This document shows, one piece after another, positions 1-64,000 of a stretch of DNA of 64,000 nucleotides. Made by a program: the position numbers and the translations under genes. Below the pieces are notes generated by a model that saw only the letters and a list, made by a program, of their open reading frames with translations, searched no databases and was not told where the DNA came from. Positions within the stretch are counted from its first letter, which is position 1. Each line of letters opens with the position of its first letter. The DNA is taken from the IMG/VR virus record IMGVR_UViG_3300032285_004054, positions 1 through 64,000 of that record. One strand, given 5' to 3'.

Positions 1-301
1 TCCAAAGACTAGAATTGTAATCACTTATTGCCTTATCAGCATAATGCCCAAGATTTTTTATAGAGTATGCAAAATTATCTGATATATTTCTAGCTTCATT
101 TAACTCTGCTTGTTTAAATCTTATTTGACTTTCTAGCTTTTCAATATCTTCCTTAAGCTTCTGATTGCTTTCTTCTGCATCATTTAATCTATCAATTAAA
201 CTCTGCACAACATTAATATGTGCTACAGGTTCATTAGCTTCCCAAGAACTTGCTTTCATACATTGTTCTTCAGCAATGAGTCCACTATAATTTATTTTCA
301 T
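1..301 (-). CDS. hypothetical coiled-coil protein (partial, runs off window)
   Basis: Read manually: ATG at 301, MKINYSGLIAEEQ...KLKEDIEKLESQ; own sigma70 promoter. Confidence 0.7.
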   Translation of the reverse strand, partial: MKINYSGLIAEEQCMKASSWEANEPVAHINVVQSLIDRLNDAEESNQKLKEDIEKLESQIRFKQAELNEARNISDNFAYSIKNLGHYADKAISDYNSSLW

Positions 302-307
302 AATCTT

Positions 308-336
308 ATTCTATATGCTCTAGGAGGAGGTGTCAA
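308..336 (-). promoter_or_regulatory. sigma70-type early promoter
   Basis: TTGACA-17nt-TAGAAT, 6 nt before ATG at 301. Confidence 0.85.
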
Positions 337-337
337 G

Positions 338-673
338 CTACTTCTTAATCTTCAAATTTTTTACATCAACACCAAACTTCTTAGCAATGTCCTCAAAAGT
401 GACTTCTGTTACTAGGTTCGGATTAGGAATTTTATATCCTTCTGAATCATACCAATCTTCAAATCCTTCAGAGTCCTTGCGATAAATTATATTATGATTC
501 TCATCATATTCACACCAAATTTCAAACCCATTTGAGTCCTTGCAATGAATTCTATTATTATTCTTATCATACTCTTGCCAAGTTTCATATCCATCAGATT
601 CCTTACGATAGACTACATTTCCCTTTGAATCTTCGGTGATAAGTGGGTAGTTGATTACAGCTTTAATTTTCAT
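338..673 (-). CDS. short-repeat protein (YD-like beta-hairpin repeats)
   Basis: Repeats of D(S)xG(Y/F)ExWxEYDxNxNxI. Confidence 0.75.
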   Translation of the reverse strand: MKIKAVINYPLITEDSKGNVVYRKESDGYETWQEYDKNNNRIHCKDSNGFEIWCEYDENHNIIYRKDSEGFEDWYDSEGYKIPNPNLVTEVTFEDIAKKFGVDVKNLKIKK

Positions 674-679
674 ACTATC

Positions 680-708
680 AGTATATTAGAAATTTTAGGA
701 CAATGCAA
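680..708 (-). promoter_or_regulatory. sigma70-type early promoter
   Basis: TTGCAT-17nt-TATACT, 6 nt before ATG at 673. Confidence 0.8.
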
Positions 709-713
709 GAAAA

Positions 714-848
714 TTATTTTGAATTATATGTAAAAATTAACCCAATGCCTTTAAAGACTTCAAATATTCCATTTAAAAGAAATTTCATAATTTTGAGTGG
801 TTTACTTTCAGAAAATTTAATTGTCACATAGACTGATTTTTTAGTCAT
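714..848 (-). CDS. small hypothetical protein (44 aa)
   Basis: Manual translation MTKKSVYV...FTYNSK; fills gap in minus-strand gene run. Confidence 0.5.
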   Translation of the reverse strand: MTKKSVYVTIKFSESKPLKIMKFLLNGIFEVFKGIGLIFTYNSK

Positions 849-865
849 ATTATTTTAATAGAGTT

Positions 866-1036
866 CTATTGATGTTTTTCAATCTCTTCATTCAACCATT
901 CTACTTGTAAAGTTAAAAAATCTACATATTCTTTACTTGTAATTTTTTCATTTGCAAAAAGCTCATAAACAGGAGCTATAGCATCTTCAATCTGAAACCT
1001 AACATTATCAAACACTTTTGTAAATTTTTCATTCAT
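866..1036 (-). CDS. small hypothetical protein (56 aa)
   Basis: Manual translation MNEKFTKVFD...EEIEKHQ. Confidence 0.6.
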   Translation of the reverse strand: MNEKFTKVFDNVRFQIEDAIAPVYELFANEKITSKEYVDFLTLQVEWLNEEIEKHQ

Positions 1037-1056
1037 GGTTTTTATATTCTATATGC

Positions 1057-1269
1057 CTAACTCATTTTTTTTACATATGTATGATAATACTCTAACAAAT
1101 TAAGATATTGCTCTGAGCTATAATTATATTTGTTATTGATTGGTACAATTATAAAATTGAAGTCTTTAAACTTAACAGCTTTTTTAAAGTATTCTTCAAA
1201 TTCAGTTAAAGCAATGTCAGTTAATTTTAATATTGATTGTTTTTTTATGTTTGTTAGAATTTCATTCAT
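1057..1269 (-). CDS. hypothetical protein
   Basis: ORF in gene run. Confidence 0.6.
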   Translation of the reverse strand: MNEILTNIKKQSILKLTDIALTEFEEYFKKAVKFKDFNFIIVPINNKYNYSSEQYLNLLEYYHTYVKKMS

Positions 1270-1273
1270 ACTC

Positions 1274-1546
1274 TTAATAAGTGTCGAGTGTAGTGCCCAA
1301 ATCTTGTTCTTGGTTAAGAATATTAAATTTTTCTACTGCTTCTTTACCTACACCAGCAACTTGATAAAGGTAACTTTTAGTAATAAAAGAAAGTTCATGT
1401 TTATTTTTAGCAAAAGATTCAATTTCTTTTACCATATGATTAATAGCTTTGATTAGAATTTCGTTGTTTTCATTTTTCATACCTTCAGTATATAGATCTT
1501 TGTTGGACTCTGCAAGAATATTTTCTACAAGTTTATTGAATTTCAT
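1274..1546 (-). CDS. hypothetical protein with capsid-targeting-like leader
   Basis: N-term MKFNKLVENILAES; TAAATA just upstream. Confidence 0.65.
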   Translation of the reverse strand: MKFNKLVENILAESNKDLYTEGMKNENNEILIKAINHMVKEIESFAKNKHELSFITKSYLYQVAGVGKEAVEKFNILNQEQDLGTTLDTY

Positions 1547-1565
1547 ATAGATATATTTATCTTAT

Positions 1566-1594
1566 AGTCTATATGCTTTAAGAGGACTTGTCAA
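1566..1594 (-). promoter_or_regulatory. sigma70-type early promoter
   Basis: TTGACA-17nt-TAGACT. Confidence 0.8.
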
Positions 1595-1806
1595 GAAGAT
1601 TTTGGAGGACAAGGATGATTTGTTTGTTTGTCATAAGTTGTGGTTCTCCCACAAACAGCACATTCACATTCAACTAGAGAATAAGCACTCCATTGTGGAA
1701 TGTGTTCTTCATAAGGATCCCACACAGTTGTTTTACCACAGTGTTCACAAGGAGTAGTTTTAGTGTCTTTAAAACACCAAGTACATTTTAGAAGTTTGTT
1801 TTTCAT
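1591..1806 (-). CDS. small Cys-rich zinc-ribbon protein
   Basis: CTWC, CEHC, CECAVC motifs. Confidence 0.7.
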   Translation of the reverse strand: MKNKLLKCTWCFKDTKTTPCEHCGKTTVWDPYEEHIPQWSAYSLVECECAVCGRTTTYDKQTNHPCPPKSS

Positions 1807-1815
1807 GATTCTTAC

Positions 1816-1844
1816 AGTCTATATGCTTTAGGAGGAGGTGTCAA
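1816..1844 (-). promoter_or_regulatory. sigma70-type early promoter
   Basis: TTGACA-17nt-TAGACT; spacer nearly identical to promoter at 308-336. Confidence 0.85.
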
Positions 1845-2279
1845 TTAATTTCTCAGAATTGTTGTAAAGCCTTCCTGCATTCCATATCCTCCTGTTGATG
1901 GAGCAGTTGGAGGCCACCACACCCTTACTGATGCTGCTGTAGAGGCTGTTGATGAATTGATAAGCATAATTGATACTCCAAACTTTGCATCCCTTAAAGG
2001 AACAACAACACCTAGTTCATTGACATAGATTGTTGACATAGATGGATTGGTTCCACTAGGAAAAGCAATACCATAAATTGGACTAGATGTTGCATCAGAT
2101 GCTGTACACTTTAGATCAACATTAACCTCTCCTAGAATACCTACAGCTTCAGTTCTCTTTACTGTATCCCTAACCATATTCAAGCTCACTGGTATCAATC
2201 CAATCATAGGAATGATACAAAAGCCTAGAATGCCAATAGCTATGATGACCTCAATTAAAGAGAAACCTTTCTTGTTCAT
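1845..2279 (-). CDS. prepilin-type N-methylation domain protein, resembling Verru_Chthon cassette protein B
   Basis: MNKKG|FSLIEVIIAIGIL class III signal (G-1, F+1, E+5), then GLIPVSL..R and VRVWWP. Confidence 0.8.
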   Translation of the reverse strand: MNKKGFSLIEVIIAIGILGFCIIPMIGLIPVSLNMVRDTVKRTEAVGILGEVNVDLKCTASDATSSPIYGIAFPSGTNPSMSTIYVNELGVVVPLRDAKFGVSIMLINSSTASTAASVRVWWPPTAPSTGGYGMQEGFTTILRN

Positions 2280-2283
2280 ATTC

Positions 2284-2838
2284 TTATAGTGTAGTTGTAA
2301 TAATCTTATCCATCAAGCTATTATTATCTCTTTTATAAATGATCTCCATAAGCTTTCTATAATTTGGTTCTGTCTTTACTTCATGTAACAGATTATAGAT
2401 CTCTTCTTCCTCTTCAGTCAAATTAAGAACATCATAATTGAATACATCCCTCTTATGCATCTTCTTTAAGGCTACCTTATGAATCACTCTTATAAAAGGA
2501 TTCAATGGCTTCATATCAGCATAGACTGCTACAATGTCTTCAGGTTTTACTTTCTCCTTGATTTCAAATGCACCTGGATAATTGTTACAAAACCTATCCT
2601 CATTTAGTTTCTTTTTAGATATGTCTACAACAACTATAGCTCTCTTCAAAGATGGTGCAACAACTGCTGCTGATACAGCCTGATTTGTTGCCTTCTCCAT
2701 AGCATAGTCAAACCCTGAATCAAAGACATGCATATTACCAGTTGATACAGACCAGAACATAGTTGTTCCACTCCTGTATCCTTCTTTGAGAATACCTTGA
2801 GCACCCTCTAAAGATGTTCCATGGTAACCAAGTCTCAT
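2284..2838 (-). CDS. putative ADP-ribosyltransferase-fold protein
   Basis: N-term YHGTS..A..IL..G(Y/F) typical of ART/PARP-like folds. Confidence 0.55.
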   Translation of the reverse strand: MRLGYHGTSLEGAQGILKEGYRSGTTMFWSVSTGNMHVFDSGFDYAMEKATNQAVSAAVVAPSLKRAIVVVDISKKKLNEDRFCNNYPGAFEIKEKVKPEDIVAVYADMKPLNPFIRVIHKVALKKMHKRDVFNYDVLNLTEEEEEIYNLLHEVKTEPNYRKLMEIIYKRDNNSLMDKIITTTL

Positions 2839-3227
2839 TAAAAAGGAGGCTGAATCCTTCCAATCTTATAAATCCAATATGGGAATGGTGTGCTGTACCA
2901 AATATCTCGAATCTTGTCCCAAAGCCTTCTATGCCATCGATCTCTCTTATACAGATCAACAGCTACTTCAGAATGCAATACAATTAAATCATGTACAGCC
3001 TTCTTAGGATTGTTTTCATGCTCCTTTCTATAAATGTACCAGCACATCAGTTCATCAATAACTGCATCCTTCCATTTAGTCTCTCTTTGACCTTCATTAT
3101 AAGCTCCTTCCATCTGATATCGAATAAGATGATACAGAGCCTCCTTTGGATCTTTATACTCCATAGCATCGAGACCAGTAATCTCTAACTGCTCTTCAAT
3201 AGCTTCTTTCCAAATGTTCTTAGTCAT
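2838..3227 (-). CDS. hypothetical protein with internal domain duplication
   Basis: WKEAIEEQL..DPKEALYHLI and WKDAVIDEL..NPKKAVHDLI. Confidence 0.7.
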   Translation of the reverse strand: MTKNIWKEAIEEQLEITGLDAMEYKDPKEALYHLIRYQMEGAYNEGQRETKWKDAVIDELMCWYIYRKEHENNPKKAVHDLIVLHSEVAVDLYKRDRWHRRLWDKIRDIWYSTPFPYWIYKIGRIQPPF

Positions 3228-3228
3228 A

Positions 3229-3486
3229 TTATTGGGGCATAGGTGTAGATATTACATAGATCTGATCATTGTCTGTCTCATAGGCCATTGCACTATAGGA
3301 CTCTTCTGGATCTGCTTTGAAGTCACAGAACTGATAAATGCATTGATCAATAGCTTCATTGTGCCTTACAGCATGTTTGTATGATGCATCATCCCAGTTC
3401 TTAGCATCATCCATCTTAATAGAGATCTTTCGACTCTCTAGGATGTTGATGACCTCATCGTTTGTCCAATTGTCTCTCTTGAGCAT
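3229..3486 (-). CDS. hypothetical protein
   Basis: ORF with upstream promoter-like element. Confidence 0.7.
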   Translation of the reverse strand: MLKRDNWTNDEVINILESRKISIKMDDAKNWDDASYKHAVRHNEAIDQCIYQFCDFKADPEESYSAMAYETDNDQIYVISTPMPQ

Positions 3487-3517
3487 GATTTAATATTATA
3501 GGGTTCTTTAGGACAGC

Positions 3518-3739
3518 TCAAGCATCATCTTGCCAGCTCTCTCGCTCTTCAAAGTCTTCTCGATCAGCCCAACCTTCTTCAAAGATATAATCAGTCAATG
3601 CTTGTATCTCATTTGCTTTAGGGTTCCTACCGTCTTGCCGTCGAATACCTACACCTTTCGGATCGAGTATAAAGAAGTAATCAACTCCCTTAAAGGTAAT
3701 CTCTTTGATTTCGTTATTGCTGGATGAAAATTTATGCAT
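3518..3739 (-). CDS. hypothetical protein
   Basis: Probable start MHKFSS at 3739. Confidence 0.65.
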   Translation of the reverse strand: MHKFSSSNNEIKEITFKGVDYFFILDPKGVGIRRQDGRNPKANEIQALTDYIFEEGWADREDFEERESWQDDA

Positions 3740-3740
3740 A

Positions 3741-4190
3741 TTAGCTTCCCCATACAAGCTCAAGTACACGTGTACCGTCGTCCTTAGGATCAAGCTCGTA
3801 AAATCCTTCTAGGAATAGGCACGCACAGCTTCCATCCTCTGGATCAATTAGCTGTCGACCGGCTTCGGAGATAATCTCTTCCCATCGAGGATTAGACATC
3901 GTTTCACTATATACCGGATTTTCAGCAATCCTCCAATAGTCTGAAAAGAAAATACAATTACCCTCAAAGACTGGTTCATCAGACCAAATATCAGGATGAT
4001 CAACAATCCAATCTCCGTCGATATCTCCTTTATCCTTCTTACTAGTTTCAAATATTGAGAAGGTAATACCAACATTACCCTTTGCACTCCTATGCTTACA
4101 CATTGCTTCAGTAGCCTTTTGTAGGGTAGAGTAGCTAGAGGTAGCTGTATTCTTGAGAAGAGGTTCGGTTAGATCTTTCATATTTTTCAT
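3741..4190 (-). CDS. hypothetical protein
   Basis: ORF; promoter TTGTGT-17-TATATT-6nt-ATG (4197-4225). Confidence 0.75.
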   Translation of the reverse strand: MKNMKDLTEPLLKNTATSSYSTLQKATEAMCKHRSAKGNVGITFSIFETSKKDKGDIDGDWIVDHPDIWSDEPVFEGNCIFFSDYWRIAENPVYSETMSNPRWEEIISEAGRQLIDPEDGSCACLFLEGFYELDPKDDGTRVLELVWGS

Positions 4191-4227
4191 ACAATCAATA
4201 TAGAGGTTTTAAGAAGGCAACACAAGC

Positions 4228-4413
4228 TTAATACCAGTGTCTATTCATTTGTTTTGAGATTTTATAGTTATACTCTTCATTTGTAATATCCTCCAGAATA
4301 GTAGTATAACGATAATAATCGAATGCGTTACTACCTACAAAGAGGCGACGAAGCCAAATGATAAGGTATGCTAATTTAAAACTCATTTTAAACGGTAGTA
4401 GTTTGTTCTTCAT
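4228..4413 (-). CDS. small hypothetical protein
   Basis: Probable start MKNKLLPF at 4413. Confidence 0.5.
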   Translation of the reverse strand: MKNKLLPFKMSFKLAYLIIWLRRLFVGSNAFDYYRYTTILEDITNEEYNYKISKQMNRHWY

Positions 4414-4591
4414 GTTGATTGATATATTGTTGACGTTCTCTCCAAGCTCCCTCCCAAGAGTCACAAGCTGTGGAGTATTGAGCATTAAGATCTTTAATCA
4501 TTTGCTCTAGTACTTTCTTCTTAGCATCCCAATGAAGGAGCTGATTGTTGTAACCGTTTATGATTTGATTGTAGGTGTCTTCATTTTTCAT
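4388..4591 (-). CDS. hypothetical coiled-coil protein
   Basis: Promoter TTGCCG-17-CATAAT-6nt-ATG (4598-4626). Confidence 0.7.
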   Translation of the reverse strand: MKNEDTYNQIINGYNNQLLHWDAKKKVLEQMIKDLNAQYSTACDSWEGAWRERQQYINQHEEQTTTV

Positions 4592-4633
4592 ACAAGTATT
4601 ATGAATGCTTTTGCAAGGCTCGGCAAGAAGATT

Positions 4634-5191
4634 CTAATTATGAATCTCCAAGCCGAGCTGTGCGTAGAACTTCTTTCTCAGATCATTCCACTCAATAGGT
4701 GTATAATCAATCTGCTCAGCTGAGATGCAATAATACCTTGGATCTGGTATTCTAAACTCATCTCCATCAAGCATCATAACTGTTCTCTGATGAATATGTC
4801 CGTGAATGTTACCCTTGAACCTACCCAAACAATCCGGGTGAATAGGTATATGGGTAATACAGAAGCCATCTAGTACATGAAAAGCTCTAATGTCATAGAA
4901 GTATGGAAGATAGACTTTAAGTTCTCCAATATCATGGTTACCCTTAATGAGTACTTTTCTTCCATTTAGTCTCTCCATGATATGAATCTGCTTCTTTGCC
5001 TTCATTACAAGGTCTCCACAGACATAGACTTTGTCTACTGGTCGTACGACCTTGTTCCAGTTCTCGATCATAGCCTCATCCATCTCAGCAGCATTGTCCC
5101 AGGGGCGAAGCTTGGTTCCATCATCGCGAAGGAACTTACAAACTCCCTCATGACTAAAATGAGGATCGGCAATTAGAAAGGCGTTATGCAT
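4634..5191 (-). CDS. calcineurin-like metallophosphoesterase
   Basis: ADPHFSH, GD, GNHD, THIP, HGHIH motifs. Confidence 0.9.
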   Translation of the reverse strand: MHNAFLIADPHFSHEGVCKFLRDDGTKLRPWDNAAEMDEAMIENWNKVVRPVDKVYVCGDLVMKAKKQIHIMERLNGRKVLIKGNHDIGELKVYLPYFYDIRAFHVLDGFCITHIPIHPDCLGRFKGNIHGHIHQRTVMMLDGDEFRIPDPRYYCISAEQIDYTPIEWNDLRKKFYAQLGLEIHN

Positions 5192-5236
5192 GATTTTTCT
5201 ATTCTAAAGAAGAATAGATGAATAAGCAAGCTTCAA

Positions 5237-5359
5237 TCAATGAGAAGCTTGAAAGAGTTCTTCTTCTAGCTCCATGATGCGTTGATCGCGATCTCTAAGG
5301 GAAGCTTGAAGCTCCCTAATCTTCTCTTGTGCTAGTTTCAGCTCTGTCTCAGTGTCCAT
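5237..5359 (-). CDS. small coiled-coil peptide (40 aa)
   Basis: Manual translation MDTETELKLAQEKIRELQASL. Confidence 0.5.
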   Translation of the reverse strand: MDTETELKLAQEKIRELQASLRDRDQRIMELEEELFQASH

Positions 5360-5362
5360 ATG

Positions 5363-5656
5363 TTACTGTGGTTGTTCTGTTGTTGTATTTTCTGTTTCTC
5401 CCTCTTGCAGCATTCCAAACGTTAGAGCATTATGGTGTATGATACCAGTGTCTCGTTCGTTTAGATGGAAGAACTTTACCCCATCAAGGGTTACCTCCCA
5501 GTCATTATTACTAATGAGGTGTGATACAAATTCTTGATCTTCTGTTAGAAGATAGAAGTAAAAGTCTTTTGCAAGAACAGTAGAGTCGAACTTTGAATAT
5601 GCTACAGTAGTAGGTTTAAGATCAGTCATGGGAGCAGGTACAAGGACGGTCGTCAC
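5363..5656 (-). CDS. hypothetical protein (start uncertain)
   Basis: ORF in operon. Confidence 0.6.
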   Translation of the reverse strand: MTTVLVPAPMTDLKPTTVAYSKFDSTVLAKDFYFYLLTEDQEFVSHLISNNDWEVTLDGVKFFHLNERDTGIIHHNALTFGMLQEGETENTTTEQPQ

Positions 5657-5810
5657 TACCGCATTGGTTTTGAACTGGCTTTAGTACAGCATTGTTCAAA
5701 GTAAATGTAAGAATCTCTTTGAGTGTTTCGATCTCAAGCTTAAGATCTTTAATATCTTGGCCTTGAGCTTGAAGCTCGGCAATAAGGTCATTTGTATTCA
5801 TATTATTCAT
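5622..5810 (-). CDS. small coiled-coil protein
   Basis: ORF in operon. Confidence 0.6.
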   Translation of the reverse strand: MNNMNTNDLIAELQAQGQDIKDLKLEIETLKEILTFTLNNAVLKPVQNQCGSDDRPCTCSHD

Positions 5811-6039
5811 CGATAGAGGTATAGGTTACTTGATAGTTAGGTTGAAGTTCTTCGCGGAAGTCATCAATACATCCACCAATCATTTGAACGGCTTCCTTCT
5901 CGTTCATATGCTCCCACCAGACATCATCCAGACAGATAATATCAGGTAGATCGTTTAGACCCATTCCGAACTCTTTATTGAGACGAATGTTCAGAGCTTT
6001 TCGAAACTCTGACCGGGATACGTATCGTTCATTTATCAT
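5803..6039 (-). CDS. hypothetical protein
   Basis: ORF in operon. Confidence 0.65.
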   Translation of the reverse strand: MINERYVSRSEFRKALNIRLNKEFGMGLNDLPDIICLDDVWWEHMNEKEAVQMIGGCIDDFREELQPNYQVTYTSIDE

Positions 6040-6051
6040 AATAGAATTCTA

Positions 6052-6519
6052 TTAGCTATTGGCAGGCACTTCAAGCTCTTTTACGATTTTTTTCAAACGA
6101 TTAATCCGTTCGTTGCTTTCATACAGCCAGGCTTTTGTTACTTGAGTCTTCTTACCTACATCACAAATCATATCAAGAACAACTCCATTTGAGACTGTAA
6201 AGACATGACTACGTTTACGAACGTAGAAGTGCCCTCGAGGGTAATTGTACAGAAACTTGTTCAAAGACATCCTACTCCGTCCGTTAAGATCGATCTCTTT
6301 AAACTTACCTTTATCGGAATGATTCCTATTAAAGTAGGCAATAAGTTCGTGAGAGTACATTCCCTTACCGTCCTTCCTACCAGCCTTCTTACAGATCTCG
6401 TAGGCTTCTGGATAAGGAATACCCGTTACAGCGGCTAGAGTAACAACGGTACAATTGTTCTTATCTCCTTTCGGGTTATAACCTTCAAGGGTAGGACGAA
6501 TGATGGATAGTTGTTTCAT
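6052..6519 (-). CDS. putative papain/C39-like fold phage protein
   Basis: Start MKQLSII; NNCTVVTLAAVTGIPY..., HVFTV..G.V.D give a Cys-His-Asp pattern. Confidence 0.65.
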   Translation of the reverse strand: MKQLSIIRPTLEGYNPKGDKNNCTVVTLAAVTGIPYPEAYEICKKAGRKDGKGMYSHELIAYFNRNHSDKGKFKEIDLNGRSRMSLNKFLYNYPRGHFYVRKRSHVFTVSNGVVLDMICDVGKKTQVTKAWLYESNERINRLKKIVKELEVPANS

Positions 6520-6520
6520 A

Positions 6521-6955
6521 TTATGCGACCTCCTTCTTGAGATGGCAGAGGCAGTTACTAAAGAACGAACAGCCATAGCAGTTTCGTCCGTTATCAAGAT
6601 AGAGGCTAGGAGCCGCACAGCTAAAAGCTGTAATCGACTGAATGATATCAGGAGCATCCTTAAGATAAACATCACGAGGGATGCTCATCTTCATCTTAGG
6701 AATCTCGTAGATAACCTCTTCCTTCTCTTTCTTAATGCGAGGGGTAGAAGCTTTCTTTGCTGGCTTGGAAGCTCCCTTGCAGTTTCTGCAGACAAAAGTC
6801 TCCAGAAGATTGGAAAGACCTCCGAACTTCTTAATACGATTCTCGAGGTTTGTCCCGAACATCGTGACACCCTCGTTGCATTTAGAACAAGCAACCTTCG
6901 GGGAAGGAAGTTTGCCGTTCTTGTTGAAGTACTCTAGCATTTCTTTATTCTTCAT
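6521..6955 (-). CDS. zinc-binding basic protein
   Basis: CSKC, CRNC and C-terminal Cys cluster; promoter TTGTGG-17-CATAAT-6nt-ATG. Confidence 0.75.
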   Translation of the reverse strand: MKNKEMLEYFNKNGKLPSPKVACSKCNEGVTMFGTNLENRIKKFGGLSNLLETFVCRNCKGASKPAKKASTPRIKKEKEEVIYEIPKMKMSIPRDVYLKDAPDIIQSITAFSCAAPSLYLDNGRNCYGCSFFSNCLCHLKKEVA

Positions 6956-7165
6956 ACGTCTATTATGGATTCTGGGCAAAGGAACCACAAGCAAAATTTT
7001 CTGCTTGATTCATTTTTTGATATTTCTATCATCAAGGAACAATGAAAAAGTACATATCTTTGATTTCCTACACAACTGCAATTATACTAAGTTTACTACT
7101 TTGGTACTTTGCAATTAAAGGTTTGATTTACTTGTTTGTTTACATTACAGAATAAGTAATATGTA

Positions 7166-7393
7166 ATGGCTACAATTAAGCATTTTGGCGGACAAGATTA
7201 CAAAGTCCTTCACAAAGGGAAGGAATACGGACCTATGTCTATAGAAGACGCTAGAGAGAAAGTAGCTGAAATTGAAGAAGGCGAACGTAACCTTACACCA
7301 GATGAGGTAGCAGCAGGATTTGCTGAAATGAGAAGAAAGTTAAATGGCGAAAGCTTCAGCCAATTTTTTAAATCACGTCAAGTAGACCTTTAA
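7166..7393 (+). CDS. hypothetical protein
   Basis: ORF preceded by ATAAGTA; convergent overlap with next gene. Confidence 0.7.
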   Translation: MATIKHFGGQDYKVLHKGKEYGPMSIEDAREKVAEIEEGERNLTPDEVAAGFAEMRRKLNGESFSQFFKSRQVDL

Positions 7394-7757
7394 AGCTGTC
7401 TCTTGTTTCAGGAGAAAGCATCTTCTCAAGAAAAGATTGCGCAGTTATATTCTGAACAGGTGATAGAGCTTCATTTGTAGCTTTAAATCTATTAAAGATA
7501 GCCCAGAGTATATCATCATATGAACCGTATGTACCATCTTTAAATACCATTTGTAGAACATTGTCTTCTTTCTTTAAAGAATCTTCGTAATCCGAATGTA
7601 CAGCATCTTTAAAGTTACACTTAGGTTGATTACTATAATGTAACGCTAAAACAATCTTATGATAGAATAGAGCTTTAACTTTAACATCGCCATACTTGTC
7701 TTTGTCAAGTGATACATCATCATCAAATGTAATAGTTAATAGGATAGGGTCTTTCAT
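7368..7757 (-). CDS. C-terminal-tag family protein 5
   Basis: Ends LSPETRDSFKGLLDVI. Confidence 0.8.
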   Translation of the reverse strand: MKDPILLTITFDDDVSLDKDKYGDVKVKALFYHKIVLALHYSNQPKCNFKDAVHSDYEDSLKKEDNVLQMVFKDGTYGSYDDILWAIFNRFKATNEALSPVQNITAQSFLEKMLSPETRDSFKGLLDVI

Positions 7758-8392
7758 TAGTCAAGTACGTCTAGTAAACCTCCAAATGCTTTAGCAGTAG
7801 GATCACTTAATTCATCTTTATAACTTTTATCAGTCATAGGGTAGATGTATCTAAAATTATCTGTTTTACCATTAGGGAACAATGTATGGTTCCAGCTTGT
7901 CTTCTTTTGTATGTCAACTGGGAAGCTATTTATGTTAAAATGCCTTGTATGAATAGGTTCAAAGAAGTATAGAGCATCATGATAGTTTATAAAGTTACCA
8001 CCTGTAAAGTATTCAATGTTCGTTTCAAGATCTTTTACTACAGCTAGGAAAGCTACTGTTGGTACTTTTGTTTTTTCAATACCTCTGACCTTAACAATAG
8101 GCCATAATTTTAATTGTAAGAACTTCCAATCATGTCTATAGATAGGAGTATTCTTATCGTAATCTTCGTAATCCTTATGTTTTGGATCTCTCATACGTAC
8201 CTGCTCAAATTGCAGCTGTGTAACTAATCTATAGATTAGTACTGCTTTTAATGCATCTAAAGATTTATGTTCAGTAAACGGCTTAAACGCTTGTTCGGTA
8301 TCTGATGACCAAACAGCAATACTCATAATACTATCAATTGTGCCTTGATAGTAATGACTCTTAATATCGTAATTTATATTGTTAGAGGACAT
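7757..8392 (-). CDS. C-terminal-tag family protein 4
   Basis: Ends LSDPTAKAFGGLLDVLD. Confidence 0.8.
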   Translation of the reverse strand: MSSNNINYDIKSHYYQGTIDSIMSIAVWSSDTEQAFKPFTEHKSLDALKAVLIYRLVTQLQFEQVRMRDPKHKDYEDYDKNTPIYRHDWKFLQLKLWPIVKVRGIEKTKVPTVAFLAVVKDLETNIEYFTGGNFINYHDALYFFEPIHTRHFNINSFPVDIQKKTSWNHTLFPNGKTDNFRYIYPMTDKSYKDELSDPTAKAFGGLLDVLD

Positions 8393-8780
8393 CTAATAAA
8401 CCTCCAAATGTTTCTTCAGTATCTTTTGAAAGAGACTTCTTTAGTATATAATTCTCTCTTTTTGCTAACGGCCACTCTTTATCGAGATATTCTTCAATTA
8501 TCTCTCTTTCTTCATAGTCTATAGGTTTACCTAGAACTCTATTACCGAACTCATCTTTTTCTAAATTGTAACAGCCTCCGTCATATCTGCGACCTCTGTC
8601 ATCTTCATCTTTCCATATGACTATATCTCGTTTACCGTCTAAGATTAGATACCAAGCCCAGTGCATGTTCTCAGGACCATCGCGATGCTTTTTAAGATCA
8701 ACAAATTCTATAGTAATACCAACAACATGATTGCCGCCATAACGATCTGTTGGGTATGTTGTTTTGTAAATATTACTCAT
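8382..8780 (-). CDS. C-terminal-tag family protein 3
   Basis: Ends LSKDTEETFGGLLDVL. Confidence 0.8.
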   Translation of the reverse strand: MSNIYKTTYPTDRYGGNHVVGITIEFVDLKKHRDGPENMHWAWYLILDGKRDIVIWKDEDDRGRRYDGGCYNLEKDEFGNRVLGKPIDYEEREIIEEYLDKEWPLAKRENYILKKSLSKDTEETFGGLLDVL

Positions 8781-9142
8781 ATAACGTCAAGTAGTCCTCC
8801 AAATGAATCTTTAGTTTTCTTAGACAGATGTTTCTCTATTTTATATTTTTCAATAGCTTTGTCAATTTGAGAGGATAATTCATCCAATGCACCAATATAA
8901 CCATCACCCTCATCTTTCATTCCTAAAACGTTTCTCCATTCTCCGTTTTGATATTTTGAATCAGTAGTCCAAGGCCATTCTCTAGTTTTGTTCCAAGTCA
9001 TCTTCAATCCATCAACTACAATATCGACAAGCATATCATCGGAGTAAGCCTGATTAGGTGAGTCTTCGTTGTAGTAGACATCACTCTTAATTTGTATATC
9101 GTACACTCTTTCTTTTGATTCAAAGAATTTCTTAAATGACAT
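8777..9142 (-). CDS. C-terminal-tag family protein 2 with capsid-targeting-like leader
   Basis: Starts MSFKKFFESK; ends LSKKTKDSFGGLLDVI. Confidence 0.8.
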   Translation of the reverse strand: MSFKKFFESKERVYDIQIKSDVYYNEDSPNQAYSDDMLVDIVVDGLKMTWNKTREWPWTTDSKYQNGEWRNVLGMKDEGDGYIGALDELSSQIDKAIEKYKIEKHLSKKTKDSFGGLLDVI

Positions 9143-9572
9143 CGATTAAACCTCCAAATGAATTTCTTGTATCTTTTGAGAGTGTTCTCTTTAGGTATTC
9201 ACTCTCTGGTTCTATTTTATAATCTTCATCTACTAACCCGTTCATTAAGTCTCTGTACTCTTCAGGAGCTACAAAGCGGGTAATCATATTCATAAATGTA
9301 GTGCTATCGCTTTTGCTGTCAAGCTTTATTTTTATAATCATTTTTCCATTGCCTATCTCATCCATGTCTATATTATTCACAACATCAATTCCTTTGATAT
9401 TATTACCGTAACCCTCCGGACCAGATCTAACAATATACTCAAAACGCTCAAATATATCTAGATTTGTTTTCTTTTGCCTCTCAGCTTCTTCTTCATTGAT
9501 ATACAATGTAACATAAACAACAGAGTCTAAAGACTCCGTCAGTAGAAGTTTCAATGCATGATCAAGATTCAT
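9132..9572 (-). CDS. C-terminal-tag family protein 1
   Basis: Starts MNLDHALKLLLTES; ends LSKDTRNSFGGLIDVI. Confidence 0.8.
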   Translation of the reverse strand: MNLDHALKLLLTESLDSVVYVTLYINEEEAERQKKTNLDIFERFEYIVRSGPEGYGNNIKGIDVVNNIDMDEIGNGKMIIKIKLDSKSDSTTFMNMITRFVAPEEYRDLMNGLVDEDYKIEPESEYLKRTLSKDTRNSFGGLIDVI

Positions 9573-9576
9573 ACAT

Positions 9577-9582
9577 TATTTA
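9577..9582 (-). promoter_or_regulatory. T4-type late promoter core (TAAATA) for the tag operon
   Basis: TAAATAATGTATG, identical 13-mer to the one at 39931-39943. Confidence 0.7.
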
Positions 9583-9583
9583 A

Positions 9584-9612
9584 TTGCTTTTGCAGACGTT
9601 CCAATATACTAT
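9584..9612 (+). promoter_or_regulatory. sigma70-type early promoter
   Basis: TTGCTT-17nt-TACTAT-6nt-ATG. Confidence 0.75.
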
Positions 9613-9618
9613 AGTGTC

Positions 9619-10473
9619 ATGTCAAAACTTTTAATCATAGGAGATGTCCATAATCATTGGGTACATGCTCAATCGATTATTGATAAGTACAAGGATACCC
9701 ATAAGATTATCCTGATCGGAGACTACTTCGATAACTTTGGTGATACAGCTTTAGATGCTAAGCAAACAGCTACCTGGCTTAAGGAAACTATTCATACTGA
9801 TAACGTTATTGCTCTTATGGGTAACCACGATATCCATTATTCTCCCTACAGTACAGTAAAGAGTAGAACAAATACTCATCAGCTTTATAGTTGTTCAGGA
9901 TATTCTCCTGCGAAGGATGATATCATTTCGACTGTACTTACTGATGAGGATTGGAGGAGGATTAAGATCTATCATTACGAGAATGGATGGCTTTTTAGTC
10001 ACGGGGGGTTTCATCCATTCTGGATTGAGCATCCTATACTTGGTACAAAGATTGAACATATCCAATCTCTGATGGAGAAGGCCCAGCACGAGCTTGAAGA
10101 TAAAACGTTTTCTGCTATTCTAGGTACTGCCGGACGCTGTCGTGGTGGGTCGGCTCGTGCAGGAGGTATCTTGTGGATGGATCATCAACAAGAAGCTATC
10201 CCTATGAGAGATATTAAGCAGGTATATGGACATACACCTGTACGTAAAGGTATTGATATCTACGAAGATAACGGAGGTATTAACATCGACGTTGACTGTG
10301 GCCTTGAAGAAGTGCTTGAAATCAACGAAGATGGTTCCTATAACATAATCAAAACCAGCTTTGATAATTTTTATAATGAATCAGAAAGGAAGCTTCGAGA
10401 GGAGCAACAGAAAATTTTAAAACAGAAGTATTCTTCTCTCGGAGCTTACGATGACATTTATAAGAACATATAA
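9619..10473 (+). CDS. calcineurin-like metallophosphoesterase
   Basis: GDVHN, GDYFD, GNHD, SHGG, GHTP motifs. Confidence 0.9.
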   Translation: MSKLLIIGDVHNHWVHAQSIIDKYKDTHKIILIGDYFDNFGDTALDAKQTATWLKETIHTDNVIALMGNHDIHYSPYSTVKSRTNTHQLYSCSGYSPAKDDIISTVLTDEDWRRIKIYHYENGWLFSHGGFHPFWIEHPILGTKIEHIQSLMEKAQHELEDKTFSAILGTAGRCRGGSARAGGILWMDHQQEAIPMRDIKQVYGHTPVRKGIDIYEDNGGINIDVDCGLEEVLEINEDGSYNIIKTSFDNFYNESERKLREEQQKILKQKYSSLGAYDDIYKNI

Positions 10474-10844
10474 TGACTAACCACGAAAAGATAATTGAAC
10501 TGAATAAGATCTGGTACAGGCTTATTGCAGGAGACCATCACAAAGATAGAGACTGTCATTTCAGGATTAACACTCATTACTTTTATGGTGATCATGTTGA
10601 ATATGAAGTAGAACATCATGGTTACATTCTAAGGGATATTGATGTTGTAGAGTTCGGTACCCTAGAAGACGCTCAGAACTATCTTATTGAACAAGTTCTT
10701 AAGAAGGGAATCATAGAAGAAGCAACTTGGTACATAAATCTACCTAAGCCGGAAACTATGGGATGCCATGATGAACATCCAACCTATAGTAGAGATGAAC
10801 TGGAAGAGATTGTAACAAAAGTATTATCAATAACTAATCATTAA
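10473..10844 (+). CDS. hypothetical protein
   Basis: TAATG coupling to upstream gene. Confidence 0.7.
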   Translation: MTNHEKIIELNKIWYRLIAGDHHKDRDCHFRINTHYFYGDHVEYEVEHHGYILRDIDVVEFGTLEDAQNYLIEQVLKKGIIEEATWYINLPKPETMGCHDEHPTYSRDELEEIVTKVLSITNH

Positions 10845-10946
10845 ACGATATATTAGTACTAGAAGCTTCTTAAAGGAACTGCAAGCTGGAATTTATTTTA
10901 TTTTCCAATTGCGGTTCCATGCTATTGCCTTTATTATAATAGCATA

Positions 10947-11852
10947 ATGAACGTTGTAACTACATCTCAAACAGGATTCTGCAAAGTATCCGATATCAAG
11001 ATCCCGTCGATCTACAATCGACGCTTCAAGACTGGCAAGGAAGATCTCGACGCCGTCTTCGGTGGTCAGGGATTTCTCCCTGGTATGTCTTTTACAATGG
11101 CAGCCGGTCCAGGTACCGGTAAGACAACGATGCTGATTCAGATGCTCGAGCAGCTTGAGCGTACCGGTAAAAAAACCGCGTATGTTTCCGGTGAAGAGTC
11201 TATCCATCAGCTTGCTTTTACTTGTAAGCGTCTTGGAGTGACGAATGTATCAGTTGCGAATATGTCTGTTATCGAAGATGTATTCGATGCGATTAAGGAA
11301 GCAAAATGTGATATCGTTATTCTCGATTCACTTCCTGCTTTTACTACGCGAGAAAAACTGCGTGGTCGCCTGCTTGAGGAATACCTCAGTAACTATATTG
11401 TTACTAAGGCTAAAGAACTTGAAGTGGTTGTCGGTGTTATTCTCCACTTTACAAAAACCGGTACGTATAAAGGCTCTACTCTGCTTCCGCATTCGGTTGA
11501 TTGTAATATCATTATGTCGAAGTCGGAAGAAAACCCGAGTGTTCGAGAGATCGAGGTTACAAAAAACCGGTTCGGTGTTAGCGGGTTTAGTGCCTTTATG
11601 ATGACTGAGACCGGCTTTGACTTTCAGAAAGTAGAAGTCGAAGACGATGATAATGCACCGAAGAAAAAAGGTAAGATGGATCAGGCTCGAGATCAAGTAA
11701 TGGGTGTTATCAAAGCTGATGGATCTATTAATCTTCAGAAAGCATCTAACCTACTTGGATGCTCAGTTAAAGCTCAAACCATTCTTCGAGATCTGACACT
11801 GCAAGGTATCATCAAGAAGAACGGTCGTGGAACCGACGCAACTTGGAACTAA
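10947..11852 (+). CDS. RadA/Sms-like RecA-family ATPase
   Basis: TG..DLDAVFGG.G..PG, Walker A GPGTGKTT, YVSGEES, ILDS, HFTK.G, KNRFG; lacks RadA Zn finger and Lon-like domain. Confidence 0.85.
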   Translation: MNVVTTSQTGFCKVSDIKIPSIYNRRFKTGKEDLDAVFGGQGFLPGMSFTMAAGPGTGKTTMLIQMLEQLERTGKKTAYVSGEESIHQLAFTCKRLGVTNVSVANMSVIEDVFDAIKEAKCDIVILDSLPAFTTREKLRGRLLEEYLSNYIVTKAKELEVVVGVILHFTKTGTYKGSTLLPHSVDCNIIMSKSEENPSVREIEVTKNRFGVSGFSAFMMTETGFDFQKVEVEDDDNAPKKKGKMDQARDQVMGVIKADGSINLQKASNLLGCSVKAQTILRDLTLQGIIKKNGRGTDATWN

Positions 11853-11866
11853 AACAAATAAATACT

Positions 11867-12094
11867 ATGGACACAGTCATGACAGACCCAAAGAACAAAA
11901 AGGACACAACTAAGAAGCCTATCAAGCCTTATATCATTAAAAAGATAGAGGCTGTAGAGATACTAGATGAGTCAGGTGAAGTAAACGAGAGCACTATTGT
12001 AAAGCTAAAAGCTGATGATGGTATTATCTGGAACCTTTCTATTGGAGCTTCTTATAGACTTGTAAGAGATTTAAGAGATATACTTGACCTTTAA
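11867..12094 (+). CDS. hypothetical protein
   Basis: ATAAATAC before ATG 11867. Confidence 0.6.
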   Translation: MDTVMTDPKNKKDTTKKPIKPYIIKKIEAVEILDESGEVNESTIVKLKADDGIIWNLSIGASYRLVRDLRDILDL

Positions 12095-12118
12095 AAAAAA
12101 GCATCTATATTCTGAATT

Positions 12119-12526
12119 ATGTCAACGTTCAAAACAAACATCGATAGTATCATTAACAAAGTTCGTGCATGGGTCGCAGTAAATAACTGCCCTGAGCAAT
12201 TCATCTACGCCGATTACTACAACGGTAGTACAAACGACGCTGAGAATATCTTCATTGAGCTTAAGAAGCTTATCGAAGGAGATCATTTCCATCATCATGG
12301 ATACTTCCACGGACGTTTGAACTATCTTATCAGCGAAGGTATTGATGTATCTTCTATTCAAACAAAGGCTATTGAGAAGCTTGATAAGACCGAATCCAAG
12401 AAGTCAAAGACAAAGGTAGAGGTTGTAAAGAAGGATATCAAGAAGCCTAAGAAGGTTAAGAAGAAGGCTAAGGCTTATAAGCCTAAAAGGGACAAGCTAG
12501 GACGATTTGTTAAAGCTAGTCGCTGA
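12119..12526 (+). CDS. hypothetical protein with Lys-rich tail
   Basis: C-term KKPKKVKKKAK...KRDKLGRFVK; TTGACC promoter upstream. Confidence 0.75.
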   Translation: MSTFKTNIDSIINKVRAWVAVNNCPEQFIYADYYNGSTNDAENIFIELKKLIEGDHFHHHGYFHGRLNYLISEGIDVSSIQTKAIEKLDKTESKKSKTKVEVVKKDIKKPKKVKKKAKAYKPKRDKLGRFVKASR

Positions 12527-12909
12527 TGCAGAAGCTTTCTGATAGCAGAGCGAATCTTATCTTTCGGGATATACTTCGCTTAGTTAAAAGAAAGCCTCCA
12601 TCTTTCTTCCAGATTAGGAAGATGAGAGGTTACTCTGGTTGGTGCATCTGGGATGATACCCCTGGGGAAGACTTTATTGAACTCGATTACCGTGACAAGC
12701 TTATGTCTACAGCTATTCATGAATGTGTTCATTATCTCTTCCCTGAGTGGTGCGAGACACAGGTTGAGTACGCTGAACGTAGAATAATCAATACAGTTGA
12801 TACGTTTGTATTATCTAAGTTCATGAAAGAAGTTACTCTTAAGATATATCAAAGAGAGTTCGGAATTAAAAAAGCATTTGCTGCTAAGAGGAGAAAGAGA
12901 AAACTGTGA
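12526..12909 (+). CDS. putative zincin (HExxH) protein
   Basis: TAIHECVHY..P...E..V. Confidence 0.7.
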   Translation: MQKLSDSRANLIFRDILRLVKRKPPSFFQIRKMRGYSGWCIWDDTPGEDFIELDYRDKLMSTAIHECVHYLFPEWCETQVEYAERRIINTVDTFVLSKFMKEVTLKIYQREFGIKKAFAAKRRKRKL

Positions 12910-13067
12910 ATCATTTAGATCTTTTTAAACTCATAAACGAGCTTCCAGACGATATGTGTTTAAAAGATATACAAGAAATAGTTCAACAAAATCAAAAGAA
13001 GTTTCCAGACAAATTAACTTACAAAGAAGTTAAAGAACAAATAGAAAAATTTAAACAACCCAAATAA
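12906..13067 (+). CDS. small hypothetical protein (53 aa, GTG start)
   Basis: GTGA overlap; manual translation fills gap to 13069. Confidence 0.5.
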   Translation: MNHLDLFKLINELPDDMCLKDIQEIVQQNQKKFPDKLTYKEVKEQIEKFKQPK

Positions 13068-13068
13068 T

Positions 13069-13323
13069 ATGCCATATATTCATCAAGAAGATCGACCAAA
13101 GTTCACAGATATGTTCTGCGCTATACCTGAAATTAAGACAGCAGGTGAGCTAAACTATGCTATTACAATGATTTGTAAAGATTATATTGAAGATAACGGT
13201 ACTTGTTATCAGACATATAATGATATTATCGGTGCCTTAGAGGGCTGTAAACTTGAATTCTATCGTAGATTAGTAGGTCCCTACGAAGATAAAAAGGCTC
13301 TTATTAACGGAGACGTTTATTAA
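13069..13323 (+). CDS. conserved phage protein (DUF6899-like)
   Basis: MPYI...GELNY.IT......Y..YNDIIGALE..KLEFYRR...PYED.K...NGDVY. Confidence 0.75.
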   Translation: MPYIHQEDRPKFTDMFCAIPEIKTAGELNYAITMICKDYIEDNGTCYQTYNDIIGALEGCKLEFYRRLVGPYEDKKALINGDVY

Positions 13324-13325
13324 TC

Positions 13326-13358
13326 GATTTAGGTACCATAAATAATTGGTACCTAATC
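13326..13358 (+). promoter_or_regulatory. late promoter TAAATA in the loop of a hairpin abutting the start codon
   Basis: TTAGGTACCA-TAAATAAT-TGGTACCTAA-TC-ATG. Confidence 0.7.
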
Positions 13359-14855
13359 ATGTCTACAATATACGATTTAGCTAGTGTAGGATTCGCTCTT
13401 GATACAAGCTATCAATATAGTCTTAGCGGTTTTAATGTAACTCAGAACGATTTTTTAGTTATAAAGTTACGCAATGATCTCGGAATTTATAATAATTCCG
13501 TTATTTGGCCAGTAGCATCTAATGCGTCTTTGAGTAGCGCTTTTGGAGGCATCGCTCCTTTACAATCACTACCCACTTTACCTTTTTCAAGATCAACAAG
13601 TGCAACAAGAGTAAATTCAAACGGGTTAATTGAATATGTAAACCCAAATGTACCTAGAATTGATTACGACCCTGTAACTCTTCAAAGTAGAGGTCTTTTA
13701 ATAGAGAATACACGTACAAATTTATTTACACAATCTACAAACCCTATTACAGTATATAACGCTGGTGGTAGTTTAGGATCCGGAGGTACGTTATGTAACT
13801 GGGGGTATCTATTATCTGCAACAGGTGTTGCTAATTCAGGAATTGCGCCTGATGGTACCAACACAGCGTACTATATAGTACCTCTTTACGGGTACGGTAT
13901 TAAACGTTTTACAAAATCGTTTTCTTCAGGTATTCCGCAATTTCAAAATATTACATTCTCGGTTTTTGCAAAAGCAAGTGGTTATTCTTCCTTTGGTATA
14001 GGTTTTTCAGATACTGCTAACGGTAATTTCGTAGGTAGTGCTCGATTTAATGTCAATCCTTTAGCGTTATCGTGTTACCCGCCAACAGGCAGAATAACAA
14101 ATACAACAATACAACCTTATGCAAGTGGCTGGTACCGCGCATCGATAACACTATCAGGAACTAATCTTGCATTTACTCAAGTATATGTCAGCCTTCTTTC
14201 GTCTATGGGGGCTCTTTACGGTAGTGGTGGTACAGGAGGTACCGGTACAAATGGTGTTGACGGTATGTACTTCTGGGGACCTCAATTAGAAGTAATTCCT
14301 ACATCATATAGCAGTGATAATAGTTTATACCCTACATCATATATACCCACAGGTAGTACAACAGCAACACGTACATATGATATTGTAACACTTACAACAC
14401 AAAATAGTTTATCCTCGTTTTTAAATCAAGGAGCAGGTACCTGGGTTGCTGAGTTTACTACCCCTGGTACACCGCCTAGTGCATGTACAGTTATTGATTA
14501 TAATAGCGTAAACGGCACCATGATAAACCTTACTGGAGGGTTTGTTACAACTTATAATACCGATACAAGTATTAATTCAACTTTTAAACCTCTACCAGGT
14601 ATTGATAATATCAATAGAACTGCTTTTAGTTATACAACTGGTGGAAGCCTTAGTGGGAGAGCAATAGCAATTAACGGAAATGTATTATTCGATACTGCTG
14701 CTCCGTTTAATAATGTTGCAGTTACAGCAGTTAATATAGGTGGTAATAACGACGGGACAGGTAATATAAATGGCTGGTTAGGACAACTTGAATATTATAA
14801 TGTTTCTCTTCCTAACAGTATATTACAAACATTAACTCTACCTTCGGAGCTTTAA
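13359..14855 (+). CDS. virion spike/fibre protein with lectin-like (LamG-type) C-terminus
   Basis: FSRSTSATRVNSNGLIE..PRIDYDP...GLLIE.TRTNL, WGPQLE..PTSYIPT...ATR motifs. Confidence 0.8.
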   Translation: MSTIYDLASVGFALDTSYQYSLSGFNVTQNDFLVIKLRNDLGIYNNSVIWPVASNASLSSAFGGIAPLQSLPTLPFSRSTSATRVNSNGLIEYVNPNVPRIDYDPVTLQSRGLLIENTRTNLFTQSTNPITVYNAGGSLGSGGTLCNWGYLLSATGVANSGIAPDGTNTAYYIVPLYGYGIKRFTKSFSSGIPQFQNITFSVFAKASGYSSFGIGFSDTANGNFVGSARFNVNPLALSCYPPTGRITNTTIQPYASGWYRASITLSGTNLAFTQVYVSLLSSMGALYGSGGTGGTGTNGVDGMYFWGPQLEVIPTSYSSDNSLYPTSYIPTGSTTATRTYDIVTLTTQNSLSSFLNQGAGTWVAEFTTPGTPPSACTVIDYNSVNGTMINLTGGFVTTYNTDTSINSTFKPLPGIDNINRTAFSYTTGGSLSGRAIAINGNVLFDTAAPFNNVAVTAVNIGGNNDGTGNINGWLGQLEYYNVSLPNSILQTLTLPSEL

Positions 14856-14856
14856 T

Positions 14857-16203
14857 ATGGCAACACAAGCAGATCTTAATAATATTAGTAATGCTATTGA
14901 TTCTGCTTTTTCTACTGCTCTAGCAGGAGGTATACCTTACCCTATACAGCCCGTAACAGTAACAGTTACAGTTACACCTACAATGAATATTAATAGCCTT
15001 ATTATTGCAGGTGGTGGCGGAGGAGGTAAACAAGACGGTGGCGGAGGCGGTGCAGGCGGCGTATTAACAACATCGTTCTCTATATCGGCAGGTACTGTTA
15101 TTAATGTTAATGTTGGATTGGGAGGATCAGGCGCTACACCATCAACATCTGCAGTGAACGGTGGAGATAGTTTTATATATTATACATATAATACCTCTGT
15201 TACCAGCATAGCTTATGGCGGCGGCGGAGAGGGACTTACAGGAGGTTCAGGTGGAGGTCAAGCAGCTCTCGTTATTAACCCGACTATAGGGCTAGGTACT
15301 TTAACACAGGGATTTTCTGGCGGTCATAATTCTTTTAATACCGGTGGTGGTGGAGGAGGCGCAGGAGGTCCTGGATCAAGCTATTCAGGTTTCGGTCCTG
15401 GAGGTATAGGTATAATTAACCCTGTACCAGGATCTACTATCGGGCAACTATCAGCAGGTAATTATTGGATAGCTGGTGGAGGAGCTGGAGGAAATGGGTA
15501 TGCTACCGGTCCTGGAGGACTAGGAGGCGGTGGAGGGCTAAACGGCGGAGGAGCCTCTTCAGGTTTATCGTATACAGGTGGTGGCGGTGGTGGCGCAGGT
15601 GTATCGTCTTATGGCGGCCAAGGCGGCTCAGGAGCTGTTGTTATATCATATGTTTCCCCGAAACCGTTAAGCAGAGACGGTATTATTAAAAATAGCGGTA
15701 GTACATGGTCTCATGCCTTTACTTCTACAAACACATTTACACTTACATCTGTATATACTGAGACGCCTACTGATATTTTAAACTCCCATATTCAACATTG
15801 CGGTAACAATATTACTGATAATAAGAACCTTTTTAATTTTATTAAAGGCTGTTACGATTTAGGTATATGGTATAATATAGTTTGTTGGCCAATGAAGTTT
15901 GGCCAAAATAGTATTAACAGTAATACTATTTACAGTTTAGGAGGAATAAACGCATTAAGTTCAGTAAAAACACCTAATACGTTTTCAACACTGAGTGGTT
16001 TACTCTTTAATAATAGTCGATTATTATCAGTATCTTCTACATACCTAACAAATATAGTATTTGGTACAGGTAATACAACAACTGTACCGGTTGGAAGCAC
16101 CTGGAACGGATTAGTAACAGGTATACTTCAATACAATTCAGCAGTTAGTGTAACAAATGTCAGTGCGTTAACTAGTTTGTATGTAACAACTATAGGTAGA
16201 TAA
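14857..16203 (+). CDS. glycine-rich virion protein
   Basis: IIAGGGGGG..GGGGGAGG..GGSGAVVISY Gly-rich domain. Confidence 0.8.
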   Translation: MATQADLNNISNAIDSAFSTALAGGIPYPIQPVTVTVTVTPTMNINSLIIAGGGGGGKQDGGGGGAGGVLTTSFSISAGTVINVNVGLGGSGATPSTSAVNGGDSFIYYTYNTSVTSIAYGGGGEGLTGGSGGGQAALVINPTIGLGTLTQGFSGGHNSFNTGGGGGGAGGPGSSYSGFGPGGIGIINPVPGSTIGQLSAGNYWIAGGGAGGNGYATGPGGLGGGGGLNGGGASSGLSYTGGGGGGAGVSSYGGQGGSGAVVISYVSPKPLSRDGIIKNSGSTWSHAFTSTNTFTLTSVYTETPTDILNSHIQHCGNNITDNKNLFNFIKGCYDLGIWYNIVCWPMKFGQNSINSNTIYSLGGINALSSVKTPNTFSTLSGLLFNNSRLLSVSSTYLTNIVFGTGNTTTVPVGSTWNGLVTGILQYNSAVSVTNVSALTSLYVTTIGR

Positions 16204-16205
16204 AC

Positions 16206-16460
16206 TTAGTCGCAAACATTCTTACTAAAGTTCTTCATCACCGATCTTGCTCCGTTCGGTACATAGTACTTACGAGTCTCTTCAAAGAGATCAGCATTCA
16301 TAATCTGAATCTCACCAGCTGTCTTATGACCGTAAACCATGACCCCTTTACGAGGCTTAACTACATTATGCTTATGAGCACACGATGAGCAAAAGACTGT
16401 ACTAGGAAGTACTTCAAGTCTCTCTTGTTCAATATTATTACAGCAGATTTTACAGATCAT
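16206..16460 (-). CDS. TraR/DksA C4 zinc-finger protein
   Basis: CKIC...I..ERLEVLP.T.FCSSCA. Confidence 0.85.
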   Translation of the reverse strand: MICKICCNNIEQERLEVLPSTVFCSSCAHKHNVVKPRKGVMVYGHKTAGEIQIMNADLFEETRKYYVPNGARSVMKNFSKNVCD

Positions 16461-16737
16461 GGTTTTTAAGTGATTCTTTAAGCAGGTTGTTAATAACTTC
16501 GTTGATAGTAATATCTTTTTCTAGCGACTCAAGCACAAACATCTCAAGAACTTCTCGAGGATATTCAGAAACATCACCAAGATCTACAGAGACGTAAGGT
16601 TTAATAGAAATAGAACCATCTTCAAGAAGCTGACAGGAGAGCTTTTGATTAGGTTGCCACCCACATTCTGCTACCTCTTCATCGGTGAATTGAATATAGT
16701 GTTCAATTCGTTGCTGTATTGTTTTTTGCTTTTCCAT
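16450..16737 (-). CDS. hypothetical protein (possibly AbrB-like)
   Basis: YIQF.DE.....GW.P...L...L.EDGSI.IKP; promoter TTGAAT-17-TATAAT-6nt-ATG. Confidence 0.65.
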   Translation of the reverse strand: MEKQKTIQQRIEHYIQFTDEEVAECGWQPNQKLSCQLLEDGSISIKPYVSVDLGDVSEYPREVLEMFVLESLEKDITINEVINNLLKESLKNHDL

Positions 16738-16779
16738 GCCAGTATTATAAATACATAATACTCCCTATTCAATAAAAAA

Positions 16780-16965
16780 ATGAAAACATTGCTCGCTATT
16801 ATATTTGCTCTGTTATTGACAGGGTGTGTTGTTGACGGTTGTTATACGCCAGTATATACATATCCGTATTATTCTTCTTATTATTACCCTTACTATTCTT
16901 ATCCGTCATATTACTACTACCCTTATAGTTATTATTACGGAGGGTATACTAGATACTGGTACTAA
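16780..16965 (+). CDS. Tyr-rich lipoprotein
   Basis: Signal peptide with lipobox LTGC; 22 Tyr; TATAAATA at 16746-16753. Confidence 0.75.
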   Translation: MKTLLAIIFALLLTGCVVDGCYTPVYTYPYYSSYYYPYYSYPSYYYYPYSYYYGGYTRYWY

Positions 16966-16966
16966 T

Positions 16967-17167
16967 ATGGCTATAGCGTTATCTGGTAATCGAAGCGAGT
17001 TTGATCTTTTTTGTCAATCTCTCTCTATACTTGCTGATGATTTGTTCGAAGAGTATGAAAACTCTAATACCGAACGAGAAGAGGAAATAGCTTTAGCACG
17101 TATCGATGTCTTAGAGACAATAATTGACGAGATGGAATACTATCTTCAGCCTAAGAAGAGAAAATAG
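16967..17167 (+). CDS. small acidic hypothetical protein
   Basis: Start MAIALSG immediately after the lipoprotein. Confidence 0.65.
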   Translation: MAIALSGNRSEFDLFCQSLSILADDLFEEYENSNTEREEEIALARIDVLETIIDEMEYYLQPKKRK

Positions 17168-17168
17168 T

Positions 17169-19601
17169 TTATATGTAAACTGGTGTTGCAGCTATTTGTA
17201 TAGCACTATACCATTCAGGTGTTAAGACAACCCAATTAATATTTTGTAGTGTATTACTAAATTTAATAATACCGTCTGATTCTACACCTGAAACACCATA
17301 ATAAGTAGTACCGTTATAAGTTGTTACATATGGCGATAGAGGAACTGCGGTATCTGAATTCCAGTATGCATCCTTAGTGCCGGTTATAGTACTAACAATC
17401 GTAAAAGGTTGATCAAAAAGATATTGAGTATTTACAGGTGAACCACCCATTGAAGCAATAGCTATATGTACATTTGTAACCGGTTTACTAAAAATTATTT
17501 TATTAATACTATCGTATTTAGAGTTAGGGCAAATCTGTGCTTGCTGTGTTGTCTGTATAGGGTAGATTGACGAGTTACCGTTTGTATAGGCACCGTATGG
17601 GGTTACACCATTAGTCCAATAAACACCATCGCCGGTATTTCCAGCTATAACAGTACCTGACATATTTGTAATTGAATCAAATGAATTATTTGATGAAATC
17701 TGCACATACAACGGAGTTGTATATGGTATAATACTATTTGTTTGTAATGAATAAACACCTGAAATAGATGCATATGCAGTATTGTTAACAGGGTTAGAAC
17801 TAACCCAATTAGTCCAAGTACTACCAGGTATACCGCTTGTTACAAACTGACCAGGTATTACTGAAAAAGGTTGAGTATAATAATAACCCGTACCGTCTCT
17901 ATTATTTGCTGTTATATTCGGTCCCCAAAACTGAAGATCTAAACTATATCCACCACCACCGCTACTTTGATTATCAGATATAACACAAAATGGATGACAG
18001 CCCGCTGATAATGTAACCGTAACAGGACCAGTATAAGTTATAGGGCTATATCGGTTATAAGAAAGAATTACGTTACTTAGCGTACGGTTAATAGGTAGTG
18101 TGTCTATCCAAACATATATTGAATCGTCTGCTCCGCCGTAAAAAGTGTACGTGCCTGAAACAGGAGCATAAAAATACCCCTCAAATTTAGTTGTAAAAAA
18201 GTTTTGTAGTACCGATAAAGCGGGATAATAAGTACCACCTGTATTAATTGCAGGTGTAAAGAAAGTTGAGTTATTTGCAATAGAAGCTGGTGTACCGTCA
18301 TCGGCTTGGGTATAAAGTAGACGGGTAGTTGTTATAGGAGTAAACCCAGGATATGGAATAGCTGTAAGTGTATGTGCTAGAGGATTTGTGCTACTTCGTC
18401 CACCGTTTACACCGCTAAAAGCAAGAACATTTAACCCTTGTAAGGAAGTAGCAGCGGCAGCAGGTAACGGTATATACTGGATAAGATTACCATCCATATA
18501 ATAAAAAGTATTATTCGTTACAGTGGTATTATTCATATTAAGAATACCGCTATTACTGTCTATAATAGGAGGAGTCGTATCATTATAGGTAATAAAATCG
18601 CTTGTTACAGTCATGGTTTTCTTAGCATTAAAAACACCTGTATTTGAAACAAGCAAAAATTGATTATTAACAGTAGCAAAATAACAACCGTTATATTGCG
18701 TTTTTGTAATCGGGTACCACGTTGAAAGATCCGTGCTATAATATGTAGCACCGGTACCACCGGTATGAGAACTACTTATTATGTATATTCCGTTTGCGTA
18801 GCCAAAACTAAACTTGTAAAAAGTAGGATTCGGGAAAGTAAAAGGAGCAGAGACTGTTGCCCAGGTAGTTCCGTCTTGAGAGTAAAGCATATTACTGGTA
18901 CTGTATTGCAGTAAAAAGAACCTACCGTTAACAAAACCTAAAGAATCATATTCCCCAGTACCGGTATTAACACTTAATGTTGCGACGGTTGTATAAGAAA
19001 TACCATCCATACTTCTTGAAACCTTACAGGTAGTTGCAAACGGGGATGCTGTTTGCTTGTAATTATTAATACATAGTAGTGTATCTGTACCGGTTATAAG
19101 TGTGTTGATGTGGGAATCATCTGTTGTATAACCGGTAGGTGCTGTAGCTGGTAAAGAACGTGTTGTCCATACATTACCATCGATAGATGTTAGATAGAAA
19201 TCAGGCTGATAGTAAGGTAGCGTATTACCGTAATGAGTTTTACTATTATAAAATACAAATAAACCTTTAAAAAACGTTAAGCTACAAGTATTATAACCAA
19301 ATATATAAACACCAGCCTTATTAGAAGCTGATAACCAATTTACACCATTTGTTGAATAGATAGGGTATTCGTATACTTTGTACCCGGAACCGTTTGTATC
19401 AGGTCCAGGTGCGACCGGCAGTACTTGTGCTAGTGATACAAAAGTTCCATTACCTGCTGCAAAAGGACCGGCATAGGTGCTAGCGTAATACGTATATGCA
19501 CTAGGGTTAAAAGTACTTAGTGGTATAAACAAACTTGGTAATAAAGATACTGAAGAAATCTGTATACAAGCGGTCGTACCTATATCAACAATCCAAAGCA
19601 T
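17169..19601 (-). CDS. virion adhesin with beta-propeller-like and PA14-like domains
   Basis: S.DG..W repeats; FEGYFYAPVSGTYTF...DD PA14 signature; TAAATA upstream. Confidence 0.75.
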   Translation of the reverse strand: MLWIVDIGTTACIQISSVSLLPSLFIPLSTFNPSAYTYYASTYAGPFAAGNGTFVSLAQVLPVAPGPDTNGSGYKVYEYPIYSTNGVNWLSASNKAGVYIFGYNTCSLTFFKGLFVFYNSKTHYGNTLPYYQPDFYLTSIDGNVWTTRSLPATAPTGYTTDDSHINTLITGTDTLLCINNYKQTASPFATTCKVSRSMDGISYTTVATLSVNTGTGEYDSLGFVNGRFFLLQYSTSNMLYSQDGTTWATVSAPFTFPNPTFYKFSFGYANGIYIISSSHTGGTGATYYSTDLSTWYPITKTQYNGCYFATVNNQFLLVSNTGVFNAKKTMTVTSDFITYNDTTPPIIDSNSGILNMNNTTVTNNTFYYMDGNLIQYIPLPAAAATSLQGLNVLAFSGVNGGRSSTNPLAHTLTAIPYPGFTPITTTRLLYTQADDGTPASIANNSTFFTPAINTGGTYYPALSVLQNFFTTKFEGYFYAPVSGTYTFYGGADDSIYVWIDTLPINRTLSNVILSYNRYSPITYTGPVTVTLSAGCHPFCVISDNQSSGGGGYSLDLQFWGPNITANNRDGTGYYYTQPFSVIPGQFVTSGIPGSTWTNWVSSNPVNNTAYASISGVYSLQTNSIIPYTTPLYVQISSNNSFDSITNMSGTVIAGNTGDGVYWTNGVTPYGAYTNGNSSIYPIQTTQQAQICPNSKYDSINKIIFSKPVTNVHIAIASMGGSPVNTQYLFDQPFTIVSTITGTKDAYWNSDTAVPLSPYVTTYNGTTYYGVSGVESDGIIKFSNTLQNINWVVLTPEWYSAIQIAATPVYI

Positions 19602-19680
19602 ATTTAATATTTATGTCGATTTTATATAGAAATACAACTCCTTCTAGACCTACTGTTTATGTAGACTTTTTAAATAAATA

Positions 19681-19884
19681 TTGTTAGTGGAATTTCCATT
19701 CGACATAACGTTTCAGGGGTTTACATTCAAAATACTTGAAGATAACGACGACAATACATTAGAAGTTGCTCTAATGTCAAAGCCTTATGGTTTTAAAGGA
19801 GAGGTATCTGACGGGCTAATATATAAATTATATTACTACCTAAGAGCAGAAGGCTTTATTGATTCTGATGCAGAGATAGATTAA
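19681..19884 (+). CDS. hypothetical protein
   Basis: TAAATAAATA directly upstream; weak similarity to 3518-3739. Confidence 0.6.
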   Translation: MLVEFPFDITFQGFTFKILEDNDDNTLEVALMSKPYGFKGEVSDGLIYKLYYYLRAEGFIDSDAEID

Positions 19885-19896
19885 ATTAAACAAAAT

Positions 19897-20037
19897 ATGA
19901 GTGCTGGCAAAGGCGATAAACCAAGACCTGGTGTCTATGGTAAAAAATACAACGAAAACTTCGATTTAATCAAGAAATCAAAAGAAGATATTACTTGGGA
20001 TAAAGTAAAAAAGGGTAAAAAGACCAAGATATACTAG
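19897..20037 (+). CDS. small basic phage peptide (GKGDKPRP type)
   Basis: Manual translation MSAGKGDKPRPGVYGKKYNENFDLI. Confidence 0.7.
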   Translation: MSAGKGDKPRPGVYGKKYNENFDLIKKSKEDITWDKVKKGKKTKIY

Positions 20038-20044
20038 TTATTAC

Positions 20045-20077
20045 GGAGGCTTAAATAAATAATACAGACAAGCCTCC
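20045..20077 (+). promoter_or_regulatory. late promoter inside a hairpin abutting the start codon
   Basis: GGAGGCTT-AAATAAATAATACAGAC-AAGCCTCC-T-ATG. Confidence 0.65.
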
Positions 20078-20078
20078 T

Positions 20079-23000
20079 ATGGGATTACAAACAAATACCC
20101 AACCTAGTTATTGGATAACACAAGCATGTACATGCATTATTAACCTAACAGCTGATAATTTATGCACAAGCTACGCTTATTTAAATAATAAATTATCATT
20201 ACAGCCTAATAGCTGTATTAGCGGTGATCATACTACATGTGTTATAGCAGGTAATATTGCTCATACTTTAGTAGATGCAACATCTTCAATACAACCAGTA
20301 AGAGGTGGGAGTACAGCTTCAGGCAATTATTCCTTAGTAGCAGGAGGTATAGGTAATACAGCTTCTGGTAATCGTGCTTTTGTTGGAAGCGGTTGCAGTA
20401 ATACAGCTTCAAATACCGGTGCTGCTGTTATTGCAGGTAGAACAAATACAGCATCTGGTTCTAGTGCTTTTATAGGTACTGGTACAGGTAATAATGCCCA
20501 AGCAACAGATTCAATAGTTCTTGGAGGTGTTAATAATACTGCAAGTGCAACTAGATCGGTAGTTGTTGATGGCTGTTATAATACAGCATCTGGTCTTTAT
20601 TCATTTGTTGCTAACGGTTCCGGTAATATAGTTTCCGGTAATTATGCGTTCATTGGTAACGGCTATAATAATAAAAATAGCGGTAATTGCTCAGGTATTT
20701 TAGGAGGCAGTAATAATACAATTACTGCAAACGCTAGTGGTTCCTTTATTGTCGGTAGTGGGTTAACAGCTTTAAGTGCTAATACATTATATGCTAATAA
20801 TATTTGCTTACCTGTAATAGGTAATGGTGCATTAGGTCAGAACTCACAAGGCTACATATTCGGTAATGCATATTATCTAACAAACGTAAATCCTCCTTCT
20901 TCGTGCAATCCTTATTGCTGGAGTGTAGGTACAAATTCTATTCAGCCTGTTGCAGCGTACGCTCTTAATAATACCTCACCAGGTGCTTATTCAGTTATTT
21001 TAGGCGGCTGTAACAATTATAATGCTGCTAACTACGCTATAATTGGTGGAGGATGTAATAACAACATCGCTGTCTTTAACTCCGGTAACGTAATACTTGG
21101 AGGTACAAATAATGCACTTTCCTCATATAGTGCTAATGCAACTATAGTCGGTGGTTGTAATAATGCTATTGGTACAAATAGCGCTTATGCTTCTATAGCG
21201 GGTGGCGCCTGTAATACAGCTTCTGGAACTTATACATCTATTGCAGGTGGTTCGTATAATACCGCCTCACAGTCCTGGGCTGCTGTTAATGGTGGTGCTA
21301 GTAATACAGCTTCTGGTTATTCAGCTACAGTTGCAGGTGGCGACTTCAATACAACATGCGGTGTTAACTCTACTGTTGCTGGTGGTCATAGAAATAGTGT
21401 AACAGGTGGCGTTTCATATATTGGAGGTGGTTACTGCAATAACGTATCAGGTTGGTTCTCCGGTATTAACGGCGGCGCTTGTAATATAGTAGCTAACAAC
21501 TTCGCTAATATTGTTGGTGGTAACGCTAACGTAACTAATCAACCTAACACATTTATATTAGGTTCTAATTTAAGTGCAAATGTACCGAATTACACTTACA
21601 CAAATAATTTAGCAATCGGTACAAATAATCCAAATAAAGAATTAACCGTTGTAGGAGATATTAGTGCTACAGGTTGGTATTACGGTAAAGTAGCTCAATT
21701 AACGATACCTACAGCAACTCTTTCTACATGTAACGGTACATTGAGTACGTTTGATACGGGGGCTACCTCACCTAATACTCAAGCGGCTAATTATATTGTT
21801 ACATTAAACGGCGCTTCTCAAGTACCTAATAATGACTACACTATTCTGTATACACAGAATACACCCGGTCTTAGTACAAATAAAGTAGCGTTAACGTTCG
21901 TACCTCGTAATGGTAGTGTAGTATCGATAATATCTTTAAATACGCTCGTTTATGGCAATTTAACACAAACAGTTACTAATAATGCCAGCGCTTCATATAG
22001 TAATTTAACAAATACAGGCACAATTAATAATTACGGACCGATTACAAATACAACAGCGTATAATGTTTCTGGACAGTATATAGCTCCCGTATCAAAAGTA
22101 TTTACAGGTGACGGTAGTAATAGTACATTTGATACGAGTATAACAGGTATTAGTGTAACATCAGCTGCTAACTATATCGTCACATTAAACGGTGCTTCAC
22201 AGGTACCAGGAGTTGATTATACAGCAGCTTATACTCAGGTAACGACCGGTGTTAGTTCAAATAAAATTGTTACAACATCGCCTCCACCACTTGGCAGTAC
22301 ATTATCAGTTATTGTAAACGTACCTACAACATGGGCTACCAGTAATATTAATAATACCAATGTATACAACAGCTATTCAACAGGTGTACCGCAATCATTA
22401 AGCAGTAACTGGCAGAGTGTATATTCAACAGTATGGAGCACAAGTAGTACATGGGCGCTTAATACGTATGTTCAAGGCGCTACAGCAGGCTTAGCTACAA
22501 GTACATATGTACAGAATGCTACTGCTAATTTAGCAACAACAACATATGTTCAAGGCGCTACAGCAGGCTTAGCTACAACAACATATGTCCAACAGGCTAC
22601 ATCTAACTTAGCTACTGGAGCAGGCTTAGCAACAACAACATATGTTCAAGGCGCTACAGCAGGTCTAGCAACAAGTACATATGTACAGAATGCTACTGGC
22701 AGCCTACTACCGTTAACGACATATCAATACGCTACAGGTACTGCATTAACAGTACAAGACTTAACTGTTAATGGTACTTTATATACAAATGGTGGTTCGA
22801 CGCAGTTAAGCTCAACTAACTTAACAGTATCGGATCCGTTAATATATTTCGGTACAGGTAATACAACAAACGCGTACGATTTAGGTATTGTTGCACATCT
22901 TTCAGGTAATCTTAACAACGGGGTAAAAGCTTATCAACATACCGGTTTAGTAAGACAAAACGGTCAAAGTTCACCAGCTTTTTGGACTCTCTTTAGTGGT

Positions 23001-23840
23001 CTTACAACCGAACCGACCGGTACAACAATAAGTTGGACTGATCCGTATTTTCAATACGATAATCTAAACGTCGGTTATATCAATAGTGATACATCTTCTT
23101 TTACATCTAATGGTAACATAAAAGCTGTTTCGTTTAAGAGTAAGAGTACAATGTCCGGTTACATATACGGGCAAAATACATATAGTGGTGCATCTGCTTC
23201 AACAGATCTTGCACTTTATAACGATGACGCTACTGCGTTTATTGATATAGGTGTCAATAGTAACGGTTGGGTCGGTGCTAATTACGGTCCTCCTTTCACT
23301 ATTGCTAATGCTAAAGATACATACATCTACAGTAATACAGGTGCTAATAACCTAGCTATTGGTACACAGAATTCATCTGGTGACTTATTACTATTTACAG
23401 GTGGTACAGCTTCTACTAACGAAAGATTAAGAATAAAATCAACAGGTAATGTCGGTATCGGTACTTCAAATCCCGGTAAAGCTTTAACGGTTGTAGGAGA
23501 TATATCCGCTACAGGTAGTATTTACGGTAACACATACTTTAATTTAATAACAAGTACGACTTATACTATTGCATTAAGCGATAGCGGTACAGTAATTGCT
23601 TCTAATAACAATACAACCGGTTTATCGGCAACACCCTCAAGTAGTATAACATATCCTGCAGGATTCCAGGTAGCGTTATTACAGCTAGGAAGCAGCAGAT
23701 TATCATTATCAGCTTCAGGTTCACCAACAATTAATCAGGCTAACGGTTACTATAAAACATCTAAGTTATACTCTGCTGCTACTCTCCTCTATACAGGTGC
23801 AACAACAGGCTGGGTTCTCTTCGGAGATGTTAGTGCATAA
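20079..23840 (+). CDS. long tail-fibre/adhesin-like protein
   Basis: YadA-head-like GG..NTASG repeats, IGT.NP.K.LTVVGDISATG, HTGL domain. Confidence 0.85.
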   Translation: MGLQTNTQPSYWITQACTCIINLTADNLCTSYAYLNNKLSLQPNSCISGDHTTCVIAGNIAHTLVDATSSIQPVRGGSTASGNYSLVAGGIGNTASGNRAFVGSGCSNTASNTGAAVIAGRTNTASGSSAFIGTGTGNNAQATDSIVLGGVNNTASATRSVVVDGCYNTASGLYSFVANGSGNIVSGNYAFIGNGYNNKNSGNCSGILGGSNNTITANASGSFIVGSGLTALSANTLYANNICLPVIGNGALGQNSQGYIFGNAYYLTNVNPPSSCNPYCWSVGTNSIQPVAAYALNNTSPGAYSVILGGCNNYNAANYAIIGGGCNNNIAVFNSGNVILGGTNNALSSYSANATIVGGCNNAIGTNSAYASIAGGACNTASGTYTSIAGGSYNTASQSWAAVNGGASNTASGYSATVAGGDFNTTCGVNSTVAGGHRNSVTGGVSYIGGGYCNNVSGWFSGINGGACNIVANNFANIVGGNANVTNQPNTFILGSNLSANVPNYTYTNNLAIGTNNPNKELTVVGDISATGWYYGKVAQLTIPTATLSTCNGTLSTFDTGATSPNTQAANYIVTLNGASQVPNNDYTILYTQNTPGLSTNKVALTFVPRNGSVVSIISLNTLVYGNLTQTVTNNASASYSNLTNTGTINNYGPITNTTAYNVSGQYIAPVSKVFTGDGSNSTFDTSITGISVTSAANYIVTLNGASQVPGVDYTAAYTQVTTGVSSNKIVTTSPPPLGSTLSVIVNVPTTWATSNINNTNVYNSYSTGVPQSLSSNWQSVYSTVWSTSSTWALNTYVQGATAGLATSTYVQNATANLATTTYVQGATAGLATTTYVQQATSNLATGAGLATTTYVQGATAGLATSTYVQNATGSLLPLTTYQYATGTALTVQDLTVNGTLYTNGGSTQLSSTNLTVSDPLIYFGTGNTTNAYDLGIVAHLSGNLNNGVKAYQHTGLVRQNGQSSPAFWTLFSGLTTEPTGTTISWTDPYFQYDNLNVGYINSDTSSFTSNGNIKAVSFKSKSTMSGYIYGQNTYSGASASTDLALYNDDATAFIDIGVNSNGWVGANYGPPFTIANAKDTYIYSNTGANNLAIGTQNSSGDLLLFTGGTASTNERLRIKSTGNVGIGTSNPGKALTVVGDISATGSIYGNTYFNLITSTTYTIALSDSGTVIASNNNTTGLSATPSSSITYPAGFQVALLQLGSSRLSLSASGSPTINQANGYYKTSKLYSAATLLYTGATTGWVLFGDVSA
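22466..22700 (+). repeat. coding tandem repeat, ~39 bp (13 aa TTTYVQGATAGLA)
   Basis: About six imperfect copies in protein and DNA. Confidence 0.85.
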
Positions 23841-23857
23841 ATACCTATACAAATAAT

Positions 23858-24730
23858 ATGACTACTCTCATTAATAGTTATTCAATAGCTTCTCCGATTG
23901 GTATCGGTACTTATAACCCTAATAAAGCATTAACGGTTGTAGGTGATATATCTGCTACAGGTAATATATATAGTGCTGGTGGTAATGTAGGTGGAGGAAG
24001 CTTAACAGGTGCCATCACAGCTGTTAAGAGTAACAATGATGATCGCATAACAGCTACTACAACTAATGGAGCAGTTACTATTGATTTACCTACTACTGTT
24101 AAATTACAAAATCTTAATGTTGCAGGCACTTTTAATGTACCGGGTACTGCTAATTTTTATAACACTACTAATTTAAATGTTAGCAGTAATATTATTTACT
24201 TCGGTGAAGGTAACACCGGTAATGTTTTAGATTTAGCTCTTGTTGCCCATCTTACAGGAAATCTTAATAACGGTACACCTCGCTACCAGCATACAGGTTT
24301 AGCAAGACAAGCAGGTCAAAACTCGCCTGGTATTTGGACATTATTTTCAGGTCTTACATCTGAACCCGGTTCTAATAGCTCTGGTATTACTTGGACAGAT
24401 CCTTATCTTCAAGTTGATACATTAAGTGCAAACGTACTAGGTAATCTATCAGGTAATTATGTTACAGTTGGTACAGGTAATTCCGATCAATGGAATAGCG
24501 TTTATTCATCTGTTGCTAATACTTCAGGTAATTGGAATACTGTTTATTCATCTGTTGCTAATACTTCAGGTAATTGGAATACTGTTTATTCAACTTATCA
24601 AAATGCATCTGGTGCAAACGGTTTCGTAAAAAACGGTGGAGGTATAGCAAATGTTACTTCTATTACACAAGCTAATTACAACCAACTATCTCCACCAGAC
24701 CCTAATACTCTTTACATTATTTCGTCGTAA
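23858..24730 (+). CDS. tail-fibre proximal/adapter protein
   Basis: HTGL domain, WN.VY repeats (42-bp duplication at ~24500-24590), C-term PDPNTLYII. Confidence 0.8.
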   Translation: MTTLINSYSIASPIGIGTYNPNKALTVVGDISATGNIYSAGGNVGGGSLTGAITAVKSNNDDRITATTTNGAVTIDLPTTVKLQNLNVAGTFNVPGTANFYNTTNLNVSSNIIYFGEGNTGNVLDLALVAHLTGNLNNGTPRYQHTGLARQAGQNSPGIWTLFSGLTSEPGSNSSGITWTDPYLQVDTLSANVLGNLSGNYVTVGTGNSDQWNSVYSSVANTSGNWNTVYSSVANTSGNWNTVYSTYQNASGANGFVKNGGGIANVTSITQANYNQLSPPDPNTLYIISS

Positions 24731-27700
24731 TGAAATTAGATGATGCAATTGGTTTATATGTAGGTGGTACTCCGTCTACAGCATGTTTTGAGACTGCTTC
24801 TGAGTCTCATTTTTGGACTTATAGACCGTTAACTCTTGCTCGTGCTTTAACAGGTACAGGTCGTAATGTGTATAAGTTTGGTACTGATGTATTGATTTTA
24901 ACAAGCGCCAATACATATACAGGTACAACAAATATTAGTGCTGGATCTTTACAGCTTGGTACCGGAGGTACAACAGGCTCACTTAACCCTGCAAGCGTTA
25001 TAAACAATGCTGGTACACTTATTTTTAATCGCTCGGATACAGTTATAGAAGGTGTTGATTTTTATAATACACTTTCAGGGTCTGGTAGCGTTATAAAGAC
25101 AGGAATAGGTACTTTAATTTTAAGCGGTACTAATACCCATACAGGTTCAACTACTATTAGTTCAGGTAATATTACATATCAAGGAGCTGCATCTATGAGT
25201 AATGGTTCAAAAGTTGCAATGCTACCGGCTACAACTCTTAACCTTCGAGCAGATAGCGATACAATATTTACCCCTGGTGTAGGTAGTTTTGCATTTACTG
25301 CTTCTCCTGCTGCCTATAATATAAATGTTAATAGTTTAAATTCTCCTGCAGGAGATAACCGAATACTCACTATTGGTAGACAAAACGGGACCTCATCAAC
25401 AACAGCGTTTACTACTATAAACGTAAATAGTACAACCGGGGATACCTTACAATTTCAGCAACCGTTTCAACTAGGTAGCACCGGTACCGGCGGTGTTGGT
25501 GGAGATGCTACAGGTGTTACAACTCCGTTTACTACTTTTGTTTTAACAAACGCTAACGTTATATTAAGCGGGGGTATTTCAGAAACAGATACAAATTTAG
25601 ATGCTGGTATCGCTGTTGTAAGCCCTACCAATAATACGCTCACTCTTAGCGGTAAAGTTATAACTAACACCAATAGAACGATATTTATAAGAGCAGGTCT
25701 AGGTAGTACTGTAAATCTTAATAATACACTTAGTCTTGCTGGTGGTACAAATACTGCATTCTTTGCTTACCTAAGCGGAGGTAATTTAAATATTAATAAG
25801 CCAGGAGTTATTTCAAGTAACTTTAACAATAATATATACGCATTACGTCTTATTTCAGGTACCTTAAACAATAATAGTGGAGCAGCTATTACAATGACTA
25901 CAAACCCACAGACTCGTATTGAGGGTGATTTTTCTTTTGGTGATAATACAAGTACAAGCGCAAATAGCTTAAATCTTGGTACAAGCTTTACACACTTAAG
26001 TGGCGGACCGAGTAGTTTATACCGTACAATTACTGTTAACGGTGCTGCAACTCTAACATTCGGAGGACTAGTATCAAGTGCAGGTGTTCGTGGTATAACG
26101 AAAGACGGAACCGGTACACTTACATTAAGCGGTCCGTGTTATTATACAGGTAATACAGCCATATCAAGTGGTTTATTAAGAATTGGTAAAGCTTATTCAG
26201 CTCCAGGTAATACAATAGGTTCTATCGAATTTACAAATAATAACCTCTCTGCTACGTTTATAGGTGCACCAGGTCCAGGAGATATATATCAAGTATTTGC
26301 AGGTGCAACAAGTAATACATACCCAGTTTCGAGTATAACACTCGTTAATAGTTCATTATCGGCTACATATAATTCTAGTAATTCAACAATAACAATGCAA
26401 ACCCAAGCGGGAGGAGGTGCTACTACCCCTATACAGGTTGGAGGTAATACGTATATTTCAGGTACAAATGCTGAAACTTGGACTAATTGGTATTCTGTAT
26501 CAACTGTTAACGGTAATATGACGGCGTTCGGGGCTATTTCTTCTACTCGAACCGCTCAGGGTGTTTTATCTTCTTTCCAAAATACGTTATATATCTCGTT
26601 ATCAACGAGTGCACCATTCTACTTTGTAACAAGTAATCAAGATACTACTAGTACGTTATACGGTGGTATGCCTTCCACCGGCGACCGTTTTACAAATTAC
26701 TGGGTAGATACTAATAATAAGCCTTGCAAAGCGTATACAAATCAAAACAACACTATATACCCAATCACATCAGGGCAAAGAAGTGCAGTCTCGTTAAACG
26801 TAGGTTTATCAACAGCAAACAAACTTTCATTTAGTACGCCTGTTTCTAACGTCTGTGTGGCGTTTATGTCGTTAGGTGCTACTTATAGTACAACTAACTA
26901 TTACTTTGATCAAGACTTTACTGTTGTTAGTACTGCTACAGCTGCATCTGATGCACGTTGGAATTTCGGTACGCAGTTAAACCGGGTTACAGCAACACTA
27001 AACGGTAATACCTACTATCTACTATCAGGAGCAGAATCAGACGGTATAATAAAATTTAACAGTAATTCCTTATCTGCTGTTAACTGGATTGTAACAAATC
27101 CTGAAAGCTGGTGTAGTATACAAGTAGCTGCAACACCTATTATTGTTAATACAGGTACAGCAACGATGGCAATAACCATTGCATCTCAAGCAGGTGGTGG
27201 AGGCGGGGCAGGTTACTACGGCCCATCGCAACAATATGATGGCGCAGGCGGTGGCGGAGGTGGTTTTTCTATACAAAATAGCTCTGTGCAAACAGGAGAG
27301 ATACTTACTGTTACAGTAGGTACAGGAGGGGCACCAGGAACCGGCGCCAATGGAAATATTGGTCAAACAGGTGGTTTAACATATGTAACAAGCTCACTTA
27401 CCCCGATCGTTAATATTGTAGTTGCAAATGGTGGGCAAGGAGCTTCAAACAACACACCCGGTCAAGGAGGAATAGGTACAACCCAATACGGTGGTAACGG
27501 TACAAGTTCAAATGTTACCACATATGTAACGGGTTCAGGAGGCCTCGGTGGATGTGTTTACTCAGGTATAGTTACACCGCTATCAGGATCAGGCGGCGGT
27601 GGAGGTTACTATGGTAGTGCAGGTATTGACGGGTTTGTAAATATATCATACGCTGGACCTCAGAGAGCTACAGGAGGAACTTACGTTTATGACGGAACAA

Positions 27701-27756
27701 CAAGTACGCATAAATTTGTCGCTGGTGGCGGCACAACCTTTACGTTTACAGGTTAA
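24730..27756 (+). CDS. fibre/adhesin with autotransporter-associated beta-strand repeats and Gly-rich C-terminus
   Basis: K.G.GTL.LSG.NT(Y/H)TG.T.IS.G repeats x3. Confidence 0.85.
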   Translation: MKLDDAIGLYVGGTPSTACFETASESHFWTYRPLTLARALTGTGRNVYKFGTDVLILTSANTYTGTTNISAGSLQLGTGGTTGSLNPASVINNAGTLIFNRSDTVIEGVDFYNTLSGSGSVIKTGIGTLILSGTNTHTGSTTISSGNITYQGAASMSNGSKVAMLPATTLNLRADSDTIFTPGVGSFAFTASPAAYNINVNSLNSPAGDNRILTIGRQNGTSSTTAFTTINVNSTTGDTLQFQQPFQLGSTGTGGVGGDATGVTTPFTTFVLTNANVILSGGISETDTNLDAGIAVVSPTNNTLTLSGKVITNTNRTIFIRAGLGSTVNLNNTLSLAGGTNTAFFAYLSGGNLNINKPGVISSNFNNNIYALRLISGTLNNNSGAAITMTTNPQTRIEGDFSFGDNTSTSANSLNLGTSFTHLSGGPSSLYRTITVNGAATLTFGGLVSSAGVRGITKDGTGTLTLSGPCYYTGNTAISSGLLRIGKAYSAPGNTIGSIEFTNNNLSATFIGAPGPGDIYQVFAGATSNTYPVSSITLVNSSLSATYNSSNSTITMQTQAGGGATTPIQVGGNTYISGTNAETWTNWYSVSTVNGNMTAFGAISSTRTAQGVLSSFQNTLYISLSTSAPFYFVTSNQDTTSTLYGGMPSTGDRFTNYWVDTNNKPCKAYTNQNNTIYPITSGQRSAVSLNVGLSTANKLSFSTPVSNVCVAFMSLGATYSTTNYYFDQDFTVVSTATAASDARWNFGTQLNRVTATLNGNTYYLLSGAESDGIIKFNSNSLSAVNWIVTNPESWCSIQVAATPIIVNTGTATMAITIASQAGGGGGAGYYGPSQQYDGAGGGGGGFSIQNSSVQTGEILTVTVGTGGAPGTGANGNIGQTGGLTYVTSSLTPIVNIVVANGGQGASNNTPGQGGIGTTQYGGNGTSSNVTTYVTGSGGLGGCVYSGIVTPLSGSGGGGGYYGSAGIDGFVNISYAGPQRATGGTYVYDGTTSTHKFVAGGGTTFTFTG

Positions 27757-27774
27757 AAAGAATAAATACAATAT

Positions 27775-29838
27775 ATGCCTACTTACATTAACAGTTTCTC
27801 TTTAGCATCAGCAATCGGTATTAATACCGATAACTTGCTAGTTGATCCAGGTTTAACAGTTGTAGGTGGTATTTCTGCTTCCGGTAAAATTACAACTCAA
27901 GGTGACTTAGCTGTTTACGGTAACTTATATACATACGGTGGTTCAACACAAATAAGTTCTACTAATTTAACTGTTGGTGATCCTATTATATATTTTGCTA
28001 ACAATAATACAGATCCAAATGATCCTTGGGATATCGGTATTGTGGGTCATTTTTATGATTCTAGTAATACTCCTCGATACCAACACACTGGTTTAATAAG
28101 AAACCATTCTGATAATACTTGGTCCCTATTTAGCGGGCTTACAACTGAACCAGGTATTACAGTTAATTTTAACGATCCTTATTTTAAATTAGACGATTTA
28201 AACGTACATAGTATTAAAGCAGGTACTGGCGGAAATAGTATACCTGCGAATATACAGATTAATGGTAATTTTCCTAATACCTCTATACTTAAAAGTGCTA
28301 GTTTTTCGTTGTTTGCAGTTGCATCGTCAGGTAAATCTCCTATAGCTGTTTGGGCATCGAATGAAACCGGTGGAGATCCTACGTTTAGATCATACTCCTC
28401 AAGAGGTACATACGACACACCTCTAGCTCTATCTGCAAACGATACAATAGCAGCTTTTAGAGGTTTTGGTTATAATGGTAGTGACTTCAACCACTACGGA
28501 AACGGAGGAGGAGCCTCCATGAATTATATAGCTACTACCGATCAAACACCTACCGCAGGAGGTACACGTATAGATTTCTTGACATGCCCGGCGAGTTCTG
28601 CACGGTCAGATAGCCCGATAACAAGAATGACCATTAATGACGATGGTAATGTAGGCATTAATACAATTACTCCAAAAGCACAACTTGATGTTAACGGTTC
28701 CATAATTACCAGGGCCGATAACTACAATGGTACAGGTTTATTTGGTATACCTACAGCTAATCTTTCAGCAATAGCTTCTGTTTCAGCAATTTTATTATCC
28801 GGTGTATATATAGAATTTCCAGCAGAGGGAATTTCAGGTCAAACAGATACATGTCTATTACGTCAAATAGGAGGTAGTGATTCATATATCCTATCGTTTG
28901 ATATGTACGATAATATGAATAGTAGTGCAGGTCAAGGTTTTGCTATTCGTACTATACCAACTGCAAACTATACAACAAATTTTGCACTCTCAAATATACA
29001 AACTAATTTTTGGGTTGATCCGACAGGGGCAGTTGGTATTGGTACTAAAGATATCAACCCGTCTAGTGCCTTAACTGTAAACGGAGATGTATCTTTTATA
29101 GACGGTTTAATATTCAATAACGGTATAATAAATGATGCAGGACACGTTATAGGTGTTAATATTACATATAGTTCTTATGACAGATACATTACATCAGCTA
29201 GTGTACAGTTTGTCGGTGGTGGAGGAACAGGGGCTACCGGTACAGTACAATTTACTCAAAACTACGTAACAGGGGTTACAATAACCAATCCTGGTACAGG
29301 ATACATAACACCACCTGCTGCTGTATTTAATGTTGTGTATACTGGCACAGTTATGCCTCAAGGGCCTTATGTTAACAATACAGTCTCCACGGTTATAATT
29401 TCACCCAAAACAGCAACATTATGTTTAAGCGGGCAAAGAGTAGGTATAGGTACTACTACACCTAATAATGCTTTAACAGTTGTTGGTAATATTAGCGCCT
29501 CAGGTAGTGTTTATGGAGATCTAGGCTTTACAAATTCATTTAGCACAAACGGGTATCAAAAATTACCTAGCGGTTTAATCCTACAATGGGGGTATGTCGG
29601 AGGAGGAGCCGTAAAACAAAATCAGACAAATTTCCCTATAGCTTTCCCGACTGCTTGTGTCGGTGTTCACTTCTCACCGATTCAGGTAGGTGCAACTAAC
29701 GTACAACTATATAACGCTGCTTTAACAGCACCGAACGATACAACTACAAACTGTTTAACTAATAGCTGGTTTAAATGGCAAATAACAGGAACAGGTGCTG
29801 CTGCGATGTACTGGTATTGGTACGCTATCGGTTATTAA
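27775..29838 (+). CDS. tail fibre protein
   Basis: HTGL domain; C-term NGYQKLPSGLILQWG..FPIAFP..W.AIGY fibre-tip domain. Confidence 0.85.
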   Translation: MPTYINSFSLASAIGINTDNLLVDPGLTVVGGISASGKITTQGDLAVYGNLYTYGGSTQISSTNLTVGDPIIYFANNNTDPNDPWDIGIVGHFYDSSNTPRYQHTGLIRNHSDNTWSLFSGLTTEPGITVNFNDPYFKLDDLNVHSIKAGTGGNSIPANIQINGNFPNTSILKSASFSLFAVASSGKSPIAVWASNETGGDPTFRSYSSRGTYDTPLALSANDTIAAFRGFGYNGSDFNHYGNGGGASMNYIATTDQTPTAGGTRIDFLTCPASSARSDSPITRMTINDDGNVGINTITPKAQLDVNGSIITRADNYNGTGLFGIPTANLSAIASVSAILLSGVYIEFPAEGISGQTDTCLLRQIGGSDSYILSFDMYDNMNSSAGQGFAIRTIPTANYTTNFALSNIQTNFWVDPTGAVGIGTKDINPSSALTVNGDVSFIDGLIFNNGIINDAGHVIGVNITYSSYDRYITSASVQFVGGGGTGATGTVQFTQNYVTGVTITNPGTGYITPPAAVFNVVYTGTVMPQGPYVNNTVSTVIISPKTATLCLSGQRVGIGTTTPNNALTVVGNISASGSVYGDLGFTNSFSTNGYQKLPSGLILQWGYVGGGAVKQNQTNFPIAFPTACVGVHFSPIQVGATNVQLYNAALTAPNDTTTNCLTNSWFKWQITGTGAAAMYWYWYAIGY

Positions 29839-29849
29839 TTATATATTAT

Positions 29850-30215
29850 ATGAGTATAAAATATTCACCTTCTGCTAATGCGTTTTACGATACAGATATC
29901 AATACAGTAATACCTGTAGATGCTATTGATATTAGTAAAGAACAACATAGTGCGCTACTTAGTGCACAAAGTGCAGGTCAGCAAATATACCCTCAACAAG
30001 ACGGTACACCAAGCACAAGAGATGTTATTAACGATGTTACTTGGGATATAGTTAGAGGGGAAAGAGATGCTCTACTTGCTGCTAGTGACTGGACAGATCT
30101 TCCTAATACACCTCTTACAAATAAACAAGCTTGGTTAGATTACAGACAAGCATTGAGAAATATACCTCAGCATTATCTAGAACCTTCGTTAGTTGTTTGG
30201 CCGGTAAAACCGTAA
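29850..30215 (+). CDS. tail fibre assembly chaperone
   Basis: YSPS.NAFY..IP.DAI.IS; R.ERD.LL..SDW..W..YRQALR.IP..WP.KP. Confidence 0.9.
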   Translation: MSIKYSPSANAFYDTDINTVIPVDAIDISKEQHSALLSAQSAGQQIYPQQDGTPSTRDVINDVTWDIVRGERDALLAASDWTDLPNTPLTNKQAWLDYRQALRNIPQHYLEPSLVVWPVKP

Positions 30216-30258
30216 TTTAAGAGTAGAATAAAAAGAAGTAGAGTATATACTTCTGTAT

Positions 30259-30954
30259 ATGTCTAAAGCTGTAGTTGTTTATTCCGGTGGGATGGATAGT
30301 ACTGTTCTACTTGAACATTGTATTAAGAACCATGATGAAGTTTATGTATTAACGTTTGATTATAATCAGCGTCATAAGAAAGAAGTTCATGTAGCTGAAG
30401 GTTATATGTATCAGCACCACAGCTATCAGGGATCTAAAGTTAAAGAGCATAAGATTGTCGATTTGTCTTTCTTTGCTGCAATTGCTAAGTCTGCTATTAC
30501 CGATCAAACTATTGAAGTACCGAAGATGAAAGACATCATCGGTGAAGCTCAAAGTGTTACATATGTACCGAATAGGAATATGATGATGCTTTCTATTGCT
30601 TGTTCATATGCTGAAACAGTAGGTGCATCTGATGTTTATTACGGAGCTGTAGCTGTAGATAATCTAAGCGGGTACTGGGACTGCACTAGCGAGTTCGTAG
30701 ATAGTATTAATAATCTATTAGCTCTTAATCGAATGAATCGTATCACAGTTCAGGCTCCTCTTCTGTTTAAGTCTAAGAAAGAGATTATTGAGATGGGAGC
30801 CGAACTCGGTGTTGACTTCACTAGAACCTGGACTTGCTATAAAGGCGAAGAAGTAAGCTGTGGTACGTGTCCGTCGTGTGCTGCGAGAGTAGCAGGATTT
30901 AAAAAGGCAGGAATAGTTGATCCTTTAGAATACGCTATTAATATTAATTGGTAA
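30259..30954 (+). CDS. queC: 7-cyano-7-deazaguanine synthase
   Basis: SGGMDST, DYNQRH, YVPNRN, Y.DC, TWTCY..CGTCPSC..R. Confidence 0.95.
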   Translation: MSKAVVVYSGGMDSTVLLEHCIKNHDEVYVLTFDYNQRHKKEVHVAEGYMYQHHSYQGSKVKEHKIVDLSFFAAIAKSAITDQTIEVPKMKDIIGEAQSVTYVPNRNMMMLSIACSYAETVGASDVYYGAVAVDNLSGYWDCTSEFVDSINNLLALNRMNRITVQAPLLFKSKKEIIEMGAELGVDFTRTWTCYKGEEVSCGTCPSCAARVAGFKKAGIVDPLEYAININW

Positions 30955-31589
30955 TGTGTGGCATTTCAGGATCTGTCAATCTATCTAAGGCTTATTATCT
31001 CTATAAGGAGAATCTTAAGCGAGGTTATTTCTCATCAGGCTTTTTAGCCTTTGCTAAAGGTAATTACCTTTCTGTTAAACAGAAGGACGTCTTTAGTGAA
31101 GATACGTTAAAGTATCTCGTTGATAAGCTTTACGGGGAACCTCTTTATTGTTTATTTCATTCTAGAGCTCCTACTAATAGTAAAGCTCCTTACTCCGAGG
31201 AAACAACACATCCGTTTTACTTTGGTAAGTATTATGTAGCGCATAACGGCATTATAACTAACTTTAAATCGTTTCCAGAGTCAGCTGAGTTTGATGTTGA
31301 TAGCTCTATTATACCTTTTCATCTAACAAAGAACAATGATAGTATACCCAAGACATACGAGCAATATGAAGGGTTACTTACTAGTTGGATATACAATTTA
31401 GTAGATGACAGTCTACATGTCGTAAAGGCTGGCTCATCACTTCATGTGGATGAAGATAGTTTCTCATCAGTTGAATTTGAGGGTAGTAAACCTGTAGATG
31501 AAGATGGTGTTGTCTTTACTCTCTATAAAGATAAACTAGTTGAATTGAAAGGTCAGAGATTTAAATATGACAATCCTTACGAATTATGA
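30954..31589 (+). CDS. class II (Ntn) glutamine amidotransferase
   Basis: MCGI start, HSRAPT, HPF, AHNGII.N, VDS; TAATG-coupled to queC. Confidence 0.9.
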   Translation: MCGISGSVNLSKAYYLYKENLKRGYFSSGFLAFAKGNYLSVKQKDVFSEDTLKYLVDKLYGEPLYCLFHSRAPTNSKAPYSEETTHPFYFGKYYVAHNGIITNFKSFPESAEFDVDSSIIPFHLTKNNDSIPKTYEQYEGLLTSWIYNLVDDSLHVVKAGSSLHVDEDSFSSVEFEGSKPVDEDGVVFTLYKDKLVELKGQRFKYDNPYEL

Positions 31590-32284
31590 AACCGAAGAGA
31601 GTATACCTTGTAACAGCTTCAAAAGCTAAAACAGAAGAAGAGTTTCAAAAGAGACCAATATATAAGTCTCTTAAGAAGCTATACAATATGTATGATCGCT
31701 GGGAGTTTGAATTTGAGGTAGTAAAAGACAACAAGGAAGGACTCTCAACTGTATATAATCGTTATCTAACTGAAGAGCATAAAAACGATATTGTACTCTT
31801 TGTACATGATGACGTAATTATTAATGATTTGTTTCTAGTAGAACATCTTCGTAAGTCACCGTACGTTGTTACAGGTCTGGCAGGTACAAAAAAATATAAC
31901 AAGAGTGTTGAAAAGACAGCTTGGCACTTAATGTCAACAAGCAGAGAGGATTTTCTCGGTGAAGTAGCACATACTAAAGAAGGTGCGATTTGGACTACAG
32001 TGTTTGGTCCTACTCAAGGACGCTGTAAGCTTATTGATGGAGTCTTTATTGCAGTTAATGTTGAAGAGGTACTAAAGACAAATGCACGGTTTAACGAAGC
32101 GTTTAATTGGCATCATTATGATATCGCTTTCTGCCTGGAATGCGAAACACATAATGTAAGTGTTGGTGTACTACCTATTAGTATCATTCACTACGGACTA
32201 GGTGATTCAATGCTTACACAAGATTGGGAAGAATCTAATAAAAGATTCAAAGGCTACTATTGCAAACAAATAGAAACAATTTAA
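31586..32284 (+). CDS. GT-A fold glycosyltransferase-like protein
   Basis: GLS.VYN, FVHDD, G.AG, IDG.F.AV, F.E.F.WHHYD. Confidence 0.85.
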   Translation: MKPKRVYLVTASKAKTEEEFQKRPIYKSLKKLYNMYDRWEFEFEVVKDNKEGLSTVYNRYLTEEHKNDIVLFVHDDVIINDLFLVEHLRKSPYVVTGLAGTKKYNKSVEKTAWHLMSTSREDFLGEVAHTKEGAIWTTVFGPTQGRCKLIDGVFIAVNVEEVLKTNARFNEAFNWHHYDIAFCLECETHNVSVGVLPISIIHYGLGDSMLTQDWEESNKRFKGYYCKQIETI

Positions 32285-32295
32285 TATATAAACAT

Positions 32296-32886
32296 ATGCT
32301 CATTACACGCGAACAACTAAACGAAGTAACTGGATGTGACTACTACGATGGTGCCGTCCTTAAATCAAGATTTGCTTATAAGTTTCTTAGAAAGGAAGTT
32401 AGTAAGCTCGGTAACATTATTGCTTTTGTAGCTCCTATGGTAGTTACAGACAATCTTGTAGATCTTGAAGATGCTTTAGCAAAGGACTTTATCTATTCAG
32501 ATAATGCTATTAGCTTTATTATGGAACTACCCGGCTATTCGATTGAAGCAGGTATTTGTTTCCAGCGTTTGTATAATACAGCTCTTGGCTCTCTACTTAC
32601 AGACAAGTATATCCATAACCCTATTCACGTAGACGGTGATGATATTATGGTACTGGTTGAGGATGGTTCTGAAAAGAAAGCTTCAGTTAGTATCGCTAAG
32701 GCTGATAACGGTGCTGTTCTTATTCATACCGGTATTAATATTGAAGCCGGTGATCGAGCTCCTTCTTTCGCATTCTCTACTAAGCTCGGCCTTGAGGAGA
32801 CGAATTCATTTATTGAAGAAGCTATTGGTATCTTCAATCATATGACAAAGGATATCTTTATCGCTTCTACTAAGCTCATTAGCTAA
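32296..32886 (+). CDS. DUF366 family protein
   Basis: YDG..L...FAY, VDLED, I.SD.A..FI.E, FQRL, GDDI, K.SVSIA, HTGINI. Confidence 0.8.
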   Translation: MLITREQLNEVTGCDYYDGAVLKSRFAYKFLRKEVSKLGNIIAFVAPMVVTDNLVDLEDALAKDFIYSDNAISFIMELPGYSIEAGICFQRLYNTALGSLLTDKYIHNPIHVDGDDIMVLVEDGSEKKASVSIAKADNGAVLIHTGINIEAGDRAPSFAFSTKLGLEETNSFIEEAIGIFNHMTKDIFIASTKLIS

Positions 32887-33236
32887 TGCTATTTGATTAC
32901 CTAAAGGATATCTTCGTTAGTAAGAAAGGTAATTTACCTTTACAGGATTATATACCCTTTCTTATAACACGGTGGATATCCTTTGGGGTCCCTAAGGCTA
33001 CCATAGCTTTAAACGAGACTATTAATAGTATAGGTAATATAGAGAAAGAACAACACTATAAGCTTCTTTTAACCTGCTTACCTAAGTTCGATTACCAACC
33101 ACGCATTAACTATATTAAAAAAGTTAAGCAAGAAAAGACAGAAGAAGATAATAAGATTAATCTTCTATGTAAAGGTTTAGAACTATCTAAAAGAGAGATA
33201 AATCAATTACTTGAATTAAAAGAACAATTAACATAA
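32886..33236 (+). CDS. clamp loader small subunit (T4 gp62-like)
   Basis: LFDYL..I...K, Y.PF.I.RW.S, N...N, Y..L, S.RE pattern. Confidence 0.6.
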   Translation: MLFDYLKDIFVSKKGNLPLQDYIPFLITRWISFGVPKATIALNETINSIGNIEKEQHYKLLLTCLPKFDYQPRINYIKKVKQEKTEEDNKINLLCKGLELSKREINQLLELKEQLT

Positions 33237-33248
33237 ATTAAACAACAC

Positions 33249-33647
33249 ATGCAACATCCACCTCCACTACCAGCTGAAAACCAAGGCATCTCACCAGAAG
33301 ATTATAAAGATCTTCCACTACCAGAGGACTACGAGATCGTAGAACTCTTATCAAACGTCATTATGTGTCGATACCTTGATGTCGCTGAAGATGGTAAGTC
33401 ATTAGTACGTAACGGTATTATTCTACCTAATCAGGTTGTTGATCAACGAGCATGGCGTGTAGGTGAAGTTGTCTTAGCTGGTCCTGATTGTCGACAAGTT
33501 AAGAAAGGATCAAAGGTTATCTTCCCTGGAGATAAAGGGCTTCAAGGTCTCCGTCAAGGTAATGAAATAGTTATCTTCCTATCCGAAGATCGTATCTTTG
33601 GTATCTGTGAACCTCAAGGTAAGTTAACACGTAAGGCTAAGAAATGA
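33249..33647 (+). CDS. GroES-like co-chaperonin
   Basis: GIILP..., GEVVLAGP.C..VK.G..VIF, L.E.RIFG. Confidence 0.85.
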   Translation: MQHPPPLPAENQGISPEDYKDLPLPEDYEIVELLSNVIMCRYLDVAEDGKSLVRNGIILPNQVVDQRAWRVGEVVLAGPDCRQVKKGSKVIFPGDKGLQGLRQGNEIVIFLSEDRIFGICEPQGKLTRKAKK

Positions 33648-34033
33648 GATTAGGTCGGTCAGCTTTAATGATGCTTCTTGCTAGAAGTGTTGTTGAATTA
33701 AAGTTCAGAAGACGTATTGAAAAGCCAGGCTTTAGCGGCTATCGACGAATGCTCTGTACTAACGACCGGATACTTCTCTCATCACCAGGAGGCAGGAACA
33801 TTTTAAATTACGATCCGCCAAAAGGAGGTCATATGCCTTATGATCCTGCTTCTAAGAATTTAGTTCCTGCTTGGGATATTTTTATGCAAGCTTATAGAAT
33901 GGTTAACTGTAATGATGTGGATGTTATTGCAGTTATAGAAACATCTCCAAACGCTGATAAGTGGTGGGATTACTTTAATCAAAGCATAGCGCCTATGGCA
34001 GCAGGTGATAAGGCAGCATTCATGGACAAATAA
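33644..34033 (+). CDS. WYL_2/SH3-like phage protein
   Basis: V.LKF.R.....R.MLCT..., V.AWD.....YR. Confidence 0.65.
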   Translation: MRLGRSALMMLLARSVVELKFRRRIEKPGFSGYRRMLCTNDRILLSSPGGRNILNYDPPKGGHMPYDPASKNLVPAWDIFMQAYRMVNCNDVDVIAVIETSPNADKWWDYFNQSIAPMAAGDKAAFMDK

Positions 34034-34034
34034 A

Positions 34035-34403
34035 ATGAAAGAAAAATATACTATAGATTATATACCAAGTGAGAAATTTTTTGTACAATCGTTACAATCA
34101 CATTTAACTTTTCAATTAGGTAAAAAGATAGTCAAGCAGGGAAGACTTTTACTATTTAAACGAGCACATTTCCATCTCGTATTAACAATGCTTAATAGTA
34201 GAAACAATAAAGAGAGTTTTGAGATTCCTTTACCTTTTAAAATAGAATATTATCCAGAAGATAAAACTGTTTACTTTGATTATAGAGTTACCTCGCTTGC
34301 AGGTAACAATAAAGAGTTTGAAGATAGATTCAATAACGTTAAAGTAAAAGATGCATCACCGAGTCAATATCTCAATAAAATTTTAGAAATAGTAGTAAAA
34401 TGA
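34035..34403 (+). CDS. hypothetical protein
   Basis: Start MKEKYT at 34035. Confidence 0.7.
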   Translation: MKEKYTIDYIPSEKFFVQSLQSHLTFQLGKKIVKQGRLLLFKRAHFHLVLTMLNSRNNKESFEIPLPFKIEYYPEDKTVYFDYRVTSLAGNNKEFEDRFNNVKVKDASPSQYLNKILEIVVK

Positions 34404-34672
34404 AAACATTAATATACAACGCATATACTGGTGAGGTTTATTACCTACCTAACTACCAGCTCAAGAATATACTTGAAGGTGAGATTCCTTTACAGAGAAA
34501 GCCAAATACAAGCTGTAAGGCATGCTTTGGTAGAGGGTACGTAGGTTACGATAGTTCTAAAAAAATCTATGAACTTTGCCCGAAATGTGTTGTAAAAAAT
34601 GTACATCCAGATTATACTAGATCTATAGTTTTCAACTACATTAATTTAACAAACAACGGCATTAAACAATAA
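34400..34672 (+). CDS. zinc-finger protein
   Basis: CKACFGRGYVG...CPKC. Confidence 0.7.
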   Translation: MKTLIYNAYTGEVYYLPNYQLKNILEGEIPLQRKPNTSCKACFGRGYVGYDSSKKIYELCPKCVVKNVHPDYTRSIVFNYINLTNNGIKQ

Positions 34673-34683
34673 ATATAATACAT

Positions 34684-35643
34684 ATGGCAACACAACGTTT
34701 TGACGATCTTTATAAGAAGCTTCTTCAAGAAGCAACACCTGTAGTAGGAGACCTAGAAGGTTTTTCTGGCGGTCTTAAGTCCGGTATTGAAAGCTCACCA
34801 GGTAATGCATATCTAATCGGTGACCTAGCAAACGCTCTCGGTAAGTCTAAGGTCGAAATTATTGATCTAATCGCAGATGATCTCTATAAGAAAGTATTCG
34901 GTGACGAAGGTGTTAACCCTGCTAATTCTGAAGAAGAGTATAGAGACGCTATTGCCAATGCTATTTCTGATATCGTAAAAGAGCTTAAGTCAAAGAACCC
35001 TGATCTCAAGGTACCTGGTGCTAAGGCTATTGCAGGCTATACAGCACGTATTGTTGCTAAGCTCGGTCAGGTAACTCGTGACTTCTCCGGTCAAGCATCT
35101 GAAGATGACATACATCAAGCCGTTACAGACGCTTCTGGTGAAGAAGATGAAGAGCGCGGTGAACAAGGTGATGATGCTGATGGTACTGAAAACGAAGAGC
35201 TTCCCATCACATCTGATGATGAAGAGATTGTAGCAGGGCAAGCACCTGATGTTGCTGAAGAACCTACACGTCCTTTTAGTTCAGAGGGAACATATGAGCT
35301 TCAAGATGTTAAAGCTGGTCTTCTAAAGGGAGAAGCTAATGACGCATATCAAGCCCTTTCACGTGCTGGTGCCTCTGATGGCGCTGAAGGATCTGAAATC
35401 TCTGACGTTCTTAAGAGAGCAGGTATTACAGTAAGCAAGATTGGTAGTGTTATTAACACACTTATTCGCAACCGTGCACTAGTACGTACAGATAGTCCAG
35501 CTGGTGGAGGTGCTGAAGCTCCTGAAGGACCAGTTAAGAGTGACGATAAGGAATGGATTAAGAACTACCTCAAAGGTACCGGTGCTCTAGATGATTATCA
35601 AAAGTCCGGTGGTGGTTATGACCACGGAGTAGACTTCGGTTAA
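34684..35643 (+). CDS. acidic late protein, probable internal head protein
   Basis: TAAATA upstream; leader RFDDLYKKLLQEA; D/E-rich linker. Confidence 0.7.
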   Translation: MATQRFDDLYKKLLQEATPVVGDLEGFSGGLKSGIESSPGNAYLIGDLANALGKSKVEIIDLIADDLYKKVFGDEGVNPANSEEEYRDAIANAISDIVKELKSKNPDLKVPGAKAIAGYTARIVAKLGQVTRDFSGQASEDDIHQAVTDASGEEDEERGEQGDDADGTENEELPITSDDEEIVAGQAPDVAEEPTRPFSSEGTYELQDVKAGLLKGEANDAYQALSRAGASDGAEGSEISDVLKRAGITVSKIGSVINTLIRNRALVRTDSPAGGGAEAPEGPVKSDDKEWIKNYLKGTGALDDYQKSGGGYDHGVDFG

Positions 35644-35645
35644 GA

Positions 35646-36080
35646 TTACCAAGTCAGGGTATCAGGATCTAATACCTGTACCAATTCAATACCGAAGTCT
35701 TTAGCTATAGCATAAGGATCATAGTCCTCAGTAGCTTTGTATAGTTTTCTATAAACTATCTTCTTAACTCCGTAACTTGCTATTGTCTTTAGACAATCAT
35801 TACAAGGGGTATGAGTAACAGCAGCTAGGTAACATTCACCAGGCTTAACCATTCGGAAGCAATTAATTTCAGCATGAATAACTCTTTTATGCTTCTCTTC
35901 TCTATTGCTCCATTCAATCTCAACGCCCGGAGGAGCTCCGTTATAACCTAGGCTTGCTACGGTATGATCATGACGAAGAAGACAACAACCTACTTTAGTT
36001 CGAGGATCTTCTGAACGTAGAGCAGCAACTTCAGCTAAACGAAGAGCATACTCTTCCCAGCTAAGTCTTTCAGTTCTCAT
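35646..36080 (-). CDS. dCMP deaminase
   Basis: W.EY....A...A.RS.DP..KVG, GYNG.P.G, HAE.N, PCNDC. Confidence 0.9.
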   Translation of the reverse strand: MRTERLSWEEYALRLAEVAALRSEDPRTKVGCCLLRHDHTVASLGYNGAPPGVEIEWSNREEKHKRVIHAEINCFRMVKPGECYLAAVTHTPCNDCLKTIASYGVKKIVYRKLYKATEDYDPYAIAKDFGIELVQVLDPDTLTW

Positions 36081-36084
36081 ACGT

Positions 36085-36492
36085 TTATTTATCATAATAC
36101 GTGCCGTCACCTCCAGACCAAATAACCTTCTTAAACTCAAAATATCGAAGAAGATTCTCGCAAGACATACAAGGTTTAGCCATCGCTATGTTACCATTAC
36201 GATCATAACGAATATTAACTAAAGTACATTTCTTTGTATCTATATTTGTCTTACGTTTAAGCTTTAAGATAGCATTAAACTCTGAACATCTAAACTTCTG
36301 ATCTGAATAATCCTCACCTGTAATCTTAGATATCTTTCTGTTAACTAGATTAACAGGGTGGGTCTTTCTAGAGTTCGTACCAATAGAAATTAAACGATTC
36401 TTATTAAGAATAAAAGAGATATGCTGACAACGATTACCGTTATCTTCAACAAGAGACAAAGCAATTTCTTCTAATCGTTTATAATCAAGCAT
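36085..36492 (-). CDS. divergent deaminase-fold protein
   Basis: H...I....IS.G.N, CSE (in place of HAE), AKPCMSC. Confidence 0.75.
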   Translation of the reverse strand: MLDYKRLEEIALSLVEDNGNRCQHISFILNKNRLISIGTNSRKTHPVNLVNRKISKITGEDYSDQKFRCSEFNAILKLKRKTNIDTKKCTLVNIRYDRNGNIAMAKPCMSCENLLRYFEFKKVIWSGGDGTYYDK

Positions 36493-37099
36493 TACCGGTA
36501 AGTGTAACTGCTTCAGTATTATGTTGCAAGAAAATATTCCACTCCTCTATTTTATATCTGTTCTTAATATAGCTTGTCAGCGGTAAGTACTTTGGCTCGG
36601 TAGGTTCCTTTAGGAGTTTAAGATTAGCTTCCTCCGGTGTTCTATTAGCTTTCATAGCATTAATGTCTCTATGAGTTAGTACACAATTCTTCCAATCAGT
36701 CTTACCACCTCTTGAACGAGGTATAATATGATCAACGTTACCTGTTTTTGAATTAACCTTAACACCCGTATAAGCACATTTACCACCATCTCTGGCCCAA
36801 ATACCTTTCATAGAGAACTTCGGTCTCTTCTTCGGTACTTGATTATATTTACAGAGTACAATTATTTTAGGTACTTTAATATTACCTCGAACAGTCTTTA
36901 TGCATTCTTCGTCTTCATTTATATCGAGGTTAATCCATTCATTCCATTTACAAGGATACATATCGTCCTTGCCAAGAATATGCAGCCCTGTTGCAGAGCC
37001 AGAGTACATCATAGATAAAGCATCTGCTACTGACTTGACATGAATAGCCTGCCAATTACGGTTTAGTACTAAAACCGTTTCCCTGTCCAGTAAACTCAT
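36485..37099 (-). CDS. HNH endonuclease (McrA-like)
   Basis: VLVLN..W, RD...CAYTG, VDHIIPRSRGG...W.N.V, N..KANRTPEEA. Confidence 0.9.
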   Translation of the reverse strand: MSLLDRETVLVLNRNWQAIHVKSVADALSMMYSGSATGLHILGKDDMYPCKWNEWINLDINEDEECIKTVRGNIKVPKIIVLCKYNQVPKKRPKFSMKGIWARDGGKCAYTGVKVNSKTGNVDHIIPRSRGGKTDWKNCVLTHRDINAMKANRTPEEANLKLLKEPTEPKYLPLTSYIKNRYKIEEWNIFLQHNTEAVTLTGNA

Positions 37100-37602
37100 T
37101 TTAGTATCCCAATATATGGTAGATTGCGATAGTAGCCCTGGTAATCAAGTCCATAACCAATGACAAATTGATCTTGGATTTTAAAACAGTAATAGTCTGG
37201 TTCAATAGAGCTTTCACGTGGTACTTCTTTATTTAGTAGCACGCACGTTTTTATTTCGTTTGCTCCTAAATCTTTTAGCTTTTTTATTATAGTTTGAAAT
37301 GTTAACCCGGTGTCGTATATATCATCAACGAGTAATACGTTCTTATCCTTTACATTCAATGTACCTTCTACATCTACTTTACCTGTTGAAGTTGTTCCGC
37401 CTTTATAGCTCGACGCTCTAGTAGATTGTACAGTAATAGGTATTGTTAGCTCTCTAATAAGATCCATGGCGAACATTGCGCCGCCCTCTAATACAGGTAC
37501 AACAATAACTCCCTTTTCGTCGTAATCTTTACTAATTTGCTTTCCTAGCTTCTTAACCCTTGAACGAATACTCCATGCACTGAATAATTTCTTACATTTC
37601 AT
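37096..37602 (-). CDS. hpt: hypoxanthine phosphoribosyltransferase
   Basis: VL.GG.MF..DL.R, SSY, VLLVDDIYDTGLT, F.IGYGLDY...YRNLPYI. Confidence 0.92.
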   Translation of the reverse strand: MKCKKLFSAWSIRSRVKKLGKQISKDYDEKGVIVVPVLEGGAMFAMDLIRELTIPITVQSTRASSYKGGTTSTGKVDVEGTLNVKDKNVLLVDDIYDTGLTFQTIIKKLKDLGANEIKTCVLLNKEVPRESSIEPDYYCFKIQDQFVIGYGLDYQGYYRNLPYIGILK

Positions 37603-37610
37603 CTAAACTA

Positions 37611-37919
37611 TTATAGTGTCGTCTTATAGTAATCAATTGGTAAATTCTCTACTTGTTGTATTATTTTTTGATGTTCTAGCTTCTTAATAAGAAGAGAAAC
37701 AATACGTTTTGAGTTTCTTTTATTAACACCTCTTACATACCATCGTAATCTCTTTTCGTAACTCTTAGGCATAAACTCCATCTTGCCTGGTTTATACATT
37801 TTCTTTTCTTCCATAAAGTACTGATAACTGTTTTCGACAAGCTCATCAGTAGTAGGACAGTAATAACGAAACGCACCGTATGCAACAATTAATAATATTA
37901 TTGCTAATACATACAGCAT
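37611..37919 (-). CDS. membrane-anchored hypothetical protein
   Basis: N-terminal hydrophobic helix. Confidence 0.65.
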   Translation of the reverse strand: MLYVLAIILLIVAYGAFRYYCPTTDELVENSYQYFMEEKKMYKPGKMEFMPKSYEKRLRWYVRGVNKRNSKRIVSLLIKKLEHQKIIQQVENLPIDYYKTTL

Positions 37920-37944
37920 ATAAATGTAATTATGCTATATTGTT

Positions 37945-39933
37945 TTATAAAATACCTAAAAGGTCTTCAAAAGATCCTTTTGTTTCGTCAGACATATTAT
38001 CTAGTATGTCTAAGTCTTCTAACTCTTTCTTTATCTTTTCGTCTGAATCAAACTTAGTACTATCCCCGTCATATTTTAATCCTTCTTGACGTGCAATGCC
38101 TCTCAGTGTTGTAAGAGGGTTATTACTAAAATCATAATAAACACGATATGATTTATCATTATTGAGAAGTTTTTTAGGAGAACCTACAAGACTGGAGAGT
38201 TGATTGTTAGCTATATCTATCATCGAACCGCCTATCTCTTCTGGTAACCCTTCTAAAGATCTTAAATGGTTATTTGTTAAAGCTATATTACCGCCAATTG
38301 TACTTGGTGCACCTTTTACGCTTGTTAATGATTTACACTTTCTTACTACTAGATCACCTGTAATTGTTGATGGACAACCTTCTAGGCTTTGTAAACTAAT
38401 ACAATCATCAATATATATACCAGGTATAGTAGCAGGTAGACCTTTTAAACTTGCAAGGTTTTTACAGTTACCAATAATATATTTTGTATCATTCCTGCCA
38501 CGTACTCTAATTTCTTGAGTTATACCTGTTAAGTCAAATATACCTAAATTGTCTAGTCGTACGCTACCTAAACAAGACTGAGGTAAACCTTCTAAACTTT
38601 TTAATCTCATGCAATCAGCTATAAAAATACTACCTTTAACAGGAACAGAAGCTCCTTTTAAATCTGTTATCTTTAAATTTCTTAATTCAAGTCTATGAGT
38701 ACTATAAGCACTATCAGGTTCTGCTTCAGCACAAGTTGCAGGCATTCCTTTTAAGCTAGTTATATTTGTTTCTTTACCGTCTATATCTATAGTACCGGTA
38801 ACAGCCATAGGTAAGAACGATAAATCATTTAATTGTTGAAAAGGTGTTTGTGTAACAATTTTAGAATTTTCTCTATAGCCATCTTTAGCATCATTAACAT
38901 CAAAAATAAAACTACCATCAACAATATAATTTTTAAACGAATACGGATTACTAAGTCCTACTTCAAAGTATCTTACATCACCTTTAATAACTTTATTACC
39001 TCTTTCTTCAACTACACGGAAGACATTTTCAATTAGATACTCATCTGTAACTTTTGTTCTATTTATTTTTGTATGTTGATTATACGAAGCGTATACTTTT
39101 AACATCGTATCTTTTACTTTAGCGATACTTTGTTTTGTTACACCTAAATCTTCTGGAGCAAATAGTTCATCAGTTCTATTAACAACCGGAAAACGTATTA
39201 CATATTTTATAGGTACTAAAGATTCTAAAAGATAAGGTGTATTTGTATCTCCGTAATCTCCAATATATCTAGTAATTTTTAAAGTACCTTTTGGTTTAAG
39301 AGTCTTTTCAGGTAACCTATTTCTTCTCATGAAGACTAGCTTACCTGGCAGTATAGGTTCAAACCCAGTTTTATTCTTAATGCTATCGTCTATTGTGTAA
39401 TCTTTTGTAGCTAGAATTATATTAACCCATTGACCGTTTTTAGCTTTTACTTCTAAAGGTTGATCAAGCCATTTAAAACCTATAATAGGGTTTGTTATAA
39501 CCTGTTTAACAGCTTCTTCTATATCAGGTTTAGATTCATAGTCAGTAGGTACGTTAGCATTATTAGCTGCTTGTTTGAATCCATAATCATGTGGATCAAT
39601 ATCTACTGTAGGATCGGTATACTTCTTAGCTACTTGTAAGTCTTTAAAAGGACCGAAGATGAATTGACTATGAATAGGTACAACAGCTCCATCTCCGAAC
39701 TTAATTGCAAACTTGGAATAAGCTCCTGGTACATTTTTATAACCTACAACTTCACCTACTTGGTTAAGATAGGGAAGAGCTTTCTTAGAGTGATAAGATA
39801 GATACCCCATTCCAGGAGCATCTCTAACGACAACTATATTACCGTTATTAAACTTAGCACGAGGAGGAGGCGCGATGTAATCATCGACCTTAAAAACCGG
39901 TACTGCTTCTTCGATGTACTCCTTAAAGGACAT
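37945..39933 (-). CDS. LRR-like repeat protein with capsid-targeting-like leader and C-terminal tag
   Basis: MSFKEYIEEA; L.SL.G.P..I.G repeats; ends MSDETKGSFEDLLGIL. Confidence 0.85.
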   Translation of the reverse strand: MSFKEYIEEAVPVFKVDDYIAPPPRAKFNNGNIVVVRDAPGMGYLSYHSKKALPYLNQVGEVVGYKNVPGAYSKFAIKFGDGAVVPIHSQFIFGPFKDLQVAKKYTDPTVDIDPHDYGFKQAANNANVPTDYESKPDIEEAVKQVITNPIIGFKWLDQPLEVKAKNGQWVNIILATKDYTIDDSIKNKTGFEPILPGKLVFMRRNRLPEKTLKPKGTLKITRYIGDYGDTNTPYLLESLVPIKYVIRFPVVNRTDELFAPEDLGVTKQSIAKVKDTMLKVYASYNQHTKINRTKVTDEYLIENVFRVVEERGNKVIKGDVRYFEVGLSNPYSFKNYIVDGSFIFDVNDAKDGYRENSKIVTQTPFQQLNDLSFLPMAVTGTIDIDGKETNITSLKGMPATCAEAEPDSAYSTHRLELRNLKITDLKGASVPVKGSIFIADCMRLKSLEGLPQSCLGSVRLDNLGIFDLTGITQEIRVRGRNDTKYIIGNCKNLASLKGLPATIPGIYIDDCISLQSLEGCPSTITGDLVVRKCKSLTSVKGAPSTIGGNIALTNNHLRSLEGLPEEIGGSMIDIANNQLSSLVGSPKKLLNNDKSYRVYYDFSNNPLTTLRGIARQEGLKYDGDSTKFDSDEKIKKELEDLDILDNMSDETKGSFEDLLGIL

Positions 39934-39945
39934 ACATTATTTAGC

Positions 39946-40434
39946 TTACTTTACAGAATAAATCCGATAAAGAATTCTAACAGGATCCTCTGACTTATCT
40001 TCAGCAATTTCGTGTAGATGTTGCTTTGTAAACTTGTCAAAGGCATGCTTGTCGGCGTAGTCCTTAATAAATTGCTTTAAAGAGTTGACATCTATTTCAC
40101 GGAACTTAGAAGGTGAGAAGTTTGTGATATCAAGATTGAATGCATCATCAATCTCGTCTCCTAAATCACGAATAATGTTACGTTGAAGACCTGTATTAAA
40201 ATGAGAATATAACTTCTTTTCAGACTTAAAAGGTCTGTAAGGAGCTTCATCTTCGTAGTCTTCAACTGTAGCTGTAGGAAGTGCTGTTTCAAGTACAGCG
40301 TTAAAGCTAGGTGTATTTTCCTTTAGGATCTTGGCGTACTTAGATTCCTTAAGAATATTACGCTCTTCATCAGTAAGCTTCTTTCCTTTTAGGAAATAGT
40401 CTTCAGCAAGTCTTTTGAGTTCTTTTTTATTCAT
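39946..40434 (-). CDS. hypothetical protein (probable internal head protein)
   Basis: Repeated ILKE/VLE motifs; in late block. Confidence 0.65.
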   Translation of the reverse strand: MNKKELKRLAEDYFLKGKKLTDEERNILKESKYAKILKENTPSFNAVLETALPTATVEDYEDEAPYRPFKSEKKLYSHFNTGLQRNIIRDLGDEIDDAFNLDITNFSPSKFREIDVNSLKQFIKDYADKHAFDKFTKQHLHEIAEDKSEDPVRILYRIYSVK

Positions 40435-40438
40435 ATGA

Positions 40439-41929
40439 TTATTCTCCTCCCTTCATGATCTTAACGACCTTAGGTAGTGTAGTCTTTAAGAACTTCTCCT
40501 TAATAGCAGGATCGTAATTCCAGTGTTGGAGGAATTCCATAGTACCTGCAAATTGCTTTGTAGGTAGATCTGTTCTAAGGTTAGTCCAAAGAATGGTTAC
40601 CCATTCAGGGTGTAGATGATTACTAAGTGTAGCTAATCCTGCGAGTATATCCAGGTCATCCTGTGTAGGTTCTTTACCTCCTGCTACATCATTTGTAACA
40701 ACTCTAACCTTATTAATGAAGAAAGATACGAGAGCATTAAGCTTGTTAATGTTAGACTTATCAACATATGAATCAGGATTAGCTAACATATGCTTAATAT
40801 CAAATGAACGAAGATGCTGAATGAATTCAACGAACTTAGCACCCCACTTCCAACCACACTTAGCAGAAGCATATGTATTGATAAGCTTGTAGAGACCTAC
40901 TTCATTAGCTCTACCGTTTTGCTCATCTTCGTAATACTTCTCGTAAATCTTCTTTAAGATCTTTGTTAAAGCTTTAAAGCTACGAGGTGAAGGAGCGCCA
41001 CTATTAGCTTTTGGCTTATAGATGAAATTCTCTTCAGGAGCTGATTTAACGAAAGCAACAATACGAGGATCAATCTTAGCGTGTTCGGCCCACTTAAGCC
41101 ATTCATGTGGATCAGCTACTAGTACACCGGCTGTAAAACGAGATGTTAAAGCTTCTTCAAGTTCATCATCTCTATCTGTTAGGTTACCAGCACCCATTAC
41201 AGCGATTTCACTACCTAATTGTTCGTCACCGATTTGACGTTCTTCAGAGTTAACAACGGAATAAAGAGACTGACGTACGTCTTGACGACCTTGATTAATT
41301 TCGTCAAAGAAAAGAATACCATCAGCTTCAGGACGAGTTACAAAAGCAATCCAGTCCATCTTTTTATACTGTAAGAAGTCTTCAGGTGATGTTAGATTAG
41401 GAATACCTGAGAAGTCAGAAGGTTCCAGACGCTTTGTTCTTACGTCAACAAGTACGAAATATTGTGTAGGGTTCTTGATATACTCAGCCTTTTGAGCTGC
41501 ACTTGATCTATTCCATTCAGCGAACTTTTTACCTTTTTGCTTAGATATAGCATCACCGATATTCTTAATAATAGCACTCTTACCGATACCAGGTTCACCG
41601 TATATAAGTAATGGTTCTTTTGTATCGTAGGATAAATTGACCATCATGTAGAAGGTCTTATAATCCATCTCAGGGAGATCTGTCTCCATATAAGGACGGA
41701 TAGCAGGGTCATCCATCGCACGAATATTGTCGAGATCAGGATTATCAACAGGTAGCTTAGGAGGATTTTGATTTAAGCTCTGTACTAAACCGGCTCCTTG
41801 TTGAGCAGTTTGTGCTGCTTGTGGATTTGAAGGAGCAGGAGCTGCAGCAGCTGCTTTTGGTTTAGGAGCTTCATTTAGTATGTTACTATAAGCTTCCTGT
41901 AAAGACATAATATCCTTAAAAAGTTTCAT
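40439..41929 (-). CDS. MoxR-type AAA+ ATPase
   Basis: GEPGIGKS, EP.DF.G.P, ILFFDEIN, AGN, AL.SRF, SPRS; TATAAATA upstream. Confidence 0.9.
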   Translation of the reverse strand: MKLFKDIMSLQEAYSNILNEAPKPKAAAAAPAPSNPQAAQTAQQGAGLVQSLNQNPPKLPVDNPDLDNIRAMDDPAIRPYMETDLPEMDYKTFYMMVNLSYDTKEPLLIYGEPGIGKSAIIKNIGDAISKQKGKKFAEWNRSSAAQKAEYIKNPTQYFVLVDVRTKRLEPSDFSGIPNLTSPEDFLQYKKMDWIAFVTRPEADGILFFDEINQGRQDVRQSLYSVVNSEERQIGDEQLGSEIAVMGAGNLTDRDDELEEALTSRFTAGVLVADPHEWLKWAEHAKIDPRIVAFVKSAPEENFIYKPKANSGAPSPRSFKALTKILKKIYEKYYEDEQNGRANEVGLYKLINTYASAKCGWKWGAKFVEFIQHLRSFDIKHMLANPDSYVDKSNINKLNALVSFFINKVRVVTNDVAGGKEPTQDDLDILAGLATLSNHLHPEWVTILWTNLRTDLPTKQFAGTMEFLQHWNYDPAIKEKFLKTTLPKVVKIMKGGE

Positions 41930-41945
41930 ATTAATCGTATATTAT

Positions 41946-43796
41946 TTATACGTCGACAGGGAATACTTTGCCCTTTTTCTCTAAAATGTCGTATCTACCA
42001 TCACCATTAACCATGAAAATTAGATTCTTTTGAGGGTTCTTAACTTCAGGTAATTGAGGATTATCTTCAACGTAACCGTCAGTGAAGTAAATGATATTAT
42101 CGACCTTTGTTATTTTTAAATGATCTAGTAATTTCTTAACACTTGACATTAAAGTGCCGCCTTCCTTAACAGGGAGCTGTTTAACCTTGGCCATAATAGC
42201 AGGTACAGATGATTTTTTACTATTTACAATCTCGTGATAATAAGCATTAACATTCCAAAGAATGAGCATTAATTCTACTTCCTTAAACTGTTTTAATAAC
42301 TGGAAAATATAACCAATATAGATGCTAAGCACTTCATCGTTAATAGAACCACTTGTATCGATAGCAATAATGGTTTTAACCTTCTCTTGCTCTTTTATAG
42401 TGCGTCCTTGATAAACAAGATTAGATGCTCCTCTACTACCTGTAGCAGCAGCCATTCTAATATTAGGCTTGGACATATCAGATCTTAGCTGATTAGAAGG
42501 TTTAATAACATCCTTTAAGATTTGTCTCCAATCTACTTTAACCTTTTCTTCACCGAACTTATTACGAAAACCGCCTTCAGCATTACCTCTGTTAGAGGCC
42601 TGTTGCTTAGCTCGATCAACCTTATTCCTCATATCGGCTTTCTTTTGAGCTTCAGTTGTCCCTGGTGCAGGCTGGTTCTTATTGTAGATAGGGTTATCTG
42701 AAGGCATATTAACTTGTCCCGGAGATCCCTTACCTGCTGTAATATGCTTATCGAGTTGTTCTTGTTTACCTGCTAGTGATTCTTTGAATGTAGTATCGTC
42801 TTTTAAGCCTTGGTCTTCTTTTTGTTGACCGCCTTGTCCCTGACCTTTACCTTGTTGTTGCTGTTGATCGTCTTGTCCTTGGCCCTGACCTTCTTGTTCG
42901 TTGCCTTGTTGACCTTGAGCTTGTTGATCACCTTGCCCAGGCTGTGGTTGCCCGCTTTGACCTTGACCAGGCTGTGGTTGCCCGCTTTGACCTTGACCTT
43001 GTTGAGAGTTGCCTTGTTGATTCTGATTCTGGTTACCTTTCTTCTTCTCTTGTTCGTTGTCGAGCTTCTCAAATACCTTGTAAAGCTCTTCAGCTGTCAT
43101 GTCGGTAATGTCTGTACCTGCTACCTCCATAGCATGTTCCATAGGAGGTAGTACCCAACGACCACCTTCCTGTAGCGGTAGACAGCCAATAGAAGGAAGT
43201 TTATAACCAGACTCAAGAATATCTCTATTCATGACGAAGTCAGTAGCAACGTTCCAGAGTGTATGATCTTTGCGACCTTTTCTAAAGAATGTATTATTAG
43301 CAATGTGAAGAGTCTCGTGTAATAGAACACCAATAACTTCTTCGTAAGAAAGCTGCTTTAAAGCAAAATTGGGATTAATATAGATATTCCCGTAATCATC
43401 TACACCCATTGTAGGTACATCGTATGTAACTACTGTTTTAAGATTCTGTAATAGAATACCATAGTAAGGAGCGCGCTTATAAAGTTCGTAACGTGCTCTT
43501 GTTAGAAGGTTATCGAGTCTTGTAAGCTCATCTGTAGAAAGTTCTTGATACTGATTCTCTTGAGAGTTAAGCGCGACATCGAGCTGTCTTTCAATTTCAT
43601 CAATCTGCTCATCAGACATCCCTTGTTTCTTTAATTCCTTTCTCTGCTTATCAGACATCTTATAAGGCTCACCAGGCTTTCTAGGGTTAGGATTTTCGTT
43701 AACCTCGGTTAATAGCCTACTTTGAGGTAATCTAGCTTCAAAAATCAATCTAGAATAGACACTCGAAAGCTGTTTGTCTTCTTTTCTATAGTACAT
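41946..43796 (-). CDS. metallopeptidase + VWA domain protein (DUF2201-type)
   Basis: T.GVD..G.IY.NP.F, HETLH, WN.A.D; Q/G linker; IDTSGSI, GGT, FTDG MIDAS. Confidence 0.9.
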   Translation of the reverse strand: MYYRKEDKQLSSVYSRLIFEARLPQSRLLTEVNENPNPRKPGEPYKMSDKQRKELKKQGMSDEQIDEIERQLDVALNSQENQYQELSTDELTRLDNLLTRARYELYKRAPYYGILLQNLKTVVTYDVPTMGVDDYGNIYINPNFALKQLSYEEVIGVLLHETLHIANNTFFRKGRKDHTLWNVATDFVMNRDILESGYKLPSIGCLPLQEGGRWVLPPMEHAMEVAGTDITDMTAEELYKVFEKLDNEQEKKKGNQNQNQQGNSQQGQGQSGQPQPGQGQSGQPQPGQGDQQAQGQQGNEQEGQGQGQDDQQQQQGKGQGQGGQQKEDQGLKDDTTFKESLAGKQEQLDKHITAGKGSPGQVNMPSDNPIYNKNQPAPGTTEAQKKADMRNKVDRAKQQASNRGNAEGGFRNKFGEEKVKVDWRQILKDVIKPSNQLRSDMSKPNIRMAAATGSRGASNLVYQGRTIKEQEKVKTIIAIDTSGSINDEVLSIYIGYIFQLLKQFKEVELMLILWNVNAYYHEIVNSKKSSVPAIMAKVKQLPVKEGGTLMSSVKKLLDHLKITKVDNIIYFTDGYVEDNPQLPEVKNPQKNLIFMVNGDGRYDILEKKGKVFPVDV

Positions 43797-43820
43797 GAAT
43801 ATATTATTTATTAAAAAAGC

Positions 43821-43895
43821 TGGAGCATCGGGTGAGAATCGAACTCACTATAAAGGGTTTTGCAGACCCTTGCCTGGCCAGTTAGCTTCCGATGC
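43821..43895 (-). tRNA. tRNA-Cys(GCA)
   Basis: Cloverleaf: GCATCGG/CCGATGC-U-CCA, anticodon arm AGGGT-CTGCAAA-ACCCT, TTCGA loop. Confidence 0.92.
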
Positions 43896-43896
43896 A

Positions 43897-44028
43897 TTAT
43901 TTTATAATTTTATGAAGAATTTTAGAAATAATCAATGCTAAAATTTTAACAGTATATACAAATAGCCCTAATGCAAGAAAAGGTAAGATCATTAGGCCGA
44001 AACCTACACCCTCATCAGCGGTGAGCAT
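43897..44028 (-). CDS. small membrane peptide (43 aa) between tRNAs
   Basis: ATAAATACTTAC-ATG; hydrophobic core. Confidence 0.55.
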   Translation of the reverse strand: MLTADEGVGFGLMILPFLALGLFVYTVKILALIISKILHKIIK

Positions 44029-44039
44029 GTAAGTATTTA

Positions 44040-44130
44040 TGGAGGAAGCGGAGGGATTCGAACCCTCGGAGGCGATAAAACCTCTGCAGTTTAGTAAACT
44101 GCTGCAATAGGCCAGCTCTGCCACACTTCC
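44040..44130 (-). tRNA. tRNA-Ser(ACT), long variable arm
   Basis: GGAAGTG/CGCTTCC-U-CCA; anticodon arm GCAGT-TTACTAA-ACTGC; variable stem GAGG/CCTC. Confidence 0.85.
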
Positions 44131-44137
44131 AAATACT

Positions 44138-44665
44138 TTATACTAAATCTTTAAAATAATGTCCTTGCTTATCCTTTTCAGATAATACAGGATATGGTAC
44201 ATCCCAGCTTATATTCAAATCCGGATCATTCCACATTAAAGTTTTTTCATATTCAGGATATCTAAAATCAGATACAAGATACTGAAACACTGCTTTTTCA
44301 GATTTTACATGAAAGCCATGAGCACAACCTTCAGGGACATAAATCAAAGTATCTCCTCTGAGTAACTGCGAGTCCCATTGACCAAATGTTGGAGAGTCTT
44401 TTCTTAGATCAACAAAAACATCTAATACAGTACCAGAACTAACCCAAACTAATTTTGCTTGAGGATGTTCAGATTGGTAATGTAGACCTCTTAAAACATT
44501 TTGTTTTGAAACACTACGATTCATCTGAACAAACTTTGTATCAATACCTAATACTGTACTAAAGTCTTGCAAATTCCAAGTTTCAGAAAATGAACCTCTA
44601 TCATCTTCATACACTTTTGGCTCAATAACCCAAGCCCCTTTTACTTTTGTTTCTTTGACTATCAT
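44138..44665 (-). CDS. rmlC: dTDP-4-dehydrorhamnose 3,5-epimerase
   Basis: DDRG.F.E, Q.N.S.S...VLRGLHYQ, QAKLV, DV.VDLR..SPTFGQW, G.AHGF. Confidence 0.95.
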   Translation of the reverse strand: MIVKETKVKGAWVIEPKVYEDDRGSFSETWNLQDFSTVLGIDTKFVQMNRSVSKQNVLRGLHYQSEHPQAKLVWVSSGTVLDVFVDLRKDSPTFGQWDSQLLRGDTLIYVPEGCAHGFHVKSEKAVFQYLVSDFRYPEYEKTLMWNDPDLNISWDVPYPVLSEKDKQGHYFKDLV

Positions 44666-45648
44666 TGCATCCAGGCCCTGTTTTTGAGTGTCCAGGCAAT
44701 TACATCTCTTAAAGAATCTTCAAAGTCTAATTCAGGTTTCCAACCAAGAGATTTTAGCTTTGAATCATCCAGAGCGTATTTCTTATCATAACCTGGTCGA
44801 ATTGCTGTCTCTTCTACGAGTTCAATCTTAGCAGGTATGTTCATAATGTGAGAGATCTTATCTACTAGATCAACGTTACTAATTTCATCATGACCTCCAA
44901 CATGATAACGATCAGGGAGCTCTTCAAAGTCTGCACTTGTATAAGGAGCTACCCATCTCTGCATTACAAAATTAATTGCCGAGCAAAGATTACGAACGTG
45001 AATATATTTTCTCGCACCAGACTTACCATTACTAGAATAGATAGGAATCGTCTTACCTTCGTAGATGTATTTGATTGTCTTCGGAATCATCTTCTCTACA
45101 TTTTGCATCTTACCAAACATATTTTGACAATTAATAATCGCTAAAGGTGTTCCATAGGTTCTCCAATAAGAGATAGCAATAGCTTCCTGACATGCCTTGG
45201 AAGCTGAATAAGGATTAGATGGGACAATCTTAGCCCATTCCTTATGAGGTACATCATAGTACTGACCATAGACTTCATCCGTAGAAAGATGAATAAACTT
45301 CTCTACATTCTTTCTCTTTGCGAAGTCTAATATATTAAGAATAAGATTTACATTGTTAAGAACAACTGAATCAGGATTTGAAATTGAACGATCAATAGCT
45401 GACTCACTTGCTATATTAACGATAATATCAACATCACCTATCTTAGTAGAAAGAACCGGTGAAATAGGTGTATTGAGATCGTGAGTGAAATGACTGAATC
45501 TTTCGTTCTTTGTAATTCTCTGAGAGTCGCCCATATGTCTGAGTGAGTCTAAACCAATTACTTCTACTGTCGGATCTTTTTCTAAAAGGTATTCTACAAA
45601 GTTTGCTCCAACAAAACCTGCACTACCTGTTACTAGTATTCGTTTCAT
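44662..45648 (-). CDS. rmlB: dTDP-glucose 4,6-dehydratase
   Basis: VTGSAGFVG, ASES.IDRSI, STDEVYG, P.NPYSASKA, RPG.D..YA.D. Confidence 0.9.
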   Translation of the reverse strand: MKRILVTGSAGFVGANFVEYLLEKDPTVEVIGLDSLRHMGDSQRITKNERFSHFTHDLNTPISPVLSTKIGDVDIIVNIASESAIDRSISNPDSVVLNNVNLILNILDFAKRKNVEKFIHLSTDEVYGQYYDVPHKEWAKIVPSNPYSASKACQEAIAISYWRTYGTPLAIINCQNMFGKMQNVEKMIPKTIKYIYEGKTIPIYSSNGKSGARKYIHVRNLCSAINFVMQRWVAPYTSADFEELPDRYHVGGHDEISNVDLVDKISHIMNIPAKIELVEETAIRPGYDKKYALDDSKLKSLGWKPELDFEDSLRDVIAWTLKNRAWMQ

Positions 45649-45651
45649 AAA

Positions 45652-46258
45652 ATCTAATTATATTGCACCAGGTGCTCAATCTAGGCGCTAAATTAAACTT
45701 TATTTAACCTCAATACTAATATTGTGTACCTCCGGTTTCACAACAGGTACCTTAACTCGTAGTAACCCGTCTGTGTATGTTGATGAGATGTTCTTAACGT
45801 CCGTATTGTCATTAAGCGTGAAGGACAATTGTCCCTTCCTACGGCTAATGCCTTTACGATGGAAGTGTATAGTCTCATCATGTTCGACCTCTTCCTTATT
45901 AACTGCAATCAAGAGTTTACCTTCCTTGACTGTTACGTTAATATTTTCCTTTCCTACGCCAGCCAATGCTACTTCGATGTAGTAGGTGACCGGATTACCG
46001 TCTGGATCGGTTTCTGATACGATGTTATAAGGATAGACTGCATTTGGAATATCAAATGCTTTATCGAAGTCCTTAAAGACATCACTTAGCCAGCTTTCAT
46101 TAAACAGAGCTGGGAGGTGGCTGTACCCCGCGCCCTGGGCAGGAACGAGCCTGCCGACTGTGTATGGTGTTATTGTTGTTGTCATATTTTTTCTCCTTTA
46201 TTAAGCGAGTTAATATGTTTGCTTTAGGTCTGATTGAGCACCTGAGCAAATATAATTA
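45652..46258. repeat. imperfect inverted repeat pair flanking hsp20
   Basis: Perfect core CAGGTGCTCAATC (45669-45681) / GATTGAGCACCTG (46232-46244), extending imperfectly to ~30 bp. Confidence 0.8.
45700..46185 (-). CDS. small heat shock protein Hsp20
   Basis: YPYNI, Y.IE.ALAG..K..I.V....L.I, GIS.R....F.L, DGLL.V.VP; AAGGAG SD. Confidence 0.93.
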   Translation of the reverse strand: MTTTITPYTVGRLVPAQGAGYSHLPALFNESWLSDVFKDFDKAFDIPNAVYPYNIVSETDPDGNPVTYYIEVALAGVGKENINVTVKEGKLLIAVNKEEVEHDETIHFHRKGISRRKGQLSFTLNDNTDVKNISSTYTDGLLRVKVPVVKPEVHNISIEVK

Positions 46259-46289
46259 TTCTATCTTTATAGAATAAATCAACAAAAAA

Positions 46290-46373
46290 TGGAGCCTGAG
46301 GTGAGATTCGAACTCACGGAGCTTGCGCGTCGGTTTACAAAACCGATCCTATTGGCCACTAAGGGACTCAGGC
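46290..46373 (-). tRNA. tRNA-Thr(TGT) with extended variable arm
   Basis: GCCTGAG/CTCAGGC-U-CCA; TCGGT-TTTGTAA-ACCGA; 12-nt variable region; TTGACT-17-TAATAT promoter upstream. Confidence 0.88.
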
Positions 46374-46417
46374 GTTATTGGTCTAATATATTATCTAATT
46401 AATAACCTTAAGTCAAG

Positions 46418-46780
46418 TTATTTTTCAAAATGTTCTTCTTTTAATTTAGCATTCCAAATCTTAGCATCCTCTACAGAGTTTGGATTTATATTTTTATAAT
46501 CACCTAAATGCCCTACAAGTAAATGGCAGATAATTCCGTAACTAGCACATTCACATAATGTAATAAGATTATCAGGGTCTAATTCTAAATCAGGATGTAA
46601 GTGAAATGGTTTGATATGATGTACGTTTAATTGTTTTGTACCTTCACATATAGCACATTTTGGGTTATTCTTAAGATGTTCTTTACGTGTAGCGGTCCAT
46701 TTAGGAGAACGCTTAGGTCCTCCTGCAGGTATTTTTCCTTTAGCTACATCTAGTGTATGATTTAAACGTGTCGAAGCCAT
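46418..46780 (-). CDS. HNH endonuclease
   Basis: RS.KW...R..HL..NP.CAIC, VHHI.P, NLITLC, CH. Confidence 0.9.
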   Translation of the reverse strand: MASTRLNHTLDVAKGKIPAGGPKRSPKWTATRKEHLKNNPKCAICEGTKQLNVHHIKPFHLHPDLELDPDNLITLCECASYGIICHLLVGHLGDYKNINPNSVEDAKIWNAKLKEEHFEK

Positions 46781-46810
46781 GTAAGTACTTATGTTCAAAG
46801 TACTTTAAAT

Positions 46811-47255
46811 TGGTGGAGGCGAGGGGAGTCGAACCCCTGTGTTTATAATGTTAAGTCTGTACTTCTACACGCTTAGGTAATTTTGACATTTGGTTGAAAT
46901 AGGTTGTCGTGGCTTACCGGCCTTATGTTTGTTTCCTTACCTACTGAGTTGTACTTAGGACTCAGTTCCAGACACCGTTTATTTTATTGGCTCAGATGAC
47001 CCACCAAACCTATTGTTTAAGCTCCTAAGATTTTTAATAGGATCCAATCTTAGTTTTTAGGCTGCGAGGAGGTATTCGTCCTCAACACCGGCGAGGATCT
47101 CGTCGGCGTGATTAATACAATACTCAGCTTCAGCTAAGAGCGCATCAGTGTTGTCTTCTGCGTTTAGTTTTTTTAATCTGATTTTATAGTGGCCATCAGA
47201 TCAACCACTGCGTGCAATACAAAGTTCGATTATAAGTCGAATCCAGTACGCCCCC
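46811..47255 (-). ncRNA. ssrA: tmRNA (445 nt)
   Basis: 5' GGGGGCGTACTGGATTCGAC; 3' GGGGTTCGACTCCCCTCGCCTCCACCA with G3-U70; internal tag ORF 47161-47057 ending YLLAA*. Confidence 0.93.
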
Positions 47256-47297
47256 ATAATTTCAAAGAACTATGTATAGTTTATATTCTAACTATAT

Positions 47298-47840
47298 TTA
47301 TTCAACTGAATAGTTAATGTTCATTATAACTCTTCTAGGCACTGTTGTAGGTGTAGTACCTGCATGATACTGTTGACCGTCAAAGCATAACAGTCTATTC
47401 CTTTTAGGTAGTACTTCTGCCTGTACAGTGAAATCTGTAGGCGTTATAGCACTTTCTCTTTCATTGTAGATTATAGTTGGACCGTCAGAATCATTTATGT
47501 ATAAAAGAGCAGTACGATGGTTACCGTCCCTATCAACATGAGCTCCTGCATTGTATGGTTTATCTGTTGCAGTGTTTAAAATCATACGCACCCTAAAAAC
47601 ATCTTTAACGTTTTCTCCAGCAAGCTGTAAAATCCTATAAACTGTTCTAGCAAATATACCTTGTTCACCTTCTACCCAGGTAAGACCTCCGGTTATAATA
47701 TGAAACCAGCTATACAGAAACAAATTGTCTTCTTCTGAGCCGTTACCCTTTCTTCCGAAGTACCAAGGAAACTTACCCATTACTTTGTGTTCAAGTATTG
47801 CGAATTCCTCTTCGGGTAAAATATTATCAATTATTTTCAT
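47298..47840 (-). CDS. 2OG-Fe(II) oxygenase
   Basis: IIDN.L, H.D, LLYIN.SDG.T, PK.NR...FDG..YH, R...N.N. Confidence 0.88.
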   Translation of the reverse strand: MKIIDNILPEEEFAILEHKVMGKFPWYFGRKGNGSEEDNLFLYSWFHIITGGLTWVEGEQGIFARTVYRILQLAGENVKDVFRVRMILNTATDKPYNAGAHVDRDGNHRTALLYINDSDGPTIIYNERESAITPTDFTVQAEVLPKRNRLLCFDGQQYHAGTTPTTVPRRVIMNINYSVE

Positions 47841-48510
47841 TAAAATACGATAGAAAAATCTCTTTAAGAGCTTTCGAAGTTTGTTTTATAGATTTTACTT
47901 CAGATTTATTAAATTTTAAGTTCAAAATATCTTTTGAATCAATTGTCATATAAGCATTGAGTTCATCTAAAAGAACTTTTTTACAATACCCCATTTCAAT
48001 AAGATGTTTATAAATTGTATCTTTAACATTCTTATCTAGCTTTTTGAGTATATTATTAACTTTCTTCTTATAATTTTTATCTAGATAATAAAAAGCGTGA
48101 CATAACTCATGATCTAGAGTGCTTTCGCTTAATCCATTTGAACCAATAAAATAGAAGTTATCACTACCTACTTTTTCTTTTGCACGGAAGTATATATCGT
48201 TCAATACCTTATCGTAAGTATTCGGATCATCAATACCTAAACGAAAGTGTTCGGTAAGTACTTTACCCGGAATATTAAACCCTGCCCAGTCATCTGGATA
48301 CGTAAACGTTGTATAACCATTATGTCTGGCGTACATACGCATGAACTCAATCATGGTGAATTTCTTACCACGAATTGCTTTTAAAGGTGATTCGTAAAAC
48401 TCCTGCGCTCTACAAAACGTCATTGTAAGATCATATTGATCTTTAATAATAATATGAAAAATATTATCAGTTATCTCCTGAACAATTATATCAATAGGTG
48501 GCTGCTTCAT
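47827..48510 (-). CDS. putative HExxH metalloprotein
   Basis: F.R.QEFYESP, W.GFN.P, DHELCHA, DE..AY. Confidence 0.7.
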   Translation of the reverse strand: MKQPPIDIIVQEITDNIFHIIIKDQYDLTMTFCRAQEFYESPLKAIRGKKFTMIEFMRMYARHNGYTTFTYPDDWAGFNIPGKVLTEHFRLGIDDPNTYDKVLNDIYFRAKEKVGSDNFYFIGSNGLSESTLDHELCHAFYYLDKNYKKKVNNILKKLDKNVKDTIYKHLIEMGYCKKVLLDELNAYMTIDSKDILNLKFNKSEVKSIKQTSKALKEIFLSYFNENN

Positions 48511-49142
48511 TAAGCAACGTTACGGTTAACCCAAATTTGAAGCTTAGAGAGCTTTTGCTGAGCCCAATAAATTCCTCTAGAAACCTTGAACCAAAACTTA
48601 GACCAACGATTAAAAGTAATCTTATTCAGAAACTTCTTAGTTTTAGTCCAGGGATGATTTTCATAAGCAAGCCATTCATTCTGCCATTTTACCTCTCGAG
48701 CTTGGTTTTCTTCTGCTGTAATAGAAATCTCTCCTTTTACGAGTTCAAGAGAAACAAGCTTACCTTTAATAAACTCAGCATCAAACTCGATATCCCAGGT
48801 ATTACCTTCTTCATCTTCTCTATAATCATAGAAGTTGATTGTGTCGGTGATTAGTTTCTTTACTGAGGTTCTGCTAGTTTCTACAAACTTATAAGGCCAG
48901 CACCACTTACCTTGCTTTTTAAGTTTTGCTTCTTCCTCTTCTGTTACTGTACGGATATGCTCTCCTTCTACCTTTTCAGTGTAGAGGTAACCATTCTTCT
49001 TAATATGGTAAGCAGTCATTGTATTATCCAAATCTTTAGTTTGGAAGTCTACTTTAGTCCAATCCTTATTAGGAAAGGCTTTTTTAATTTCTTTAGTTAA
49101 AGGGAGCTTGCGCTCCACATAGACTGTATCGAACATACCCAT
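48510..49142 (-). CDS. conserved phage protein (MGMFD family)
   Basis: MGMFD.V, FQTKDL.N, I.FY, W.IEF.A.F..G; own sigma70 promoter. Confidence 0.75.
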   Translation of the reverse strand: MGMFDTVYVERKLPLTKEIKKAFPNKDWTKVDFQTKDLDNTMTAYHIKKNGYLYTEKVEGEHIRTVTEEEEAKLKKQGKWCWPYKFVETSRTSVKKLITDTINFYDYREDEEGNTWDIEFDAEFIKGKLVSLELVKGEISITAEENQAREVKWQNEWLAYENHPWTKTKKFLNKITFNRWSKFWFKVSRGIYWAQQKLSKLQIWVNRNVA

Positions 49143-49177
49143 AATTTTTATATTAGAGGCTTTTAAATGAACGGCAA

Positions 49178-50137
49178 CTAGATTATATCTATTAACCCCT
49201 TAAAAGTATTTTTTGTCTTCGGTGTTAATTTGTTAATAATGGACTTCTTTAGAACATATCTCTTCATAGGTTCTTTATAAGTGTAATGTTTAGCAAAGTA
49301 TTTACAGAAGTCATCCTCTGAATAATCTCTTATTTGTCCTTTTTCTTTTTCTATTTTTAAAACGTTTAACGAGTTATTATATACATCATCTAAAAGCTTC
49401 TTATCTGTCTGCATATTATCTAGTATTCGATCCCAGACATCAAAATTGTCTTCGTCATCGTCTTCTTTGTAATCGTCAATCATACATACTATAGCATCTT
49501 CTATAGCTAGCTTAAACACTGCATCGCTTACAGAATTTTCTACAAGAATTGAACCGACTATACTGTTAAAGCTTTCTTTCATAGGTATCTTGCTAAACTC
49601 TTGATCTAGATAATTACTTATTTCTTCATCTGATTTAAAAAGACTAGATTGTAATCTAATAGCTATACCACCTTTATTGTTCCAAGCATCTACATAAGGA
49701 GGGAAATCATCGATAAGAACATTCGGTGTACCATCTTCGTTTATAGCGTAAATTGATTTGTTTTGAGGATACTCAACACCTTTAAAATACTTTCCGTACT
49801 TCGGTATAATATGCTTCTTAATCCATTCACTTTTTCCCTTCTTGCATTCTTCTATATCAATACTCGCAGGATGAGAACAAATCTTAAAAGAACCAAACTT
49901 CTCTATAACTTTTCTTATTAAAGCGTCATTAGTAGGGTATGGTTCAAGGTTTGCAAATACCTCGTAAACATCACCTAGATGATTGTGAAACTCTTGTTTA
50001 TCTTTCCAGATCTTTCTAGCTTCTTGCTTCTCTTCTGGTGTAATATCTTTATAATCTTTATGATATAACTTATGCGCTATTGTATCGAACAAGTTTGCAA
50101 GCAAACCGTCCATATCAAGATAGCAAATAGGGTTCAT
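49178..50137 (-). CDS. HAD 5'(3')-nucleotidase-like domain fused to tagged C-terminal domain
   Basis: YLDMDGLLA, K..W, K..YA, LIDD, W...GG; ends LTPKTKNTFKGLIDII. Confidence 0.85.
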   Translation of the reverse strand: MNPICYLDMDGLLANLFDTIAHKLYHKDYKDITPEEKQEARKIWKDKQEFHNHLGDVYEVFANLEPYPTNDALIRKVIEKFGSFKICSHPASIDIEECKKGKSEWIKKHIIPKYGKYFKGVEYPQNKSIYAINEDGTPNVLIDDFPPYVDAWNNKGGIAIRLQSSLFKSDEEISNYLDQEFSKIPMKESFNSIVGSILVENSVSDAVFKLAIEDAIVCMIDDYKEDDDEDNFDVWDRILDNMQTDKKLLDDVYNNSLNVLKIEKEKGQIRDYSEDDFCKYFAKHYTYKEPMKRYVLKKSIINKLTPKTKNTFKGLIDII

Positions 50138-50138
50138 A

Positions 50139-50378
50139 TTAAGCACTAAGAGGTGCTACTATAACATGATAACGATAAAGGAAATAACCTTTAAAGTGTC
50201 TGTTAACGAACTGGCTCTTAGCACTTATTATTATGTGTTCGTTTGAGAGTTTATCAAGCTGATGTTGTAGATGCTTTTCTGCTTCCTCAGACGTACTATG
50301 AAAACCTGACCAGGTAATTTTGTTTAAATCGTATGTCGGGGCAACGTTAGTACCTGTGCAGGGAACAATGAGTGTCAT
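50139..50378 (-). CDS. hypothetical protein
   Basis: TAAATA upstream. Confidence 0.6.
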   Translation of the reverse strand: MTLIVPCTGTNVAPTYDLNKITWSGFHSTSEEAEKHLQHQLDKLSNEHIIISAKSQFVNRHFKGYFLYRYHVIVAPLSA

Positions 50379-50416
50379 AGTTTAATATTTATTCTTTTAC
50401 TCATAAATATAAGTAG

Positions 50417-52795
50417 ATGGCGATATTAACCCCGATATTAACTGGTGGCAACGGTACACCTACTTATAACCCAGGTTTAGCAGAGACTTATTCATGGGTA
50501 CCGATTGATAATAATCAGGGTAGACCGATGTTTGCAAAGCTAGGCTATATTACTAACTTAGGTGATATTGCTGTTAGTCTTACTGCTAACAATCTTAATA
50601 TCGGTAATATACATATTAGTGATCCTCTAGATACAGGTTTAAGTGTCGGGGTTATACCTATTACAACAGTTGGTAATACAACAGTCGGCGCAATGTATGT
50701 GCACACACAAGATTTTGAATCAACTATTGATAATATTACAATAGGAGATTCAAGAGGTAATTTAACTTCAGTAACAAATAGCGCGTTAAATGTTTTTAAT
50801 ACAAACCCGGTTAGTGCTATATCTGTTACGAATTCTGTAACAGCCGTAACTGTTTTAAACCCTGTAAGTTCATTTAGCTTAACAAATCCAATTACAGCTG
50901 TTTCTGTAACAAACTTTCCAACTCAGTTAACAGCCGTTAGTGTTACTAATCAATTGACCGGTATTACTATTCTCAATACAGTATCTTCTGTTAGTGTAGT
51001 TAATCAACTTTCTTCTTTTACAGTTAATAATCCTATTACTGCTGTACAGGTTCTAAACCCAGTAAGTGCTGTGTCGATTGTTAATCAGTTAACAAGTACG
51101 AGTGTAACAGTTTTAAACCCTGTAAGTTCGTTTAGTTTAACAAATCAAATTACAGCAGTCTCTGTTACAAATCCAGTAAGTGCTTTTGATATAGTTGCTT
51201 GTAATGTAACTCTTCCTGTTTCCGGAACAGTTACTATTACTAATTCAATTTCTACAACACCAGTTGGTACACAGCTGGTAACATTTGATCGTGGCCCTCA
51301 GCTTGATACAAATAACAGACTTAAAGTTGCAACACCTTCTCAATCTTGGTGGTATATATCATCTGTCGATAAGGATGGTGATTTAAGAATAATTGAATCA
51401 TTTACAACTGGTGCATCGAGCATCTTTGTTCAGAATATAGCTTCTGTTACTATGACATCTGGACCAAGTTTAACAGGTTCAGCAATAAGGGCATCAAGAA
51501 GAAGATTTAAGGTAAGACCTGGTGTTTCTCACGAATGGCTTGGTACAGTTAATTTTGATGGACAGGATGCCGGGGCAATAAAGAGAGTTGGTACATTTAC
51601 AAATTACAATGGTATGTTCTTTGAGTTATCTGGAACAGACTTCAATGTTGTTGTTCGCAGAAGATTAGCTGATGGAACATTAGTTGAAGAAAGAGTCAAT
51701 CAAACTAATTTCAATGTTGATAAGTTAGATGGAAATGGTCCATCTAAACAAAATTGGTATACATCCCTCTCTGGTTCTATAACTGGTGGAACAAATAGAT
51801 GGCCTGTTGCAATTACTGGTGATGGAAATGTCTACAATGCTTCATTTACCTATTCAAATGGTTCGCTCTCTGCATTAAAGCCTGGAACAAGAGGAACAAT
51901 ATCGGGTGTATCTCCTTCTGGTTATAATGGTGCTGTCTTTATCGCAGCTAATAATACAGCAACTAGTACATTAACTGCTACATATGTTATCGACCCAGGT
52001 GTTTATAGTAGTGTTAGCAATGCTAGATTTATTACAACTCCTTACCACAATGCTCATACCCTTTGGTTTGAGTTTAATGGTGGTAGAACAGCTAAAGTTA
52101 ATTTCGGCATCAATGGATCAAATGGTCCAGCCTATCTACATCAATTTGATTTCTCCAATCAAATAGGATTACAATATGAAAGTGCACCAGCGTTGATGGA
52201 TAGAAAAGAAATCCTCAATTATAGTGCAATGTCATATAACCCAACAATGACATTGGATGGTACATCAATTAACATTGAAGCAGAATCATCATTAAACCCT
52301 GCGTTTGTTGCTGCTTATAATACTACACCAATTACTCTAACAGCTGGAAAAGAACAACCCATTCTTGGTGTTGGTTTAAGAGTAGGTGAACCTTATCAAA
52401 GATCTGATTTACAAGTTCAGCAGATGAATATTATTGATACTGCTAACCTCAATACCGGAGGTAATGCTAAGATTACTTCATCTCTTGTTCAATGGAAGTT
52501 ATTATTAAATCCAGGTCTCTCTGGTGTACCAGCTTCAACTGACATAGGTAAGTCCTCGAGACAATGGGCTTATACAGCTACAACATCTATTACATCACAG
52601 GGTATTGAACTTATGTCTGGATTTGCCACATCTAATTCCCCAATTGATGTTAAGACATCTTTGAACTTCTTAAACATGGGTTCAAATATCAATTATACAG
52701 ATGCCGATAAAGTTGTTCTTACAGCCAAACTCGTAGCTGCTGGAACAGATCCTTCAACAATCGTTGGATCGATAAACGCTATCGAAGCGCTGTAA
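50417..52795 (+). CDS. virion structural protein with V/T/S-rich repeats
   Basis: TAVSVTN/LNPVS repeats; N-term shared with 56176-56604 and 60165-60518; TAAATA upstream. Confidence 0.8.
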   Translation: MAILTPILTGGNGTPTYNPGLAETYSWVPIDNNQGRPMFAKLGYITNLGDIAVSLTANNLNIGNIHISDPLDTGLSVGVIPITTVGNTTVGAMYVHTQDFESTIDNITIGDSRGNLTSVTNSALNVFNTNPVSAISVTNSVTAVTVLNPVSSFSLTNPITAVSVTNFPTQLTAVSVTNQLTGITILNTVSSVSVVNQLSSFTVNNPITAVQVLNPVSAVSIVNQLTSTSVTVLNPVSSFSLTNQITAVSVTNPVSAFDIVACNVTLPVSGTVTITNSISTTPVGTQLVTFDRGPQLDTNNRLKVATPSQSWWYISSVDKDGDLRIIESFTTGASSIFVQNIASVTMTSGPSLTGSAIRASRRRFKVRPGVSHEWLGTVNFDGQDAGAIKRVGTFTNYNGMFFELSGTDFNVVVRRRLADGTLVEERVNQTNFNVDKLDGNGPSKQNWYTSLSGSITGGTNRWPVAITGDGNVYNASFTYSNGSLSALKPGTRGTISGVSPSGYNGAVFIAANNTATSTLTATYVIDPGVYSSVSNARFITTPYHNAHTLWFEFNGGRTAKVNFGINGSNGPAYLHQFDFSNQIGLQYESAPALMDRKEILNYSAMSYNPTMTLDGTSINIEAESSLNPAFVAAYNTTPITLTAGKEQPILGVGLRVGEPYQRSDLQVQQMNIIDTANLNTGGNAKITSSLVQWKLLLNPGLSGVPASTDIGKSSRQWAYTATTSITSQGIELMSGFATSNSPIDVKTSLNFLNMGSNINYTDADKVVLTAKLVAAGTDPSTIVGSINAIEAL

Positions 52796-52797
52796 TA

Positions 52798-53403
52798 TCA
52801 AGTCCAAAAGAACTGTCTGTATTGAATAAACTCAGTAAGTAGCTTCGTATCAGTATCTTCGATAAGCTTCTCAAGTCGATTTACCTCAGAGTAATCTGCA
52901 TTTGAAGGAATCCACTCGTAATACTTACGTCCGTAGTTATCTTCTTTAAGATCTGAAAAACAGTCACTAATAGAGCGAGTTGGTGGATAAGAATCCCACA
53001 TCTGCTTTTCAAGCGTTGGACGTATATCAGTAATATATTTGTACGATGCTTCAAGCCAGCGAGCAAACTCGGCATGCTTTTCACTAGAAGCTTCCCAGTC
53101 TACTGTATCTGCTTTATATTCTTCTTCGTAGAACGACTTAATAAACTCAAAATTAACATTTTCAATAAGTGTTGAAACATCCATCCATGAACGAGGAATT
53201 GCTTTACGGATACGTGAATGAGATGGTGACCAAATAGGACGGATCTTTTCAGTATAGAGCATCCAGTAACGAAAAGGTATAAGATCCTTATAGTGATAGA
53301 TATCGAATTTATCTCTAAGAAACTTATTAATAGCTCTCTTAAGAGAATACTTGTCATTTTCTTCTGCTAGCTTAAGGGCGTGATCTCTAGGATTAAATGT
53401 CAT
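52798..53403 (-). CDS. hypothetical phage protein
   Basis: Promoter TTGCAT-17-TAATAT-6nt-ATG. Confidence 0.75.
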   Translation of the reverse strand: MTFNPRDHALKLAEENDKYSLKRAINKFLRDKFDIYHYKDLIPFRYWMLYTEKIRPIWSPSHSRIRKAIPRSWMDVSTLIENVNFEFIKSFYEEEYKADTVDWEASSEKHAEFARWLEASYKYITDIRPTLEKQMWDSYPPTRSISDCFSDLKEDNYGRKYYEWIPSNADYSEVNRLEKLIEDTDTKLLTEFIQYRQFFWT

Positions 53404-53462
53404 GCCACGATATTACAGTCTTGAATGAATAAATGCAATGGAATTCTTCTTAAATAATATAA

Positions 53463-54467
53463 ATGGAAAATTATACCTTTGATTTTGAACTTGAAACAAT
53501 GTTTACCATGTTCATGTCTGCCATGGATAATATTATTGTTAAGAGGTTTAACAATCAAAAAGATGTACAAGATCAAATTAAGGTACGTTTTCTATATGCA
53601 CCTAAACAGCGTGTATTACTAGATCTTCTCGATAAAGCACAAAACATTCAGCTACCTGTTGTATCTGTTTCTAACGGAGGTATAACAAGAGATCAGAGCA
53701 GAGTCTTTAATAAGATTAAAGGTTCCTATATTGCAGGACAAGATCGTAGATTCTCCAATCGTTTATTACAGCCTGTACCTATTGATTTGACTATTAATAT
53801 GTCAATTCTTACTCGCTATCAAAAAGATTTCGATCAAATTATTACAAACTTTGCTCCTTATTTTGATCCTTATATCGAGATATCTTGGCGTGTACCGAAT
53901 GTACCTGATTATGAAATTAGAAGTTCTGTCTATTGGTCTGGTACAATTAATTCCCAATACCCTACCGATGGTCCTTCTAGTCAAATAGCTCGTGTTCAGG
54001 GAGATACTTCTTTTACATTTAAAGGATGGCTATTTAAGGCAATGCCTGAATCTGACGGTAACATCTTTAAGATACATACAGACTACAATCTCACTAAGAA
54101 GCTTGCTACTCTATATACAGCTGATCCAAATATAACTGATGAGTTTATGATATCGGCTATACCTCAGCCTAAGAGAGTTATATACAATTACTTCAATAAC
54201 TCATTTGATGTTTTAGGTAAATCATTCTTTAATGTCGACGCTGTATATCTATCAGGTGATAGTGTTGCAGATATATCAACTCTTTATAATCCCTTCTCAG
54301 CGTCTCATTCACTATCTGCAGGTAACCCTGCTTTTAATGCTACTTTGTTACCGACTTCAGCTTATAACGTAACAAGTGAAACTAACATCTTAATAGATTT
54401 ACCGTATAATGTTTCATCAGATACAAAGGTTATTGTATCAAACCCTGCTGGGTACGGTTTTATATAA
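53463..54467 (+). CDS. tail sheath stabiliser/terminator (T4 gp15-like)
   Basis: F......I.V.R, IKV...YAPKQR, LP..S, D..R, PVP.D....MSI..RYQ.D.DQI..NF.PYF.P, FT.KGWLF. Confidence 0.85.
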   Translation: MENYTFDFELETMFTMFMSAMDNIIVKRFNNQKDVQDQIKVRFLYAPKQRVLLDLLDKAQNIQLPVVSVSNGGITRDQSRVFNKIKGSYIAGQDRRFSNRLLQPVPIDLTINMSILTRYQKDFDQIITNFAPYFDPYIEISWRVPNVPDYEIRSSVYWSGTINSQYPTDGPSSQIARVQGDTSFTFKGWLFKAMPESDGNIFKIHTDYNLTKKLATLYTADPNITDEFMISAIPQPKRVIYNYFNNSFDVLGKSFFNVDAVYLSGDSVADISTLYNPFSASHSLSAGNPAFNATLLPTSAYNVTSETNILIDLPYNVSSDTKVIVSNPAGYGFI

Positions 54468-55536
54468 TTAAAGCTCCGTTTACTATAGCTCCGGGTGCTG
54501 CACTTACTGTGTTTGTAGTGCTTCCCTGGAAAAGATAAGCACCAGCACTTACAAATATCGTACCTGTACCGAAAGCGGTTGAATATCCTGAAGCAGCTGA
54601 TAAAGTACCTGAAGCAACCGTTGTGCCACCGATGTAGTTATTATTACTAGATATTGTCATAGTACTAGTTCCTACTTTTAGTAGGCTTAATCTAGCACCT
54701 TTATTGGATAAAAGACCTTTAAAAATAAAGTTAGTATTGTACTCACCAACAGCAAGCGTAATATTACCGTTAGTTGTATCACCTCTTAAACTACCTGTTC
54801 CTTCTAAAGTTCCTAACCGTATAGTACCAGTAGTACCTGTATTAAAGGCAAACCCGACTGAATCTTCATTGGTATTATTAGTACGGTCAGAGTTATTAAA
54901 AACCCAACGTGCGGCTGAACTACCTGCATTCAAACTAGTAAATTTTAATCTTGAGTAAGATATATTTGAGCTACTAAATACTCCAGTAAAAGAAGAATTA
55001 TTACCTGAAAGATATAGATTAGGGTAACTACTAGCGGGTAAACCGTTCGGTACTATATGGTTTATAGTTCCTCCGCCATATAGATTACCTGCTACAATAA
55101 ATACTGAGTTAGTATTTCCACCGGTGTAAAAATTAACCGTATTACCAGTAGGTATGTTTATTTTATTATAGAGAGTAGTAGTTATACCATGAGTACCTGA
55201 TAACCCGCTACTATTACTCATTGTTAATGTACCGATACCTAAAGGACCAGCTGTTAATGTCCCAGTAGATGTAAATGACGTACTACTTCCTGATACTGTT
55301 AGTGTAACACCACTGAGTATATTAGTACCACATCTATATGTATTAGAGGTATTAGTTACTACGTAACTACCTGTACCTCCTATATTCAACCCATACTTAC
55401 CAGTGTATAGAGTAGAAACAGTAGCAGGAGCTGTAACATTAATAAAATTACAAGGCCATACAAGTGTATTACCTGCGTATATTGCAGATATAGGAGACGT
55501 ACCAACAAAAGCGTTAACAATATTATCGGTAATCAT
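54460..55536 (-). CDS. fibre-distal protein with autotransporter-associated beta-strand repeat
   Basis: N-term FVG...I..IYAG.TLVWP; LLKVGTSTMTIS..NNYIGGTTVASGTL. Confidence 0.8.
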   Translation of the reverse strand: MITDNIVNAFVGTSPISAIYAGNTLVWPCNFINVTAPATVSTLYTGKYGLNIGGTGSYVVTNTSNTYRCGTNILSGVTLTVSGSSTSFTSTGTLTAGPLGIGTLTMSNSSGLSGTHGITTTLYNKINIPTGNTVNFYTGGNTNSVFIVAGNLYGGGTINHIVPNGLPASSYPNLYLSGNNSSFTGVFSSSNISYSRLKFTSLNAGSSAARWVFNNSDRTNNTNEDSVGFAFNTGTTGTIRLGTLEGTGSLRGDTTNGNITLAVGEYNTNFIFKGLLSNKGARLSLLKVGTSTMTISSNNNYIGGTTVASGTLSAASGYSTAFGTGTIFVSAGAYLFQGSTTNTVSAAPGAIVNGALII

Positions 55537-55537
55537 A

Positions 55538-56173
55538 TTATATTAATATATAAACCGTATTAGGGTCAATTGCAAAACCTCCTGCATTATAAGTTACATA
55601 CGGTATTGTTACTATGTTTTTAACAGTACCGACACCGGTAGTATTAACAAGTTCAGGTTTACTAACTACTGTATTATTATATGTACTATTCCAGTAATTA
55701 GCTGATAGACCTGTTAGCTTTGTTGAGTCTAAATTAAAGAGTTTTGACCCATCACCGGAAACATTAGCAACAAGTGTATCAATAACCTTATTATTAGAAG
55801 CTACTGAATTAGCGCTCGGTTCAGTAGCCATACTACTAAACAGATACCATACCCCTGGGTTACCAATGTTATGAGTTCTCAGGAGACCTGTATGACCGTA
55901 GACGCTGTTAACTACATTGTGACCGACAAAGCCTATATCAAAGTTGTCTCCGGGATTACTCTGTGAAAGATATATAACAGGATTGGCAACACTCAAATAG
56001 CTTGTTGTAACAGTATATGATGATCCTTGCAAATAAAGAGAACCACCTACTGTTAAGTCACTGCTAACTGATAAACTACCAGTTAATATACCCCCTGTTA
56101 AAGGCAATGACAGTGTACCGCTACCAGTAGTATAATCAAAGTTACCTGTAAATGGATTGAACTTATACGGCAT
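55538..56173 (-). CDS. short tail-fibre adapter protein
   Basis: MPYKFNPFTGNFD; HTGL domain; DPNTVYILI. Confidence 0.8.
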   Translation of the reverse strand: MPYKFNPFTGNFDYTTGSGTLSLPLTGGILTGSLSVSSDLTVGGSLYLQGSSYTVTTSYLSVANPVIYLSQSNPGDNFDIGFVGHNVVNSVYGHTGLLRTHNIGNPGVWYLFSSMATEPSANSVASNNKVIDTLVANVSGDGSKLFNLDSTKLTGLSANYWNSTYNNTVVSKPELVNTTGVGTVKNIVTIPYVTYNAGGFAIDPNTVYILI

Positions 56174-56175
56174 AA

Positions 56176-56604
56176 TTAAACTATTCTTGTAGCGCTTTCA
56201 ATAAGAGCGTCGTTTGTATTAGGCACACCCCCGACATATGTAAAACTCAGAGTAGCTACTAATGTACCGTTATTAAAATACTGAACAGTTTGAAAATTGT
56301 TCGTAGAACCGTAATATGTAGGTGTAAATTTTGTAAATGTAGGTAACGCAAACCCTGGTATTTGAGTTGATATACCGTTGAGTGTATTAATTTCAGATAC
56401 CACACTGTTTAAATCAACATTAATATTATCAGCAGAAAGGGATACTTTAATATCTTGAGGATTTACTAGATAAGTTGCTCGCGCAAAAATAGCTCTATTA
56501 GCATCCGGGCTACTCTGTGGTATCCAAGAATTTGTTTCTGCTTGTCCTACATTATAAGAAGGATAATTAGGATTACACGTTAAAGTAGGAGTAAATGTAG
56601 GCAT
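56176..56604 (-). CDS. small virion/assembly protein (paralogue of 60165-60518)
   Basis: YN.G.AET.S..P...R..FARA.YLVNP.DI..IPGFA.PT..Y..T.N...GTLVA.LSF.Y. Confidence 0.75.
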   Translation of the reverse strand: MPTFTPTLTCNPNYPSYNVGQAETNSWIPQSSPDANRAIFARATYLVNPQDIKVSLSADNINVDLNSVVSEINTLNGISTQIPGFALPTFTKFTPTYYGSTNNFQTVQYFNNGTLVATLSFTYVGGVPNTNDALIESATRIV

Positions 56605-56617
56605 ATTTTTATCTTAT

Positions 56618-59600
56618 TTATACTAATATATAAACCGTATTAGGGTCTGCAGTAAAGCCTGGAGCTGTATAAACAGTATAAGGTAATATAACCATATTTT
56701 TAACAGCGCTTGACGATGTTGTGGTTGTTGTATCACTCTTTACAAACACACCTGAAGTATTTTGATATGTACTAGTTGGCAATAAACTACCTGTTAAAGT
56801 GTTAAGTGTTGTATTGTTTGTGTAAGCGGTTAAGAAGTTAGTATTAGTTAAGAAATTACCAGAAGTATTCTGGTAAGCGGTAGTAATACTATTCCAATTA
56901 TTAGCTGATAGACCTGTTAGCTTTGTTGAGTCTAAATTAAAGAGTTTCGAGCCATCACCTGAAACATTAGCAACGAGCGTATCGATAACTTTATTATTAC
57001 CTGCTACGTTGTTACTGCTTGGTTCAGTAACCATACTACTAAACAGATACCACGTACCTGGGTTACCTGCTCCGTGAGTTCTTAACAGACCTGTATGACT
57101 GTAGGTGTTATTAACAACGTTATGCCCTACAAAACCAATATCGTAACTGTCTCCTGGGTTATCTTGTGATAGATATATGATAGGGTTACCTACAACTAAC
57201 TGACTTGTTGATACAGCATACGCTGACCCTTGCAGATATATTGAACCACCGATAGATAAATTATTAAGTGTTAGTGTATTTGCTGTAGCACTGTTCAAGT
57301 ACGTGTAAGCGCTGTTCCAGTTACCACTGCTTTCTCTAACAACAGTATTAACAGCTGATTGACCCGGTAATGATGCACCGATAAGGTTGCTTCCGTCACC
57401 GTAGAAATACGCTGCAGATACAACACCTTGACTCGATAAGTTATTTACATACGTATAATCATTTGCAGTAGCGGTAATATTTGAACCAACAATAAAGGTA
57501 TTTGCTTGACCGTTAGTGCAGTTATTACTACCACCTATAATTGAAGAGTAGTCACCTGAAGCTGTATTGTTGAAACCGCCTCCGACAAAAGCATGGTTAC
57601 ATGCTGTATTTTGAATACCACCAACAATAATACCACCGTCACCGAGAACAGAATTACCTACACCACCGACAATTACCGAATATGTACCACCGGCATAGTT
57701 ACCATCCCCTCGAGGGTTGTTATTAGCAGGATTAACACCACCACCACCGACGATAACAGAACGAGCACCGTCAATGCAGTTGTTTTGACCGCCGCCGATA
57801 AATGCGCAATCTGCTTCAATGTAGTTACCTACACCTCCAAGTATGTTACTATAACCACCAGAAGCAGTATTGCTACCGCTAACAGGTAATATCGAAGTTG
57901 TAGAAGTTGTATACGGAATAGTTGATAATCTATTATAAGCAGCATCCCAATTACCTGAAACACTATTAATGTCTGTATACTGTACGTAATTGCTAGATGC
58001 ACTTTGATAGTCTGTAGCTACGCTATAAGCGGCATCCCAATTACCTGAAACACTATTAATGTCTGTGTATTGAACGTAATTACTAGATGTGTTTTGATAT
58101 GTTGTTATAGGTAATAGTAGCGACGAGGCACTATTGATAATAGATGTGAGATTACCTGAAACACTATTAACTGTTGAAAGTATAGAGCTTGAAATAGATC
58201 TTACATTACTATTTGTTGCAAACGAACCGGAAGCGTTTTGATATATTGTTGTTAATAGTAATTGCGAGGACGCACTATTAATAGCTGTATTAAGGCTACC
58301 TGAAACACTATTAATAGTTGAGATAAGCGACCCTGTAGTATTTACGAATGTGGTAGTTAATACAAGCTGAGAAGATGTATTACTAATTGTTGTATTAAGA
58401 TTACTTGAAACATTATTAATTGCTGTAACAAGAGAGCTTGATACGTTACGAAGAGTTGTTGTTAATACAAGCTGAGAAGATGTATTACTAATTGTTGTAT
58501 TAAGGTTACCTGAAACATTATTAACTATTGTAAACAGTGAACCAGAAACACTGTTTATTGTTGTTGTTAAATTACTAGAAGCAGAATTTACTAAACTATT
58601 TGTAGCAAAAGAACCAGATGTATTTTGATAGCTTGTTGCAAGAACGTAAGCATTATTCCAGTTTGAAGCACTTGTATTGACTTGATTAGTTGTATTGTTC
58701 CAAGTACCTGAACTTAAGGTAGCTGAATAAGCGCTATTCCAATTGTTACTATTACCGCCATTTGCAGCTACTATCCCCTGAGAGGATATGTTATTAACAT
58801 ATGTGTAATTTGCAGCTGGTGTAGCTATGTTCGAACCTATAATAAATGTGTTATTATAACTTGTAATGTTATTTTGCCCGCCTACAATATAAGAATTATC
58901 AGCTCCTGCTACGTTACTACATCCACCACCAATTGAAGTATAACGACCAGATGCTGTATTGCTTTGACCACCAAGAACAGATGAAGAAGGCCCTGTAGCA
59001 CAATTACTACCACCACCTGCTACTACAGCATAATCATTTAAGGCTTTATTAGTGGTACCACCACCAACTACTGAAAAGTTATTTGATGCAGCGTTTTGTA
59101 TACCACCATTAATAGTTGTAAAATAACCTGAAGAATTATTTGTACCGTTAGTAGGTTGTATTGAACTTGTACCAGAACCGTACACTATAGGTGAATTGAT
59201 AATTTTTGTATATGTATTATCAAGATTAGATACAGCATTATTCCAAAGACCTGTACTAAGGTTAATAGCTACTGTTGAATTGTAAGCAGCGTTCCATTTT
59301 GAGGAACTTGCATTAACTTGATTAGTTGTATTATTCCAGTTGCCTGTACTGAGATTAATAGCAGTTGTAGAAGTATAAGCACTATTCCAGCTACCACTTG
59401 TATTAGTAACGAGTGAGTTTACGCTTAACTGATTAGCAGGATATGTTCCTGTTAAATTAGAACCATCACCGTAGTGTGTACCTGTAACTGTATTAAACAG
59501 AGCGTTAGTACCTGATATCTTTCTAAAGATAGTAACTAAAGCGTTTGGAGCGTCAGCGCGTAATAATTCCTGCTCATTACCAAATATAGAAACAACACCG

Positions 59601-60160
59601 TTACCACTATTGTTATTAATAGTTGGGTTAATAATAGGACTAAAGATACCTGTATCTCCATCTGTACCGAAAGAATAACCGTTGGTTGAACTATCGTAGT
59701 TATTTGGAGCACCTTGTGCTGCTCTACTACCACTAACACTTATCGTGCTAGCATTGATACTACCTGTAGCACTAATATCACCAACAACTGTTAAAGCTTT
59801 ATTCGGTATATTTGTGTTAATACCAACAATACCAGTATTAGACGAAGTAGCGTTATTATCGATATAAAGTAAATTACTACCTGTAGAAGAATTAAAAACT
59901 GCTACAGGTCCTCCTATAGGACCTTTATATACATAAACAGCAGTACCGGGACCTGTTGAGTTAACAGATAGAGATGTTGTTGTTGTATAGGTTGTAGAAA
60001 AGAATGTTGTTACACCTGAAGCAGATAGATTGCCTGCAATTGATAAGTTACCTCTTACAATACCACCGCTGAGAGGTAAATAACTGCTTAACGGTACAGA
60101 AGGTGTATCAGATGTTGTTACATCAAAATTACCTGTAAATGGATTAAAGGTATAAGGCAT
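56618..60160 (-). CDS. long tail-fibre protein
   Basis: MPYTFNPFTGNFD; YadA-like GG..N repeats; WN.AY and NSVSGNL repeats; HTGL domain; DPNTVYILV. Confidence 0.85.
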   Translation of the reverse strand: MPYTFNPFTGNFDVTTSDTPSVPLSSYLPLSGGIVRGNLSIAGNLSASGVTTFFSTTYTTTTSLSVNSTGPGTAVYVYKGPIGGPVAVFNSSTGSNLLYIDNNATSSNTGIVGINTNIPNKALTVVGDISATGSINASTISVSGSRAAQGAPNNYDSSTNGYSFGTDGDTGIFSPIINPTINNNSGNGVVSIFGNEQELLRADAPNALVTIFRKISGTNALFNTVTGTHYGDGSNLTGTYPANQLSVNSLVTNTSGSWNSAYTSTTAINLSTGNWNNTTNQVNASSSKWNAAYNSTVAINLSTGLWNNAVSNLDNTYTKIINSPIVYGSGTSSIQPTNGTNNSSGYFTTINGGIQNAASNNFSVVGGGTTNKALNDYAVVAGGGSNCATGPSSSVLGGQSNTASGRYTSIGGGCSNVAGADNSYIVGGQNNITSYNNTFIIGSNIATPAANYTYVNNISSQGIVAANGGNSNNWNSAYSATLSSGTWNNTTNQVNTSASNWNNAYVLATSYQNTSGSFATNSLVNSASSNLTTTINSVSGSLFTIVNNVSGNLNTTISNTSSQLVLTTTLRNVSSSLVTAINNVSSNLNTTISNTSSQLVLTTTFVNTTGSLISTINSVSGSLNTAINSASSQLLLTTIYQNASGSFATNSNVRSISSSILSTVNSVSGNLTSIINSASSLLLPITTYQNTSSNYVQYTDINSVSGNWDAAYSVATDYQSASSNYVQYTDINSVSGNWDAAYNRLSTIPYTTSTTSILPVSGSNTASGGYSNILGGVGNYIEADCAFIGGGQNNCIDGARSVIVGGGGVNPANNNPRGDGNYAGGTYSVIVGGVGNSVLGDGGIIVGGIQNTACNHAFVGGGFNNTASGDYSSIIGGSNNCTNGQANTFIVGSNITATANDYTYVNNLSSQGVVSAAYFYGDGSNLIGASLPGQSAVNTVVRESSGNWNSAYTYLNSATANTLTLNNLSIGGSIYLQGSAYAVSTSQLVVGNPIIYLSQDNPGDSYDIGFVGHNVVNNTYSHTGLLRTHGAGNPGTWYLFSSMVTEPSSNNVAGNNKVIDTLVANVSGDGSKLFNLDSTKLTGLSANNWNSITTAYQNTSGNFLTNTNFLTAYTNNTTLNTLTGSLLPTSTYQNTSGVFVKSDTTTTTSSSAVKNMVILPYTVYTAPGFTADPNTVYILV

Positions 60161-60164
60161 GATA

Positions 60165-60518
60165 TTAAACGAGTCTTACAGCTCCAGAGAAAGGTGAACC
60201 ATTAGTGGAAGCATCCAAATAACTAAAACTTAAAGACGCTACAAGAGTTCCATGATATGAATAATTTATTTGACGGTAGTTAGTAGTACCAGGGTAATAT
60301 GTAGGTACTATAGTATCGTATGTAGGAATAGCAAAACCCGGGATAGGAGGGTTAGAATTTATATCTCCTGGGTTAACTAAATAAGAGGCCCGAGCGTAAA
60401 GTGGTCTGTTTAAGCTTTCACCATGTACAGGTACATATGAATACGTCTCAGCTATACCGAAATTATATGTAGGGTTATTCGGATCGCTAGTTAATAATGT
60501 ATTAAAAGAGGCAGACAT
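60165..60518 (-). CDS. small virion/assembly protein (paralogue of 56176-56604)
   Basis: Shared motifs as above; TAAATA upstream. Confidence 0.75.
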   Translation of the reverse strand: MSASFNTLLTSDPNNPTYNFGIAETYSYVPVHGESLNRPLYARASYLVNPGDINSNPPIPGFAIPTYDTIVPTYYPGTTNYRQINYSYHGTLVASLSFSYLDASTNGSPFSGAVRLV

Positions 60519-60596
60519 TCTAAATATATTTAAGATATTTTTATAACTAATTAAAGAGAACCTAATATATTTAGGCCTTAAGTAAATATAGCACTA

Positions 60597-62120
60597 ATGA
60601 ATACAGCTTTTTCAGTGGTTTCGGGTCAAACTGTACCTTTAAATTATTCCTGGGATAAGGGAGTACCTTTTGGAGGTAAAGCAGGAACATCTACCTATGT
60701 AACAAGCTTCACAAATGTTATAACAGGTTACGCACCAGGGTTAAAAGTTATATTTAGTAACAATTCAAGTTATGATGCAGGATCCGATACAACTTATCAG
60801 GATAGTTATTCGTGGAATTTTGGAGATTATTATAATATACGGTCTAACTCTCTCACTATAAACTGCCCTATGAATGTAGAGCATACATATATTATGCCTG
60901 GTATATATGTTGTTAATTTAAACCATACCCGAACACAAACTTTACAGGTTATCGATCCTACTCTAACATACTGTCAAGGTATCTACGGTTTTCAATGGTA
61001 TTGGGATAATCTTAAAAAGGGATTTGCAACTGCTCTAACGTGGGATCAACTTGGTTGTAATACGACTCTACCTGCTGGTCAACAACGCTACATTAAACAC
61101 TGGGCAAGTGAAACAGGATGCTTTGATCGTTATTGTAGTCTTTGGGATTGGTATGATCTACAATCAGTATCAAACGGTGGTGGCAATCCTTATACATGGG
61201 AAGATACGAGCGGTACCGGTAAATATCCTAAAAAATGGTACGGTCAGGAAGGACAAGTTAAAGCAGCTACATGTACAACAGATACAGATGCAAAAGTTAA
61301 TACAGTTATAAACACCGATCACGGTACAGCAGTAAGTAATGTTATAATACAAGTATTTGAATTACCTCCTAAAGCAGGCCTCGTCTGTATAAACAATAAT
61401 AACATTTATAATACTGTTTCAGGTACATCACCGTTTAACGTGCATTTATCGCCACGGTCGTGTATACCTGGTAGTTTTCCAATAGATAGAATTGATTGGG
61501 ATTTCGGAGACGGTACAGGCGTTGTTACTGTTGAACGGTACACACCTCCTAATTCAACTATATTTACAAATAATAACATTTTTAGTGACGATCCTTTAGA
61601 CCCTCGTAATTTTGATGCGTTACACGCATATGTTCATAATATTAATAATGCTAATGTGTTTTACCCGTCTATAACAGCGTATGCAAGTTCTACAGGTACA
61701 ACTGATTCTGTCTCTGTTAAAATAGGCCCGGTGCTGTTTAGATCTACAGGTTCGGCAGATATTAAATTATTAAAAGCTAGAAACACACCTAACGGTGTAT
61801 TATATGCTTTTGAAGTAGATGGTGGTATTGCATTTAACAGATTTAAGTCTGATGCAACTACTAATGCTACACATACAAATACACCTAGTAATCCTTTAAA
61901 AGATACGACAGCATTAGCGATGCCTATCTATCGGGGTAATAACGGGGTAGGGTATCCGCCTGCTTACAGTCCTAATTGTGTTTATATACCTCCAGCACCA
62001 CCGCCGGATATTGCTGAAAGATATCTTGTAGAAGAGTATACAGGTGTTCAGCCTTTAACAGCTGTTCTCGCAGAAGACTTTGGTGGTCAATACGAAGGTG
62101 ATCTAATTTTTGTACCTTAG
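60597..62120 (+). CDS. PKD-domain virion protein
   Basis: WNFGD and WDFGDGT motifs, H.Y..PG.Y.V.L. Confidence 0.8.
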   Translation: MNTAFSVVSGQTVPLNYSWDKGVPFGGKAGTSTYVTSFTNVITGYAPGLKVIFSNNSSYDAGSDTTYQDSYSWNFGDYYNIRSNSLTINCPMNVEHTYIMPGIYVVNLNHTRTQTLQVIDPTLTYCQGIYGFQWYWDNLKKGFATALTWDQLGCNTTLPAGQQRYIKHWASETGCFDRYCSLWDWYDLQSVSNGGGNPYTWEDTSGTGKYPKKWYGQEGQVKAATCTTDTDAKVNTVINTDHGTAVSNVIIQVFELPPKAGLVCINNNNIYNTVSGTSPFNVHLSPRSCIPGSFPIDRIDWDFGDGTGVVTVERYTPPNSTIFTNNNIFSDDPLDPRNFDALHAYVHNINNANVFYPSITAYASSTGTTDSVSVKIGPVLFRSTGSADIKLLKARNTPNGVLYAFEVDGGIAFNRFKSDATTNATHTNTPSNPLKDTTALAMPIYRGNNGVGYPPAYSPNCVYIPPAPPPDIAERYLVEEYTGVQPLTAVLAEDFGGQYEGDLIFVP

Positions 62121-62137
62121 TATAAATAATATATAAT

Positions 62138-64000
62138 ATGCCTGGCGTAAAAATTTCTGATCTTACACCTTCTCCTGATAATAAAATAGACATAGGTGAT
62201 GCTATCCCTATGGCAAGATCAGGTACGACATATCAAGTACCTGGTGGTGCGTTTATAAATACTGTAACAAACGCTACTTCACAAGGAACCTCTCTTGTTA
62301 AATCTCAAACATACGCTTCAAATACAGGGTATAATACACAAGTTAAAACCTTATCTGCTAACTCACCTATCGTATTAACGGATTCAGGTAATACAATTTC
62401 ATATGACTTACCTTACGATAGTTCGTTAACTGTAACAAACGGACAATTAGGTATAAATTTTTCTACAGGTGGTGGTCTAGAGCTAGGAGCAGGAGGTGTT
62501 AAGCTTGCAACTCAATCAGCTCCAGCGGCTGTTATAGCTGTCCGTCCTAGTGATACTAGCTCCCCTGCAGGCGCTGCAACAGATGATCAATGGGTAACAA
62601 GAGTTAAGGTAACAACCGGTAATGATCAAGACACATTACAGCCGTATTTTAAAACATTTACAGGAGCTGCTAATTACGCGAATAATAATTTTTCAAGTAA
62701 TTGTACAATTTATATTGACGAAAATACTATAGAAGGTACCCCGTCTCCTAACGGGCAGTCTCAGCTTGCAGGTAATTTTGGTAATCAATTAACAGGTCAG
62801 TTTTTTACCCAAGCCCAAGTTGATGCAGCCTTTGGTGCCGGTAGCGGTCTTTTAGCGGGTATTTACTGTTTTAATAATCAATACAATGTTGCTAATTCAC
62901 CTTATAGTGGGTTTCCTTGGGGAACATCTCTCTATACGCAAGGTGCAACAAACGTTTTTGCACGATATTATAGGTCTAGTATTAATCAGTGGAAAACAGA
63001 ACGCTATTATAACGAAGCTCCAAGAAGGATTTCAAGAAGACATTACCATGATACATCTGCTGTATTAACACCTCCAACATATAACGGTACTACCGGGGTT
63101 TGGTCAGGTGGAAATTTAGGTACAAACGCAAATAACTGGTTAAAATTTTTACCTGATAATTATCCTACAGGTAGAGGTGCCTATCAAGGTGTAAGAAGTT
63201 TTAACTTTAACACACCTAACGCTAGTGTATACAATATATGTTTTGAGGTAATAACAAATGGCGCTGATTGTACAGCTATAGAGTTTAACTCACAGGCTGG
63301 TATATCATTCCGTAACTGTACAGTTGCAGTAGGTGGAAGCGGATGCTTTAATTGGGGATTTTTAAATATTGATCAAAAAGCTAGAGTTTACGCGAGTGGT
63401 TCACCTTTAAGAGATCCAGGAAGTACTAACGATAGTTCTCCTGTTATGTCATTTCCTGGATACGGCTTTGTGTTATATGGTATTAATACAGTAACACCTT
63501 CTAATGTTGGTCACGGTGTAAAGCTTGACAACGACGGAGGTAGTGCTTTTTTCTCTAACTGGTCATATGACGCTTTCGTCTACACAACGGGTGGAGGTTC
63601 CGGTCTTCAAGGTAATCTTATATTAGCTGGTAAAATTAACTTACCGTATGGTGTGTTTTCTGTTAGTCGTAGTAACCAATTAACAACCGGCGGTATCGTA
63701 TTACAAGATAACTTAACAATTTCAACAAGCGCACTTGATCAAAGCTCTGCGCTTGGTTACAGTAATAATAAACAAAACATACCTGCTATTATTCTTGATC
63801 AAACTGCCCAGGTTGCGCAAATAAGTGATTACATTTCTAACTGGACATACCACATTAATAAAGGACCGAGTGTTACAAGTTATACCCAGCCTTCGATATT
63901 TTATCCGTGTACACTCTGGTGTTCAACAACTGCTAATAATACTGCACTAAATTCTGCTGTTGTAAATGGAGGAATAGTAACATATAATTCAAACGTAGTA
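62138..64000 (+). CDS. virion structural/fibre protein (partial, runs off window)
   Basis: TATAAATA at 62121; ATG 62138, MPGVKISDLT..D.IP..RSG.T; absent from ORF track, presumably because no stop falls inside the window. Confidence 0.75.
   Translation, partial: MPGVKISDLTPSPDNKIDIGDAIPMARSGTTYQVPGGAFINTVTNATSQGTSLVKSQTYASNTGYNTQVKTLSANSPIVLTDSGNTISYDLPYDSSLTVTNGQLGINFSTGGGLELGAGGVKLATQSAPAAVIAVRPSDTSSPAGAATDDQWVTRVKVTTGNDQDTLQPYFKTFTGAANYANNNFSSNCTIYIDENTIEGTPSPNGQSQLAGNFGNQLTGQFFTQAQVDAAFGAGSGLLAGIYCFNNQYNVANSPYSGFPWGTSLYTQGATNVFARYYRSSINQWKTERYYNEAPRRISRRHYHDTSAVLTPPTYNGTTGVWSGGNLGTNANNWLKFLPDNYPTGRGAYQGVRSFNFNTPNASVYNICFEVITNGADCTAIEFNSQAGISFRNCTVAVGGSGCFNWGFLNIDQKARVYASGSPLRDPGSTNDSSPVMSFPGYGFVLYGINTVTPSNVGHGVKLDNDGGSAFFSNWSYDAFVYTTGGGSGLQGNLILAGKINLPYGVFSVSRSNQLTTGGIVLQDNLTISTSALDQSSALGYSNNKQNIPAIILDQTAQVAQISDYISNWTYHINKGPSVTSYTQPSIFYPCTLWCSTTANNTALNSAVVNGGIVTYNSNVV

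What the first reader, a model, noticed from the sequence alone, without database searches (positions are those of the whole stretch)
46811..47255. Phage tmRNA with an exceptionally long 34-residue tag
The resume codon GCA after an A-rich tract gives AEDNTDALLAEAEYCINHADEILAGVEDEYLLAA*. That is about three times the usual ~10 aa, with a normal-looking start (AEDN) and ClpX-type end (LAA) around an acidic, helical-looking insert. It may redirect rescued proteins to another adaptor or protease, alter degradation, or sustain ribosome rescue when host tmRNA is cleaved. It is preceded by TAAATA.
Basis: partly seen in the sequence, partly recalled or inferred. Interest (0 to 1): 0.66.

Follow-up and report, generated by a model that had tools for sequence, protein, structure and literature searches.

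The report
Phage tmRNA with conserved long tag
A 218-kb uncultured phage carries its own ribosome-rescue RNA (tmRNA) whose built-in degradation tag is about three times the usual length, and the same long, acidic tag is conserved across dozens of related phages but was not found in any bacterial genome searched.

Summary
A complete one-piece tmRNA lies on the minus strand at 47255..46811 (Rfam RF00023, 111.7 bits, E 8e-43). From the GCA that aligns with the canonical resume codon, it encodes 34 residues and a TAA stop.

A single open frame of that length has about a 12% chance. The real evidence is comparative:
- 16 distinct full-length tmRNAs and 32 distinct tags (31-35 residues) come from related uncultured phages in at least 23 metagenome samples.
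- They keep the frame, change length only by whole codons, and vary mostly at third positions (pN/pS 0.23).
- A at -4 before the GCA is invariant. That base is not kept at ARAGORN's alternative downstream start.
- Acceptor stem (G3:U70 in all 16), T arm and pseudoknot 1 covary.

The phage has no SmpB, ClpP, Lon, SspB or ClpS, so it must use host factors. A motif scan of 185,579 bacterial and archaeal species found no tmRNA with this tag.

The length sits at the top of the published range (8-35), not beyond it. 95 sampled bacterial tags have median 10 and maximum 24. Long tags also occur in Bxz1, Cellulophaga phages and one huge phage. ARAGORN misses or truncates most of them.

The role of the acidic helical insert is untested and the host is unknown.

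The parts
46811..47255 (-). one-piece tmRNA (ssrA) gene, 445 nt, 3' CCA encoded
   Evidence: RF00023 111.7 bits, E 7.9e-43, model 1-374. ARAGORN at -ps90 gives the same ends.
47249..47255 (-). 5' strand of the acceptor stem (tmRNA nt 1-7), with G3 of the G3:U70 pair
   Evidence: Pairs with 46821..46815. G3:U70 is present in 16 of 16 clade members, with compensatory changes at pairs 4-6.
47176..47209 (-). pseudoknot 1 (tmRNA nt 47-80): stem a 47-51/64-68, stem b 55-61/74-80
   Evidence: Stem a is paired in 15-16 of 16 sequences with 2-3 pair types at four of its five positions (one pair never varies). Stem b is paired in 10-16 of 16 with up to 3 pair types.
47165..47166 (-). U(-5) A(-4) frame-setting bases before the resume codon
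   Evidence: A at -4 in 16 of 16 and U at -5 in 15 of 16. The E. coli equivalent A86 is the main frame determinant (PMC2481249).
47060..47161 (-). tag reading frame, 34 codons from the resume codon GCA (47161..47159)
   Evidence: Translation. pN/pS is 0.23. Variable columns by codon position are 16/12/28 of 35 (chi-square p 3.5e-4). All indels are whole codons.
47057..47059 (-). TAA stop of the tag frame
   Evidence: The stop is in the same place in all relatives: TAA in 15 and TGA in 1.
46822..46838 (-). T arm of the tRNA-like domain (nt 418-434)
   Evidence: Five pairs, all paired in 16 of 16, with 2-4 pair types at four positions.
46811..46821 (-). 3' strand of the acceptor stem plus ACCA
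47261..47270 (-). conserved leader motif GTTCTTTGAA, 5 nt before the mature 5' end; role unknown
   Evidence: [GT][AT]TCTTTGA lies 6-15 nt before G1 in 15 of 16 clade members. It is not a genome-wide signal: 32 copies against 24 expected.
47295..47302 (-). AATAAATA, a 7-of-8 match to the T4-type late promoter TATAAATA; possible promoter of the tmRNA precursor (weak)
   Evidence: 15 of the 25 exact TATAAATA copies in this genome sit 13-21 nt before an ORF start. Two relatives have exact TATAAATA upstream of their tmRNA. The sigma-70 scan was uninformative.

Best explanation
This is a functional one-piece tmRNA carried by a large (218,400 bp), distantly T4-like, uncultured myovirus.

Shown:
- It has every sequence and structure feature of a tmRNA.
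- It belongs to a clade of phage tmRNAs under selection both as RNA and as a coding frame.
- The frame starts at the GCA at 47161 and encodes 34 residues: a canonical-looking start (AEDN), an acidic, predicted-helical middle, and a canonical nonpolar end (LLAA).
- With the alanine carried by the charged tmRNA, rescued chains would gain 35 residues.
- The phage encodes no SmpB and no Clp or Lon protease or adaptor.

Inferred:
- The RNA is charged by host AlaRS and delivered by host SmpB and EF-Tu to ribosomes stalled on broken mRNAs. This adds rescue capacity during infection, when mRNA is being destroyed and host gene expression declines.
- The C-terminal LAA-type end marks the products for the host's ClpXP-type proteases.
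- The strongly conserved helical insert is a second recognition or spacing element that changes how, or how fast, tagged chains are handled. It might bind an adaptor, or keep truncated chains soluble. Its partner is unknown.
For: RNA identity:
- Full-model Rfam match.
- G3:U70 invariant, and acceptor, T arm and PK1 covary across 16 distinct sequences.
- All 16 tested relatives score 75-153 bits.

Frame:
- The GCA aligns to the consensus resume codon.
- A at -4 is invariant, matching the E. coli rule (PMC2481249).
- pN/pS is 0.23, with third positions variable in 28 of 35 codons against 12 of 35 second positions.
- The 32 distinct tags are 31-35 residues long and differ only by whole-codon indels.
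- The other two frames carry stops.
- There is no start codon, so only trans-translation can read the frame.

Phage origin:
- The gene lies in a 218-kb virus record rated complete, among phage genes and tRNAs.
- Homologues sit in 26 IMG/VR contigs of up to 211 kb and about 42 further metagenome contigs.

Degron:
- The ends are YLLAA, MLLAA, xALAA and similar in all 32 tags.
- AlphaFold2 predicts helices at 5-17, 19-23 and 28-31 and a free C-terminus, with pLDDT 84.5.

Dependence on the host: no SmpB, ClpP, SspB, Lon_C or ClpS in the phage.
Against: - No expression data: the only run holding the sequence is the DNA metagenome it probably came from.
- The host is unknown, so compatibility with its SmpB, AlaRS and proteases is assumed.
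- Nothing shows that the tag leads to degradation or that the insert binds anything. There was no match to Pfam or to solved structures.
- The invariance of LAEAEY in the larger set is partly built in, because the search pattern encoded it. However, the three relatives found through the capsid protein alone share it, while a fourth (L108) has a diverged, basic tag of the same length.
- AlphaFold2 confidence on a 34-residue peptide is weak evidence.
Confidence: 0.75

Rival explanations
1. The true resume codon is the downstream GAA that ARAGORN picks (tmRNA nt 125), so the tag has 24 residues and the first ten codons are untranslated leader.
For: ARAGORN at relaxed thresholds reports this reading for the window and two relatives. 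In the window that GAA is preceded by UAGCU, which resembles E. coli's UAGUC.
Against: The -4 base at that site is A in only 6 of 15 relatives and G in 9, because it is the wobble base of a Leu codon (TTA/TTG). Codons 3, 4 and 9 of the upstream part change only synonymously, and one lineage has lost exactly one codon there. The site lies 44 nt after PK1, whereas the GCA sits at the canonical distance and aligns to the model's resume codon. Even on this reading the tag would be 24 residues, still long.
Confidence: 0.05
2. The conservation of the 'tag' region reflects RNA structure or protein binding, not translation. On this view the RNA works only in ribosome release, or as a decoy that titrates SmpB, like the TLD-only molecule of mycobacteriophage DS6A.
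For: A TLD-only phage molecule exists and similar molecules inhibit tmRNA (PMC4131195). No expression or tagging data exist here.
Against: Variation is concentrated at third codon positions (chi-square p 3.5e-4). All length changes are multiples of three. The frame is open in all sequences while the other frames hold 0-5 stops each (at least 3 in one of them). Residue classes are kept where bases change. The full mRNA-like domain and the frame-setting A are retained.
Confidence: 0.07
3. The gene is simply the host's ssrA, picked up recently or mis-assembled into the contig, and the host phylum has the same long tag, so nothing is phage-specific.
For: Phages do acquire host ssrA (PMC9004378). 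The host here is unknown, so its tag could not be read.
Against: A peptide-level pattern for the conserved core found 31 places in one genome each of 185,579 bacterial and archaeal species. All 31 lie inside long protein genes and none is a tmRNA. The gene recurs in phage contigs from at least 23 samples, next to phage genes and tRNA arrays, and has diverged with them. A capsid-related phage (L108) has a strongly diverged tag of the same length, which argues for long residence in the phage lineage. Limitation: a host tag that is long but lacks the motif would have been missed.
Confidence: 0.08
4. The long tag is not a degradation signal. The helical acidic peptide instead gives tagged chains another fate (solubilisation, sequestration, or recognition by a phage protein), and the LAA end is a relic.
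For: The most conserved part is the middle (T5, L9-Y14, N17; I15, F16, N18, A19 and F22 nearly invariant), not the end. Similar long helical inserts occur in unrelated phage tmRNAs.
Against: The last two residues are AA in all 32 tags and the last five stay within the canonical ssrA pattern. That is hard to explain without selection for the protease signal. No phage-encoded protease or adaptor family was found.
Confidence: 0.15

Closest known systems
Bacterial one-piece tmRNA (SsrA, Rfam RF00023), e.g. E. coli with tag ANDENYALAA
   Same: tRNA-like domain with G3:U70, PK1, an A-rich tract with U-A at -5/-4, GCA resume codon, a frame without a start codon, TAA stop, N-terminal A-x-D-N and C-terminal LAA.
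   Different: The tag has 34 rather than about 10 codons, and the gene is 445 nt rather than about 350-370. 95 sampled bacterial tmRNAs have ARAGORN tags with median 10 and maximum 24. It is carried by a phage that has no SmpB. ARAGORN's default does not detect it.
Mycobacteriophage Bxz1 (cluster C) tmRNA
   Same: A phage-borne one-piece tmRNA with a long, acidic tag free of basic residues: 25 residues at L182:1596-1670. It has an A-x-D-T-D start and an AE-x-E-aromatic-F helix-like middle. It is listed among known phage tmRNAs (PMC4131195).
   Different: There is no detectable nucleotide similarity. The tag is shorter and ends in ALV. The host is an actinobacterium. ARAGORN recognises it.
Cellulophaga phage tmRNAs (phi14:2, Calle_1) and huge phage LR756508
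   Same: From the codon that Rfam aligns to the resume position, the frames run 38 codons (L267:1584-1697), 30 codons (L271:789-878) and 36 codons (L265:1597-1704). ARAGORN reports only 11, 22 and 8 residues. The two Cellulophaga tags are alike from the first codon.
   Different: Their resume codon is GGN (Gly). The tags are less acidic and are not related in sequence to the window's tag. For LR756508 only one sequence is available, so that frame is not confirmed by comparison.
Two-piece tmRNAs of marine myophages (Melnitz, pelagimyophages, cyanophages)
   Same: ssrA carried by distantly T4-like aquatic myoviruses. The proposed roles are keeping translation going or recycling host proteins (PMC9004378).
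   Different: Those are circularly permuted two-piece tmRNAs related to host lineages, whereas this one is one-piece. No riboswitch or other extra RNA family reached Rfam's gathering scores in the window.

Membership tests
tmRNA (Rfam RF00023) | Covariance-model score above the curated gathering score over the full model | tested here: met
   111.7 bits against 47, model positions 1-374, E 7.9e-43.
tmRNA (Rfam RF00023) | tRNA-like domain: 7-bp acceptor stem with the G3:U70 alanine identity pair, T arm, 3' CCA | tested here: met
   G3:U70 in 16 of 16 relatives. The acceptor and T arm covary. CCA is encoded in the window.
tmRNA (Rfam RF00023) | Pseudoknot 1 upstream of the resume codon | tested here: met
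   Both stems are kept by compensatory changes.
tmRNA (Rfam RF00023) | Frame-setting upstream sequence (U-5, A-4) and a resume codon without a start codon | tested here: met
   UAAAC before the GCA. A at -4 is invariant. The rule comes from PMC2481249.
tmRNA (Rfam RF00023) | Short frame ending in a stop and encoding a tag with a nonpolar C-terminus | tested here: met
   34 codons plus TAA, ending LLAA. The frame is under purifying selection.
tmRNA (Rfam RF00023) | Works with SmpB, AlaRS and EF-Tu in trans-translation | not testable with these tools
   No SmpB in the phage. The host is unknown and no RNA or proteomic data exist.
ssrA-type ClpXP degron | Free C-terminal Leu/Ala-Ala-Ala-type tail recognised by ClpX | tested here: inconclusive
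   The sequence pattern is met in all 32 tags and the tail is not helical in the model. Binding and degradation were not tested.
SspB-assisted ssrA tag | N-terminal AANDxxY-type adaptor site and an SspB adaptor | tested here: inconclusive
   The start resembles the site only loosely. No SspB is present in the phage. The host's adaptors are unknown.

The most novel reading that the evidence does not exclude
The conserved acidic helical insert is a separate recognition module. Through it the phage redirects the products of ribosome rescue to a partner other than the host's default route. Extended tags are then a recurrent, possibly convergent, trait of phage-borne tmRNAs that standard annotation has hidden. 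Four independent lineages were seen here: this clade, Bxz1-like phages, Cellulophaga phages and LR756508.
Probability: 0.25. Interest if true: 0.7.

Novelty: new variant of a known kind. Interest (0 to 1): 0.5.

Why it matters
Phage-borne tmRNAs are known but none has a tested function, and in the papers found here their tags are listed at most, not compared. This work identifies a widespread clade of phage tmRNAs, seen in at least 23 metagenome samples. Its tag is three times the usual length, conserved as a peptide, and absent from the bacterial genomes searched. That argues the phage needs a particular tag, not just extra rescue capacity.

There is also a practical point. ARAGORN, used by most phage annotation pipelines, missed 15 of 16 members of this clade and shortened the tag in the one it found. 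It also shortened long tags in three other phage tmRNAs. Published counts of phage tmRNAs and their tags are therefore likely biased.

The tag is a ready-made reagent for asking what a phage gains by changing the fate of aborted proteins.

Tried and rejected
- blastn of the tmRNA against 50,697 GenBank phage records: no match.
- An exact pattern from the 5' end in IMG/VR found only a near-identical contig from the same sample.
- Sigma-70 promoter and terminator scan around the gene: no more sites than in shuffles.
- The leader motif as a genome-wide regulatory signal: rejected, 32 copies against 24 expected, in random contexts.
- Pfam scan of the tag and a profile search of PDB sequences: nothing (best E 2).
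- Sequencing-run search: only the probable source metagenome, with no RNA run.
The capsid, polymerase and sheath proteins are only 30-40% identical to any cultured phage, with T4-like cyanophages and a pelagiphage as best hits. No host is proposed.
- One unpublished genome (G101, locus L342) turned up in the bacterial control sample.

Full report
**What is there**

Rfam's tmRNA model (RF00023) matches window 46811-47255 on the minus strand over its whole length, at 111.7 bits against a gathering score of 47 and E 7.9e-43. The 445-nt RNA has these parts:
- a 7-bp acceptor stem with G3:U70;
- a canonical T arm and an encoded CCA;
- pseudoknot 1 at nt 47-80;
- an A-rich tract ending UAAAC;
- GCA at nt 95 (window 47161..47159);
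- 34 sense codons and then TAA (47059..47057).

ARAGORN at default settings does not report the gene. With a relaxed threshold it finds the same ends but starts the tag ten codons later, in the same frame.

**Where it sits**

The window is the first 64 kb of an IMG/VR virus record of 218,400 bp, 36% G+C, rated complete. The record encodes 14 tRNAs, a gp23-like major head protein, a tail sheath, a T4-type DNA polymerase, a DnaB-like helicase and a ribonucleotide reductase. No protein tested is more than about 40% identical to any cultured phage. The best hits are T4-like cyanophages and a pelagiphage. It is therefore an uncultured, distantly T4-like myovirus of unknown host.

The tmRNA lies between a 2OG-Fe(II)-oxygenase-like gene and an HNH endonuclease gene. 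Three tRNA genes lie nearby on the same strand.

**Is the long frame real?**

On its own it is not significant: 12% of shuffles of the tmRNA keep 34 codons open at that position. The case rests on relatives.

How the relatives were found:
- Among 35 contigs that share the capsid protein at 65-82% identity, four carry a tmRNA.
- A 20-nt degenerate pattern from the tag found 26 tmRNA-type loci in IMG/VR and about 42 in JGI/ENA metagenome contigs.
- All 16 loci tested with Rfam hold a full-length tmRNA at 75-153 bits.

These give 16 distinct tmRNA sequences (alignment A1) and 32 distinct tags (alignment A2).

What the tags show:
- They are 31-35 residues long and differ in length only by whole codons.
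- The frame is open in every sequence, while the other two frames carry stops.
- Nei-Gojobori counts give pS 0.49 and pN 0.11, a ratio of 0.23.
- Variable columns number 16, 12 and 28 of 35 at codon positions 1, 2 and 3 (chi-square p 3.5e-4).
- The first ten codons, the part in dispute with ARAGORN, behave as coding. Asp3, Asn4 and Leu9 change only synonymously, and one lineage has lost exactly one codon.

The frame-setting base gives an independent test. In E. coli A86, four bases before the resume codon, is the main determinant (PMC2481249).
- Before the GCA, the base at -4 is A in 16 of 16, and the base at -5 is U in 15 of 16.
- At ARAGORN's alternative site, the base at -4 is the wobble base of a Leu codon, and it is G in 9 of 15.

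The RNA itself is under selection. G3:U70 is invariant, and the acceptor stem, T arm and both stems of PK1 are kept by compensatory changes.

One caveat applies. The pattern used to enlarge the set encodes L-A-E-A-E-Y, so the invariance of those six residues is partly built in. The three relatives found through the capsid protein alone share the motif. A fourth (L108) has a strongly diverged, lysine-rich tag of 35 residues. Length has thus been kept over a longer time than sequence.

**How unusual is the length?**

- A review gives 8-35 residues as the range of tags across species (PMC8012679). Thirty-four encoded residues is at the top of that range, not beyond it.
- In four samples of about 30 bacterial genomes each, 95 tmRNAs had ARAGORN tags with median 10 and maximum 24. 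Ninety of them were 13 or fewer. One unpublished genome was left out.
- A peptide-level pattern for the conserved core found 31 places in one genome each of 185,579 bacterial and archaeal species. All lie inside long protein genes such as arginyl-tRNA synthetase, and none is a tmRNA.

As far as this search reaches, the tag family is phage-only. A host tag that is long but lacks the motif would have been missed.

**Other phage tmRNAs**

Phage tmRNAs are known:
- mycobacteriophages of the Bxz1 type and Bacillus phage G (PMC4131195);
- huge phages (PMC7162821);
- 402 of 18,146 phage genomes by ARAGORN (PMC9004378).

I re-read ten of them. Five have ordinary tags of 9-16 residues: EFDG1, phiL47, phage G, LR756511 and LR756500. 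The others are long:
- Bxz1 has a 25-residue acidic tag.
- Cellulophaga phage phi14:2 reads 38 codons from the codon that Rfam aligns to the resume position, and Calle_1 reads 30. ARAGORN reports 11 and 22. These two tags are alike from the first codon.
- Huge phage LR756508 reads 36 codons where ARAGORN reports 8 in another frame. That frame rests on a single sequence.

ARAGORN's default found only one of the 16 members of the window's clade, and shortened its tag. Long tags therefore recur in phage tmRNAs and are under-reported. I found no paper in the library that discusses this.

**How it most likely works**

The phage has no SmpB, ClpP, Lon, SspB or ClpS, so it depends on host factors.

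I infer the usual path. Host AlaRS charges the RNA. Host SmpB and EF-Tu deliver it to ribosomes stalled on broken mRNAs. Translation resumes at the GCA and ends at the TAA.

All 32 tags end in AA, and their last five residues stay within the canonical ssrA pattern: YLLAA in 14, MLLAA in 10, and the rest xALAA-like. That points to ClpXP-type recognition.

The middle of the tag is the best conserved part:
- It carries about nine acidic residues and at most one basic residue.
- AlphaFold2 predicts three helical stretches with a free C-terminal tail, at pLDDT 84.5. This is weak evidence for a peptide.
- It matches no Pfam family and no solved structure.

My best guess is a second recognition or spacing element that alters delivery to the protease, or that keeps aborted chains soluble. 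This is inference only.

**Transcription**

This phage appears to use T4-type late promoters. TATAAATA is depleted overall, but 15 of its 25 copies lie 13-21 nt before an ORF start. That makes a weak candidate promoter.

A separate motif, [GT][AT]TCTTTGA, lies 6-15 nt before the mature 5' end in 15 of 16 relatives. It is not a general signal in the genome, and I cannot explain it.

**Verdict**

This is a new, widespread variant of a known kind: a phage tmRNA clade with a conserved 31-35-residue acidic tag. The tag's function, its expression and the host remain open.

Noticed in passing
window 47261-47270 (minus strand), and upstream of the tmRNA in L105, L108, L122, L125, L127, L128, L130, L132, L133, L135, L139, L140, L144, L145: A conserved motif [GT][AT]TCTTTGA lies 6-15 nt before the mature 5' end of the tmRNA in 15 of 16 clade members. 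It is not enriched elsewhere in the genome. It may be a leader, processing or transcription element specific to this gene.
   Followed up: partly
G000 genome-wide, e.g. window 41950, 56622 (minus) and 62121 (plus): TATAAATA, the T4-type late promoter, is depleted overall (25 copies against 46 expected). Yet 15 of the 25 copies lie 13-21 nt before the start codon of an ORF, so the phage probably uses T4-like late transcription.
   Followed up: partly
window 46290-46373, 44040-44130, 43821-43895 (all minus strand): There are odd tRNA genes next to the tmRNA. One is an 84-nt tRNA with anticodon UGU (Thr) and an 11-nt extra region. Another is a 91-nt type II tRNA with anticodon ACU (unmodified A34, reading Ser AGU). 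All three have U as discriminator and an encoded CCA. A 95-nt tRNA with anticodon UAU lies at genome position 190620-190714.
   Followed up: no
L267:1584-1697 (Cellulophaga phage phi14:2), L271:789-878 (Calle_1), L265:1597-1704 (huge phage LR756508): From the Rfam-aligned resume codon these phage tmRNAs read 38, 30 and 36 codons. ARAGORN reports 11, 22 and 8 residues. Published tags for such phages are probably too short.
   Followed up: partly
L145, L125, L139, L128, L144 (3' ends of their tmRNAs; alignment A1 columns ~545-565): Five clade members replace the canonical T loop (GGGGTTCGACTCCCC type) with a CGGC/GCCG stem and an 8-nt loop TATCGTAG that lacks the usual TTC. Several members also lack an encoded CCA.
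   Followed up: no
L125:259-795 (minus strand): This relative's tag ends with TGA instead of TAA. It also carries an insertion of about 83 nt right after the stop codon, giving a 537-nt tmRNA.
   Followed up: no
L108:1501-1966 (IMGVR_UViG_3300025413_001393, 125 kb): A capsid-related phage has a tmRNA whose tag is the same length (35 residues) but lysine-rich in its first half rather than acidic. Length seems to be conserved longer than charge.
   Followed up: partly
window 46418-46798 (minus strand): An HNH endonuclease gene follows the tmRNA directly. The same gene start follows the tmRNA in L128, which suggests a mobile endonuclease linked to the tRNA/tmRNA region.
   Followed up: no
window 41946-46185 (minus strand): A run of auxiliary genes lies here: a DUF2201/VWA metallopeptidase-like protein, a dTDP-4-dehydrorhamnose 3,5-epimerase, an NAD-dependent sugar epimerase/dehydratase and an Hsp20.
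   Followed up: no
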